Shown here: one piece after another, positions 1 to 34,976 of the stretch
Layout: each line of letters starts with the position of its first letter
Numbering within the stretch: position 1 is the stretch's first letter
Virus record (IMG/VR): IMGVR_UViG_3300027721_000009
Coordinates: 64,001-98,976 of that record
Strand: one strand, 5' to 3'
From: a virus
Taxonomy: Duplodnaviria > Heunggongvirae > Uroviricota > Caudoviricetes
DNA: 34,976 bases
The notes under the pieces: generated by a model
The model's database searches: none
What the model was told of the DNA's origin: nothing
What the model saw: the letters and a program-made list of their open reading frames with translations, nothing else
Program-made: the position numbers and the translations under genes

Positions 1-1
1 C

Positions 2-175
2 AAGAACGAAGTCATACGAAAACACCTAAATACAGGTAACTACAAACACGTAAGCCTATACGACGATTCCGAAGAAAACCTGAATCACTTCAAAGAGTTA
101 TCCAAAGAGCATCCCGACGTAAAGTTCAAAGCATACCACGTTCAACCAGACGGGCGAATTAAGCATCACAAGTGA
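2..175 (+). CDS. 3' end of a gene truncated by the window edge, possibly a HAD-superfamily phosphatase
   Basis: Open frame KNEVIRKHLNTGNYKHVSLYDDSEENLNHFKELSKEHPDVKFKAYHV...HHK ending TGA at 173-175; hydrophobic-DD (SLYDDSEEN) resembles HAD motif IV. Confidence 0.5.
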   Translation, partial: KNEVIRKHLNTGNYKHVSLYDDSEENLNHFKELSKEHPDVKFKAYHVQPDGRIKHHK

Positions 176-184
176 GACTACACC

Positions 185-541
185 ATGGCAACCTACACCT
201 TCCGCAATAAGAAAACAGGCAAGAAGAAAGAATATGAAATGTCTATCAAGGAATACGACCAATTCAAGATCGACAACCCGCATCTAGAGCGCATCATGGA
301 CGGAGTGGGTATTGCATTCCGTGGCAGAGGCGACAAGACCGTATCAGAACTAGCAGCAAAACGTGATCCCGCATGGGGCGAAGTATTAGCCAAGATCGGA
401 CAACAGAATCTAGACAGCCCATTGAACTCAGATTTCGCAAAGAACAAGACCATCAAGAGACTCAGAGCAGAGGCGGTAGTTGAGAAACATGCCAAAATGC
501 AAGAAAAGCAACGCCAAGAACGTGCGCGTAAAGTCAAGTAA
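185..541 (+). CDS. FmdB-like small protein of T4-like phages (the usual zinc-ribbon Cys are absent)
   Basis: N-terminus MATYTFRNKKTGKKKEYEMSIKEYDQFKIDNPHLER matches the MPTY.F.N..TG pattern; usual position just upstream of phoH. Confidence 0.6.
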   Translation: MATYTFRNKKTGKKKEYEMSIKEYDQFKIDNPHLERIMDGVGIAFRGRGDKTVSELAAKRDPAWGEVLAKIGQQNLDSPLNSDFAKNKTIKRLRAEAVVEKHAKMQEKQRQERARKVK

Positions 542-572
542 GAAATTCGACATTGTAGAAGGTGAATCAGCC

Positions 573-606
573 AAGGCAGGCATCCGAGAGGGTGCCTGCC
601 TTTTTC
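573..606 (+). terminator. Rho-independent terminator
   Basis: aaggcaggcatcc-GAGA-gggtgcctgcctt stem with GNRA loop followed by a T run. Confidence 0.85.
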
Positions 607-632
607 ATTTCCGTAAGCCAAAAGGGAATCCC

Positions 633-1322
633 ATGTCATCAAGCAAAAAGCAGAAGCGTCCGGAACACTTCTCACTTCGAACCATCAAGCCGTTGAACTA
701 TGCCCAACAGACGGCATTCGAAGCATGGTATGCTGACCAACACCTGTTGCTCCATGGAGTCGCAGGCACCGGTAAGACCTATCTCGCCCTCTATCTAGCC
801 CTCAAGGAGATTCTACGCAACGACAGCAAGTACAATCAGATCATCATCGTCCGTTCCACTGTTCCCTCGCGAGACATGGGATTCCTACCGGGAAAGGTGG
901 ACGAGAAATCGAAAGTCTATGAAGAGCCATACCGCGAAATCTGTGACGACCTGTTCGGACGCGGCGACGGTTACGACATTCTCAAGATGAAGAGAATGGT
1001 TCACTTCACCACCACATCCTTCCTGCGTGGCTTGACCTTCAAGGACGCAATCGTGATCGTGGACGAGTGTGAGAACATGACGCTACAGGAACTCGACACC
1101 GTGATTACTCGCGTGGGCGACAACACTCGCATCGTGTTCTGTGGCGACTATCGGCAGAGCGACCTCCAAAAGCGTTCTGACCGGGAAGGACTCCACACGT
1201 TCCTGCGGATTCTGGATGACACCAAATACTTCGAACGGGTGGAATTCGGTCCAGAGGATATCGTGCGCTCCGGTCTGGTGAAAGCCTACATCTTATCCAA
1301 ATTAGAGTTAGGGATTACTTGA
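633..1322 (+). CDS. phoH: PhoH family ATPase
   Basis: TIKPLNYAQ, Walker A GVAGTGKT, RDMGFLPG, TSFLRGLTF, IVDECEN, GDYRQSDL, DIVRSGLVK; the start at 633 lies after the terminator and follows aaggga. Confidence 0.95.
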   Translation: MSSSKKQKRPEHFSLRTIKPLNYAQQTAFEAWYADQHLLLHGVAGTGKTYLALYLALKEILRNDSKYNQIIIVRSTVPSRDMGFLPGKVDEKSKVYEEPYREICDDLFGRGDGYDILKMKRMVHFTTTSFLRGLTFKDAIVIVDECENMTLQELDTVITRVGDNTRIVFCGDYRQSDLQKRSDREGLHTFLRILDDTKYFERVEFGPEDIVRSGLVKAYILSKLELGIT

Positions 1323-1448
1323 CAAGTAACTTTTGACTCTGCAAGTACCAACGCCGGTTAATGTACCTTAAATGATACCTTAACCGGCTTAAGGTGCTTT
1401 TTATGATACATTATCGGGCTACTATAGCGAACTTATTTCGAATTAGAC

Positions 1449-1477
1449 TTGACAGGACTCTAAAAGACTGGTATAAT
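1449..1477 (+). promoter_or_regulatory. Consensus sigma70-type early promoter with extended -10
   Basis: TTGACA (1449-1454), 17-nt spacer, TG-n-TATAAT (1472-1477). Confidence 0.9.
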
Positions 1478-1523
1478 GTCTGTGTGGACTTTGAATGGTA
1501 ACTTTTAGAGATATAGGATCATT

Positions 1524-2210
1524 GTGACATTTCTACACGTAAAGCATGAGTTTCCTACTCTCTTGAAGGAAGAAACCGAAGATGGTCAACGAGTGTATTG
1601 CACTCCGGATGGGAAACGATATCCGTCTGTAACGACTGTCATTGCTCCACACAACAAAGATGCTATCGACCGGTGGAAGGCACGTATCGGTCATGCCAAG
1701 GCTAAGAAGATATCCGAGAATGCCTCAGAGCGTGGAGATATCGTTCACTTAGCATTAGAAGCACTCCTCAACAATTACTCGACCGGTGAAATCGTCAAAC
1801 AGATGATGCCGCACGCTAAGGCTGTCTATCTCAATATGAAGACTGAGCTAGAGCGTCGGCTGACAGAGGTTCACGGATTAGAACAACCCATGTTCTCGCA
1901 CAAACTACGATTAGCGGGAACCACCGATTGTATAGCAAAATATGACAATCTCTTGAGTATCGTGGACTTCAAGACCGCTCTTAGACTCAAGAAAACCGAA
2001 TACGTTCAAGGCTACTTCATGCAGCTTTCGGCATATGCGTTCATGTTTGAGGAAATGACCGGTCTGCGCATTGAACAGGGTGTAATCCTGATTGGCGTGG
2101 ACAATGAGACATTTGCACAGACCTTCCGGCTTCCCCGCGAGAAATTCGGTCCTCACCTGAAAGAGATAGTTTCGTGGAGAGATAAATACGAGCAGGGGCT
2201 AGCAGCATGA
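1524..2210 (+). CDS. PD-(D/E)XK exonuclease (exonuclease A-like of T4-like phages)
   Basis: RVYCTPDGKRYPSVTTVI, RGDIVH, GLEQPMFS, AGTTDCIAKYDNLLSIVDFKT, YFMQLSAYA; lies after phoH. Confidence 0.85.
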   Translation: MTFLHVKHEFPTLLKEETEDGQRVYCTPDGKRYPSVTTVIAPHNKDAIDRWKARIGHAKAKKISENASERGDIVHLALEALLNNYSTGEIVKQMMPHAKAVYLNMKTELERRLTEVHGLEQPMFSHKLRLAGTTDCIAKYDNLLSIVDFKTALRLKKTEYVQGYFMQLSAYAFMFEEMTGLRIEQGVILIGVDNETFAQTFRLPREKFGPHLKEIVSWRDKYEQGLAA

Positions 2211-2299
2211 CACTTCTGACGCAGACAATGATTCTACTCATAGGTGTGGTGATGATTGCCACCTTTCTCTCCAACGACGATGATGACGACGAGGAATAG
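2207..2299 (+). CDS. 30-aa membrane peptide with acidic tail
   Basis: ATGA overlap with the exonuclease stop; MTLLTQTMILLIGVVMIATFLSNDDDDDEE; not in the ORF track. Confidence 0.6.
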   Translation: MTLLTQTMILLIGVVMIATFLSNDDDDDEE

Positions 2300-2303
2300 T
2301 AAC

Positions 2304-2453
2304 ATGGAATACGTAAGCACAGCATTAGCAGTATTGGTAGTTCTTGCATTTGGATACTTCATCTACAAGAAAGTCACTGCGCCTAAGAAGCCTTCAACCG
2401 GCACTGGCGGCGGTGGAGTCGGCGGCAGCGATAGCAACACTCAGCAGCACTAA
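2304..2453 (+). CDS. 49-aa single-pass membrane protein with Gly-rich tail
   Basis: RBS gagga upstream; MEYVSTALAVLVVLAFGYFIYKK hydrophobic helix then basic residues and PSTGTGGGGVGG. Confidence 0.7.
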   Translation: MEYVSTALAVLVVLAFGYFIYKKVTAPKKPSTGTGGGGVGGSDSNTQQH

Positions 2454-3277
2454 TGATTGTTGACGACTCTGCGGGTCCGCAGAAAGCTTGGGCGAATTAT
2501 AGAATGGAACTGCGAGAAGAAATTCAGCGGCGCGAGTATCCTAGGAAACTAGCCGAAGTGGGCAGAGTCGCATTGGTCTGTATTGCGAAGGATGAAGATG
2601 ACTACATTCAGGAGTGGATTGACTATCACTTCAAGTTGGGTGTAGACGATATCTTCATCTATGAAAATGATTGGCGGTCTGGCATCTGGCAGGAACGAGT
2701 ACACACGATTCCGTTTGACGGCAAACACCGTCAGGTCTATGCGTACAACGACTTCCTGTTTCGGCGTGCGAATGATTACAAGTGGGCAATCTTCATTGAC
2801 GTTGACGAGTTCATCGTATTGAAGAACCACTCGTACATTCAGGGATTCCTGCGAGCCTATGGCAATCTCCCCGAAGGCGTGGATGCGATTGCGGTGAACT
2901 GGATGATGTTCGGTGACAATGGCGCAGCCAGTGAGGGTTCCGTAGTGGAACGATTCACACGGCGCGGCGCGATTCCCGAAAGGCACATCAAGAGCATCGT
3001 GCGGCTGAATGGCGACCGAATGATGTTGACAACGCACAACACGTTCGGCTACTGGATAGACCCGAATGGTAATATCGGAGCAGGACAGAATAATTTTGAC
3101 GGTAGCAATGATGTGATTCAGATCAATCATTACTACACTAAGACAGAGAAAGAGTTTGAACGAAAGATGAATCGCGGCAGGGCTGACTGTGGATTGCGTC
3201 GGACAAAGGACGATTTCCACCAATTCAATCAGAACGAAGTTGAAGACCTAACAGCACTCAACTTCTACAGGGGATAA
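2453..3277 (+). CDS. Glycosyltransferase, GT-A fold (GT2-like/GT92 family)
   Basis: VALVCIAKDEDDYIQEWIDYHFKLGVDDIFIYEN, DxD motif IFIDVDEFI, NWMMFGDNG, KSIVR, INHYYTK. Confidence 0.85.
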   Translation: MIVDDSAGPQKAWANYRMELREEIQRREYPRKLAEVGRVALVCIAKDEDDYIQEWIDYHFKLGVDDIFIYENDWRSGIWQERVHTIPFDGKHRQVYAYNDFLFRRANDYKWAIFIDVDEFIVLKNHSYIQGFLRAYGNLPEGVDAIAVNWMMFGDNGAASEGSVVERFTRRGAIPERHIKSIVRLNGDRMMLTTHNTFGYWIDPNGNIGAGQNNFDGSNDVIQINHYYTKTEKEFERKMNRGRADCGLRRTKDDFHQFNQNEVEDLTALNFYRG

Positions 3278-3278
3278 C

Positions 3279-3515
3279 ATGGAAACGACAGTATCAGAAG
3301 ACACTCGCTACATGAGCCGCAAGTTTCGGTTCTCTGTGGCGGCATGGATCGCAGGCACGATTGCGTATGCGACAGGGTTCTTCACCGAGGTTCCCATGAT
3401 GACGACGGACCAGTGGATTCTGTTCACGCAATGGATCGTCGGTCTGTACCTCGCAGGCAACGTCGGTGACACACTCGTTACCGGTCTAGCCAACGTATTC
3501 ACGGTGAAGTCATGA
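3279..3515 (+). CDS. Small two-TM membrane protein (holin-like)
   Basis: SRKFRFSVAAWIAGTIAYATGFF and WILFTQWIVGLYLAGNVG form two hydrophobic segments. Confidence 0.55.
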   Translation: METTVSEDTRYMSRKFRFSVAAWIAGTIAYATGFFTEVPMMTTDQWILFTQWIVGLYLAGNVGDTLVTGLANVFTVKS

Positions 3516-3997
3516 GCCTCTTCAAGAACCCTTGGCAAGCGGTCATTGCCATCGTCATCTTCATCAGTCTCTTCCTGTTTCTATTAAGTCGGGAAGCGCG
3601 AAGTGAAGAAATCTACTTCGACGGCGGTTCAACCATCGTGCGCGGATATGCTCCGGTCATCGGAATCAATGTCGCGTGGAAGGAAGAAGGTCCGAAGAAG
3701 ACTGACTACGAATTAGGATTCAAGCTTATCGGTGAATCTGAGTTCAAGGAAGAGGATCAGAGCAATCAGTTTGTCGTTCACGGCATGTTGGTTGACGGAT
3801 ACAAGAATGCGGAAATGGGAATCGGGTTTGCCTACTTCAACGTAGAATCAGACTACAATTGCCAGTTCACATTCTCGTTGCTTGCGCGTTATCGGTTCAC
3901 GGAACGGATTCACGTACAGGCTCACCACTTCTCTACCGCAGGGTCATGTCGCCCGAATTATGGCAGAGATTTACTCACCGTAGGATGGAGGTTCTAA
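3512..3997 (+). CDS. pagL: PagL-like outer-membrane beta-barrel (lipid A 3-O-deacylase family)
   Basis: Signal peptide (...FLLSREARS/EE), about eight amphipathic strands, C-terminal ...VGWRF, motif HFSTAGSCRPNYGRD aligning with PagL HYSNAGLKQPNDGIE. Confidence 0.75.
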   Translation: MSLFKNPWQAVIAIVIFISLFLFLLSREARSEEIYFDGGSTIVRGYAPVIGINVAWKEEGPKKTDYELGFKLIGESEFKEEDQSNQFVVHGMLVDGYKNAEMGIGFAYFNVESDYNCQFTFSLLARYRFTERIHVQAHHFSTAGSCRPNYGRDLLTVGWRF

Positions 3998-3998
3998 G

Positions 3999-4109
3999 AT
4001 GGAACTATTACTAGGATTTGTCGCAGGCGCATTGGTGGGATGGCACTTCCCGCAGCCTGCATGGGTTAAGACTCTGATTGCGGCAGTGAAAGCCAAGCTA
4101 GCGGAGTAA
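3999..4109 (+). CDS. 36-aa membrane peptide
   Basis: RBS ggagg; MELLLGFVAGALVGWHFPQPAWVKTLIAAVKAKLAE; not in the ORF track. Confidence 0.65.
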   Translation: MELLLGFVAGALVGWHFPQPAWVKTLIAAVKAKLAE

Positions 4110-4111
4110 TC

Positions 4112-4428
4112 GGTTATAGTGGTATGATGTGAAGTGAAGGTATTCTGGACGCGGGTTCGACTCCCGCCTGCTCCACCACGAAAGACTCTCACCCGAGATG
4201 CGCAGAAGTTGAGTTCTTACTGCGATACAAGGGAACAACACTCTGAGAGTCTTTCGTAATGGGGCAGTCAAGGTTTCGACAGGGTAAGATAGCGGAACGG
4301 ACCACTAGAGAGGCGACTGACTTAATCAGCGCAAACACTACAAATGCAAACGCAGATGTATACGAGGAAGTGCGCCTAGCGGCGTGACCCTCCGGGGCAG
4401 GAAATGCCTTGTTACCAAAACCACCAGA
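4112..4428 (+). ncRNA. ssrA: Circularly permuted (two-piece) tmRNA gene; outer ends approximate
   Basis: T-arm gcggg-ttcgact-cccgc (4151-4167) and ctgctcc-a-cca (4168-4178) precede the 5' end GGGGCAG (4261-4267); acceptor stem has G3.U70; tag frame ANADVYEEVRLAA* at 4346-4387. Confidence 0.9.
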
Positions 4429-4429
4429 A

Positions 4430-4456
4430 GGGGAGAGGGCAACCTCTCCCCGTCTT
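4430..4456 (+). terminator. Terminator-like hairpin after the tmRNA
   Basis: ggggagagg-GCAA-cctctcccc, 9-bp stem with a weak T tract. Confidence 0.7.
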
Positions 4457-4493
4457 TACATGATGAAAGTCGCAACACATGGAGGAAAATAAC

Positions 4494-5174
4494 ATGCGCC
4501 GACTAACGATGATGATACTTGCTATGATACTTGTGGGCTGTGCGTCAATTCCGACCTCGACACAGCAACTCTCCCAACTCCCCGACGCAACGGAAGCACT
4601 GGAAGAACTCTCATTCAGAGCCAGTCTGGAACTCTATGTGATTGAACACCAGTACGACATTGAGCGTATGCTCGCTAACATCAGTCTGGAACTTCCCGAT
4701 TTTGTGCGCGTAGCCACTGCCGAAGACCGCAAGGCTATTCAGTGCCTCGCGAAGAATATCTATTGGGAAGCCACTGGCGAACCACTGCGCGGTAAGAAAG
4801 CCGTCGCACAGGTCACTCTCAATCGCACCGAGGATGTGCGCTTTCCGGCTGATATCTGCGGTGTAGTCTACGAACGCGACAAGGTGAAGAAAGACGGGCG
4901 CATGAAGACCATCTGCCAGTTCTCATGGACTTGTATGAGCGTCAAGAACAAGACTCCGCGCCATCCGGAAGAGTGGGAACATGCGCAGGAAATCGCTGCT
5001 AAGTTTATCCTCGACGGATATCACATACCTGAATTAGACGAAGCACTGTTCTATCACGCCGACTACGTTCGCCCTAAGTGGGCTAAGAAGATGGTCAAGA
5101 TCGAAAAGATCGGGGCGCATATCTTCTACCGTGAGAAGGTCAAGCAGAATGGGATTTACTTAGCGTCCAATTGA
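4494..5174 (+). CDS. SleB/Hydrolase_2 family cell wall hydrolase with lipoprotein signal peptide
   Basis: CLAKNIYWEATGEP, VAQVTLNR, ICGVVYE, CQFSWTC, ALFYHADYVRPKWA, IGAHIFYR; start after ggagg; lipobox LVG-C. Confidence 0.88.
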   Translation: MRRLTMMILAMILVGCASIPTSTQQLSQLPDATEALEELSFRASLELYVIEHQYDIERMLANISLELPDFVRVATAEDRKAIQCLAKNIYWEATGEPLRGKKAVAQVTLNRTEDVRFPADICGVVYERDKVKKDGRMKTICQFSWTCMSVKNKTPRHPEEWEHAQEIAAKFILDGYHIPELDEALFYHADYVRPKWAKKMVKIEKIGAHIFYREKVKQNGIYLASN

Positions 5175-5183
5175 TGCTATACT
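5155..5183 (+). promoter_or_regulatory. sigma70-type promoter upstream of gene 33
   Basis: TTTACT (5155-5160), 17 nt, TG-n-TATACT (5178-5183). Confidence 0.6.
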
Positions 5184-5211
5184 AAGACCATGAGTTCACT
5201 GCGAGTGTATA

Positions 5212-5433
5212 ATGCCAACTAGAGAAGAAAAGAACGAGTTCTCCGAGAAGATCATGCTGCGAATGCAAGATCTGAATACGGACTGCCTCGACGCAATGGT
5301 AACATATTGCGAAGAGATTGGTCTGGAAATGGAGGTCGCGGCAACTCTAGTGAACGATATCCTCAAAGAGCAATTAGAGGATGCATTCGCAGAACTCAAC
5401 TACATTGAGAAGAGTGGCAAGCTGCCGCTATGA
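5212..5433 (+). CDS. gp33: Late promoter transcription co-activator gp33
   Basis: 73 aa acidic protein: FSEKI...CLDAMVTYCEEIGLEMEVAATLVNDILKEQL..AELNYI..KLPL; lies upstream of gp59/gp32. Confidence 0.88.
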   Translation: MPTREEKNEFSEKIMLRMQDLNTDCLDAMVTYCEEIGLEMEVAATLVNDILKEQLEDAFAELNYIEKSGKLPL

Positions 5434-5711
5434 AGCTTCCGAAGGATTACACCAAGCTGAACGGCAAGCAGCGCAGACTTGTGCGTGAAGAGTACGTCAG
5501 AATACAGGACGAGAAGTGTTGGTACTGTAGCGAGAAGCTCGACAGACCACCTAGGGCTGACGTTTCAATGAAGCCTATCAATTGGGGAATGTTCCCCCCC
5601 GGTTTCATGGATCATCCTGTCCACCTACAACACGATCATGATACGGGTATGACAGAGGGCGCAGTTCATTCCCTTTGTAATGCGTATCTGTGGCAATACC
5701 ATGGGCGATAA
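5430..5711 (+). CDS. Small HNH/endonuclease VII-like protein
   Basis: CWYC zinc knuckle and HLQHDHDTGMTEGAVHSLCN resembling the EndoVII DHDH.TG..RG.LC..CN motif. Confidence 0.7.
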   Translation: MKLPKDYTKLNGKQRRLVREEYVRIQDEKCWYCSEKLDRPPRADVSMKPINWGMFPPGFMDHPVHLQHDHDTGMTEGAVHSLCNAYLWQYHGR

Positions 5712-5916
5712 GATCAGACTCGCTGCGAAGGATTTGCTTGACGCATCCAAACGATTCCGCGATGCGTGTAACGCAGTCTATTGCGCACAGAACCCCGAAG
5801 ACTTTGCGGACCATGTGAACATCCCACCGGAGGATGAAGCCATGGAGAGTCAACACGAAGCCTACCTCGCGCTAGAGAGTGCTGAATACTACATGAAGAA
5901 GGCATTGAAGAAATGA
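5701..5916 (+). CDS. Hypothetical protein
   Basis: MGDKIRLAAK... helical 71 aa, tightly overlapping its neighbours. Confidence 0.6.
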   Translation: MGDKIRLAAKDLLDASKRFRDACNAVYCAQNPEDFADHVNIPPEDEAMESQHEAYLALESAEYYMKKALKK

Positions 5917-6161
5917 GCGACAACAAGACAGAACTATTGAAAGAGACACTCAGCCTGTTTAACATGTTGGGTGTCATTCCCGGTCAGGGAGCAGACGGCA
6001 AACTCATGAGTAAGATCATGGACGAGCTATCAGGCGATGCGCCGCCGAGAGTCACATTCACCATGCCGCGTGGACGCTGCCCTTGTTGTGGCGCACCAGA
6101 CCTCATGAATTGCGACTGTAATCCAGACGACCAATTGGCGGCATTCGAAGCGCGAAAGTAA
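5913..6161 (+). CDS. Hypothetical protein with Cys cluster (CPCC...CDC)
   Basis: ATGA overlap upstream and TAATG overlap with gene 59. Confidence 0.6.
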   Translation: MSDNKTELLKETLSLFNMLGVIPGQGADGKLMSKIMDELSGDAPPRVTFTMPRGRCPCCGAPDLMNCDCNPDDQLAAFEARK

Positions 6162-6772
6162 TGAACGGCTACGAAGTATTCTGCACCTATCAGGCTATCA
6201 AGCTGCACTTCACCACCGACACCTATTGCTTCTTCAAGTACAATGGTAAGGTAGCAACGAAACCCGCAGGCTTTGAGAAGCGCAAGGACAAGTATATGTT
6301 CCACCGGCTCGCTCGCAATCTACGCGACGAGGAAGTGGTGGGATTCTTTGTTTCCAACTTCCTCATGAAGCAGAAGGCGTGGACGCAGGATTTCCTTGAA
6401 CCGGAAGCGAAGGAAACGTATCTTGCATGGCGCAAGAAAATAGACTCGCTCTCTTACACGTTCGATCAGGACATGACTAAGATCATTGAGGAAATGGACA
6501 AGCGCGACATGGGAATCGGCGCGATGTTCAAGCCACCGGCAGACGGATCGTATCCTCTAATCTGGACGATGATGAATCAGGGTGACATTGAGTTCGAAAC
6601 CATGGTCATCCTGCACGGCATGACCGGCGTACTCGACTTGTGGGATGCGAAGTATAATTCGGATTTCATCTACGAGAAGACTTCTAAGCTCATACGCAAG
6701 TATGAACCTTTCTTGGGACTGGACGTACCCAAGTTCAAAAAGATCGTCCAAAAGCACTTGACTACATGTTGA
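6161..6772 (+). CDS. gp59: Helicase loader gp59
   Basis: MNGYEVFCTYQAIKLHFTTDTYCFFKYNGKV, FEKRKDKYMFHRL, YLAWRKKIDSLSYTF, IRKYEPFL. Confidence 0.93.
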   Translation: MNGYEVFCTYQAIKLHFTTDTYCFFKYNGKVATKPAGFEKRKDKYMFHRLARNLRDEEVVGFFVSNFLMKQKAWTQDFLEPEAKETYLAWRKKIDSLSYTFDQDMTKIIEEMDKRDMGIGAMFKPPADGSYPLIWTMMNQGDIEFETMVILHGMTGVLDLWDAKYNSDFIYEKTSKLIRKYEPFLGLDVPKFKKIVQKHLTTC

Positions 6773-6787
6773 AAATCGTGGTATACT
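6758..6787 (+). promoter_or_regulatory. sigma70-type promoter for gene 32, overlapping a CTAAATA late motif (6786-6792)
   Basis: TTGACT (6758-6763), 18 nt, TG-G-TATACT (6782-6787). Confidence 0.7.
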
Positions 6788-6855
6788 AAATACCATATAT
6801 TATGAATACTGTGGATAAGCTTAATACATCAATACTCCTATAAGGAAATACGCAA

Positions 6856-7755
6856 ATGGCATTAGATTTCAAATCTCTCAAAAAGTCCTCTGGACTCACC
6901 GAAAAACTCACCAAGGCAATCGAAGACAAGAACAAGGGTTCTTTCGCCAAGGATGACGAGCGGTTCTGGCAACCCGAAGTAGACAAGGCAGGAAACGGTT
7001 ACGCAATCGTTCGCTTGCTCGACGCTCCCGCAGTGGACGGCGAAGATGGTCTTCCGTGGGTACAGGTGTTCAACCATGGCTTCCAAGGTGGAGCGGGTTG
7101 GTACATCGAAAACTGCCCAACGACTGTGGGTGGCAAGTGTCCTGCTTGCGAACACAATAACAAACTCTGGAACTCCGGTATCGAATCCAACAAGGATATC
7201 GTCCGTAAGCAGAAGCGTCGGCTCACCTACATTTCGAACATCCTTGTCGTAGCTGACAAGAATCGTCCGGAAAACGAAGGTAAGGTCTTCCTCTGGAAGT
7301 ACGGTAAGAAGATCTTCGACAAGATTCAGGAAAAGCTGACTCCTCAGTTCGAAGACGAAACGGCAGTGAATCCGTTCGACTTCTGGAAGGGTGCTGACCT
7401 CAAGATCAAGATCCGCAACGTGGAAGGCTATCGTAACTACGATAAGTCCGAATTCGCTGACGCGGCTCCGGTCTACGAAGAGGACAAGAAGATCGAAGCA
7501 CTCTGGAAGAGCGCACACTCCCTCAAGCAGTTCGTTGCTCCGAAGGAATTCAAGACCTACGATGAACTGAGCGAGAAGCTCAATCGTGCCTTGGGTGCCG
7601 GTGGTGCGGTCGCGGCTCGCGCAGCCAAGATCGAAGACGACTCTGCACCGTGGCAGGAGCCGAAGGCAGCAGAGGCTCGCGCTCCACGCGCAACAGCCGA
7701 AGCGGTCAGTGTCGATGACGACATGGATTACTTCAACAAGCTCGCGCAAGAGTAA
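6856..7755 (+). CDS. gp32: Single-stranded DNA-binding protein gp32
   Basis: DDERFWQPEVDKAGNGYAIVRLL, HGFQG..GWYIENCPTT..KCPACE, KYGKKIFDKI, PFDFWKGAD, acidic tail DDDMDYFNKLAQE. Confidence 0.97.
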   Translation: MALDFKSLKKSSGLTEKLTKAIEDKNKGSFAKDDERFWQPEVDKAGNGYAIVRLLDAPAVDGEDGLPWVQVFNHGFQGGAGWYIENCPTTVGGKCPACEHNNKLWNSGIESNKDIVRKQKRRLTYISNILVVADKNRPENEGKVFLWKYGKKIFDKIQEKLTPQFEDETAVNPFDFWKGADLKIKIRNVEGYRNYDKSEFADAAPVYEEDKKIEALWKSAHSLKQFVAPKEFKTYDELSEKLNRALGAGGAVAARAAKIEDDSAPWQEPKAAEARAPRATAEAVSVDDDMDYFNKLAQE

Positions 7756-7784
7756 GTCCTAACCTGCGAAAGCGGGAACATGGC

Positions 7785-7812
7785 AGGGGAGGCAGGGATG
7801 CCTCCCCTTTTT
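7785..7812 (+). terminator. Rho-independent terminator after gene 32
   Basis: aggggaggca-GGGA-tgcctcccct followed by tttt. Confidence 0.9.
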
Positions 7813-7821
7813 ATTTGCGTC

Positions 7822-7828
7822 CTAAATA
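7822..7828 (+). promoter_or_regulatory. Putative late promoter CTAAATA directly upstream of gene 4
   Basis: Lies between the terminator and the ATG at 7834; the same heptamer recurs upstream of other late genes. Confidence 0.7.
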
Positions 7829-7833
7829 AGTGC

Positions 7834-8256
7834 ATGGCATACTCTGGACGCTTTACACCGCAGAACCCGCAGAAGTACCTCGGCAATCCGACAGGCATCA
7901 TCTACCGCAGCCTGTGGGAGCGTCGAGTCATGGTCTATTGTGACACCACTCCGGAAGTCCTAGAATGGTCTTCGGAAGAGATTGTGATTCCCTACGTGTC
8001 GCCTCTGGACAATCGGGTTCATAGGTACTTCCCCGACTTCTTCGTAAGAACTAAGACGGGCGCGACTATCATGGAAGTGAAGCCGCACGCCCAATCCGTA
8101 CAGCCCAAACCGGGAGCCAAGCGCACCCGCCGCTATCTACGGGAAGTCATGACGTTCGGGGTGAATGAAGCCAAGTGGAAAGCAGCCACGGAATACTGCC
8201 TAGATAGGGGATGGAAGTTCAAAGTCATCACCGAGAAGGACTTGGGGATTAAGTAA
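7834..8256 (+). CDS. gp4: Head completion nuclease gp4 (TnsA-like)
   Basis: MAYSGRFTPQNPQKYLGNPTGIIYRSLWERRVM, WSSEEIVIPY.SP.DNRVHRYFPDF, EVKP, NEAKWKAA. Confidence 0.95.
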   Translation: MAYSGRFTPQNPQKYLGNPTGIIYRSLWERRVMVYCDTTPEVLEWSSEEIVIPYVSPLDNRVHRYFPDFFVRTKTGATIMEVKPHAQSVQPKPGAKRTRRYLREVMTFGVNEAKWKAATEYCLDRGWKFKVITEKDLGIK

Positions 8257-8804
8257 TGGCAGCATCAGTATGGGAACGCCTGCGTCAGCAGATGAAGACA
8301 GCCGGAATCGCTCCTCGGACGGTAGCGGCGCGTCAGTGGTATGGAGCGGTCATCAATCGCGTCAAGATTCCCACTAATCGGTCTAATATTCTTAATGATC
8401 CCCGAAAAGCGACAGCACACGCTTTGATCGGACGGATGTACTGCTATCACTATATTCCCAAATATGAAGACACATTACCAGTATGGGATCAGTTTCCCCT
8501 TGTTTTGCCTATGGAAATTTACCCTGATGGATTCCTCGGATTGAATTTGCACTATTTGGACCCCTTCAACCGGCTCGCCCTGTTGGAACTCCTGCACGAT
8601 TTCATCACTAACACTAAATACAACGATTCGACTCGCTTTAAGTTGTCTTACAGTGTTCTCAATGGTATCAAGAAGTACGATATCATGCGACCTTGCATCA
8701 AGCGATACCTGTTGGAATACATGGAGTCGCCCATGATCTACGTCGAGCCGGATCAGTGGGAACTAGCTTGCCTGCTCCCATTCGAACGGTTCCACCACAA
8801 CTAA
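8256..8804 (+). CDS. gp2: DNA end protector protein gp2
   Basis: GRMYCYHYIPK...LPVWDQFPLV, FLGLNLHYL, RPCIKRYL, LLPFERF. Confidence 0.92.
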   Translation: MAASVWERLRQQMKTAGIAPRTVAARQWYGAVINRVKIPTNRSNILNDPRKATAHALIGRMYCYHYIPKYEDTLPVWDQFPLVLPMEIYPDGFLGLNLHYLDPFNRLALLELLHDFITNTKYNDSTRFKLSYSVLNGIKKYDIMRPCIKRYLLEYMESPMIYVEPDQWELACLLPFERFHHN

Positions 8805-8813
8805 GGTACGCCC

Positions 8814-9551
8814 ATGTTTCCAGATGCATTCCTCGCCCATCACGCCCTCCACTTCGACTTTTCCAAGGCGGCAAAGTTTGGAGTTCTAATCTTTCAGCCA
8901 TCGGGGTTGATCGCAGGCGGTCTATTGGGTGGTCTGATCGGACAGACCGCAGCCACCCGCTTCGCAATGAAACCACTCAATACGGCAGGCTTGGCATTCC
9001 AGTGCGAACAGGCTTCTCTTCCCGGCTACAGCCTCAACACGGTAGACCAGAAAATCTATGGTGCGCCGTGGAGTATCGCAGCCCAATCCGGAGACTATCC
9101 TCCACTGGAACTGACGTTCATCAGCGCAGGCGACCTATGGGAGCGCAAGTTCTTTGAGGACTGGATGGAGTTCATTGTACCAAAGGGTACAAAGCGTTCT
9201 GCGATTGATTCGTTTGTGGGCAACTTCACTGAGCAATTGGTCAATGCTAGTGGCACCCGCCGCGCAGCAGGCTCGGCAACCTACCGCAACGAGTACATTT
9301 CTACCATTCAGGTTATTCAGTTTCACGATACAGGGATCCCATCTGCTCGTTACACATTTGAAGAAGCCTATCCAGTCTCTATTGCTCCCACACCTCTCAG
9401 TTGGGGTGATGATAGCATCAATCGTGTTAACGTCACTTTCAAATACACGAATTGGGGTCGCGAATCTAATGTCGCCAGAACAATCTATGATCAATTTACT
9501 GCTCGCACAGGGGTAGTTATCGCGCCGGATCCTGCATTCGGTCCATTGTAA
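8814..9551 (+). CDS. Tail tube-like protein (gp19/gp54 family)
   Basis: FQCEQASLPG, ERKFFEDWMEFI, YRNEYISTIQVIQF, YTFEEAYPVSI...LSWG, VTFKY. Confidence 0.8.
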   Translation: MFPDAFLAHHALHFDFSKAAKFGVLIFQPSGLIAGGLLGGLIGQTAATRFAMKPLNTAGLAFQCEQASLPGYSLNTVDQKIYGAPWSIAAQSGDYPPLELTFISAGDLWERKFFEDWMEFIVPKGTKRSAIDSFVGNFTEQLVNASGTRRAAGSATYRNEYISTIQVIQFHDTGIPSARYTFEEAYPVSIAPTPLSWGDDSINRVNVTFKYTNWGRESNVARTIYDQFTARTGVVIAPDPAFGPL

Positions 9552-9566
9552 TATAAGGTGAAAAAT

Positions 9567-10292
9567 ATGGCATTGCCAAAGATTGAATACTCGGTTTATG
9601 AATTCTATGTCAAGAGCTTTGACCGCAAGCTGAAGTTCCGCCCATTTCTTGTCAAGGAAGAGAAAGTTCTCCTCATGGCAAAGGAATCGAAGGATCCAGA
9701 ATCCATCAAGCTCGCAATCAAGCAGATCATTCAGAACTGCGCATTGGAAGAGTTCGATGTGGAAACGATTCCAATGTTCGACGTTGAAATGATCTTCCTC
9801 AAGCTTCGCGCCAAGAGCGTAGGTGAGTCCGTCAAACTGGTCTTCAACTGCAAGAATGAGGTTGAAGAAGGTAAGCCATGTGACACTAATACGGATTATG
9901 TGTTGGATCTGGAAAAGGTTCAATACGAGAGTCTGGAAGGTCATGATCCAAAGATCATGATTACAGACAAGATCGGCATCAAGCTCAAGTATCCAACCCT
10001 CAAGTCTCTGGTGAATCTAGACTTTGAGGGCGACGAATTCACTACGTTCGTGGCAACCCTGCTTGCGAACATTGAGTACATCTTCGATGATGTGTCTGTG
10101 TACAAGCCAGACGACACCAGTAAGGAAGATGTATCCGAATTCCTGTTGAACCTCAAGCCGGAACACCTGATGCAAATTCGGGAGTTCTTTGAGTCTTCTC
10201 CCAAGGTCATTCTTGAAGACACTGTTACCTGTAAGAAGTGTGGATTTGTCCACAAACTGCATACGGAGAACCTACTCGATTTTTTTATTTGA
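9567..10292 (+). CDS. gp26: Baseplate hub assembly protein gp26
   Basis: MALPKI, KFRPFLVKEEKVLLMA, FDVEMIFLKLRAKSVGE, KLKYPT, C-terminal CKKC...LLDFFI. Confidence 0.92.
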   Translation: MALPKIEYSVYEFYVKSFDRKLKFRPFLVKEEKVLLMAKESKDPESIKLAIKQIIQNCALEEFDVETIPMFDVEMIFLKLRAKSVGESVKLVFNCKNEVEEGKPCDTNTDYVLDLEKVQYESLEGHDPKIMITDKIGIKLKYPTLKSLVNLDFEGDEFTTFVATLLANIEYIFDDVSVYKPDDTSKEDVSEFLLNLKPEHLMQIREFFESSPKVILEDTVTCKKCGFVHKLHTENLLDFFI

Positions 10293-10483
10293 CCTTTGGA
10301 CATGATAGCCTTGAGAATTTTCTGCGCACTATTTGGGCAATGGTGCAGCATCATAAGTGGGATTATGATGCGATTATGAATATGGTTGCGTGGGAACGAC
10401 AGGTTTTCACGATGATGACTATGGTTTACTTGAAGGAAGAGAACGAACGAATCAAACTGGAACAGCAGACTAGAAGACGCTAA
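10289..10483 (+). CDS. gp51: Baseplate hub assembly chaperone gp51 (start uncertain: TTG 10289, ATG 10340, or -1 frameshift fusion to gp26)
   Basis: HDSLENFLRTIWAMVQHHKWDYDAIMNMVAWERQVF..YLKEENER matches the gp51 pattern. Confidence 0.8.
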   Translation: MTFGHDSLENFLRTIWAMVQHHKWDYDAIMNMVAWERQVFTMMTMVYLKEENERIKLEQQTRRR

Positions 10484-12741
10484 TGACAACCAATGCAAAC
10501 CAAGTCCTATTACTGATTCAAAATCTGCCTGCCGAAGAGCAGAGCACTTTGATGAATGCCATGCGTATGTTGGAAGTCAACGCGCAGGATGAACAGTATT
10601 TCACCAACGTTACCAAGGCAATGCAGGCTGCGGGGTGGAACCCTGCCAAGCGTGCGACGGCGGGTGTCAAGGCTGCGTTGCGCAACAGGATGGAAACCAC
10701 GAAGGGTATCAATTCTCGTAAGACAGCAAGAATGATGCGTCTGTTCGGTATGCGCAAGTCGGCTGACTTCATGGACCGGTGGTTCACCAGTTCACCCAAG
10801 AAAAAGCTAAAGCCAATCAAGCTTCCAGCACAGACAAGATCCGGTGCTAGCAGTGGGTCATCCTCCACCGCAATGTCGAGCATCAAGACTCAGCTAAACG
10901 AGATTCAGATTCGGGTAATGGATATCGCTGACGATATCACCGATATCAAGACCCTACTCATGCCGAAGTTCTTCAATGCGAAGGGGCAGAAGGGAACCAA
11001 GGATGCCGGTAGTAATGAAGCGGGGATGTACAATCCACTCGCCCCTTCCGGAAGACAGTACAACAAGATTGATGATCGTACCGGAGAACTGCGCGGAGCC
11101 ACCGGAAAGAATTTCAAGAACTCGGCTGAAATGAGAGTTGCCCTTGAAACGGCTAAACTCGTTCTCAAGATCAAGCAAAAGGATGACGCTAAGGTAGAAC
11201 TCAAAAAGAAGTATGCATTCAAAGAAGAGTTGGAAACCTACGGCAAAGAGGATTCTGTAGAAGCACTGCGCGTCCATCTTGACGAACGCCTCGACAAGAT
11301 TGAGGGTATGTTTGAAAAGAGAGGTGGTCTGTTCGAAGCAATCACCAGTGCCATAGGATCGGTACTAACATCAATTACCGCGCTTCTGACACCGTTCCTC
11401 AACACAATCAAGAACATCTTCGGTGAGGTCATGAAGATCGGCAGATGGGCAATGCAGTTCGGCAGGCTTATCGGCAAGGGTCTGTATGGTCTTGTGCGCG
11501 GAATCTTCCACTCCGTCAGGCTGCTCAAGTATCTGATGAACCCTGTCGGTATGGCAGCAATGATGGCAGGAGCAGTCGTCACCGGTCTAGGCATGTTCTT
11601 TGATATGGGTATGAAGGCAGCAGCAAACAAGGCAATTGACGGTCTTGTGGGTGATGTAAGCAAGAAAATTGCAAAGGATCAGGCACAGTTTCCGGACCAC
11701 CCATACAGCGAAGACCAGAAGTACATGCAGTACAAGAAGGCTTTGGAATTGGGAGACAAGCAGGCGGCGGCTCGCGGACCTGAATATGTCTCTTATCAGA
11801 AGCAGCGTCTATTGACCAGTCCAAATCTGTCCGAAGAAGAACGAAAGTACGTCACGCGATACTACGAAGAGAAAGACGGCAACGTTGCCGGATTCCTTGA
11901 CCAGCTTGCGGCAGAAGATGGTCAGTACGAGGAATATGGTCACGGCTCATTCCCCATCGGTGAGTCTGGCGCACCTTCTGCACCGGCTGAAGGTGGAACC
12001 GGCGCACTTACGACCAACGTTCCGATTCCCGCAGGCATGTCCAAGAAACAGTGGGAAGTGTACCGCAATACCATTGGCTCCATTGAATCGGGTGGTGATT
12101 ACAAGGCTGTCGGCGGTTCGAATGATCATTACGATGGTAAGTATCAAATGGGTAAGGATGCAAAGACGGACGCGGCTAGAGTGTTAGGCATTCCAGATCC
12201 CGGTCATACGCCAGAAGCGCGGGAGGCGTTCCGCAACAATCCTGAACTACAGGAGAGAATGTTCGCGGCTTATACACAAGCCAATCACGGCTACATGCAG
12301 AACAATCCAAAATATCGCTCTATGACAAAGAATCAGCAGATTGAAACCTTGGGATATGCTCACAATCAGGGACATGGTGGAGCGAAGAATTGGCTCAACA
12401 CAGGTGAGGTTGGTGAGGATGGATTCCATACGAAAGGAACCAAATACTCCGAGGCTCTAGCCAAGAACCTCAAGAGTGTTCCGGATGAAGAGGTCTTGAT
12501 GGCTCAGAACCTAAGTCCTGCTACCACCATTCCCGGCGATAGCTTCGACAAGGAAGCCAGACAACATCAGTCCGGTGGTAAGGGTGATCAGGGTGTGACT
12601 GTGGTTAACGCACCAACCGTGAACAACGTCAACAATAACACCGTGGGTAAGCGTCCTGCTCCAAAGGCTGATGTTCTGGCTCAAGACAAGTCTCTGGTTC
12701 GCACAATCGGTCAAGATGCACAACATCCAGTGTACGCCTAA
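10483..12741 (+). CDS. Tape measure/baseplate hub protein (gp29-like) with lysozyme-like domain
   Basis: Helical, with a hydrophobic Gly/Ala-rich middle; TIGSIESGGDY..GKYQMG..AHNQG muramidase-like motifs; C-terminal VTVVNAPTVNNVNN; lies between gp51 and gp48. Confidence 0.75.
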   Translation: MTTNANQVLLLIQNLPAEEQSTLMNAMRMLEVNAQDEQYFTNVTKAMQAAGWNPAKRATAGVKAALRNRMETTKGINSRKTARMMRLFGMRKSADFMDRWFTSSPKKKLKPIKLPAQTRSGASSGSSSTAMSSIKTQLNEIQIRVMDIADDITDIKTLLMPKFFNAKGQKGTKDAGSNEAGMYNPLAPSGRQYNKIDDRTGELRGATGKNFKNSAEMRVALETAKLVLKIKQKDDAKVELKKKYAFKEELETYGKEDSVEALRVHLDERLDKIEGMFEKRGGLFEAITSAIGSVLTSITALLTPFLNTIKNIFGEVMKIGRWAMQFGRLIGKGLYGLVRGIFHSVRLLKYLMNPVGMAAMMAGAVVTGLGMFFDMGMKAAANKAIDGLVGDVSKKIAKDQAQFPDHPYSEDQKYMQYKKALELGDKQAAARGPEYVSYQKQRLLTSPNLSEEERKYVTRYYEEKDGNVAGFLDQLAAEDGQYEEYGHGSFPIGESGAPSAPAEGGTGALTTNVPIPAGMSKKQWEVYRNTIGSIESGGDYKAVGGSNDHYDGKYQMGKDAKTDAARVLGIPDPGHTPEAREAFRNNPELQERMFAAYTQANHGYMQNNPKYRSMTKNQQIETLGYAHNQGHGGAKNWLNTGEVGEDGFHTKGTKYSEALAKNLKSVPDEEVLMAQNLSPATTIPGDSFDKEARQHQSGGKGDQGVTVVNAPTVNNVNNNTVGKRPAPKADVLAQDKSLVRTIGQDAQHPVYA

Positions 12742-12768
12742 ATAATCAACCAACTAACGAGAACTAGA

Positions 12769-13902
12769 ATGAGCTTTATCGACAACGTAAAAAAGACCGT
12801 AGGACAGGTTGGTGATGTTATCAAGGAAACCTATGGTCCGCTCTCACCATTGGATAGTGGTCCCAATACCAATACCATTTGGCGTTACCCTCTTGATGTA
12901 GGTAACAGTCAGAGGTACCCACACACCGTCGAATTTCAGACATGGATTCCCGACCAGATTTCGATTGCAGACCTAGGCATCGGCAACAGTGGAGCAACCG
13001 TAGGTGGAGTCTTCGGAAGTGCTTTGGATTTGGGTAAGAGCGTAGCCAAGAAATTACCCGGTGGATTGGGTGAATCATTCACTGATTCTAGCGGATTGGA
13101 AGAAATCAATGTCACCGCAAGACGCATGGTGGATCCAACTGAACCACAGATGAAGGTCAATCAGAATCAGATGTACAACGACCGAGCATCCGACTGGACG
13201 CGCCGCGCTACCCCATCTGACCTGATCGCGATGTACATGCCTGCCGGTGGGTGGATGGATCGTATATCCAACCAGTACGCACAACAGTCCATGACCTCGG
13301 CTATGGGTACGGCAGGATTTGTTCTGGAAGCCGGAAGTGGTCTTCTGGATGCCTATCGTGATAGTGGCGGCAAGATCCCTTGGGGTAAAGCCATGGACAT
13401 GATCAAGGGTCCAGAAGGCATGGAAATCATCGGCAAAATGTCTTCTATGGCAGGAATGGATGCCGGTATCATGACGGATGCCGGATTGAATGCCTTGGGA
13501 TATGCGCTCAATCCTCAGTTCGAAATGCTATACTCTGGCACGGATCTGCGTGAGTTCCAATTCGAATTCACCATGACCCCTCGTTCGCAGAAGGAAGCCG
13601 AAACGATTCGCATGATCATCAAGAAGTTCAAGTACCATGCATCCCCGGCATATGTCTCGGGTCAGGGTCGCTACATCGTTCCACCTTCCTACTTCGACAT
13701 TACGTTCAACTTCAACGGCGCACGTTCCAGATGGTTGCCTCAGATTTCGACCTGTGTGTTGAAGTCCTTTGACGTTGATTACACCGGAGGATTGGATCAG
13801 TGGTCTACGCACGCGGACGGTTCGCCAATTCAAGTCAAGATGGTCATGGTATTCGCAGAACTGGAAATGATGCACAAGACGCTCCGTAGAAAGGGTTACT
13901 AA
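12769..13902 (+). CDS. gp48: Baseplate tail tube cap gp48
   Basis: RYPLD, IAMYMP, ALNPQFEMLYSGTDLREFQFEFTMTPRSQKEA..I..IIKKFKYH, PSYFDI, CVLKSFDVDYT, ELE. Confidence 0.88.
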   Translation: MSFIDNVKKTVGQVGDVIKETYGPLSPLDSGPNTNTIWRYPLDVGNSQRYPHTVEFQTWIPDQISIADLGIGNSGATVGGVFGSALDLGKSVAKKLPGGLGESFTDSSGLEEINVTARRMVDPTEPQMKVNQNQMYNDRASDWTRRATPSDLIAMYMPAGGWMDRISNQYAQQSMTSAMGTAGFVLEAGSGLLDAYRDSGGKIPWGKAMDMIKGPEGMEIIGKMSSMAGMDAGIMTDAGLNALGYALNPQFEMLYSGTDLREFQFEFTMTPRSQKEAETIRMIIKKFKYHASPAYVSGQGRYIVPPSYFDITFNFNGARSRWLPQISTCVLKSFDVDYTGGLDQWSTHADGSPIQVKMVMVFAELEMMHKTLRRKGY

Positions 13903-13903
13903 G

Positions 13904-14593
13904 ATGAGTTACTTTCAACAGATCCCTCGGGTAGTCTACCCCTCACTCACGGATGCCGTGGGAGAGAATACGGCAGTCATCCTCACTAATATCTTGACAC
14001 GCTCTGCTTTCTTGCAGGAGGTTGTCGGAAACATATCCCTTTTCTACGATTATCAAGTCAAGGATGGGGAAACGGCTGAAATCATTGCCGACAAGCTTTA
14101 CGGGGATGTGAACCGCGCATGGATCGTTCTTCTGTTCAACCAGATCAACAATGCGTTCTATGAGTTCCCATTGGTCACAGAACAACTCCACAACTTCATT
14201 GAATCCAAGTATGGACAAACCATTGCACAGTCTCAGATCACGGTACATCACTATGAGACTAAGGTAACTCGCACGGTTCTATACAACGGGGTAGTGCAGT
14301 CTCTCAGTGAAGAGATTTTCACCATCAGTGAACAGCAACAGAATGATGACTCCGGAATGGCAGAGACTCGCCCAAATCTCCCAACCCTAGGCACCGATAT
14401 CGACGGCGACTCTTTCACAGAAAGCTTCGGATCTGGCATCACGGTCACGACAAAGTATGTGTATCATGCTGTCTCTAACTACGATTATGAGCTACTAGAG
14501 AACGAGAAGCGTCGTTCTATCAAGCTACTGGATGCCGCATTCGTGGGTAATGTTGAGAGTGAATTGAGGAAGTTGATGCGCGATGGAAACTGA
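13904..14593 (+). CDS. gp53: Baseplate wedge protein gp53
   Basis: MSYFQQIPRVVY, YDYQVKDGETAEIIADKLYGD...WIVLLFN, VHHYET, SNYDYELLENEKRRSIKLL. Confidence 0.92.
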   Translation: MSYFQQIPRVVYPSLTDAVGENTAVILTNILTRSAFLQEVVGNISLFYDYQVKDGETAEIIADKLYGDVNRAWIVLLFNQINNAFYEFPLVTEQLHNFIESKYGQTIAQSQITVHHYETKVTRTVLYNGVVQSLSEEIFTISEQQQNDDSGMAETRPNLPTLGTDIDGDSFTESFGSGITVTTKYVYHAVSNYDYELLENEKRRSIKLLDAAFVGNVESELRKLMRDGN

Positions 14594-15869
14594 ACTAGAA
14601 GAAATTGTCGTCACTGCTAAACCGCTACCTACAGACGCACATGTAGATACACGCGATTTTCGCGTGCATTCTGTTGCTCTCGTTGCAGCCAATGCCGACG
14701 CTTATGAAATCGGTGGCATGGTTTCCGAAATTCAACTTCGGCAGGACATGTACCTAGGCATTATGAGTGGTGAAATACTCGTAACAGACGGTCGCGACAT
14801 GATCGCAAAGACCGGAGCGCATGGCGGCGAATACCTTTATTTGCACCTAGAAGTTCCGGAACAGAACATCTTCATCAAGAAAGCATTCCGCATCTACAAG
14901 ATCGGAAACCGTTCACCGGCAGATTCAACACAGCATTACGTGATCTACTTCATGTCAGACGAGTTGTTCAACTCTCATACGATCAAGATCAATAAGGCAT
15001 ATCAGAACACGACCATATCCGAGATTGCTCGCGATATCATGGTCAACTATCTGAAAATTCCAGCCAAGAGGACGTTTATTGATCCCACCTCTGAGCCAAT
15101 CTCACTGATCATTCCGAATTGGCGACCAATTGAAGCACTGAATTGGTTGGCTTCCAGAGCATACACCGAGTCGGATACGTGCTACATGTTCTATGAGAAT
15201 TTCTACGGATTCCACTTCCGTTCTATTCAGAGCATCTACCGCTCACCAACTCTTATCAAGGTTCCGTTCAGCTTGGAAAATAAGCGCGGTATGAAGCAGT
15301 TGGACATGGACAAGTTTGCCATTGATGAATATCAAGCCGTGCGGGACTTTGACATTCTATCCACAGTTAGTTCTGGTGGATATGCTATGTCGTTGTTGGG
15401 TGTGGATCCTATCAATCAGTCGATGACGAAGAACACGTACAATCCTAACCAGATCAAAAAGCTCTACCCAAATGCTCCAATGAGCGATGGTGGAGAGCTA
15501 TTCAAGAAATACAGCACTCATGCGCTCACCTATCTACAAGCAGACGGTATTGAAAATTGGATCAAGCGTATCATGAGTCTTGCTCTTCTCAACAGTTCCG
15601 TTTATGAAGTAACTGTTCCCGGTAACATGGGATTGAATGTCGGAACCATGGTCAACCTACGTATTCCATACACCGTGACACCGGCTGAAGGTGACATGTG
15701 GGATAAGAACAAGGGTGGTAAATTCATGGTTGCCGCAACCAATCACAAATTTGATCTAGTCAACCATAAGTACAGTTCCCTCATGATGGTGGCTAGGGAT
15801 TCCCTACCGGAATCCGTTCCCGCCTATGATAAGACTCTACCTGACAAAATTGCGAAGATGAACACATGA
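14583..15869 (+). CDS. Probable baseplate hub protein (gp27-like)
   Basis: 428 aa between gp53 and gp5; SGEILVTD, IIPNWRPIEALNWLA, FYENFYGFHFRSI, VTVPGNMGLNVG, KFMVAATNHKF. Confidence 0.7.
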   Translation: METELEEIVVTAKPLPTDAHVDTRDFRVHSVALVAANADAYEIGGMVSEIQLRQDMYLGIMSGEILVTDGRDMIAKTGAHGGEYLYLHLEVPEQNIFIKKAFRIYKIGNRSPADSTQHYVIYFMSDELFNSHTIKINKAYQNTTISEIARDIMVNYLKIPAKRTFIDPTSEPISLIIPNWRPIEALNWLASRAYTESDTCYMFYENFYGFHFRSIQSIYRSPTLIKVPFSLENKRGMKQLDMDKFAIDEYQAVRDFDILSTVSSGGYAMSLLGVDPINQSMTKNTYNPNQIKKLYPNAPMSDGGELFKKYSTHALTYLQADGIENWIKRIMSLALLNSSVYEVTVPGNMGLNVGTMVNLRIPYTVTPAEGDMWDKNKGGKFMVAATNHKFDLVNHKYSSLMMVARDSLPESVPAYDKTLPDKIAKMNT

Positions 15870-16912
15870 ACGACATGCGCTACTTTCTAGGCAAGGAAGG
15901 ATTCATCTGGTGGATGGGTGTGGTCGAAGACCGCAACGATCCGGAACAGTTGGGTCGCGTGCGCGTGCGCTGCTTTGGCTGGCACACGGATGATAAGAGT
16001 TTGATCCCCACAGATGCATTGCCTTGGGCGCATCCTGTGCATCCGGTTTCTGTGCCAGCCTCTTACACTCCGAAAGAGGGTGATTGGGTTGTGGGTTTCT
16101 TTGCGGATGCCAACTCCGCGCAACACCCGGTCATTCTCGGCGTACTCACCGGCAAGCCTAAGCTCAAGCCGGATACCGGGCTAGGCTTCTCTGATCCCGC
16201 AGGCGTGTATCCAAAGCGGCTGAATGAGTCTACGATGAACCGTCTGAGCCGTGGTCGCAAGGACGGTACGATTCATGAGACTCGCTCGCGCAATCTCAAG
16301 CAGGGAGTGAAAGTAGTCGGTGGTTCCACATGGAACGAACCAGAGCCTACCTTTGCTCCGCAGTATCCATTCAACTTCGCGATTGAGTCTGAGTCAGGTC
16401 ACTCATTTGAACTGGATGATACCACAGGCGCAGAGCGCGTTCACCTAGCACATAAGAACGGAAGCTACATTGAGTTCGATGCGCAGGGCAACCGTGTCGA
16501 GAAGATTGTCAAAGACAAGTTCACAGTAGTCGTCGGCAACGATAGCGTTTCCATCGACGGCGTGTGCAACATCACGGTCACTGGCGACTGCAACCTCAAG
16601 ACGGGTGGAAGCCTCAATATCGAAGCGGCTAAGAACGTCAATATCTCCGCAGGCAAGGATGTTCGCATCAAAGCCGGTGGCAAGTTCATGGCAGAAGGCA
16701 ACACCGTGGACGTAAAGGGCAAGGGTGCCGTCAAGGTAGGCGGCGGTGGCAAGTTGTCGCTCAAGGGCAAGTCCACGGCTGTCCAAGGATCGTCCGTCAC
16801 TCTCGGTGGCAAGGTATCCAACAAGGTCAAGACTAAGCATGGCATTGGCAAGATTCTGCCGACCGGCTCCGCAGCCTCTCCATCTAACACCGGCTTGAAG
16901 AGTCCATCATGA
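15866..16912 (+). CDS. gp5: Baseplate central spike gp5 (OB-fold plus beta-helix, no lysozyme domain)
   Basis: WWMGVVEDRNDPEQLGRVRVRCFGWH, LPWA, GDWVVGFF, ESESGHSFELDDT.GAERVHLAHKNGSY. Confidence 0.93.
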   Translation: MNDMRYFLGKEGFIWWMGVVEDRNDPEQLGRVRVRCFGWHTDDKSLIPTDALPWAHPVHPVSVPASYTPKEGDWVVGFFADANSAQHPVILGVLTGKPKLKPDTGLGFSDPAGVYPKRLNESTMNRLSRGRKDGTIHETRSRNLKQGVKVVGGSTWNEPEPTFAPQYPFNFAIESESGHSFELDDTTGAERVHLAHKNGSYIEFDAQGNRVEKIVKDKFTVVVGNDSVSIDGVCNITVTGDCNLKTGGSLNIEAAKNVNISAGKDVRIKAGGKFMAEGNTVDVKGKGAVKVGGGGKLSLKGKSTAVQGSSVTLGGKVSNKVKTKHGIGKILPTGSAASPSNTGLKSPS

Positions 16913-18552
16913 TGAAGACCATCTACGAACAAGCAATCGCCGCTCAGAAAGCCATCTTCGATATCATGAATGGTCGTCGGGGTGGTTTGACTAAGGCTGA
17001 CGTAATTCCGTTCGAAGACACCATGAATGGGCTGTCGGGTGAAATCGTCAATCTGGAACCGGACCTACAACGAGTCATTCAGAACAACAACGTCGAGATT
17101 ATCGCAAGAGGCAACTCTGCGGGTGTGTCCGTCGAGCTTCATGACTCCGTGCTGCCGAAGGAAGACCGTGCCAAGACCGAGTTTGATGTAACCACACTCA
17201 CGGCAAAGCAGTTGTATCCACGCACCGAAAGTGTGCAGATCATACGGGATGATATGGGAGACAGTCCGACTGTCACCGTAGCAAATGTAGCTACATTTGT
17301 TGCAAATGTTACTACGGATACCATCGTCCTTTCCGAAGAGGACGAGATTGATCCTGTGTTCGAAGAGATAGATCAGGAAGCCGAGGATCAGGTCGAAGAG
17401 CCTCTCGCAACGCAACAGAATGAAACCGTACCGTATCTCTCGGATGCGATGACGCAGCTTGCTCTGACAGCCGCAGCCAATGCCAATGGGTTGCAAGCAG
17501 GTCTGACTACCTTCTCGTACAACCCGCTCGCATCACTGATTGACAACACTAAAGCACTACTGCTCTACTACACCGAGAACAACTACGCCAATCTGAATAC
17601 TGCGTTGTCGGGTGTGAACAACGATCCGTCCCTATCCTCTCAGTGGAAGGAGCTACAGAACTCCATCGGCGGTAACGATGGTCTGTCAGCCGCCGTCGCT
17701 CAGTTGGACAACTTCAAGGATCACACCGACCGGCTATCCGGACTGGTGTTGGATGAAGACTCTCCGAATGCCGAGCCGACCGACGATTCGGTGGACGACT
17801 TCCTCACCCTGAATGACTTCTCGGGTGGTCCAACCCTGATCTTCTCGTTCAACGCTCGCAAGTTCCGTAGCGCAAAGTATCTCATTCAGGCATCGGCTGA
17901 CCTCACGGATCGTGGGCATCAGGGTACGGAAATCTACATTCTGCATGACAATCACCACGCATTCACCCGCGAAGTGACTGGCATCTATACGCAGGAGCCG
18001 TTTGTCACGTACACCACGCGCCTTTTGAACAATAACGTGGAGGTCTTTGCCACTTCCAACGTTTCTAACACTAATTTCGTGATCACTGGCACCCGTCTAC
18101 AGATTGCGAAGGCATCCAAGACCTATGCCGAAATGAGCCAACAGAAGGTCATCGAACTCCACGAACTCATGGCAGTCTATCTGGACGACGGCGTGGACTA
18201 CGTTGCCCTTTGCTCTGCGTCCTTGCTCATGCCGTCCCTTGTGGCTAATCTCGGTCGAGAGTTCCGCGACATGTTGAACACCATATCGAACGGTGGATTC
18301 TTGTCTCAGTCTACGCCTCAGAAGCAGGCTGGATTGCTCCAATGGGCATCTACCCTGCGCACTCGTTGGGGAGAGATTCAGGCTCAGATGGATGCCGACT
18401 GGAACAACTTTGTGGAAACGCGGCGCAAGACGGAAGCGTTCGACATTGCCTACAACCTGACGGTCGCATACACCGACGAGAGTGGCAATGCCATTCCGTC
18501 AGCAACGCTAAATAGTGCGACAATCCAAGCTATTGAAGCAGATGAGGAATGA
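16909..18552 (+). CDS. Probable virion structural protein, 547 aa
   Basis: Between gp5 and gp25; includes FRSAKYLIQ..HQGTEIYILHD, a module seen in T4-like virion proteins. Confidence 0.6.
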   Translation: MMKTIYEQAIAAQKAIFDIMNGRRGGLTKADVIPFEDTMNGLSGEIVNLEPDLQRVIQNNNVEIIARGNSAGVSVELHDSVLPKEDRAKTEFDVTTLTAKQLYPRTESVQIIRDDMGDSPTVTVANVATFVANVTTDTIVLSEEDEIDPVFEEIDQEAEDQVEEPLATQQNETVPYLSDAMTQLALTAAANANGLQAGLTTFSYNPLASLIDNTKALLLYYTENNYANLNTALSGVNNDPSLSSQWKELQNSIGGNDGLSAAVAQLDNFKDHTDRLSGLVLDEDSPNAEPTDDSVDDFLTLNDFSGGPTLIFSFNARKFRSAKYLIQASADLTDRGHQGTEIYILHDNHHAFTREVTGIYTQEPFVTYTTRLLNNNVEVFATSNVSNTNFVITGTRLQIAKASKTYAEMSQQKVIELHELMAVYLDDGVDYVALCSASLLMPSLVANLGREFRDMLNTISNGGFLSQSTPQKQAGLLQWASTLRTRWGEIQAQMDADWNNFVETRRKTEAFDIAYNLTVAYTDESGNAIPSATLNSATIQAIEADEE

Positions 18553-18944
18553 TGGCAGTCACCAAACGACAATTCAGCGACATTGACCTCAACTTTACGG
18601 CTCACCCTATTACCGGGGATGTGGCTAAGAAGGTGGGTGACGATGCCATTATTCAGTCGATTGTGACCCTTCTGCTTTCTGGAAAGTATGAGAGGTTGAT
18701 GCAGCCGAATATCTATTCCAACCTCAAAAGAAATCTGTTTGAGCCGTTGGATAGTATTACCGCATCGTCCCTCAAGAATGAGGTCGAGTCTGTTATCGGT
18801 AAGTATGAGCCTAGAGTCAGTCTGACCGAGGTTAATGTGACACCAGACTATGACAACAACGGATACACAGTTACCATAACCTTCTTCATTGTCAATCAAA
18901 CGAATCCTATTACGATTGACCTATTCCTAGAGAGAATTCGATAA
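18549..18944 (+). CDS. gp25: Baseplate wedge subunit gp25
   Basis: FSDIDLNFTAHPITGDV, AIIQSI..LL.GKYER, LFEPLD, IGKYEPRV, LFLERIR. Confidence 0.95.
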   Translation: MMAVTKRQFSDIDLNFTAHPITGDVAKKVGDDAIIQSIVTLLLSGKYERLMQPNIYSNLKRNLFEPLDSITASSLKNEVESVIGKYEPRVSLTEVNVTPDYDNNGYTVTITFFIVNQTNPITIDLFLERIR

Positions 18945-19096
18945 TGAAAACGTTCAAACAACTAAGAGAAGGCTTGATGTATCAGGGTAAGCCTATGCTA
19001 CCCAAGACCAAAAAGCCAGAACAGACGGTCAAGAAAGCCACTGTCGGTGGTCACAAGACGTTCCAGAAGAGAGCAAGTAGGAAGATCGGACAATGA
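18944..19096 (+). CDS. 50-aa basic protein with MKTFKQLRE N-terminus (internal-protein-like)
   Basis: TAATG overlap with gene 25 and ATGA overlap with gene 6; not in the ORF track. Confidence 0.7.
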   Translation: MKTFKQLREGLMYQGKPMLPKTKKPEQTVKKATVGGHKTFQKRASRKIGQ

Positions 19097-21147
19097 CCAC
19101 GCCAACCAAGATCACAGAACTGGACTTTGACACGATCAAAGCCAACCTCAAGGAATACCTCAAGACGCAGCCGGAATTCACCGACTACAACTTCGACGGT
19201 AGTGGCTTGAGTATTCTGTTGGACGTTCTAGCCTACAACACGCACTACATGGGCTACTACATGAACATGATGGCTAACGAAATGTTCATCGACACCGCAC
19301 AACTGCGGCAGTCGGTGGTTAGCCATGCAAAACTTTTGGGTTACACGCCTCGCTCTCGCGTGGCATCCCAAGCAACGATCAATGTCGCGTTTCAGGAAGT
19401 CATGGGCGGTTCCAACTCCGCAATGACCCTGCCTAAGTTCACCAAATTCACCTCGGCACCCAAGGATTCCAAGTCCTACACGTTCGTCACGGTCGAGCAG
19501 CGAGTCGCTTCTAAGAACAACGCAGGCTACTTCAACTTCGAAAACCTACAGATCAAGGAAGGCAACCCTGTCTCCTATGTCTTCACCTATGACGCTCAGA
19601 CTAATGAGAAGCAAGTGTTCGTTCTGCCAGATGTGGGCATTGATACGTCCACGCTGACCGTTCAGATCCAGAAGAGCGCAACGAACTTCTCACTGGAAAC
19701 CTTCGAACTCGCGCAGGATGCCACCACGGTTGTCTCAGATGCGCCAGTCTATTACCTAGAAGAGAATCGCAACGGTCGCTATCAGATCAGCTTCGGTGAC
19801 GGTATTCTAGGTGCAGCCCTAGAGAACGGCAACATCGTGATCGTTTCCTACGTGGTGACTTCCGGTGACTCAGCCAATGGCATTCGCACCTTCAAGCTCT
19901 CCGACAATCCAATGCCGGGAGCAGCCGTCACCATCGTTCTCTCCACTGAGTCTTCATCGGGTAAGCTAGAGGAAACCACCGAGAACATCAAGTTCACCGC
20001 ACCCAAGAGCTTCATTGCTCAGAACCGTGCCGTAACTAAGAACGATTACGTAGCACTAATCAACAAGAACTATCCTTACTTCGACTCGGTTGCGGTATGG
20101 GGCGGCGAAGAGAACGTTCCGCCTGTCTACGGCAAGATTTTCTTCTCGGTCAAGCCTCGCGGCAACTACGAAGTCACTCAGTCCGAGATTCAGCAGCTAA
20201 AGGATGAAGTCCTTGCGCCTATCTCCGTACTGACCGTCACGCCTGAGTATGTCGCACCTGACTACAACTACATGAACTTTGTGGTTGATGTGGTCTATGA
20301 CCCTCGCAAGACCACTAAGACCGCAGGCGGCATTCAGACAGCCGTGTACAACGCAGTTCTAGGATTCTCCGAAGACTATCTGAATACGTTCAACAACACG
20401 TTCAAGATGAGCAAGCTGATTCGTGCGGTGGACGATGCGGATCCTTCCATTGAGAACAACTCCATTCGCGTCCTCATTGAGAAGCGGTTCCGTCCATTGC
20501 TCAATCAGGCTAAGTCCTATAAGATCGACTTCTACGTGCCTCTCAAGAAGGGAACGGCACTGGATCGACTCTACTCCGAGCCATCGTTCGGATATGTGGA
20601 CGAGTTCAACATCGAACGTGTCGCATTCATCGAAGAAGTTCCTCAGTCCTTCACCGGCATTGACGAAATCGAAGTGCTTGCGACCGGCGACCAGTATACC
20701 TCCATCCCTACGATCACTATCGAAGGCGACGGGCAGGGTGCGGTTGCGCAAGCCGTCATCGTCAACGGCAAACTCAAGAGCGTAGTCGTAACCAACTCCG
20801 GTTCAGGATACTCGGCTGCGGTGGCGCGTGTCGTCGGTGGCGAAGGTTCTGGCGCAGAACTCCGTTGCGTATTGCAGGGTAAGAAGGGTTCGCTACGAAT
20901 CTTCTACTACGATGCGAACAACATCAAGCGCGTGATCAACCAGAATGCAGGCACGATCTACTATGACGATGGCTATCTGGTTCTGGATAGCTTCATGCCA
21001 ACCTCCATTTCGGACCCGTTCGGCACGCTAGTCTTCAAGGCAAATCCAAATACGAACGTCTTCTCCACGACCCGAAACGCAATCCTGACTCTGGACACCA
21101 CAGATCCAGCCGCAATCGACATTAGAGTTAGCGCGGTATCGCAGTAA
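19093..21147 (+). CDS. gp6: Baseplate wedge subunit gp6
   Basis: ITELDFDTIKANLKEYL, FTDYNFDGSGLSILLDVLAYNTHY, ANEMFIDTAQLRQSVVSHAKLLGYTPRS, QNRAVTKNDY. Confidence 0.97.
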   Translation: MTTPTKITELDFDTIKANLKEYLKTQPEFTDYNFDGSGLSILLDVLAYNTHYMGYYMNMMANEMFIDTAQLRQSVVSHAKLLGYTPRSRVASQATINVAFQEVMGGSNSAMTLPKFTKFTSAPKDSKSYTFVTVEQRVASKNNAGYFNFENLQIKEGNPVSYVFTYDAQTNEKQVFVLPDVGIDTSTLTVQIQKSATNFSLETFELAQDATTVVSDAPVYYLEENRNGRYQISFGDGILGAALENGNIVIVSYVVTSGDSANGIRTFKLSDNPMPGAAVTIVLSTESSSGKLEETTENIKFTAPKSFIAQNRAVTKNDYVALINKNYPYFDSVAVWGGEENVPPVYGKIFFSVKPRGNYEVTQSEIQQLKDEVLAPISVLTVTPEYVAPDYNYMNFVVDVVYDPRKTTKTAGGIQTAVYNAVLGFSEDYLNTFNNTFKMSKLIRAVDDADPSIENNSIRVLIEKRFRPLLNQAKSYKIDFYVPLKKGTALDRLYSEPSFGYVDEFNIERVAFIEEVPQSFTGIDEIEVLATGDQYTSIPTITIEGDGQGAVAQAVIVNGKLKSVVVTNSGSGYSAAVARVVGGEGSGAELRCVLQGKKGSLRIFYYDANNIKRVINQNAGTIYYDDGYLVLDSFMPTSISDPFGTLVFKANPNTNVFSTTRNAILTLDTTDPAAIDIRVSAVSQ

Positions 21148-24100
21148 TGGCAACAGCAGAGAAAACAGTATCCGCGTTGATCAACCGGCAGTTGCCGGAT
21201 TTCATTCGTGCGGACCATCCTAAGTTCAAGCAGTTCCTTGAAGTCTACTACCGTTGGCTTGAGGACGAGAGCAAGGGTAATACTGTCTATCACATCATGC
21301 GGTCTGGTGAGTATCGGGACATTGATACCACGTTGGATCCGTTCATTCGCCTGTTCAAGCAGGAACTCCTACCGTACTTTCCTGAACGCTCTGAGCTTGA
21401 TCTGATCAAGATCCTCAAGGGTGCGCGTAGCTTCTACGTCAAGAAGGGTTCCGAAGAGTCCGTCAAGTGGCTGTTCCGGGTTCTGTTCGGGCAGGATGTA
21501 GAAGTCTACTATCCTAAGCAGCAGATTCTCATTGCCTCGGACGGTAAGTGGAAGCAGCCCAAGGCATTCCAGTTGACGCTATCGCAAGCCAATCAGGGCA
21601 TCGACGCGAACCTTCTGGAACGTCACAAGGCTACCGGTTCTATCTCTAAGGCTACTTGCGTCATCGAAAGCGCGAATCGCACCATTGACCGTACCTTCGG
21701 AACAGAAATCCTTGAACTGTACGTGTCGAACGTTCAGAAGACATTCACCAATGGTGAGAACCTTGAGATTCCTTACGTCGATGAAAACGGCGTGGAACAG
21801 GTATTCATCGAAAAGATCATCGGCGCGATTTCGAACATTCTTGTCGATTCCAACATTCGTACAGACCCACAGCAGAAGCGCAGAGGTCTTACGTACAACG
21901 TGGGCGACCCGATTGTGGTCTTTGGTGGTCTGGCTAACACTGCCGAAGCGAAAGATGCTGTCGCAGTGGTTGGCAACGTCACCGTGGGATCCATCGAAGG
22001 TCTACAGGTCATCTTCCCCGGCTACGGCTATCGCGTCTACTCCAACACAGAAACGGTAGTCTATCGCAGTACGGGTGACGATCCCGCAGCCAACACCTCG
22101 ACCGACATTCGCGTTGTGGGTATCAATACGTTCGATTCAGGTACCAACTCACAAGCCAAGTTCATTGAGACTGTCTCGGTAGACAAGCTGCCGATTGAGT
22201 ACATGGCATCCGTCCTGATCAATGCCGGTGACTATGCGGTGATGACGGGTAACAACCGCAACATCGTGTTGTCTGTAAACAACGACGGCGACCCATGGTA
22301 CAACAACGAACGAGTCTATGCGAACGGTGCTTCCTACGAGACTGCGAACTTCACCGCACAGGTTCTTACCGCGAATAGTGGTTGGGCAGGCGGTCCTGCG
22401 CAGATCATTCTCTACAACGTAGCGAACACCGTTCCTCTCACGACCTCGGGCTTCCTTGTCGGCACAGACAAGCTTATCTCGACCGAATCAGGTTCCGTCT
22501 TCAATGTCGCGTCCGTGGTGGCTCAGAGCATTCCAGCCAACTCGGATTCGCAGATCATTCAAGCTCTCACCTACGAGTCCATTGAGACTGGTGGTGTCGC
22601 GCTCTACAACATCATCAACGGTGGCTATGGATTCAGATCTACGCCTCAGATTACCACTAAGTCCTATTACGATACTTTCTTATCGGAAAACTATGCCTAC
22701 GGAACTGCGAACAACGCACTCTACCGGCAGGAGATTGGAGTCTTCGGTAAGGTCGCGCACATCTACATCAACAACCCCGGAACCGGCTATGCGAACGGAC
22801 AGGCAATCGTAGTCACCGGTCGCGGCTATGGCTTCACTGGTTACGTCAACGTCAATGCGACTGGCGCAATCATGACTACCACGATCACCAATCGCGGCGA
22901 AGGCTATACGGGAACGAGAAGCGTTTCCATCACTGGCGGCGGATCGGGCGCGGCACTCACGGCATACGGCTTCGGAGAGGGTGTGACCATCGGTGTCGAA
23001 ACGGGTGCAATCGGTCGCGTCCGTGACGTTCGACTCACCTATCGCGGATTCGACTATATCAACACGCCTCTCGTTTCGTTCAAGGTCATGGACATGATCA
23101 TCGACGGAATTCTGGAAGCAGAATCCCTGTCCGAAGGCGAGCGCGTCTATCAGGGTGCGACTCTTGAGACTGCAACTTTCCAAGGCATCATCAAGTCCTA
23201 CAACCGTTCGACTCGGCTATTGCGCCTCTTCAACTTCTCAGGTGCATCCTACTCTTCCTTCAACAAGACGCTAGAGTTCACCTCTGAGGGTGGCGTGAAG
23301 TTCTTTGTCGATCCGGATCCTGCTTCGCGAGTTCCGGCACCGGCAGACTATCCGCCTAGTGTCGTTTCAGCCGGTCTAGACAATCCATGGTTCTACGGCA
23401 ACGGCAAGGCTAAGGGTATCGCAGAGTTCTTTGCCGGTCTGATTCAGTTCACCGGCTTCTACCTCAACACGGACGGCTTCCTCTCTTCGGACAAGAAGAT
23501 GCAGGACGACAAGACTTATCACAATTACTCCTACGTCATTGAGTCTGAGAAGAGCCTTGCTGAGTACGAGAACACGATGAAGGATATCGTCCACCCTATC
23601 GGCATGTCCATGCTCGCGAAGATGGTCGCTCGTTCGGAACTGAGAGAAACGATTCTCACCAACTCCATCGTTTCCATCAATCCGGTCAACCCTGTGGGTT
23701 CGACGGTTTCCGTGGCTAACTCAGCCAATGCGAAGGTCACAGGAACCTCCACTGAATTCACGGATGCAACCGTGGGTGACATGCTCTGGATCATCGACAC
23801 GGATAACGAACTACGGAGTCAAGCCAAGGTCATCGTAGCCATCGACTCGGATACCTCGCTCAACGTGGAATCCAACTTTATCTACGTCGGGCAGGGCAAG
23901 TTGAGCATTACCTCGGCTTGCACCACAGCATACATCACCGGCAATGTGAATGTAGTCGGACACTTCATGCAGACGGGCGACCGCATTCGCTTCAATGTCG
24001 GCAACACCACGAATCCGGTCTTCGAAAGCTATACCATTACCCTCGGATCCGGTAATGCAATCTCCCTAAATAATGCAGCGAACACGACCAATACGGGTCT

Positions 24101-24167
24101 GGTCTATCTTGTGGTGCCAGATTACACCGGCAACTATGACTATGAAATCATCAAGGTAACGGAATAA
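21147..24167 (+). CDS. gp7: Baseplate wedge initiator gp7
   Basis: LINRQLPDFIRADHPKF.QFLEVYY, FYVKKGSEESVKWLFRVLFG, QDDKTYHNYSYVIES, VHPIGM; lies between gp6 and gp8. Confidence 0.85.
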   Translation: MATAEKTVSALINRQLPDFIRADHPKFKQFLEVYYRWLEDESKGNTVYHIMRSGEYRDIDTTLDPFIRLFKQELLPYFPERSELDLIKILKGARSFYVKKGSEESVKWLFRVLFGQDVEVYYPKQQILIASDGKWKQPKAFQLTLSQANQGIDANLLERHKATGSISKATCVIESANRTIDRTFGTEILELYVSNVQKTFTNGENLEIPYVDENGVEQVFIEKIIGAISNILVDSNIRTDPQQKRRGLTYNVGDPIVVFGGLANTAEAKDAVAVVGNVTVGSIEGLQVIFPGYGYRVYSNTETVVYRSTGDDPAANTSTDIRVVGINTFDSGTNSQAKFIETVSVDKLPIEYMASVLINAGDYAVMTGNNRNIVLSVNNDGDPWYNNERVYANGASYETANFTAQVLTANSGWAGGPAQIILYNVANTVPLTTSGFLVGTDKLISTESGSVFNVASVVAQSIPANSDSQIIQALTYESIETGGVALYNIINGGYGFRSTPQITTKSYYDTFLSENYAYGTANNALYRQEIGVFGKVAHIYINNPGTGYANGQAIVVTGRGYGFTGYVNVNATGAIMTTTITNRGEGYTGTRSVSITGGGSGAALTAYGFGEGVTIGVETGAIGRVRDVRLTYRGFDYINTPLVSFKVMDMIIDGILEAESLSEGERVYQGATLETATFQGIIKSYNRSTRLLRLFNFSGASYSSFNKTLEFTSEGGVKFFVDPDPASRVPAPADYPPSVVSAGLDNPWFYGNGKAKGIAEFFAGLIQFTGFYLNTDGFLSSDKKMQDDKTYHNYSYVIESEKSLAEYENTMKDIVHPIGMSMLAKMVARSELRETILTNSIVSINPVNPVGSTVSVANSANAKVTGTSTEFTDATVGDMLWIIDTDNELRSQAKVIVAIDSDTSLNVESNFIYVGQGKLSITSACTTAYITGNVNVVGHFMQTGDRIRFNVGNTTNPVFESYTITLGSGNAISLNNAANTTNTGLVYLVVPDYTGNYDYEIIKVTE

Positions 24168-24168
24168 T

Positions 24169-25785
24169 ATGAGCAAAGCAGCCATCACTCCACTTCTCAA
24201 GTTTGAGATTGTGGAAATCATCAAAGCGAACGTGTTCCCTACCTATGCGAACACGTACCTCTGCATTGGTCGCCCTACCCGTTGGGGTGACGATGCTGAC
24301 CCTGAACTCGCCACTGAAATCGAAGATGTGGTCTACTCGACCAACTACATCAACCAGACCTTCCGCGACATGATCGCAATGAAGCGAGTCGCTGCGGCTG
24401 ACACAGCCCTCGTTGTGCCTCGCGTGGATTGGGTCACTGGAACCCGCTACGACGAATATCGCGACGGTCTGGAACTCTTCTCCCATACCGACAAGCTGAC
24501 TCTAGGCGGCACGGTCAATGCTTCCGCGAATCTGATCACCACCAACACGGCTGTCTTCACCGGCAGTATCTCGGTAGGCAACACGATCACCCTCAATGCC
24601 GAGAGCAGGCAAGTAGTGGGTGTGAATGCCACGCACATTGTCGTCAACACTAATTTCACTTACGCTGTCCTAGACGGCACCGTTGTCCGCACCGACAACA
24701 CCTATCCTCACTTCGCGAACACGTTCTACGTGCGCAACTCCAAGGATCAGGTCTTCAAGTGCCTGCACAATGGCGCAGACAATGGTGTAGGCTTGCAATC
24801 CACCATTGAGCCTACCATTGACATTGACGGGCAGTTGCCTGAGAACCCATGGATTTCAACCTCGGATGGCTACAAGTGGAAGTATCTCTACACGATTCCT
24901 TACGGCTTGAAGCAGAAGTTCTTCACTCGCACATGGATGCCTGTGGTGGACGACAACGCGGTGGTCGCAGGGTCTACTTCCGGACGTATCGACATTGTGG
25001 AAATCCATGATGGCGGCACCGGCTACTTCCTCGACAACGGCGAATCGGGTAACGTCAGTTCCCTATCCATCATCACGATTGAGGGTGACGGTGTAGGTGC
25101 GGTGGCTACAGCCAGAATCGCATCGGGTGTCATCACCGAAGTCAACATTCTCAACGGTGGATCGGGCTATACCTATGCCGAAGTGGTGGTGAACGATCCT
25201 GACCAGTTGCCTACGGGTAATCTAGCCAACCTAGTCGCATCCATTTCTCCTCCGGGTGGACACGGATTCAATCCTCGCAAGGAACTCGGATGTTACTCAG
25301 TCATGACCTCGGTTGACTTTGTGGGAACCGAGACTGACACGATCCCGGTTGGCACGGACGTAGTTCCGTTCGACTTCCGCCAGATTGTTCTGTTGCGCGA
25401 CCCTATGCTCGCTAACGGTATCTTTGCCAACGGCAGTGTGTATCGCACAACGACCAAACTGAGCCTGACGGACCCCGGTACATCCAACTACACCAACGAC
25501 GAAACCGTGTACATCGGAACGAGTGAGGAAGACTCCACGTTTACCGCAACGGTGGTCAATTGGGATCCTAATACGAATGAGTTGTTCGTCAACAACATTC
25601 GGGGCGAGCCGACCATCGGATCTACCCTGACGGGTGGCGTTTCAGCCGCAACCTCGACCGTTCTTGGAGTCGAAGATCCTACCGTAGCCCTGTTTACGGG
25701 AGATCTCCTATATATTGAGAACAGAGACAAAATCGTTCGCGATGCCGACCAGACCGAGCAAATCAGACTCGTTCTATCATTCTAA
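24169..25785 (+). CDS. gp8: Baseplate wedge subunit gp8
   Basis: VVPRVDWVTGTRYDEY, FYVRNSKDQVFKCLHNG, DGYKWKYLYTI, SPPGGHG, FRQIVLLRDP, GDLLYIENR, EQIRLVLSF. Confidence 0.93.
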   Translation: MSKAAITPLLKFEIVEIIKANVFPTYANTYLCIGRPTRWGDDADPELATEIEDVVYSTNYINQTFRDMIAMKRVAAADTALVVPRVDWVTGTRYDEYRDGLELFSHTDKLTLGGTVNASANLITTNTAVFTGSISVGNTITLNAESRQVVGVNATHIVVNTNFTYAVLDGTVVRTDNTYPHFANTFYVRNSKDQVFKCLHNGADNGVGLQSTIEPTIDIDGQLPENPWISTSDGYKWKYLYTIPYGLKQKFFTRTWMPVVDDNAVVAGSTSGRIDIVEIHDGGTGYFLDNGESGNVSSLSIITIEGDGVGAVATARIASGVITEVNILNGGSGYTYAEVVVNDPDQLPTGNLANLVASISPPGGHGFNPRKELGCYSVMTSVDFVGTETDTIPVGTDVVPFDFRQIVLLRDPMLANGIFANGSVYRTTTKLSLTDPGTSNYTNDETVYIGTSEEDSTFTATVVNWDPNTNELFVNNIRGEPTIGSTLTGGVSAATSTVLGVEDPTVALFTGDLLYIENRDKIVRDADQTEQIRLVLSF

Positions 25786-25796
25786 GAGAGTAACCC

Positions 25797-28700
25797 ATGG
25801 AATTCAACGTAGATCCGTACAATGACGACTTCGAACAGAACGCGAGAGATAACAACTATCTGAAGATCCTGTTCAAGCCGGGATTCTCGGTACAGGCTCG
25901 CGAACTGACTCAGATTCAGTCGATCCTACAGAACCAGATCAAGGCATTTGGCGACCACATCTTTCAGGATGGCTCACCTGTCATCGGCGGAAACATTTCG
26001 CTCGACAACTCTGTTACGTACATCAAGCTAGATGAAACGTACAACAACGAAGACGTAGAACTCGACCTATTCGTAGGTCAGGTCATTCTGCGCGACTCCG
26101 ACTCTCTGGTTCAAGCCAAGGTTCTAGCCTCGTACTTCCCTTCGGGCGGAACGCCTACCCTGATGGTCAAGTACATTTCGGGTGTGGACTTCTCGGACGG
26201 TGACGTATTCCGTGTCGCAGGCACCACAACCCGCGCAAAGCTGATCGACTCTTCCGCATCCGGCAAGGGTACGATTGCATCCATCAACGACGGTATCTTC
26301 TACGTTGACGGATATTTCGTCACCGTGACCCCTCAGACTGCGGTTGTCGCAGCCTACAGCCAGAACGCAAACGTAAAGATCGGTTTGGAAGTAACGGACG
26401 AAATCGTTGACTACGCGATTGATGCCACGTTGCTTGACCCTGCGCAGGACTCCTTCAATTATCAGGCTCCCGGCGCAGATCGGTATCAGTTCGGGCTGAC
26501 CCTCTCCACTCGTCCACTCGACACCGCAGTTGACGAATCGAAATACTTCGAACTCATGCGCGTAGAGAACGGCGCAGTTACGAAGCAAGTCAAGTACGCA
26601 ATCTACTCTGAAATCGAAAAGACGCTCGCACGTAGAACATTTGACGAATCGGGTGACTACACGGTTGTCCCATTCCGCGCATCGGTAGGTCCGTCGCAGG
26701 ATGCCAACAACTACATCATCAACCTTGAGCCGGGAAAGGCTTACGTCAAGGGATTTGAGTTTGAAACCATCGGTACGGTCAAGATGGAAGTCCAGAAGCC
26801 TCGCACGGACGGCATCGACACTCGTTCGCTTGTGGACATTGACTTCGATACCTCTTACGGCAATTACCTCAAGTTCAAGAACGTCTACGGCTCCAATGCC
26901 GCATCGTTCATCAATACGACCACGTATGACACGGTAGACCTTCACTGCACGCACGCAGGCAACGTCCATATCGGCAACGCAAACCGCTACGCCAACACGA
27001 AGATCGGTACAGCCAAGATTCGTGCCATCCGCCGCGACATTCCCGCACAGGACGGTGTAGCCAATGTAGACACCAACGGTGTGTTTGACTTCTACTTCAC
27101 CGACATGCGCATTCAGCCTAGAGTGCTTGTGTTGGAAGATGGATCAACCTCGACCACACTCAAGTTCCCTGATGACGCGAGCGTGCGCGAGAACGCATAT
27201 CAGAACACCACGATTACGGTTCTGCCGATTTCGTTGACTCCGTTCAGCACGGTCAACACAGCCAACGTCTACATGAACTCCACTCGCGTCAACGCAGAGT
27301 CTTCCCTTGCATCAATTCAGGTTGGACAGATCATTCGCGTTGCCGACGAAGTTCGCCAAGTCGTCAATGTATCCACCAACCACCTATTCGTCAACTCCGC
27401 GTTCACGAAGACAGTCATCGGCGGCACACCAAACGCAAACGTCCAGATTCTTCTACAGAACACATACTCTTCGAACGTCACTAACCAGACTCGTAAGATC
27501 GTATCCTACGTGGGAGGCACTCAGACTGCTACCCTCGACCGAGCATTCGATGAAGGCGCGGTTCCTGCGAACAACACCGTCATTCAGTTGAACTTCGGCG
27601 TGGGTGATCTTGAGTCTTGGGTCAAGCCAAACGCAACGTTCGGTGCAGCCAATGCATCCGCAAACATTGCCGTACAGTCCACATTGCTCGACGGTTCCAC
27701 AGAACTCTTTGAGCCATCCGACAAGCGATTGATCTATCCTCTACCTCAGAACACGATCAAGCGTGGCTCGCTCAACAACGTAGACTACAACTCTTGGAAG
27801 TATGTACAGGCAACCGGTGCTGCCGGTGTCTTCACGCTGTCTCTGGAAGCCTACGAGTCGATTCCTTGGAGCATCACTAACTCTAATCTGGAAGACAACC
27901 TGATCGTCATCGTCCGCGAAGCATCGGGAACCTACGCAAATGGCACGGTCCTCAAGCTCAATACGGGCGAAGTCACTACGGGCATCGGAAGCCTTGTGGT
28001 CACGCTGCCTGCTACTATCGGCAAGATCGACGCATACCTGATCGTCAAGCAGAACGATGCCGAAGATCGTAAGCGCACGAAGACTTTCCGTAGCAATCCT
28101 CTAATCACTACGGGACCGTTTAATGTTCCTACCGATACGGATGTTAACAACGAGCATACCGTAAACGTTCCTAACGTCGGCAACGTGGCTAAGATCAACG
28201 TAGCCAACGGGCTGATCTTCATCATCGAACCATCGGTCACGAACGTCTTCCCCGGCGACTCCATCAGTCTCTATGTTCCCGACGTAGTGAACATCCGTGC
28301 CATCCTCAAGGGTAACACCACCCATGTTGCAGATGCAACAAATTATGAGGATATCACCGACCACTTCGCAATCGACCTCGGACAGACGGAAGAAGTCTAC
28401 GAACACGCCAAGATCACGCTAAAGAGTGGATACCCTTCCCCTAATGCGCGTCTGACGATTCACTGTGACTTCTACGACCACACGTATCCCGCAGGCGCAA
28501 CCTACTTCTCGGTAGACTCGTATGATCAGACCATCTACGAAGCCGGTCAGATTCCTATCTACTTCTCCGAAGTGACGGGAACCTACTTCCTGCGTGACTG
28601 CTTGGACTTCCGTGCGACCCGTCGCATCGGTACCGCTGCCGGAACGCTCGACACTGGCATTCTGCCGGATCCTAACTCCGCAACGGAACTGAGCTTCAAC

Positions 28701-29789
28701 TACTATCTCCCTCGCATCGACAAGCTTGTTCTCTCCAAGAACAAGGAGTTCCGTGTGATCAAGGGCGTGTCGTCGCCTGCTCCAATTCCACCGGATGACT
28801 CCGAAGACGCAATGACGCTCTACAACATCTACCTTGCACCATTCTGTGCGTCCACGGAAGATATTCGCCTGCGTTACGTCGAGAACCGTCGCTACACCAT
28901 GAAGGATATCTCGCGCATTGACAAGCGTGTTCAGTCTCTTGAATACTACACTTCGCTGAACAACATTGAAGGGTTGGCACTCGCTGACCCATCCAAGTAC
29001 GCAGACGGTACGGACAAGACGAAGTACGGTATCATCGGTGAAGGCTTCAAGAACTTCAACATTGCTGACTACAAGGATCCTGACTTCAACTGCTCCATGG
29101 AAGAGGGTGAAATGGGTCCATACGTGGGCAACATGCCATTCTCGCTCAATGCATTGACTCTAACGGGTCTTAGACAGAATGATCGTACCGTGACCCTCGA
29201 CTTCACCGAAGAGGAAATGCTTGCGCAGCCAGTGACTAGCAACAAGCTTGTCTCCGTGCAGCCGTTCCTGTTCGCTCAGTTCATGGGTGACATGAAGCTT
29301 TCGCCTGAAATGGACTTTTGGGTATCCGAAGAACTCAAGCCTGATGTGCTACGCGCACCAGAGATTGACGACCGTGTACGTGAAATCTACAACTCCGAGC
29401 GTGCGGCTGAAAGAGCGCGGGAACCGGCAGCACAAGCCCAAGTTCCTACACCTACGGTTGACGCGGGTTCGATTATCTCCACGGTTCCGGGTACCAACCC
29501 ACCGGCTGCGAATACGTTCTGGAACGTTCCTGTGACTGTACCTACCGCGCCGCCATTGGTTCCTTCTCTTGCATTCCAGCTAATTACAGCAGCGAACGTG
29601 AAGAAGAACAAGAAGCGCAGTCTGTTTGACAACATCAAGCTGCTCTTCCCTGTGGTCAAGAACACGGCACCGGCACCAATTCCGCCTGCACCAAGCTCTT
29701 CGCTACCTGTTTACACTTCGCCAATTCGCATTAGCGGTGGTGGCGGCGGTGGATTCAAGGGCGGAATGACCCAAGTGAATATGGTCTAA
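25797..29789 (+). CDS. DUF4815/VrlC-like large virion protein, N-terminal part
   Basis: FNVDPYNDDF, KILFKPGFSVQARELTQIQSILQNQI, APGADRY, LARRTFDESGDY, YYLPRIDKL, RRYTMKDI, VQPFLFAQFMG. Confidence 0.85.
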   Translation: MEFNVDPYNDDFEQNARDNNYLKILFKPGFSVQARELTQIQSILQNQIKAFGDHIFQDGSPVIGGNISLDNSVTYIKLDETYNNEDVELDLFVGQVILRDSDSLVQAKVLASYFPSGGTPTLMVKYISGVDFSDGDVFRVAGTTTRAKLIDSSASGKGTIASINDGIFYVDGYFVTVTPQTAVVAAYSQNANVKIGLEVTDEIVDYAIDATLLDPAQDSFNYQAPGADRYQFGLTLSTRPLDTAVDESKYFELMRVENGAVTKQVKYAIYSEIEKTLARRTFDESGDYTVVPFRASVGPSQDANNYIINLEPGKAYVKGFEFETIGTVKMEVQKPRTDGIDTRSLVDIDFDTSYGNYLKFKNVYGSNAASFINTTTYDTVDLHCTHAGNVHIGNANRYANTKIGTAKIRAIRRDIPAQDGVANVDTNGVFDFYFTDMRIQPRVLVLEDGSTSTTLKFPDDASVRENAYQNTTITVLPISLTPFSTVNTANVYMNSTRVNAESSLASIQVGQIIRVADEVRQVVNVSTNHLFVNSAFTKTVIGGTPNANVQILLQNTYSSNVTNQTRKIVSYVGGTQTATLDRAFDEGAVPANNTVIQLNFGVGDLESWVKPNATFGAANASANIAVQSTLLDGSTELFEPSDKRLIYPLPQNTIKRGSLNNVDYNSWKYVQATGAAGVFTLSLEAYESIPWSITNSNLEDNLIVIVREASGTYANGTVLKLNTGEVTTGIGSLVVTLPATIGKIDAYLIVKQNDAEDRKRTKTFRSNPLITTGPFNVPTDTDVNNEHTVNVPNVGNVAKINVANGLIFIIEPSVTNVFPGDSISLYVPDVVNIRAILKGNTTHVADATNYEDITDHFAIDLGQTEEVYEHAKITLKSGYPSPNARLTIHCDFYDHTYPAGATYFSVDSYDQTIYEAGQIPIYFSEVTGTYFLRDCLDFRATRRIGTAAGTLDTGILPDPNSATELSFNYYLPRIDKLVLSKNKEFRVIKGVSSPAPIPPDDSEDAMTLYNIYLAPFCASTEDIRLRYVENRRYTMKDISRIDKRVQSLEYYTSLNNIEGLALADPSKYADGTDKTKYGIIGEGFKNFNIADYKDPDFNCSMEEGEMGPYVGNMPFSLNALTLTGLRQNDRTVTLDFTEEEMLAQPVTSNKLVSVQPFLFAQFMGDMKLSPEMDFWVSEELKPDVLRAPEIDDRVREIYNSERAAERAREPAAQAQVPTPTVDAGSIISTVPGTNPPAANTFWNVPVTVPTAPPLVPSLAFQLITAANVKKNKKRSLFDNIKLLFPVVKNTAPAPIPPAPSSSLPVYTSPIRISGGGGGGFKGGMTQVNMV

Positions 29790-29820
29790 ATAGATGATCA
29801 ACGAACAAGGTATTCTCTAA

Positions 29821-32800
29821 ATGGCTGACCAAACCCAAGCAACAGTAGTAGGCGAATCCACCCTGATTCCGTACATGCGGAGACAGGACGTTGCGTTCGA
29901 TGCAAACAACCTTCGCCCTCAGAAGTTGGCTCGACTATTCGTAGATGAAATCGCAATGAATGGCTTCTCGCAGAAGGGCAACAAGATTGTCCTCAACTCC
30001 GAGAAGGTTCTGACTGTTGTTGCTAACTCGGCTTACACTGTTCAAGCCGGGGACTGGCTCTATCAGGGATCGTCCAACGCATCCCCTACCTTCTCAGCCA
30101 ACCTCAAGTCCTACGTGTCTGGAACGGGTACGCTGATCATCAATGGAATGAGCGGTAATTTCGATAGTTCAGCCAAGATTTACATCGAAAAGATCAATGG
30201 CATCACTACGTTCGAAGCGACGGTATCCAAGGAAGTCAACTCTAATACGTCTGACATTTTCGTGATGAACGAAGGTCTGATCAACGCGAACACTCGCACC
30301 TTCATGAAGTGCATCGGCTCGTCGGGTGAGAACATCCTGTATGTGTCGCAGAACTTTGTCAACATCAACGTTGCGGTCATCGGCGCAAACTCCATTGCCG
30401 CAACCACGTTCGGCGTAGGTGATCTTGTCTATCAGGCAGCTTCCGGTAGCATGTTCGATACGTCCACGTTCACTGCTAAGGTCGAATACTACGATTCATC
30501 CACCGGTTCGCTAGCACTCACTCCGTTATCCGGCACGATCAACATTGCCGCATCCCCTACTCAGACCTCGACTCTCTGGAACTCGTCTAACACTTCTTCC
30601 AAGGGTATGCGCGTCGGCGGCTACAAGCAGATCGACATTGCGACCAACAACCGTATCGCGTCTGTCACTACCGCATCCAAGAACGTGTCGGTTGTCACGT
30701 ATACGCATCACTCTGGCGCAATCGCAAACGTGGCTGCGAGCCTATCCGAGATTCACCTGAATGCGCTCGCTAACACGGTCGCAGTCGGTAACGTGATCTA
30801 TCTGACCGCAGGCACAGGCTTGGGGCAGTTCCGTCGCATCACATCTATCAGTGGCAAGACCGTCACACTACATGCCGACCTGAGTGTTCGCCCTACTTCT
30901 AATACCAAATACTCTATCGGCAACCACATTGTCGATGAGAATGGATGCCTCAACGGTATCGTCAACATTCCGGAAGAGCCTAACTTCAAGTTCAAGACCG
31001 GCGAGCGTCTGATTACAATCACCGACGTTGACTACCTTGAGTCTGATGACTACACGATGAAGGCTTCCGCACGGTTTGCCTCGGGTGGTCTGCGCAACTC
31101 CATGCAGCGTATCAACCTTACGCCTATCATGCGTCCATTGCCAGAAGTTCCTGCGGCAATTCCGGTTGTTCCGCCTCCACCAACTTCGCGTCCGATTGCG
31201 CCTGCGCCACCGGCTCCACCAGTTCCACCTACGCGCCCTGCACCAGTCCGTCCACAGAATCGTGGTAAGGATCCTGTTGCTCAGACCTTCTGGACTCCAA
31301 AGCCAGATACCAACAAGGTTTCGTATGGCGTGTTCGTGACTTCCGTAGACCTGTTCTTCGGTGCCAAGCCATCGGTCGCTCGCGGATCGTTGCAGCTTCC
31401 TATTCAGGTCAAGATTGCCGAAGTCGTCAACGGCTTCCCAACTCAGAACTACCTTGCCGAAGCTACGGTCAAGTGTAAGGACGTAAAGGTTTCCTTCTCT
31501 CCTTCGCTAGAGGATCCAGACACGATCACGAAGTTCACCTTCCGTGATCCTATCTACCTACAGCCAGACACCGAATATGCTCTGATCGTTATCTCCGATT
31601 CTCCGGAATACGAAGTCTATATCGCAGAACTCGGCGGCAACGTGCTAGGCGCAGATCCTCCTCAGAGAATCTCGGAACAGCCATATGCAGGCTCGTTCTT
31701 CCGCTCGCAGAACTCTTCGACTTGGACTCCATACCAGAACGAAGACCTCATGTTCCGCATCAACAAGGCTCGCTTCTCTGGATCGGGTTCGGCATCGTTC
31801 AACCTCAAGAACGTGCCTGACTTCGACATGAACGTAGACCGTATGTTCATCAACGCAGACAAGCTCACGTTCCCTGTCTCGGCAATTGATTTCAAGGTCA
31901 AGGGTGTCTTCAAGTCCAACTCCGCGTTCGACAACTACACCAACATCAAGCCACAAGAAATCTTCAAGTATGGCGACCTGATGGACTCTTCCAACAAGGA
32001 AACATCGGGAAGCTTCAACAATGCTCGTAAGTTGATGACCGGCAATGCCAACTCGGTACAGATCCTCACGGAACTGGTTACGACGGACCCTGACGTATCG
32101 CCAGTGTTCAACATGGAAACGCTCGCAGTCGTACCGGCTGACCATGATATCAACAATGCCGGTGTCTCCAACACCATCATTTCGATCACGAATCCCGGCG
32201 CAGGCTACAACGCAGTCATTTCTGCCGCAGATCACACAGCATCCAATCTGGTCATTCGGGGCAGTGACAGCAACAGCATGAACAATGCCGCGCAGTTGTT
32301 CCGTGAGACTTATCTGGCTAACAACTTCAACATCGGCTTCTACAACGTTCGCGTGGATACGGATGGCTATGGTTCGGGTGCAGCAGGCTTCGCAGTGGCA
32401 AACACCACCGGATCCAACACCGTCGATTACATCGTCATCACTTCCGAAGGTTCGGGCTACCTCAAGACTCCTGTTCTGGATATATCCAACGGCAACGCAG
32501 CATCGGGTGTCATTCGGGCATCGGCTGTCGCGCAGGGTGAAAACGGATCGCGTGGTGGTAACATGGCTTGCCGTTACATCACCCGCCAGATTGCTCTGGA
32601 AGATGGCTTCGAAGCAGGCGACCTCCGCGTGTTCATGGATGCCGTCCGTCCTAACGGCACCGATATCCATGTCTACTACAAGGTTCTAGGATCCGAAGAT
32701 CCCGGTCGCTTCTCCGACAAGTCTTGGGTGCTGATGCACAAGGTCAAGGATACGAAGTCGAAGGATGCCCGTCAGGTCATTGAGCTTCAATTCCGTCCAG

Positions 32801-32961
32801 ACCTTCTTGAGAATGAACTCAAGTACACCGAGAACGGTCAGCAGTACCCAATCGGCGGCAAGTTCAAATACTTCGCAGTCAAGGTCTGCCTCACCGCAGT
32901 CGATACCTCCATTGCGCCATGGATTCAGAACTTGAGAATCACGGCAACGCCAGAAGGCTAA
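29821..32961 (+). CDS. DUF4815/VrlC-like large virion protein, C-terminal part
   Basis: LIPYMRRQDV.F.A.NLRP, FKTGER, DPVAQTF, FVTSVDLFF, QPYAGSFFRSQNSSTWTPYQNEDLMFRINKARF, YITRQIALE, FKYFAVKV. Confidence 0.85.
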   Translation: MADQTQATVVGESTLIPYMRRQDVAFDANNLRPQKLARLFVDEIAMNGFSQKGNKIVLNSEKVLTVVANSAYTVQAGDWLYQGSSNASPTFSANLKSYVSGTGTLIINGMSGNFDSSAKIYIEKINGITTFEATVSKEVNSNTSDIFVMNEGLINANTRTFMKCIGSSGENILYVSQNFVNINVAVIGANSIAATTFGVGDLVYQAASGSMFDTSTFTAKVEYYDSSTGSLALTPLSGTINIAASPTQTSTLWNSSNTSSKGMRVGGYKQIDIATNNRIASVTTASKNVSVVTYTHHSGAIANVAASLSEIHLNALANTVAVGNVIYLTAGTGLGQFRRITSISGKTVTLHADLSVRPTSNTKYSIGNHIVDENGCLNGIVNIPEEPNFKFKTGERLITITDVDYLESDDYTMKASARFASGGLRNSMQRINLTPIMRPLPEVPAAIPVVPPPPTSRPIAPAPPAPPVPPTRPAPVRPQNRGKDPVAQTFWTPKPDTNKVSYGVFVTSVDLFFGAKPSVARGSLQLPIQVKIAEVVNGFPTQNYLAEATVKCKDVKVSFSPSLEDPDTITKFTFRDPIYLQPDTEYALIVISDSPEYEVYIAELGGNVLGADPPQRISEQPYAGSFFRSQNSSTWTPYQNEDLMFRINKARFSGSGSASFNLKNVPDFDMNVDRMFINADKLTFPVSAIDFKVKGVFKSNSAFDNYTNIKPQEIFKYGDLMDSSNKETSGSFNNARKLMTGNANSVQILTELVTTDPDVSPVFNMETLAVVPADHDINNAGVSNTIISITNPGAGYNAVISAADHTASNLVIRGSDSNSMNNAAQLFRETYLANNFNIGFYNVRVDTDGYGSGAAGFAVANTTGSNTVDYIVITSEGSGYLKTPVLDISNGNAASGVIRASAVAQGENGSRGGNMACRYITRQIALEDGFEAGDLRVFMDAVRPNGTDIHVYYKVLGSEDPGRFSDKSWVLMHKVKDTKSKDARQVIELQFRPDLLENELKYTENGQQYPIGGKFKYFAVKVCLTAVDTSIAPWIQNLRITATPEG

Positions 32962-32966
32962 GACCA

Positions 32967-33179
32967 ATGAGAATGAAAGTACGAGAGAATGAGCGTCTGG
33001 TTCGGGAATCGTCCAACTTCGCCATTCTGAACACCGACAGATCCGCGCTCTCTTCTCATGATCAGAAGATGGCACGGCTTCGCCGGGATCAGGCTCATGA
33101 AGAGGAACTAAATAATATCAAGCGCGATGTGACAGAAATCAAAGACCTGTTGCAACAACTTCTACAACAGAGTAAGTAA
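32967..33179 (+). CDS. Small coiled-coil protein conserved downstream of DUF4815 genes
   Basis: LVRESSNFAILNTD...LNNIKRDVTEIKDLLQQLL. Confidence 0.75.
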   Translation: MRMKVRENERLVRESSNFAILNTDRSALSSHDQKMARLRRDQAHEEELNNIKRDVTEIKDLLQQLLQQSK

Positions 33180-33182
33180 CCC

Positions 33183-34976
33183 ATGACAAGTAGCGTAAAC
33201 GTTTCCACAGTCGTAGTCGCCAACACCTTCGACCAATGGCGCATTCAGACGAATCTTCTCAAAGATGACGTAAACGAGATTGCGCGTGGTGATTTCGTCA
33301 AGCCTACGGGTAATGTCACCCTGACAGTCGGACGTTTGGTTCTTCCTAACGCAACCGGCACCATGTTGGACGTTACGGCTGACGCTCGCGTTTCCGGTAA
33401 GATTTCGGTCAAGAACATCGAACAGGACGGCGGCGCGGCATACCTCTATTCCGACTCTCTGGATATCAAGTTCCGCGCAGGCGACGGCACGATTCATGCC
33501 AACGGCAACACTCGTACTCGCTTCCTCTACAACAACACGTTCTTCTCGGCAGCGAACATCAACGCAACCGGCTTCATCGAAACCACAGGCGCATCCAACA
33601 ACGCTAATCTGTTGATGAATGTCGCGGGTGTAATGACGATTAGAACGAGTGCCAATAGCGGCAACGTCTACTTCGCAAACAACGTTTCGGTGGCTAACAT
33701 TGCCACGATTGGCAATGCGGTCATTACCCTTGCCAACGTTGTGACTCTGAATGCCAATGCTACTGGATCGTGGATCTACGCCGCAAATATCGCAGCGACC
33801 AATGTAGCCACACCGAATGCTGTGATGACTAGAATCATCGGCACGACGGCTAACATTGCTACCCTGAACGTGGCTGCGACTGGTGCGACAGCCAACTTTG
33901 CCAACGTTACACTCGCCAACACCACGACCACCAATGCGTCAGCATCTATGCTCACGGTTACGACCAGAGCAAATGTGGTTCTGGCTAACATCGTCACCGC
34001 AAACGTAGCGACACTGAACGTGGCTGCTGCCGGTGCGAGTGCGAACATTGCTAACGCGAACATTGCGAACATCGTATCGGCTAACGTCATTGTGACGGCA
34101 GCGCGAGCAACGAACCTGAACGTAACAACGGGTAACATCGTCACTCTGGCTGTAGAAAGCCTTACTCTTACGAATCCAATTCTCGGTCCTGCTGAGTCTG
34201 ACGCAGACTCGTACCGTCTACGTATCGCTCAGACGACTCGCGGCGATGGTAAGTTTGGCGTATTCCAAGGCACGACCAATGGCAACGCAGCCATTGCATT
34301 CGCGACTTCTTCGAACACATGGCAGGCAACCGCGAACGACCTGACGACCTATCAGACGTTGCTCACAACCGCAAACGTTAAGTCTACTTACGCCAATGAA
34401 TCGGCTAACGTTGCTTCGCTTACTCTGGTTAATAGTACAAGACTCAATGTTGAGGCAGCATACGCATCTTCGAACGTAGCTGCGAACACAGTACGTGTCT
34501 CGGCACAATCTGCATCGACCATTCACAATGCTCAGTTGAACTTCATCAACTCGGCATCCATCAACGTTCTCGTCACTACGGGTGTCACCGGCAACGCAAA
34601 CATTTCCTTCACCGCAAACTCTTCGAACCCTGCATTGCTAGGTCCGCAGGGTATTCAGGGTGTACAGGGAACGCTAGGCGTTCAGGGTTCCGCAGGCTTT
34701 GTCGGATCAGACGGTGCGCAGGGTGCAATCGGTGCACAGGGCAGTGCCGGTTCGAATGGAACTCAAGGTGCAATCGGTGCACAGGGTATTGCCGGATCTA
34801 ACGGTTCGAATGGAACTCAAGGTGCAATCGGTGCACAGGGACTTGCCGGTACTAACGGAACTCAGGGTCTTACGGGTGCACAAGGTATTGCCGGATCGAA
34901 TGGTTCGAATGGTGCACAAGGTATTGCCGGATCGAATGGTTCGAATGGTGCACAAGGTATTGCCGGATCCAACGGT
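33183..34976 (+). CDS. Tail fibre/virion structural protein with collagen-like repeats (3' truncated, no stop in window)
   Basis: ATG 33183, MTSSVNVSTVVVANTFDQWRIQTN (T4-like fibre N-terminus), AN(V/I) beta-repeat region, G-X-Y repeats from 34641; missing from the ORF track. Confidence 0.85.
   Translation, partial: MTSSVNVSTVVVANTFDQWRIQTNLLKDDVNEIARGDFVKPTGNVTLTVGRLVLPNATGTMLDVTADARVSGKISVKNIEQDGGAAYLYSDSLDIKFRAGDGTIHANGNTRTRFLYNNTFFSAANINATGFIETTGASNNANLLMNVAGVMTIRTSANSGNVYFANNVSVANIATIGNAVITLANVVTLNANATGSWIYAANIAATNVATPNAVMTRIIGTTANIATLNVAATGATANFANVTLANTTTTNASASMLTVTTRANVVLANIVTANVATLNVAAAGASANIANANIANIVSANVIVTAARATNLNVTTGNIVTLAVESLTLTNPILGPAESDADSYRLRIAQTTRGDGKFGVFQGTTNGNAAIAFATSSNTWQATANDLTTYQTLLTTANVKSTYANESANVASLTLVNSTRLNVEAAYASSNVAANTVRVSAQSASTIHNAQLNFINSASINVLVTTGVTGNANISFTANSSNPALLGPQGIQGVQGTLGVQGSAGFVGSDGAQGAIGAQGSAGSNGTQGAIGAQGIAGSNGSNGTQGAIGAQGLAGTNGTQGLTGAQGIAGSNGSNGAQGIAGSNGSNGAQGIAGSNG
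34641..34976 (+). repeat. Collagen-like G-X-Y coding repeats, including a 36-bp tandem unit
   Basis: GPQGIQGVQG...GAQGIAGSNGSN; ggtgcacaaggtattgccggatcgaatggttcgaat at 34875 and 34911, partial copy at 34947. Confidence 0.9.

Follow-up and report, generated by a model that had tools for sequence, protein, structure and literature searches.

A PagL-family outer membrane protein, probably an active esterase, encoded by a T4-like phage

In the part of a review that cites Rutten 2006 (PMC4402001), PagL is said to form a barrel of eight strands, in which Ser, His and Glu constitute the triad and an Asn contributes the oxyanion hole. The enzyme from Pseudomonas aeruginosa (PDB 2ERV; UniProt Q9HVD1; PF09411) is an outer membrane barrel made with a signal peptide, with the active site where strands 7 and 8 reach the cell exterior. 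Another outer membrane lipid A deacylase, the 3'-O-deacylase LpxR (PDB 3FID), is 12-stranded and Ca2+-dependent and belongs to a family unrelated to PagL (PMC6863877). LpxR was absent from the structural and sequence matches of the phage protein described here. Among proteins encoded by phages, Lom of lambda (Ail/OmpX family) is likewise a small eight-stranded barrel.

We analyzed a gene for a PagL-like protein in a 34,976-nucleotide stretch of viral DNA (the window), which corresponds to positions 64,001 to 98,976 of the IMG/VR record IMGVR_UViG_3300027721_000009. The protein resembles P. aeruginosa PagL in its barrel and signal peptide, in the register of its catalytic residues (H-x-S, Asn at +10, acid at +14) and in the position of the active site on strands 7 and 8. 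In contrast to that enzyme, with which it is only 16-18% identical, it has a mature barrel of about 130 rather than 150 residues, Asp rather than Glu as the acid, and an extra conserved pair of cysteines (Cys117 and Cys146). Its gene, moreover, belongs to lytic-type phage genomes and is apparently transcribed from an early promoter of the phage. Unlike Lom, which is without the esterase triad, the phage PagL proteins keep the triad almost without exception.

The open reading frame, its export signal and its fold

The PagL-family open reading frame (ORF; 3512-3997, + strand) is intact and encodes 161 amino acids followed by a stop codon. Its ATG overlaps the stop codon of the upstream ORF (ATGA). 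A HMMER comparison with Pfam, one of the checks proposed in the first-pass annotation of this DNA, gave a match to PagL (PF09411) of 27 bits (E 5.5e-6; profile positions 24-133 of 136), above the gathering cut-off of 23 bits, and a PF09411 scan of the phage's own genome also exceeded the cut-off. There was no significant match for the ORF in PHROGs or NCBIfam, and nothing was found in a single-sequence search of the PDB. A search of 5.8 billion proteins recovered 40 relatives at 36-88% identity, all of them metagenomic and, where they bore any name, all called hypothetical. With phmmer, 183 representative clusters were found at E<=1e-3 in 1.8 billion proteins. Given the Pfam E value, the score above the gathering cut-off and the number of phmmer clusters, the match to PagL is not due to chance.

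Conservation was assessed in a close set, consisting of an alignment of 38 relatives, and in a wide set of 104 full-length distant relatives taken from the phmmer clusters, with a mean column identity of 20%. PF09411 was matched by 93 of the 104 distant relatives, and only one matched another family. The phmmer matches included P0109 (E 4.7e-12), a chromosomal PagL whose neighbors are cytochrome, SIR2 and MFS genes. Part of the phage clade escapes detection with the Pfam model: a PF09411 scan of a metagenome-assembled genome (MAG) bearing a fragment with a family member missed that MAG's own copy. Two unusual forms were also seen: an 822-amino-acid representative (P0167) with four separate PagL-like stretches, possibly a repeated form of the barrel, and a 357-amino-acid ORF on a viral contig (L064, 10317-11390, - strand) with a PagL domain at its end, possibly a fusion.

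The AlphaFold2 model, built on the alignment (pLDDT 93.5, pTM 0.86), has eight long strands (residues 33-43, 48-56, 65-73, 86-97, 100-109, 119-128, 133-141 and 152-160), in agreement with the approximately eight strands initially proposed. There is a small hairpin in loop 2, and the N-terminal helix (residues 8-25) is the only helix at that end. The top Foldseek match in the PDB was PagL (E 2.7e-5), and the top matches in Swiss-Prot were the PagL proteins of Pseudomonas and Bordetella. Using VIA-align, the best match was 2erv_A (Z 17.9, rmsd 2.1 Å over 124 residues). The next match was OmpA (Z 15.1), and OmpA, OmpW and OprF were approximately three Z units below PagL. A profile made from the close alignment had a single match in the PDB, again 2erv_A, which was weak (E 1.1) and in exact register. 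Both the family search and the structure prediction thus bear out the original description of the protein as PagL-like, and we conclude that ORF 3512-3997 is a true member of the PagL family.

Small eight-stranded outer membrane proteins are common in phages, and the BFVD matches of the model were generic phage barrels. It is conceivable on these grounds that the protein is a catalytically idle barrel, structural or receptor-masking, of the type of lambda Lom and the Ail-OmpX morons, with a PagL ancestry that is only historical. The model can also be aligned with OmpA, OmpW and OmpX at Z 10-15, and in podophage contigs the PagL gene is just after the tail-fibre gene, in a moron-like position; in lambda, lom follows the tail-fibre gene as well. 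However, PagL was clearly the best structural match, and there was no Pfam match to the OmpA N-domain, OmpX/Ail/Lom or OmpW families at E<=10. Together with the lower Z scores (10-15) and the conserved esterase residues described below, this led us to reject assignment to a non-catalytic eight-stranded family.

Residues 1-31 (3512-3604, + strand) have the properties of a Sec signal peptide: one Lys, an 18-residue hydrophobic stretch and then A29-R30-S31. By inspection, the motif [AS]-R-[SGA] after the hydrophobic helix (residues 8-25) is conserved, and the small residues in the 38 relatives (A or S at -3; S, G or A at -1) conform to the signal peptidase I rule. Cleavage by signal peptidase I is predicted after A29-R30-S31, and the structural alignment with mature PagL (VIA-align) begins at residue 32. 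The signal peptide noticed earlier is therefore borne out by the N-terminal sequence and the conserved -3 and -1 residues, although the hydrophobic region is long (about 18 residues) and an uncleaved anchor is conceivable. In two 172-kb relatives the PagL ORF (protein P0020; L009, 1668-2345, and L010, 4803-5480) is called at 225 amino acids. The 64-residue N-terminal extension of P0020 includes a second hydrophobic segment; either the start was mis-called or the extension is an additional membrane anchor.

The remaining approximately 130 residues (3605-3994, + strand) constitute the mature eight-stranded outer membrane barrel, as judged from the AlphaFold2 model, Foldseek and VIA-align. The protein ends in GWRF, in keeping with the C-terminal WRF beta-signal noted at the outset. 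The terminal Phe (F161) is invariant in the close set and was found in 85 of the 104 distant relatives.

The active site, the acid position and the cysteine pair

The active-site segment, residues 139-153 (3926-3970, + strand), has the sequence HFSTAGSCRPNYGRD, the motif that was originally singled out. It extends from the end of strand 7, on the extracellular side, through loop L4 into the beginning of strand 8. In the profile alignment, H139, S141, N149 (oxyanion hole) and D153 (acid) align with H126, S128, N136 and E140 of 2erv_A in exact register, so that the spacing claimed at first (His, Ser at +2, Asn at +10, acid at +14) holds. H139, S141, N149, G151, R152, D153 and F161 are invariant in the alignment of 38 relatives. 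Conservation of the catalytic residues, also part of the first-pass annotation, extends to the wide set, where His is present in 103, Ser in 103 and Asn in 102 of the 104 sequences. Retention of these three residues in 102-103 of 104 sequences, in an alignment whose columns are on average 20% identical, is difficult to account for unless the protein is catalytic, and we think it quite improbable that the barrel is idle.

The acid position is more variable: in the wide set there is Asp in 90, Asn in 11 and Glu in one of the 104 sequences. PagL proteins encoded in Pseudomonadota chromosomes have the same motif and spacing, HxSNAG...PNxGx[E/D/N]; Glu and Asp both occur in them, several using Asp, and even Asn is found. 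The reported substitution of Asp for Glu is thus real but is not a peculiarity of the phage protein. Since chromosomal PagLs have both residues, Asp represents normal variation within the family. The Asn in 11 of 104 relatives tempers the case for catalysis, in that the acid may be non-essential or some members may be inactive.

Cys117 (3860-3862, + strand) is in loop L3 and Cys146 (3947-3949, + strand) is in loop L4. Both are present in 37 of the 38 close sequences, and the remaining sequence has neither. In the wide set, Cys146 is present in all 17 of the sequences that have Cys117. This co-variation supports the suggestion that the two cysteines are paired, and the putative disulfide would connect loops L3 and L4.

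Considering the fold, the export signal and the active site together, we think it likely that the ORF encodes an active PagL-type outer membrane serine esterase that a T4-like phage produces during infection of a Gram-negative host. This assessment is based on sequence and on predicted structure.

The carrier phage and the distribution of the family

The window around the PagL ORF has genes for PhoH, a PD-(D/E)XK exonuclease, gp59, gp32, a head-closure protein, gp2 and the tail tube, and also baseplate hub and wedge genes (gp5-gp8). The IMG/VR record from which it comes is 99 kb and is estimated to be 55% complete. A 65%-identical PagL in the same synteny was found on two 172-kb contigs, one of which, of 172.6 kb, is a complete genome bounded by direct terminal repeats. 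The shared order is PhoH, exonuclease, small membrane protein, PagL, two small genes, a short gap and Hydrolase_2, with gp59 and gp32 later. Both the core genes (PhoH, gp59, gp32, gp2 and gp5-gp8) and the synteny in a complete genome agree with the initial view that the carrier is a T4-like phage. The complete 172.6-kb relative also has a gene like the T4 superinfection immunity gene imm (PF14373; L001, 2007-2231), approximately 4 kb upstream of its PagL gene.

Several small membrane proteins are encoded in the same gene run as PagL. Immediately upstream, and translationally coupled to it, is a gene for a 78-amino-acid membrane protein (3279-3515, + strand) that has no Pfam or PHROG match and is present in some T4-like relatives (L005 and L007) and not in all. 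Beginning 2 nucleotides past the PagL stop codon there is a 36-amino-acid membrane peptide (3999-4109, + strand) with the motif GW..PQP.W. Peptides of 36-55 amino acids with this motif are 3' of PagL, either directly or one gene later, in T4-like relatives (L006, 5487-5606; L007, 2862-2972; L008, 5431-5541; L009, 2770-2937). We did not find the motif in L005, the closest relative, and there was no family match for the peptide. The run also has a gene for a GT-A glycosyltransferase (Glyco_tranf_2_4/GT92; 2453-3277, + strand). A glycosyltransferase gene is in the equivalent place in L008 and absent in L005-L007, and it is thus a variable cargo gene.

Approximately 0.5 kb downstream of PagL is a gene for a SleB-type cell-wall hydrolase (Pfam Hydrolase_2; 4479-5174, + strand) with an N-terminal signal and a lipobox-like LVGC. 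We searched two complete related genomes for two hydrolase families only, Hydrolase_2 and T4 lysozyme. Hydrolase_2 had one match in each genome, and the T4-lysozyme family matched only a 626-amino-acid ORF, in one of the two. Because of this pattern, the SleB-type hydrolase probably serves as the endolysin in this group of phages, and the LVGC motif indicates that it may be a secreted lipoprotein. The T4 lysozyme and Rz families had no match in the 99-kb record, a result that carries little information because the record is about 55% complete.

The interval separating the PagL operon from the hydrolase gene holds a complete permuted tmRNA in two pieces, of the betaproteobacterial type (4054-4455, + strand; Rfam beta_tmRNA 109.7 bits, tmRNA_permuted 124 bits), and tmRNA-like tag-coding stretches are in the same place in four relatives (L006-L009). 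Judged from the type of the tmRNA, the host is possibly a betaproteobacterium.

The family is widespread among viral contigs. In IMG/VR, 18 loci were identified with a pattern made from the close alignment, and a scan with the back-translated active-site motif gave another 46 stretches; an HMM recognized a family member in 43 of these. The family is therefore carried by at least 61 IMG/VR contigs (18 + 43), which are myo-, podo- and sipho-like, have a GC content of 29-64%, and reach lengths of 155 kb and more. Seven of eight distant relatives sampled were in phage contexts. Among these, P0061 adjoins a family A DNA polymerase, P0094 adjoins an Enc34-type ssDNA-binding protein, P0055 is surrounded by SU10-type structural genes, P0136 is alongside portal and S78 protease genes, P0084 is in a recombination module, and P0149 lies in a tight series of small ORFs. 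Only P0109 was clearly in a bacterial chromosome.

It seems most improbable that the ORF is an ordinary bacterial pagL in host DNA that was mis-binned with the viral contig or that lies at a prophage-host boundary. IMG/VR contigs can contain host flanks, and some of the 43 motif-matched viral contigs have bacterial-like PagLs that score only 30-49 bits. However, the ORF analyzed here has T4-like core genes on either side, its start codon overlaps the stop codon of the upstream ORF, and in a pattern scan of the species-representative genomes of GTDB (185,579) the only match to the close family was on a 4-kb MAG fragment. The same arrangement in the complete, terminally repeated 172.6-kb phage genome excludes host contamination.

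Chromosomal PagL homologs were found in 39 of 301 sampled Pseudomonadota genomes. They scored at most 47.6 bits with the phage-family profile, compared to 100-210 bits for phage copies and 171 bits for a phage-like fragment. In a phylogenetic tree, 19 chromosomal PagLs from the Pseudomonadota sample group apart, and all viral copies are in a cluster of 121 rows. The inner clade that includes our query has 22 rows (SH-aLRT 94), and T4-like and podophage copies are mixed in it, which suggests that the PagL gene has been exchanged among phages.

The separation of the phage clade from the sampled chromosomal PagLs, both in score (171 versus 47.6 bits) and in the tree, bears on the choice of substrate. 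An outer membrane esterase with the PagL fold might act on something other than the 3-O-acyl chain of lipid A, such as a different lipid A ester, an outer-leaflet phospholipid or lysophospholipid, or some other acylated envelope molecule. PagL specificity is set by loops and groove residues, and the phage protein has a shorter barrel (about 130 versus 150 residues), different loops and a clade-specific pair of cysteines. However, the four catalytic positions are all retained with exactly the same spacing, no other family matches, and we know of no PagL-family member shown to act on another substrate. We consider a different substrate unlikely, and the 3-O-acyl chain of lipid A is the preferred one.

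We found no characterized relative in phages. A tblastn search with four copies (P0001, P0061, P0109 and that of L022) against 50,697 GenBank phage records, a set that may lack those nearest to the genome of the window, gave no match, and neither did a megablast of the PagL region against GenBank phage records. Nothing relevant on phage-borne PagL was found in the literature; apparent matches were the author names Pagliai and Pagliara, and a paper on EHEC (PMC6863877) concerns LpxR and uses "phage-encoded" for the Pch regulators. These searches, of GenBank phages and of the searchable literature, are consistent with the original remark that no characterized example was known. What is new here is the phage carrier and the implied biology, not the chemistry.

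Expression and possible function during infection

There is a sigma-70 consensus promoter (1449-1477, + strand; 12/12 positions, with an extended -10) in front of the exonuclease gene, and the genes for the exonuclease, the glycosyltransferase, the 78-amino-acid protein and PagL follow it as a co-directional run. In the interval from the promoter to PagL there are two weak terminator-like sites, at 2246-2262 and, inside the PagL ORF, at 3772-3785; such sites are no more frequent than in shuffled sequence. The T4 late-promoter motif was found nowhere in the window, and we rejected a T4-type late promoter for this reason. Because the sigma-70 promoter is perfect, the terminators are weak and the T4 late motif is missing from the window, PagL is likely to be expressed early, from a host-type promoter.

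We propose the following sequence of events, which is reconstructed from the features above. The host-type early promoter would be used to transcribe the gene, leaving time for assembly and turnover. The precursor would be exported by Sec and cut after residue 31, and Cys117 and Cys146 would be oxidized in the periplasm, tying loops L3 and L4 together. The barrel of about 130 residues would then be inserted by BAM by means of its C-terminal Phe, which would bring Asn149 and the triad of His139, Ser141 and Asp153 to the end of strands 7 and 8 that lies in the outer leaflet. In this position the enzyme would remove, by hydrolysis, the 3-hydroxyacyl chain esterified to position 3 of lipid A, the substrate suggested by family membership, and lower the acyl count of the LPS of the infected cell. 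Deacylation could loosen or curve the outer membrane and so ease envelope breakdown and the shedding of vesicles as the neighboring cell-wall hydrolase acts.

More generally, phages probably remodel the host outer membrane during infection, because the PagL family recurs, unannotated, in many unrelated phages. Vesiculation, a lysis aid, superinfection exclusion and altered endotoxicity had all been put forward at first as purposes. Altered endotoxicity is without support for an environmental lytic phage. Our tentative preference, to which we give somewhat less than half of the weight, is that loosening or vesiculation of the outer membrane aids release. We favor it because expression of PagL increases vesiculation in Salmonella (PMC4958258). 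There is also some proximity to lysis genes. Within 2.5 kb of PagL in 21 non-redundant loci, Hydrolase_2 was found seven times and Peptidase_M15_4 three times, and in podophage-like contigs PagL is between the tail-fibre gene and genes for an M15 endolysin and an Rz-like spanin.

Several observations weigh against a role in lysis. The adjacency to a hydrolase gene in T4-like phages is largely shared synteny rather than a series of independent events, the promoter looks early and not late, and in the wider family PagL adjoins replication or head genes. Rz-like spanin genes (phrog_1152) are alongside PagL in two podophage contigs (L016 and L017), and because spanins coexist with PagL we rejected the idea that PagL is a substitute for a spanin.

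A second purpose, which is possible but which we hold with less conviction than aid to release, is that deacylation excludes superinfecting phages or guards progeny from adsorption to debris. Against this, the acyl chains of lipid A are buried, and we know of no precedent for lipid A deacylation in exclusion.

Known modifications of LPS by phages target its sugar part, as in O-antigen acetylation and glucosylation by seroconverting phages. If our reading is correct, PagL would represent a class of phage envelope-remodeling enzyme that acts on the lipid anchor and not on the O-antigen, and an anchor-editing enzyme encoded by a lytic phage would extend the known ways in which phages deal with the outer membrane. 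The family is large, with 183 representative clusters and at least 61 viral contigs of several phage morphotypes, and its members are called hypothetical wherever they are named. Phage PagL could account in part for outer membrane breakdown, for the release of vesicles or for exclusion where phage and host are uncultured, and a compact PagL with a putative disulfide staple may be of interest to those who engineer the acylation of lipid A in laboratory strains. We see an even chance that phages have a PagL clade of their own, which passes between myo-, podo- and siphoviruses of many Gram-negative hosts and thins the acylation of LPS in infected cells. This would be a widespread and unrecognized strategy, used either to weaken or vesiculate the outer membrane for release or to exclude competitors.

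Follow-up and report, generated by a model that had tools for sequence, protein, structure and literature searches.

The DNA analysed here, referred to as the window, is a stretch of 34,976 nucleotides that corresponds to bases 64001-98976 of a 98,976-bp IMG/VR contig, the completeness of which is estimated at about 55%. Judging from its genes, this metagenomic contig is that of a T4-like phage with a lytic appearance. The long open reading frames (ORFs) of the window were all found on the + strand, and among them were homologues of gp32, gp5, gp6 and gp8 and further baseplate and tail genes, together with genes for a head-closure protein, a DNA end protector and a tail tube protein. The gp32 homologue was approximately 50% identical to gp32 of cyanophages and of Pelagibacter phage Mosig, and the nearest relatives of gp6 were found in Methylophilales phage Melnitz (41%) and Pelagibacter phage HTVC008M (39%). 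Melnitz and the pelagimyophages are the closest cultured relatives of the contig, and no match to phage records was obtained at the nucleotide level.

The tmRNA gene described below lies at positions 4112-4455 on the same strand as these genes. On its upstream side are genes for PhoH (480-1322) and a PDDEXK exonuclease (1524-2210), and four ORFs are present between the exonuclease gene and the tmRNA. On its downstream side are a cell-wall hydrolase of the Hydrolase_2 (SleB-like) type with a lipoprotein-like N-terminus (4479-5174; Pfam PF07486, E 2.5e-22), a gp33-like late-transcription coactivator (5212-5433), gp59 (6161-6772) and gp32 (6856-7755), the last three being assigned to PHROG 254, 269 and 224. 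Just 5′ of the tmRNA, a PagL-like lipid A 3-O-deacylase domain (PF09411, E 5.5e-6) was seen at 3512-3997.

A sigma-70 consensus promoter was found on the + strand at 1449-1477, 5′ of the exonuclease gene, with TTGACA and TATAAT separated by 17 nt, an upstream TG (extended -10) and agreement at 12 of 12 positions. Between this promoter and position 4112, two weak terminator-like matches and no others were found on the + strand. The + strand genes that follow may be transcribed early from this candidate promoter, which by extension may also serve the tmRNA gene among them. Directly upstream of the tmRNA, no convincing consensus promoter was found; a -10-like element at 4115-4128 (TATAGT / TGgTATGAT) was considered and rejected, since 4117-4123 sits in a covarying helix with 4301-4307.

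Upstream of the window, the contig carries 35 tRNA genes that cover every amino acid but Phe, arrayed at contig positions 42343-48796. Inside the array lies an RNase P-like RNA (contig 48349-48542), which matched RF00373 over the full model length with 49.3 bits (E 3.5e-12), below the gathering score of 84.

Anatomy of the permuted tmRNA gene

By its sequence and predicted fold, 4112-4455 is a complete phage-borne, circularly permuted tmRNA gene with the anatomy of a two-piece tmRNA. In the permuted order, the tRNA-like 3′ half (T-arm, 3′ acceptor strand and CCA) is placed upstream of the 5′ half, which starts with GGGG. The acceptor piece (4112-4178, with an approximate 5′ end) contains the 5′ strands of two P2 helices at 4117-4123 and 4141-4147, the T-arm GCGGG-TTCGACT-CCCGC at 4151-4167 and the sequence CTGCTCC-ACCA at 4168-4178, in which the 3′ acceptor strand (4168-4174) is followed by the discriminator A and an encoded CCA (4175-4178). 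This assignment draws on the Rfam alignments, the 3′ tRNA domain called by ARAGORN, co-folding, and covariation in eight phage copies. The next 82 nt (4179-4260) are predicted to be excised; the ends of this segment form a 13-bp stem, CGAAAGACTCTCA with TGAGAGTCTTTCG, by which the acceptor stem of the precursor would be prolonged, and the fold of the segment has z = -6.0 relative to shuffled sequences.

The coding piece (4261-4455), as delimited by ARAGORN, by co-folding and by an RF01850 alignment over the full model (positions 1-331), starts with the 5′ acceptor strand GGGGCAG (4261-4267), followed by the D-loop analogue GGTTTCGAC, the 3′ strands of the P2 helices (4280-4286 and 4301-4307) and a hairpin at 4313-4332. 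GGGGCAG pairs with CTGCTCC at 7 of 7 positions, G3.U70 included, and the discriminator is A73. The P2-like helices are formed by tattctg (4141-4147) with cagggta (4280-4286) and by tagtggt (4117-4123) with accacta (4301-4307). The tag reading frame (4346-4387) runs from the resume codon GCA at 4346 to the stop TGA at 4385-4387 and encodes ANADVYEEVRLAA, a peptide of 13 residues with an Ala resume codon and an AA end. Folding places two hairpins after the tag, one of 7 bp at 4393-4411, which starts 5 bases past the stop, and a terminal one of 9 bp at 4430-4451 (GGGGAGAGG-GCAA-CCTCTCCCC, then GTCTTT). The terminal hairpin matches that of the beta_tmRNA model and covaries in relatives, in two of which (L028 and L035) it is followed by clearer T-runs; it is likely to be the 3′ end of the coding piece or an intrinsic terminator.

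ARAGORN called a permuted tmRNA at 4086-4478 with the tag given above. Rfam tmRNA_permuted (RF04321) matched over its full model length with 124.1 bits (E 4.6e-24; gathering score 47), and beta_tmRNA (RF01850) did so with 109.7 bits (E 9.7e-33; gathering score 84). When 4112-4178 and 4261-4455 were co-folded, energy alone recovered the acceptor stem, the T-arm and both P2 helices, and the interaction energy was -14.6 kcal/mol, compared with -6.2 +/- 3.1 for shuffled acceptor pieces. These features and scores are far above chance expectation. The initial annotation, made from the sequence alone, had proposed a phage-encoded permuted tmRNA with a fully paired acceptor stem carrying G3.U70, had named ARAGORN as a check and had regarded the lack of any covariance-model hit as evidence against the proposal; the tools agree with it on the permuted gene, and its coordinates for the T-arm, acceptor strands, P2-like helices, tag frame and hairpin each match the sequence.

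Conservation, subtype and genomic position

Searching IMG/VR with the downstream hydrolase (4479-5174) as the query, we found four viral contigs (L015, L028, L033 and L035) in which a permuted tmRNA stands immediately 5′ of a full-length hydrolase homologue, 76-36% identical to that of the window. Homologous tags in the relatives are ANADVYEEARLAA, ANEDFYSQEMALAA and ANESTYSQEMALAA, and that of L035, read by eye from the sequence, is ANESYFYEQALAA. In the alignment, the acceptor and coding pieces are highly conserved and the segment from CCA to GGGG is unalignable, its length ranging from 62 to 143 nt across the copies. A terminal stem was nevertheless present in this spacer in all six copies tested, with z from -2.7 to -6.0 against shuffles (-2.7 to -5.5 in the five other than the window). 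This is the pattern expected of an excised segment, the structure of which would matter for processing and the sequence of which would not.

Covariation was assessed in eight phage copies, namely the window, the four contigs above, Xanthomonas phages JGB6 and X1, and Bordetella phage PHB04. The acceptor stem occurs in five different sequences among them, every one fully paired: G1-C72, G2-C71 and G3.U70 are invariant and pairs 4-7 covary, with pair 4 flipped from G-C to C-G in X1. Both P2 helices show double compensatory changes, as in UAGUGGU/ACCACUA, which becomes UGGUUGU/ACAACCA in JGB6, and the tag frame has an Ala start, an AA end and a stop in each compared phage copy. By this comparison, purifying selection acts on the structure of the RNA as well as on its tag frame.

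These comparisons bear on two rival readings. Since the record is a metagenomic contig with a completeness of about 55%, a bacterial ssrA region might have been joined to phage DNA during assembly or binning, but phage genes flank the tmRNA directly on both sides and on the same strand, G+C is even across the region, and identical junctions occur in independent contigs from different samples; such an artefact is hardly conceivable. The gene might otherwise be a passenger, either a recently captured host ssrA or the attachment-site remnant of an integration into ssrA. In favour of this, integration into ssrA is frequent, and 3′ fragments of the gene are often found in prophages (PMC9004378; PMC4131195). 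An IMG/VR scan for the tmRNA motif, which matched at least 118 contigs, also gave, among the matches listed (118 contigs), 24 without a complete tmRNA call, next to 67 with a permuted and 28 with a standard tmRNA. Against it, the gene of the window is complete and permuted, unlike a 3′ fragment; the phage belongs to the T4-like type, its 99-kb contig yielded no integrase above cut-off, and the bacterial promoter segment that is conserved in the beta model is absent from the gene. Moreover, the same position has been kept across divergence down to 36% identity in the hydrolase and 50-55% in gp32, with compensatory changes, which makes a passenger very improbable. Because the gene is complete and is kept in independent contigs, and because no integrase scored above cut-off, we consider a passenger, an attachment-site fragment and an artefact excluded, and take the locus as a phage tmRNA gene in what follows.

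The initial annotation had called the tag alphaproteobacteria-like, and had suggested scoring the alpha, beta and cyano models of Rfam. When these were scored one by one, beta_tmRNA passed its gathering score (109.7 bits against 84), whereas the alpha model RF01849 (36.8 against 50) and the cyano model (40.9 against 70) failed. The match to RF01849 was limited to model positions 40-238, and the same model gave 106.7 bits with the Melnitz copy, which served as its positive control. An alpha-type reading is unsupported on this basis, and by model fit the RNA is of the betaproteobacterial structural type. Set against the beta model, the RNA forms the terminal hairpin and the outer P2. Non-canonical pairs mark two further helical regions that are out of register, namely the middle P2 segment and a helix on the 3′ side of the tag, and the conserved bacterial promoter segment has no match in the phage gene. 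An alphaproteobacterial host had also been deduced from the tag length and the LAA ending, but neither discriminates, because the tags of the 67 permuted viral tmRNAs among the matches listed span 9-31 residues and many of them end in LAA. Unusually long tags of 24-31 residues recur in several viral contigs (e.g., L225 and L296), one example being ANADTFDFSAMSFTGNTVSGKSKVALAA.

The gene order of the window (PhoH, PDDEXK exonuclease, four ORFs, tmRNA, hydrolase, gp33, gp59, gp32) places the tmRNA as in Melnitz, in which the order is PhoH, PDDEXK nuclease, two small genes, ssrA, gp33 coactivator, gp59 loader, ..., thyX and gp32. In at least nine further contigs, a permuted tmRNA was found beside two or more homologues of the hydrolase, gp33, gp59, gp32, PhoH or the PDDEXK nuclease. 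Subtyping was carried out on 12 contigs, these nine and three with one shared neighbour each (L302, L202 and L188), and 9 of the 12 were beta-type above the gathering score, with 89.6 to 182.9 bits. These were the nine with at least two shared neighbours, and beta-type ssrA is therefore common at this position in a broad set of uncultivated T4-like phages. Gene order likewise indicates that the slot, from PhoH and the PDDEXK nuclease through the tmRNA to gp33-gp59-gp32, is common to a wide group of T4-like aquatic phages. In Melnitz (MZ577097.1, 43500-50500), the tmRNA in the slot is alpha-type and accompanied by a glutamine riboswitch; in the window (480-7755), it is beta-type and has no riboswitch.

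Proposed role and host

Taken together, the sequence comparisons indicate that 4112-4455 very probably encodes a phage ssrA that is functional, circularly permuted and betaproteobacterial in structural type, with a role in ribosome recycling. For the steps beyond gene anatomy, that is processing, charging and tagging, we infer from the established biology of two-piece tmRNA. A single precursor would be transcribed, either from a start of its own or within an early transcript from the promoter at 1449-1477. In this precursor, the spacer would fold into a stem that is stacked on the acceptor stem or continues it. RNase P would cut 5′ of G4261, and 3′ processing would bare the encoded CCA at 4176-4178, as in the maturation of bacterial two-piece tmRNA (Keiler et al. 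2000, as summarised in PMC9004378 and PMC11915505). Two RNAs are predicted to result, the acceptor piece with about 67 nt and the coding piece with about 195 nt, which, according to model fit, covariation and co-folding, would be joined by the acceptor stem and two P2 helices.

The host alanyl-tRNA synthetase (AlaRS) would then charge the RNA by virtue of G3.U70 and A73, and host SmpB and EF-Tu would carry the charged RNA to stalled ribosomes. The initial annotation had noted that the window lacks SmpB; no SmpB gene was found there, and neither SmpB nor SspB was found anywhere in the 99-kb contig, which represents about 55% of the genome. The use of host SmpB is a natural inference from this result, and function would depend on compatibility with that host partner. 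Translation would resume at GCA 4346 and append the tag, the LAA end of which would act as a ClpXP-type degron. In this way, ribosomes may be kept recycling while host mRNA is broken down during lytic infection, in a setting that includes the 35 tRNAs and the RNase P-like RNA. Recycling of ribosomes while mRNAs are degraded is most likely the role, as the most economical one for a lytic phage with a near-complete tRNA set. A link of the tmRNA to defence nucleases, as raised in the initial annotation, is speculation.

Other roles have been proposed for phage tmRNAs. One is the sensing of stalled-ribosome load, which is mentioned in PMC7162821 (citing Janssen and Hayes 2012). Another is the selective tagging of host proteins (PMC9004378), which here could recycle amino acids and which is a variant of a reading in which the RNA acts as an inhibitor or decoy. 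It would titrate host SmpB, EF-Tu or AlaRS or compete with the host tmRNA, and so shut down or redirect host trans-translation. Mycobacteriophage DS6A carries a tmRNA made of the tRNA-like domain only, and such molecules inhibit tmRNA (PMC4131195; PMC11915505); the contig without an SmpB gene would also suit this reading. A pure decoy, however, needs none of the mRNA-like part, and every element of that part is conserved, from the resume codon through the open frame of the tag with its AA end to the stop. In view of this conservation of the complete coding region, a pure SmpB decoy is the less likely reading, and the decoy and its variant as a group seem improbable to us in comparison with a tmRNA that recycles ribosomes.

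A betaproteobacterial host (Burkholderiales in GTDB) is weakly suggested by the beta subtype of the RNA and by how frequent beta-type tmRNAs are in this slot. Phages that infect Xanthomonas, Stenotrophomonas or Bordetella also carry permuted tmRNAs. The bacteria of these three genera probably have one-piece tmRNAs. Melnitz, which has an alpha-type ssrA, infects a Methylophilales host (PMC9004378), and for this reason the tmRNA subtype is unsafe as a host marker; the Melnitz mismatch and the permuted tmRNAs in Xanthomonas, Stenotrophomonas and Bordetella phages are what make the host assignment weak. On the bacterial side, a motif scan of bacterial contigs (GGGGCAG....GGTTTCGAC.GGG) returned mostly one-piece tmRNAs of Lachnospiraceae, and genome samples of bacterial classes and orders, with 10-14 candidates scored per genome, gave one-piece tmRNAs only. 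Two bacterial beta-like copies were available for comparison, both on the megaplasmid pPO70-1 of Pandoraea oxalativorans. This 633-kb conjugative plasmid (NZ_CP011518.2) has a permuted tmRNA at about 52.3 kb (L176) and again at about 624.3 kb (L177), each with 128.8 bits for RF04321, and the ARAGORN tag of the first is GKNDAFYYEAA.

The differing tmRNA types in one slot suggest that ssrA alleles have been exchanged at a fixed position. A tentative extension of this idea, which we regard as possible and well short of likely, is that in T4-like aquatic phages near Melnitz and the pelagimyophages, the slot from PhoH/PDDEXK to gp33-gp59-gp32 is an exchangeable ssrA cassette, in which an alpha or a beta allele is swapped to suit the SmpB and the protease system of the current host lineage. 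The RNase P-like RNA of the phage might then help to mature the permuted precursor. If such cassette exchange is true, the tmRNA subtype would become a usable marker of host lineage.

Comparison with known tmRNAs

Two-piece tmRNAs of phages are a documented class, which takes away most of the novelty claimed for the locus. Among 133 unique phage tmRNAs, Buchholz et al. (2022) counted 53 of the two-piece kind, mostly in marine or aquatic phages, and in 47 Melnitz-like contigs they counted 17 (PMC9004378); by these counts, the initial annotation was roughly right to say that most phage tmRNAs are one-piece. A tmRNA database of 2025 holds 79 unique bacteriophage tmRNA sequences (PMC11915505). To this known class, the window adds one well-supported example, with its subtype corrected from alpha to beta.

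One close parallel is found in Melnitz (EXVC044M) and related pelagimyophages. These T4-like aquatic myophages also have a two-piece tmRNA that is complete, in the same slot and with no SmpB or integrase (PMC9004378). The Melnitz copy differs in that it is alpha-type (RF01849, 106.7 bits) and has a glutamine riboswitch on its 3′ side, whereas the copy of the window is beta-type, has no riboswitch, and is separated from gp33 by the hydrolase gene. The betaproteobacterial two-piece tmRNA (RF01850), which was reportedly described by Sharkady and Williams in 2004, shares the permuted order, the tRNA-like domain, the P2 helices, the resume context and the terminal hairpin. Compared with its consensus, the copy of the window is phage-encoded, has a spacer of 82 nt instead of about 30 and a tag of 13 residues instead of 10, leaves the promoter segment unmatched, and has two model helices unpaired in register.

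Bordetella phage PHB04 and Xanthomonas phages JGB6 and X1 likewise have permuted tmRNAs, with acceptor-piece sequences 80-85% identical to that of the window and RF04321 scores of 104.5, 113.9 and 76.6 bits, respectively, and JGB6 also passes beta_tmRNA with 94.7 bits. These phages belong to other groups and have a different gene context. Their tmRNAs are unannotated in GenBank (JGB6, OQ436456.1 at about 52.7 kb; X1, OQ427096.1 at about 121.0 kb; PHB04, MF663786.1 at about 46.1 kb), and in JGB6 a "hypothetical protein" CDS is called across the tmRNA on the opposite strand. PHB04 is already entered as permuted in Table S1 of PMC9004378, which also includes Stenotrophomonas, Xanthomonas and Caulobacter phages and others. 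The one-piece tmRNAs of the mycobacteriophage Bxz1 group and Bacillus phage G (PMC4131195) are similar in that a phage ssrA occurs without smpB and usually beside many tRNA genes, but their gene is of the standard, non-permuted form and their hosts belong to other phyla.

Against this background, the additions made here are modest, namely a beta subtype in the Melnitz slot and a conserved stem in the spacer, as judged from the genes compared. The understanding of how tmRNA works is unchanged by the two points on the slot, which go slightly beyond the literature that we found: the same slot holds different tmRNA subtypes in related T4-like phages, and beta-type copies are common in the slot of uncultivated viral contigs. 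Both points are relevant to the ways in which phages gain and swap translation genes, and to the question of whether tmRNA type can serve as a predictor of host.

Follow-up and report, generated by a model that had tools for sequence, protein, structure and literature searches.

Gene 26 of a divergent, uncultured, T4-like phage lineage is most probably a recoded gene for a tail/hub assembly chaperone. As judged from comparative sequence analysis, a -1 ribosomal frameshift near the end of this gene would yield a long product, gp26-51, alongside gp26 itself. The analyzed window is a stretch of 34,976 nucleotides, part of a 98,976-bp IMG/VR virus record with a completeness estimate of 55%. The features of the proposed frameshift locus are as follows.

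9567..10292, + strand: gp26 homologue, the short chaperone form (TAC-N), 241 aa, from ATG 9567 to the end ...LLDFFI*; PF12322 T4_baseplate 1.8e-52 (residues 13-240), phrog_150 4e-57
10264..10267, + strand: GGAG, a Shine-Dalgarno-like tetramer 12 nt upstream of the heptamer
10280..10286, + strand: slippery heptamer T_TTT_TTT in the gp26 frame, the proposed -1 shift site by sequence, context and conservation
10286..10483, + strand: gp51 C-terminal module in the -1 frame, 65 codons and a stop; phrog_634 'baseplate hub assembly catalyst' 7e-17
10290..10292, + strand: gp26 stop TGA, one sense codon past the heptamer, a spacing shared by 42 of 44 heptamer-bearing junctions (window counted) and by 11 of 11 clade relatives
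9567..10483, + strand: predicted frameshift product gp26-51 (TAC-NC), 305 aa (240 + 65), with base 10286 read twice

The gp26-gp51 junction

The 0 frame of gp26 ends in CTC GAT TTT TTT ATT TGA, and the run of seven T's is thus read as T_TTT_TTT one sense codon ahead of the stop, as an earlier note on this DNA had observed. The gp51 frame lies at -1 and is open from 10238 to 10483. From 10286 it translates to YLTFGHDSLENFLRTIW...RRR over 65 codons; its earliest ATG is at 10340 (codon 18), and its stop at 10481-10483 shares bases with the ATG of the next gene (TAATG). The predicted fusion junction is ...LLDFF|YLTFGHDSLENFLR, and the peptide LLDFFYLTFGHDSLENFLR would be diagnostic of it. The coordinates, the junction peptide, the position of the first ATG and the lengths of 241 versus 305 aa had all been given correctly in the earlier note.

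The match of the module to phrog_634 covers only profile positions 58-119 of 121, the same region that is matched by residues ~203-248 of T4-type gp51. A Pfam search gave no match to the module in the window, and one relative carries a weak precomputed 'PF28602 Gp51_C' label on it. The only longer protein with the gp51 module found by a word-based search, which is unable to reach T4 gp51, was a single 133-aa ORF.

A T7 run in 35 kb is unremarkable, with shuffled sequences averaging 4.1, and the window holds no other T7 or A7 besides 10280-10286. Because such a run is expected by chance, the argument rests on its context and conservation and not on the run itself. The 25 plus-strand genes (10,143 codons) contain 12 in-frame X_XXY_YYZ heptamers. 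Among these, only the one at 10280-10286 both adjoins a stop and opens a long -1 extension, which runs for 65 codons and finishes exactly at the next gene.

Conservation in the clade of the window phage

Positions 9000-11500 had no blastn match among GenBank phages, and therefore nucleotide-level relatives were taken from metagenomes. The identity of gp26 to any GenBank phage is at most 39%. Closer relatives in a large protein collection show 45-89% identity and lengths of 229-257 aa, save one 158-aa fragment. No in-frame fusion of ~300 aa was found among the best 120 gp26 homologues; thus, the gp26 stop is maintained and the short form is kept. The clade set comprises 11 relatives with gp26 50-89% identical to that of the window, namely the DNA of 10 relatives from the protein collection and one metagenome contig (61% identity).

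All 11 relatives keep T_TTT_TT(T/C), with T_TTT_TTC in one, in the same register, with a single sense codon between it and the stop. They also share the -1 offset and the peptide YLTFGHD[ST]LENF. Variation is seen at flanking synonymous sites, in the final sense codon, which is ATT, ATC or ACC, and in the stop, which is either TGA or TAA. The conservation of the -1 peptide together with synonymous change indicates that it is under selection.

These data bear on the highly improbable explanation that the layout is an artefact or a product of decay, with the assembly having dropped one T from a true in-frame 305-aa fusion or the downstream frame being an unexpressed remnant. One extra T would indeed join the frames, and homopolymers are error-prone. 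However, independent assemblies and isolates show the same stop-containing layout in 56 distinct gp26 genes, the best 120 homologues contain no such fusion, and the -1 peptide is conserved with synonymous change over the whole range from 50% to 89% gp26 identity.

The module has no conserved start codon in the aligned sequences. In the window, the -1 frame contains a TTG at 10289, which overlaps the gp26 stop as TTGA, and a GTG at 10238. The module might then be a separate small protein, re-initiated at the TTG by TTGA coupling or started at the GTG, with no fusion product. We consider this unlikely. The TTG at 10289 is unique to the window: in all 11 relatives it is replaced by CTA or CTG, which preserve the leucine and not the start codon. 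Initiation at this TTG had been named in the earlier note as the observation that would refute a frameshift, and it fails the comparative test. Moreover, no Shine-Dalgarno sequence is present 5-10 nt upstream of the TTG, the preceding 19 nt being ACCTACTCGATTTTTTTAT. The GTG (at -42) exists as a consequence of the conserved CKKC codons of gp26, and in 5 of the 11 relatives -1 stops separate it from the module. In 10 of the 11 relatives, the first ATG, GTG or TTG occurs only 12-18 codons into the module, and initiation there would delete the conserved YLTFGHDSLENF. The earlier note had pointed out that a start at ATG 10340 would cut off the conserved HxSLENF segment. Gene callers left the ~190-nt stretch after gp26 empty in most relatives.

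Junctions across T4-like phages

A wider survey included 46 distinct junctions: the window, 40 from IMG/VR and JGI/ENA metagenomes, and five from GenBank isolates. These sequences are related, and the counts overstate their independence. The heptamer T_TTT_TT(C/T) is present in the gp26 frame at 44 of the 46 junctions; the two without it belong to a T4-type phage and Pseudomonas phage Cygsa01. Exactly one sense codon separates heptamer and stop in 42 junctions. Aeromonas phage 65, Stenotrophomonas phage YB07 and Rhizobium phage IG49, which are outside the Kyanoviridae-like group, have T_TTT_TTC. In several contigs a TAA of the -1 frame stands immediately before the run, so that a shift is possible only on the heptamer or the next codon. 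The comparison of junctions that the earlier note had proposed as a check thus finds the heptamer and the -1 offset in all relatives with adjacent gp26 and gp51, with the exception of one ATG-bearing clade.

The same protein could arise in another way. Homopolymeric T/A runs promote polymerase slippage, as in bacterial IS elements and Thermus dnaX. If RNA polymerase added one U on the T7, a subset of mRNAs would carry gp26 and the gp51 module in frame, with the same product as from the -1 ribosomal shift, and the run at 10280-10286 is the sole 7-mer T/A homopolymer in the window. Against this very unlikely origin, most junctions have six T's followed by C (41 of the 44 with a heptamer), which is short for efficient polymerase slippage. 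Furthermore, the run always stands in the X_XXY_YYZ register with its last base free, as is needed by ribosomal and not by polymerase slippage. The register disfavours polymerase slippage, although the FF codons also fix it.

Codon choice around the run also favours a frameshift. In 56 distinct heptamer-bearing gp26 genes, the codon ahead of the run is always NNT (AAT, AGT, TCT, GAT or GGT), and the amino acid at this position varies among N, S, D and G. The first Phe of the FF pair is encoded by TTT in 56 of 56 genes. The background elsewhere in the same genes is 0.63 for T-ending codons and 0.67 for TTT, giving a chance of ~0.42 per independent lineage for NNT and TTT together. The NNT and TTT choices are left unexplained by the model of a separate gp51 gene. 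The strength of this argument is limited because the genes are related, the 56 forming 21 clusters at 80% identity and 9 at 60%. In addition, F239 and F240 are invariant in gp26 homologues, and since FF is conserved as protein, part of the T run is due to coding constraint.

In several GenBank genomes, short ORFs annotated as 'gp51' or hypothetical start from internal ATGs and omit the conserved N-terminus of the module (extracted-locus numbering).

3250-3393: Melnitz-2
3262-3396: Pelagibacter phage Mosig
2792-2872: Aeromonas phage 65
2681-2821: Rhizobium phage IG49

In Melnitz-2 and Mosig, the conserved [AL]SH[ND]SLEN[YF]F is found upstream of the annotated truncated ORFs, with no start codon before it. 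The four ORFs are likely mis-annotated parts of the frameshift product.

A clade without the heptamer

The heptamer is absent from Pseudomonas phage Cygsa01, Vibrio phages K361 and YC, and Erwinia phage phiEa2809, which have ATT, CTT or GCT followed by TTC instead. Each of these phages has a single PF12322 gene, and in the tree they form one clade with 99/99 support. In Cygsa01, K361 and YC, the gp51 module starts at an ATG that forms part of a TAATG overlap. In phiEa2809 there is neither a heptamer nor an obvious start, and the module is unannotated. All four phages (T4-like/Ackermannviridae) retain NNT TTC, a minimal one-tRNA slip motif.

The alternation between heptamer and start codon supports a frameshift where the start is missing. 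At the same time, some phages, in which ATG in TAATG occurs without the heptamer, evidently manage with the gp51 module as a free peptide, and this speaks for a separate small protein. Mainly because a free module is viable elsewhere and the window has a TTG, we rate the frameshift in the window as very likely and no higher.

PF12322 copy number and the T4-type arrangement

The number of PF12322 genes differs between the two types of phages.

Sf-FR1, Melnitz-2, Mosig, Aeromonas 65 and IG49 (complete genomes, heptamer present): 1 each
APCEc01 (T4-type): 2
The 99-kb record of the window (55% complete): 1

In APCEc01, genes 26 and 51 are divergent. Its gp51 (250 aa) contains a full PF12322 domain over residues 1-201 (4.6e-59) together with the phrog_634 module, matched over 147-248, and matches gp26 directly by BLASTP (2e-10). 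The FF pair of T4-type gp26 is encoded by TTC TTT, which is non-slippery. The predicted gp26-51 fusion has the architecture of T4-type gp51, that is, a gp26-like domain followed by the gp51 module. The gp51-type module itself is present in the window, and its attachment to the gp26-like domain depends on the proposed frameshift.

One tentative scenario, which we regard as possible rather than probable, is that the frameshift is ancestral for the long chaperone across the T4 superfamily and was replaced twice. The first replacement would be duplication with in-frame fusion, as in T4 26/51. The second would be loss of the heptamer with gain of an ATG, resulting in a free peptide, as in phages of the Ackermannviridae, Vibrio K361 and Pseudomonas Cygsa01 types. 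In the tree of gp26-type domains the T4 paralogues sit on long branches, and the duplication was therefore not dated from it. If this scenario is true, a tail assembly chaperone can do without a covalent bond between its 'G' domain and its 'T' module.

Neighbouring genes and the identity of gp26

The genes around the junction, together with two ORFs near the start of the window, are as follows.

185-541: gp33-like late transcription regulator ORF, overlapping the ORF 480-1322 by ~60 nt
480-1322: PhoH-like gene, listed as an ORF starting at TTG
6856-7755: gp32
7780-8256: gp4, head-completion homologue, phrog_218 1e-57
8256-8804: gp2
8814..9551, + strand: gp54-like tube-fold protein of the baseplate tail-tube initiator type, 245 aa, immediately upstream of gp26; PF23849 Phage_TTP_2 4.2e-08, phrog_45 tail tube 4.8e-28
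10483..12741, + strand: 752-aa protein in the gp29/tape-measure position; phrog_5867 6.2e-51 on residues 517-665
Downstream of 12741: gp48, gp53, gp5, gp25, gp6, gp7 and gp8 homologues

The PhoH start is probably further downstream than the listed TTG. The gp4 homologue also matches the N-terminal domain of TnsA-like endonucleases (PF08722, 6e-22). Two adjacent proteins at 25797-29789 (1330 aa) and 29821-32961 (1046 aa) both match phrog_358 and phrog_877, families of unknown function, over different profile parts. They may be a giant structural protein that was split or duplicated, beside the genes for the baseplate wedge.

The one recognisable domain of the 752-aa protein, at residues 517-665, is peptidoglycan-hydrolase-like, and in relatives the corresponding segment is labelled SLT or Glyco_hydro_19. 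Outside this domain the protein had no family match among Pfam and PHROG profiles. From its position, size and hydrophobic centre, we infer that it is a tape measure. The gene order proposed in the earlier note (tube, gp26, gp51, tape measure) holds, with a tube-fold gene upstream and a downstream protein that is tape-measure-like by these three features.

An AlphaFold model of gp26, built from 44 sequences, has pLDDT 85.6. Foldseek found no match to the model in PDB, and searching PDB sequences with a profile brought no usable match either. Exhaustive alignment of the model to 48,161 chains ranked three structures at the top.

3fgx_B: uncharacterised B. stearothermophilus protein, Z 6.8
2ob9_B: HK97 tail assembly chaperone, Z 6.2
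3klu_A: B. subtilis prophage protein YqbN, Z 6.0

The next match had Z 4.2. The top matches involve only residues 1-94 of gp26, the N-terminal third, at 7-16% identity and with Z below the clearly meaningful level. The identities of the matched proteins fit the reading of gp26 as a G/GT-type protein, at modest scores. The view of gp26 and gp51 as equivalents of G and T, put forward in the earlier note, thus draws support from the gene order, the T4-type gp51 architecture and these modest matches (Z 6.0-6.8).

Cysteines 95, 105, 222 and 225 of gp26 are invariant in 44 homologues and form two pairs (C...C and CKKC), which suggests a zinc site tying the middle of the protein to its C-terminal end. 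T4-type gp26 and gp51 have the same cysteine pairs.

Proposed mechanism

In the proposed mechanism, most ribosomes would stop at the TGA at 10290 and produce gp26, the short form of 241 aa. A minority would slip back by one base with two tRNA-Phe on UUU UUU (10281-10286), re-pairing at 10280-10285. The slipped ribosomes would read UAU UUG ACC... in the -1 frame and add 65 residues, yielding gp26-51 of 305 aa. The long form would end at 10483, the start of the tape-measure-like gene. The short and long forms would presumably act on the tape-measure/hub protein as G and GT do in lambda.

Both the slippage itself and its rate are predictions of this analysis. Since the site lacks a downstream RNA structure, the expected rate is a few per cent, similar to that of lambda G/GT. 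Folding gave no stimulatory hairpin or pseudoknot downstream of the site in the window (single-sequence z -1.7) or in the 10-sequence consensus (-1.95 kcal/mol over 10 relatives). The lambda G/GT frameshift also works without downstream RNA structure.

Other elements may contribute. The GGAG at 10264-10267 may stimulate the slip, as in dnaX. A purine-rich GGAG, GAGG or AAGG is found at the same spacing in 12 of 12 clade members; the tetramer also encodes a conserved Glu, and therefore a stimulatory role and a coding constraint are inseparable here. It can be conjectured that the 0-frame stop one codon downstream is stimulatory too, and both the stop and the GGAG also have coding explanations.

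Relation to published work and to annotation

The earlier note took T4 to be usually cited as lacking the G/GT system. This view is out of date since the paper by Vladimirov, Gautam and Davidson (Virology 2022; 566:9-15), which is reported to identify T4 gp26 and gp51 as the tail assembly chaperones of T4-like phages. According to papers that cite it, the study describes short and long forms, the solution with two genes, and TAC-N genes of T4-like phages with poly-T slippery sites. The PRFect paper cites this work. A 2025 paper cites it for poly-T slippery sequences as -1 signals already known from the TAC-N genes of T4-like phages (PMC12846349). Both the equivalence of gp26/gp51 to G/GT and the poly-T frameshift sites in T4 relatives thus appear to be already in print. 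The site in the window appears to be an unannotated new instance of a described frameshift and not a new principle.

If the frameshift operates as proposed, the ~190-nt 'gap' that follows gp26 in the window phage and in many relatives codes for protein, and the appropriate annotation is a ribosomal-slippage join in which 9567-10286 is followed by 10286-10483. The small 'gp51' ORFs from internal ATGs in Melnitz-2, Mosig, Aeromonas 65 and IG49 would then be truncated artefacts. A deep uncultured lineage would be added to the evidence that T4-like phages follow the general rule of short and long tail chaperones.

Comparison with known systems

Three types of systems can be compared with the gp26-gp51 locus. 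For the first, the HK97 chaperone (2ob9), YqbN (3klu) and 3fgx, the modest structural match to gp26 is confined to residues 1-94.

The second is gpG/gpGT of phage lambda. As in the window, two overlapping frames lie between tube-fold and tape-measure-like genes, the heptamer is near the end of the first frame, the second frame is without its own start, and no RNA structure is needed. No sequence similarity between the two loci is detectable; gp26 has double the size of gpG and carries the four-Cys motif. The heptamers also differ, being U_UUU_UUU in the window and G_GGA_AAG in lambda. The lambda frameshift system is said to go back to Levin, Hendrix and Casjens in 1993, and Xu, Hendrix and Duda reportedly found in 2004 that the -1 frameshift of tail assembly chaperone genes is conserved. 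Xu, Hendrix and Duda are said to have reported that in lambda the binding partner of the short form is the tape measure and that of the extension is the tube protein.

The third system is gp26/gp51 of T4, which act in hub assembly (PMC3004832). The window shares with it the PF12322 family of gp26, the phrog_634 module of gp51 and, in the predicted fusion, the domain order. In T4-type phages the long form is a second, divergently transcribed gene, whereas in the window there is one gene, from which the long form would have to be made by recoding.
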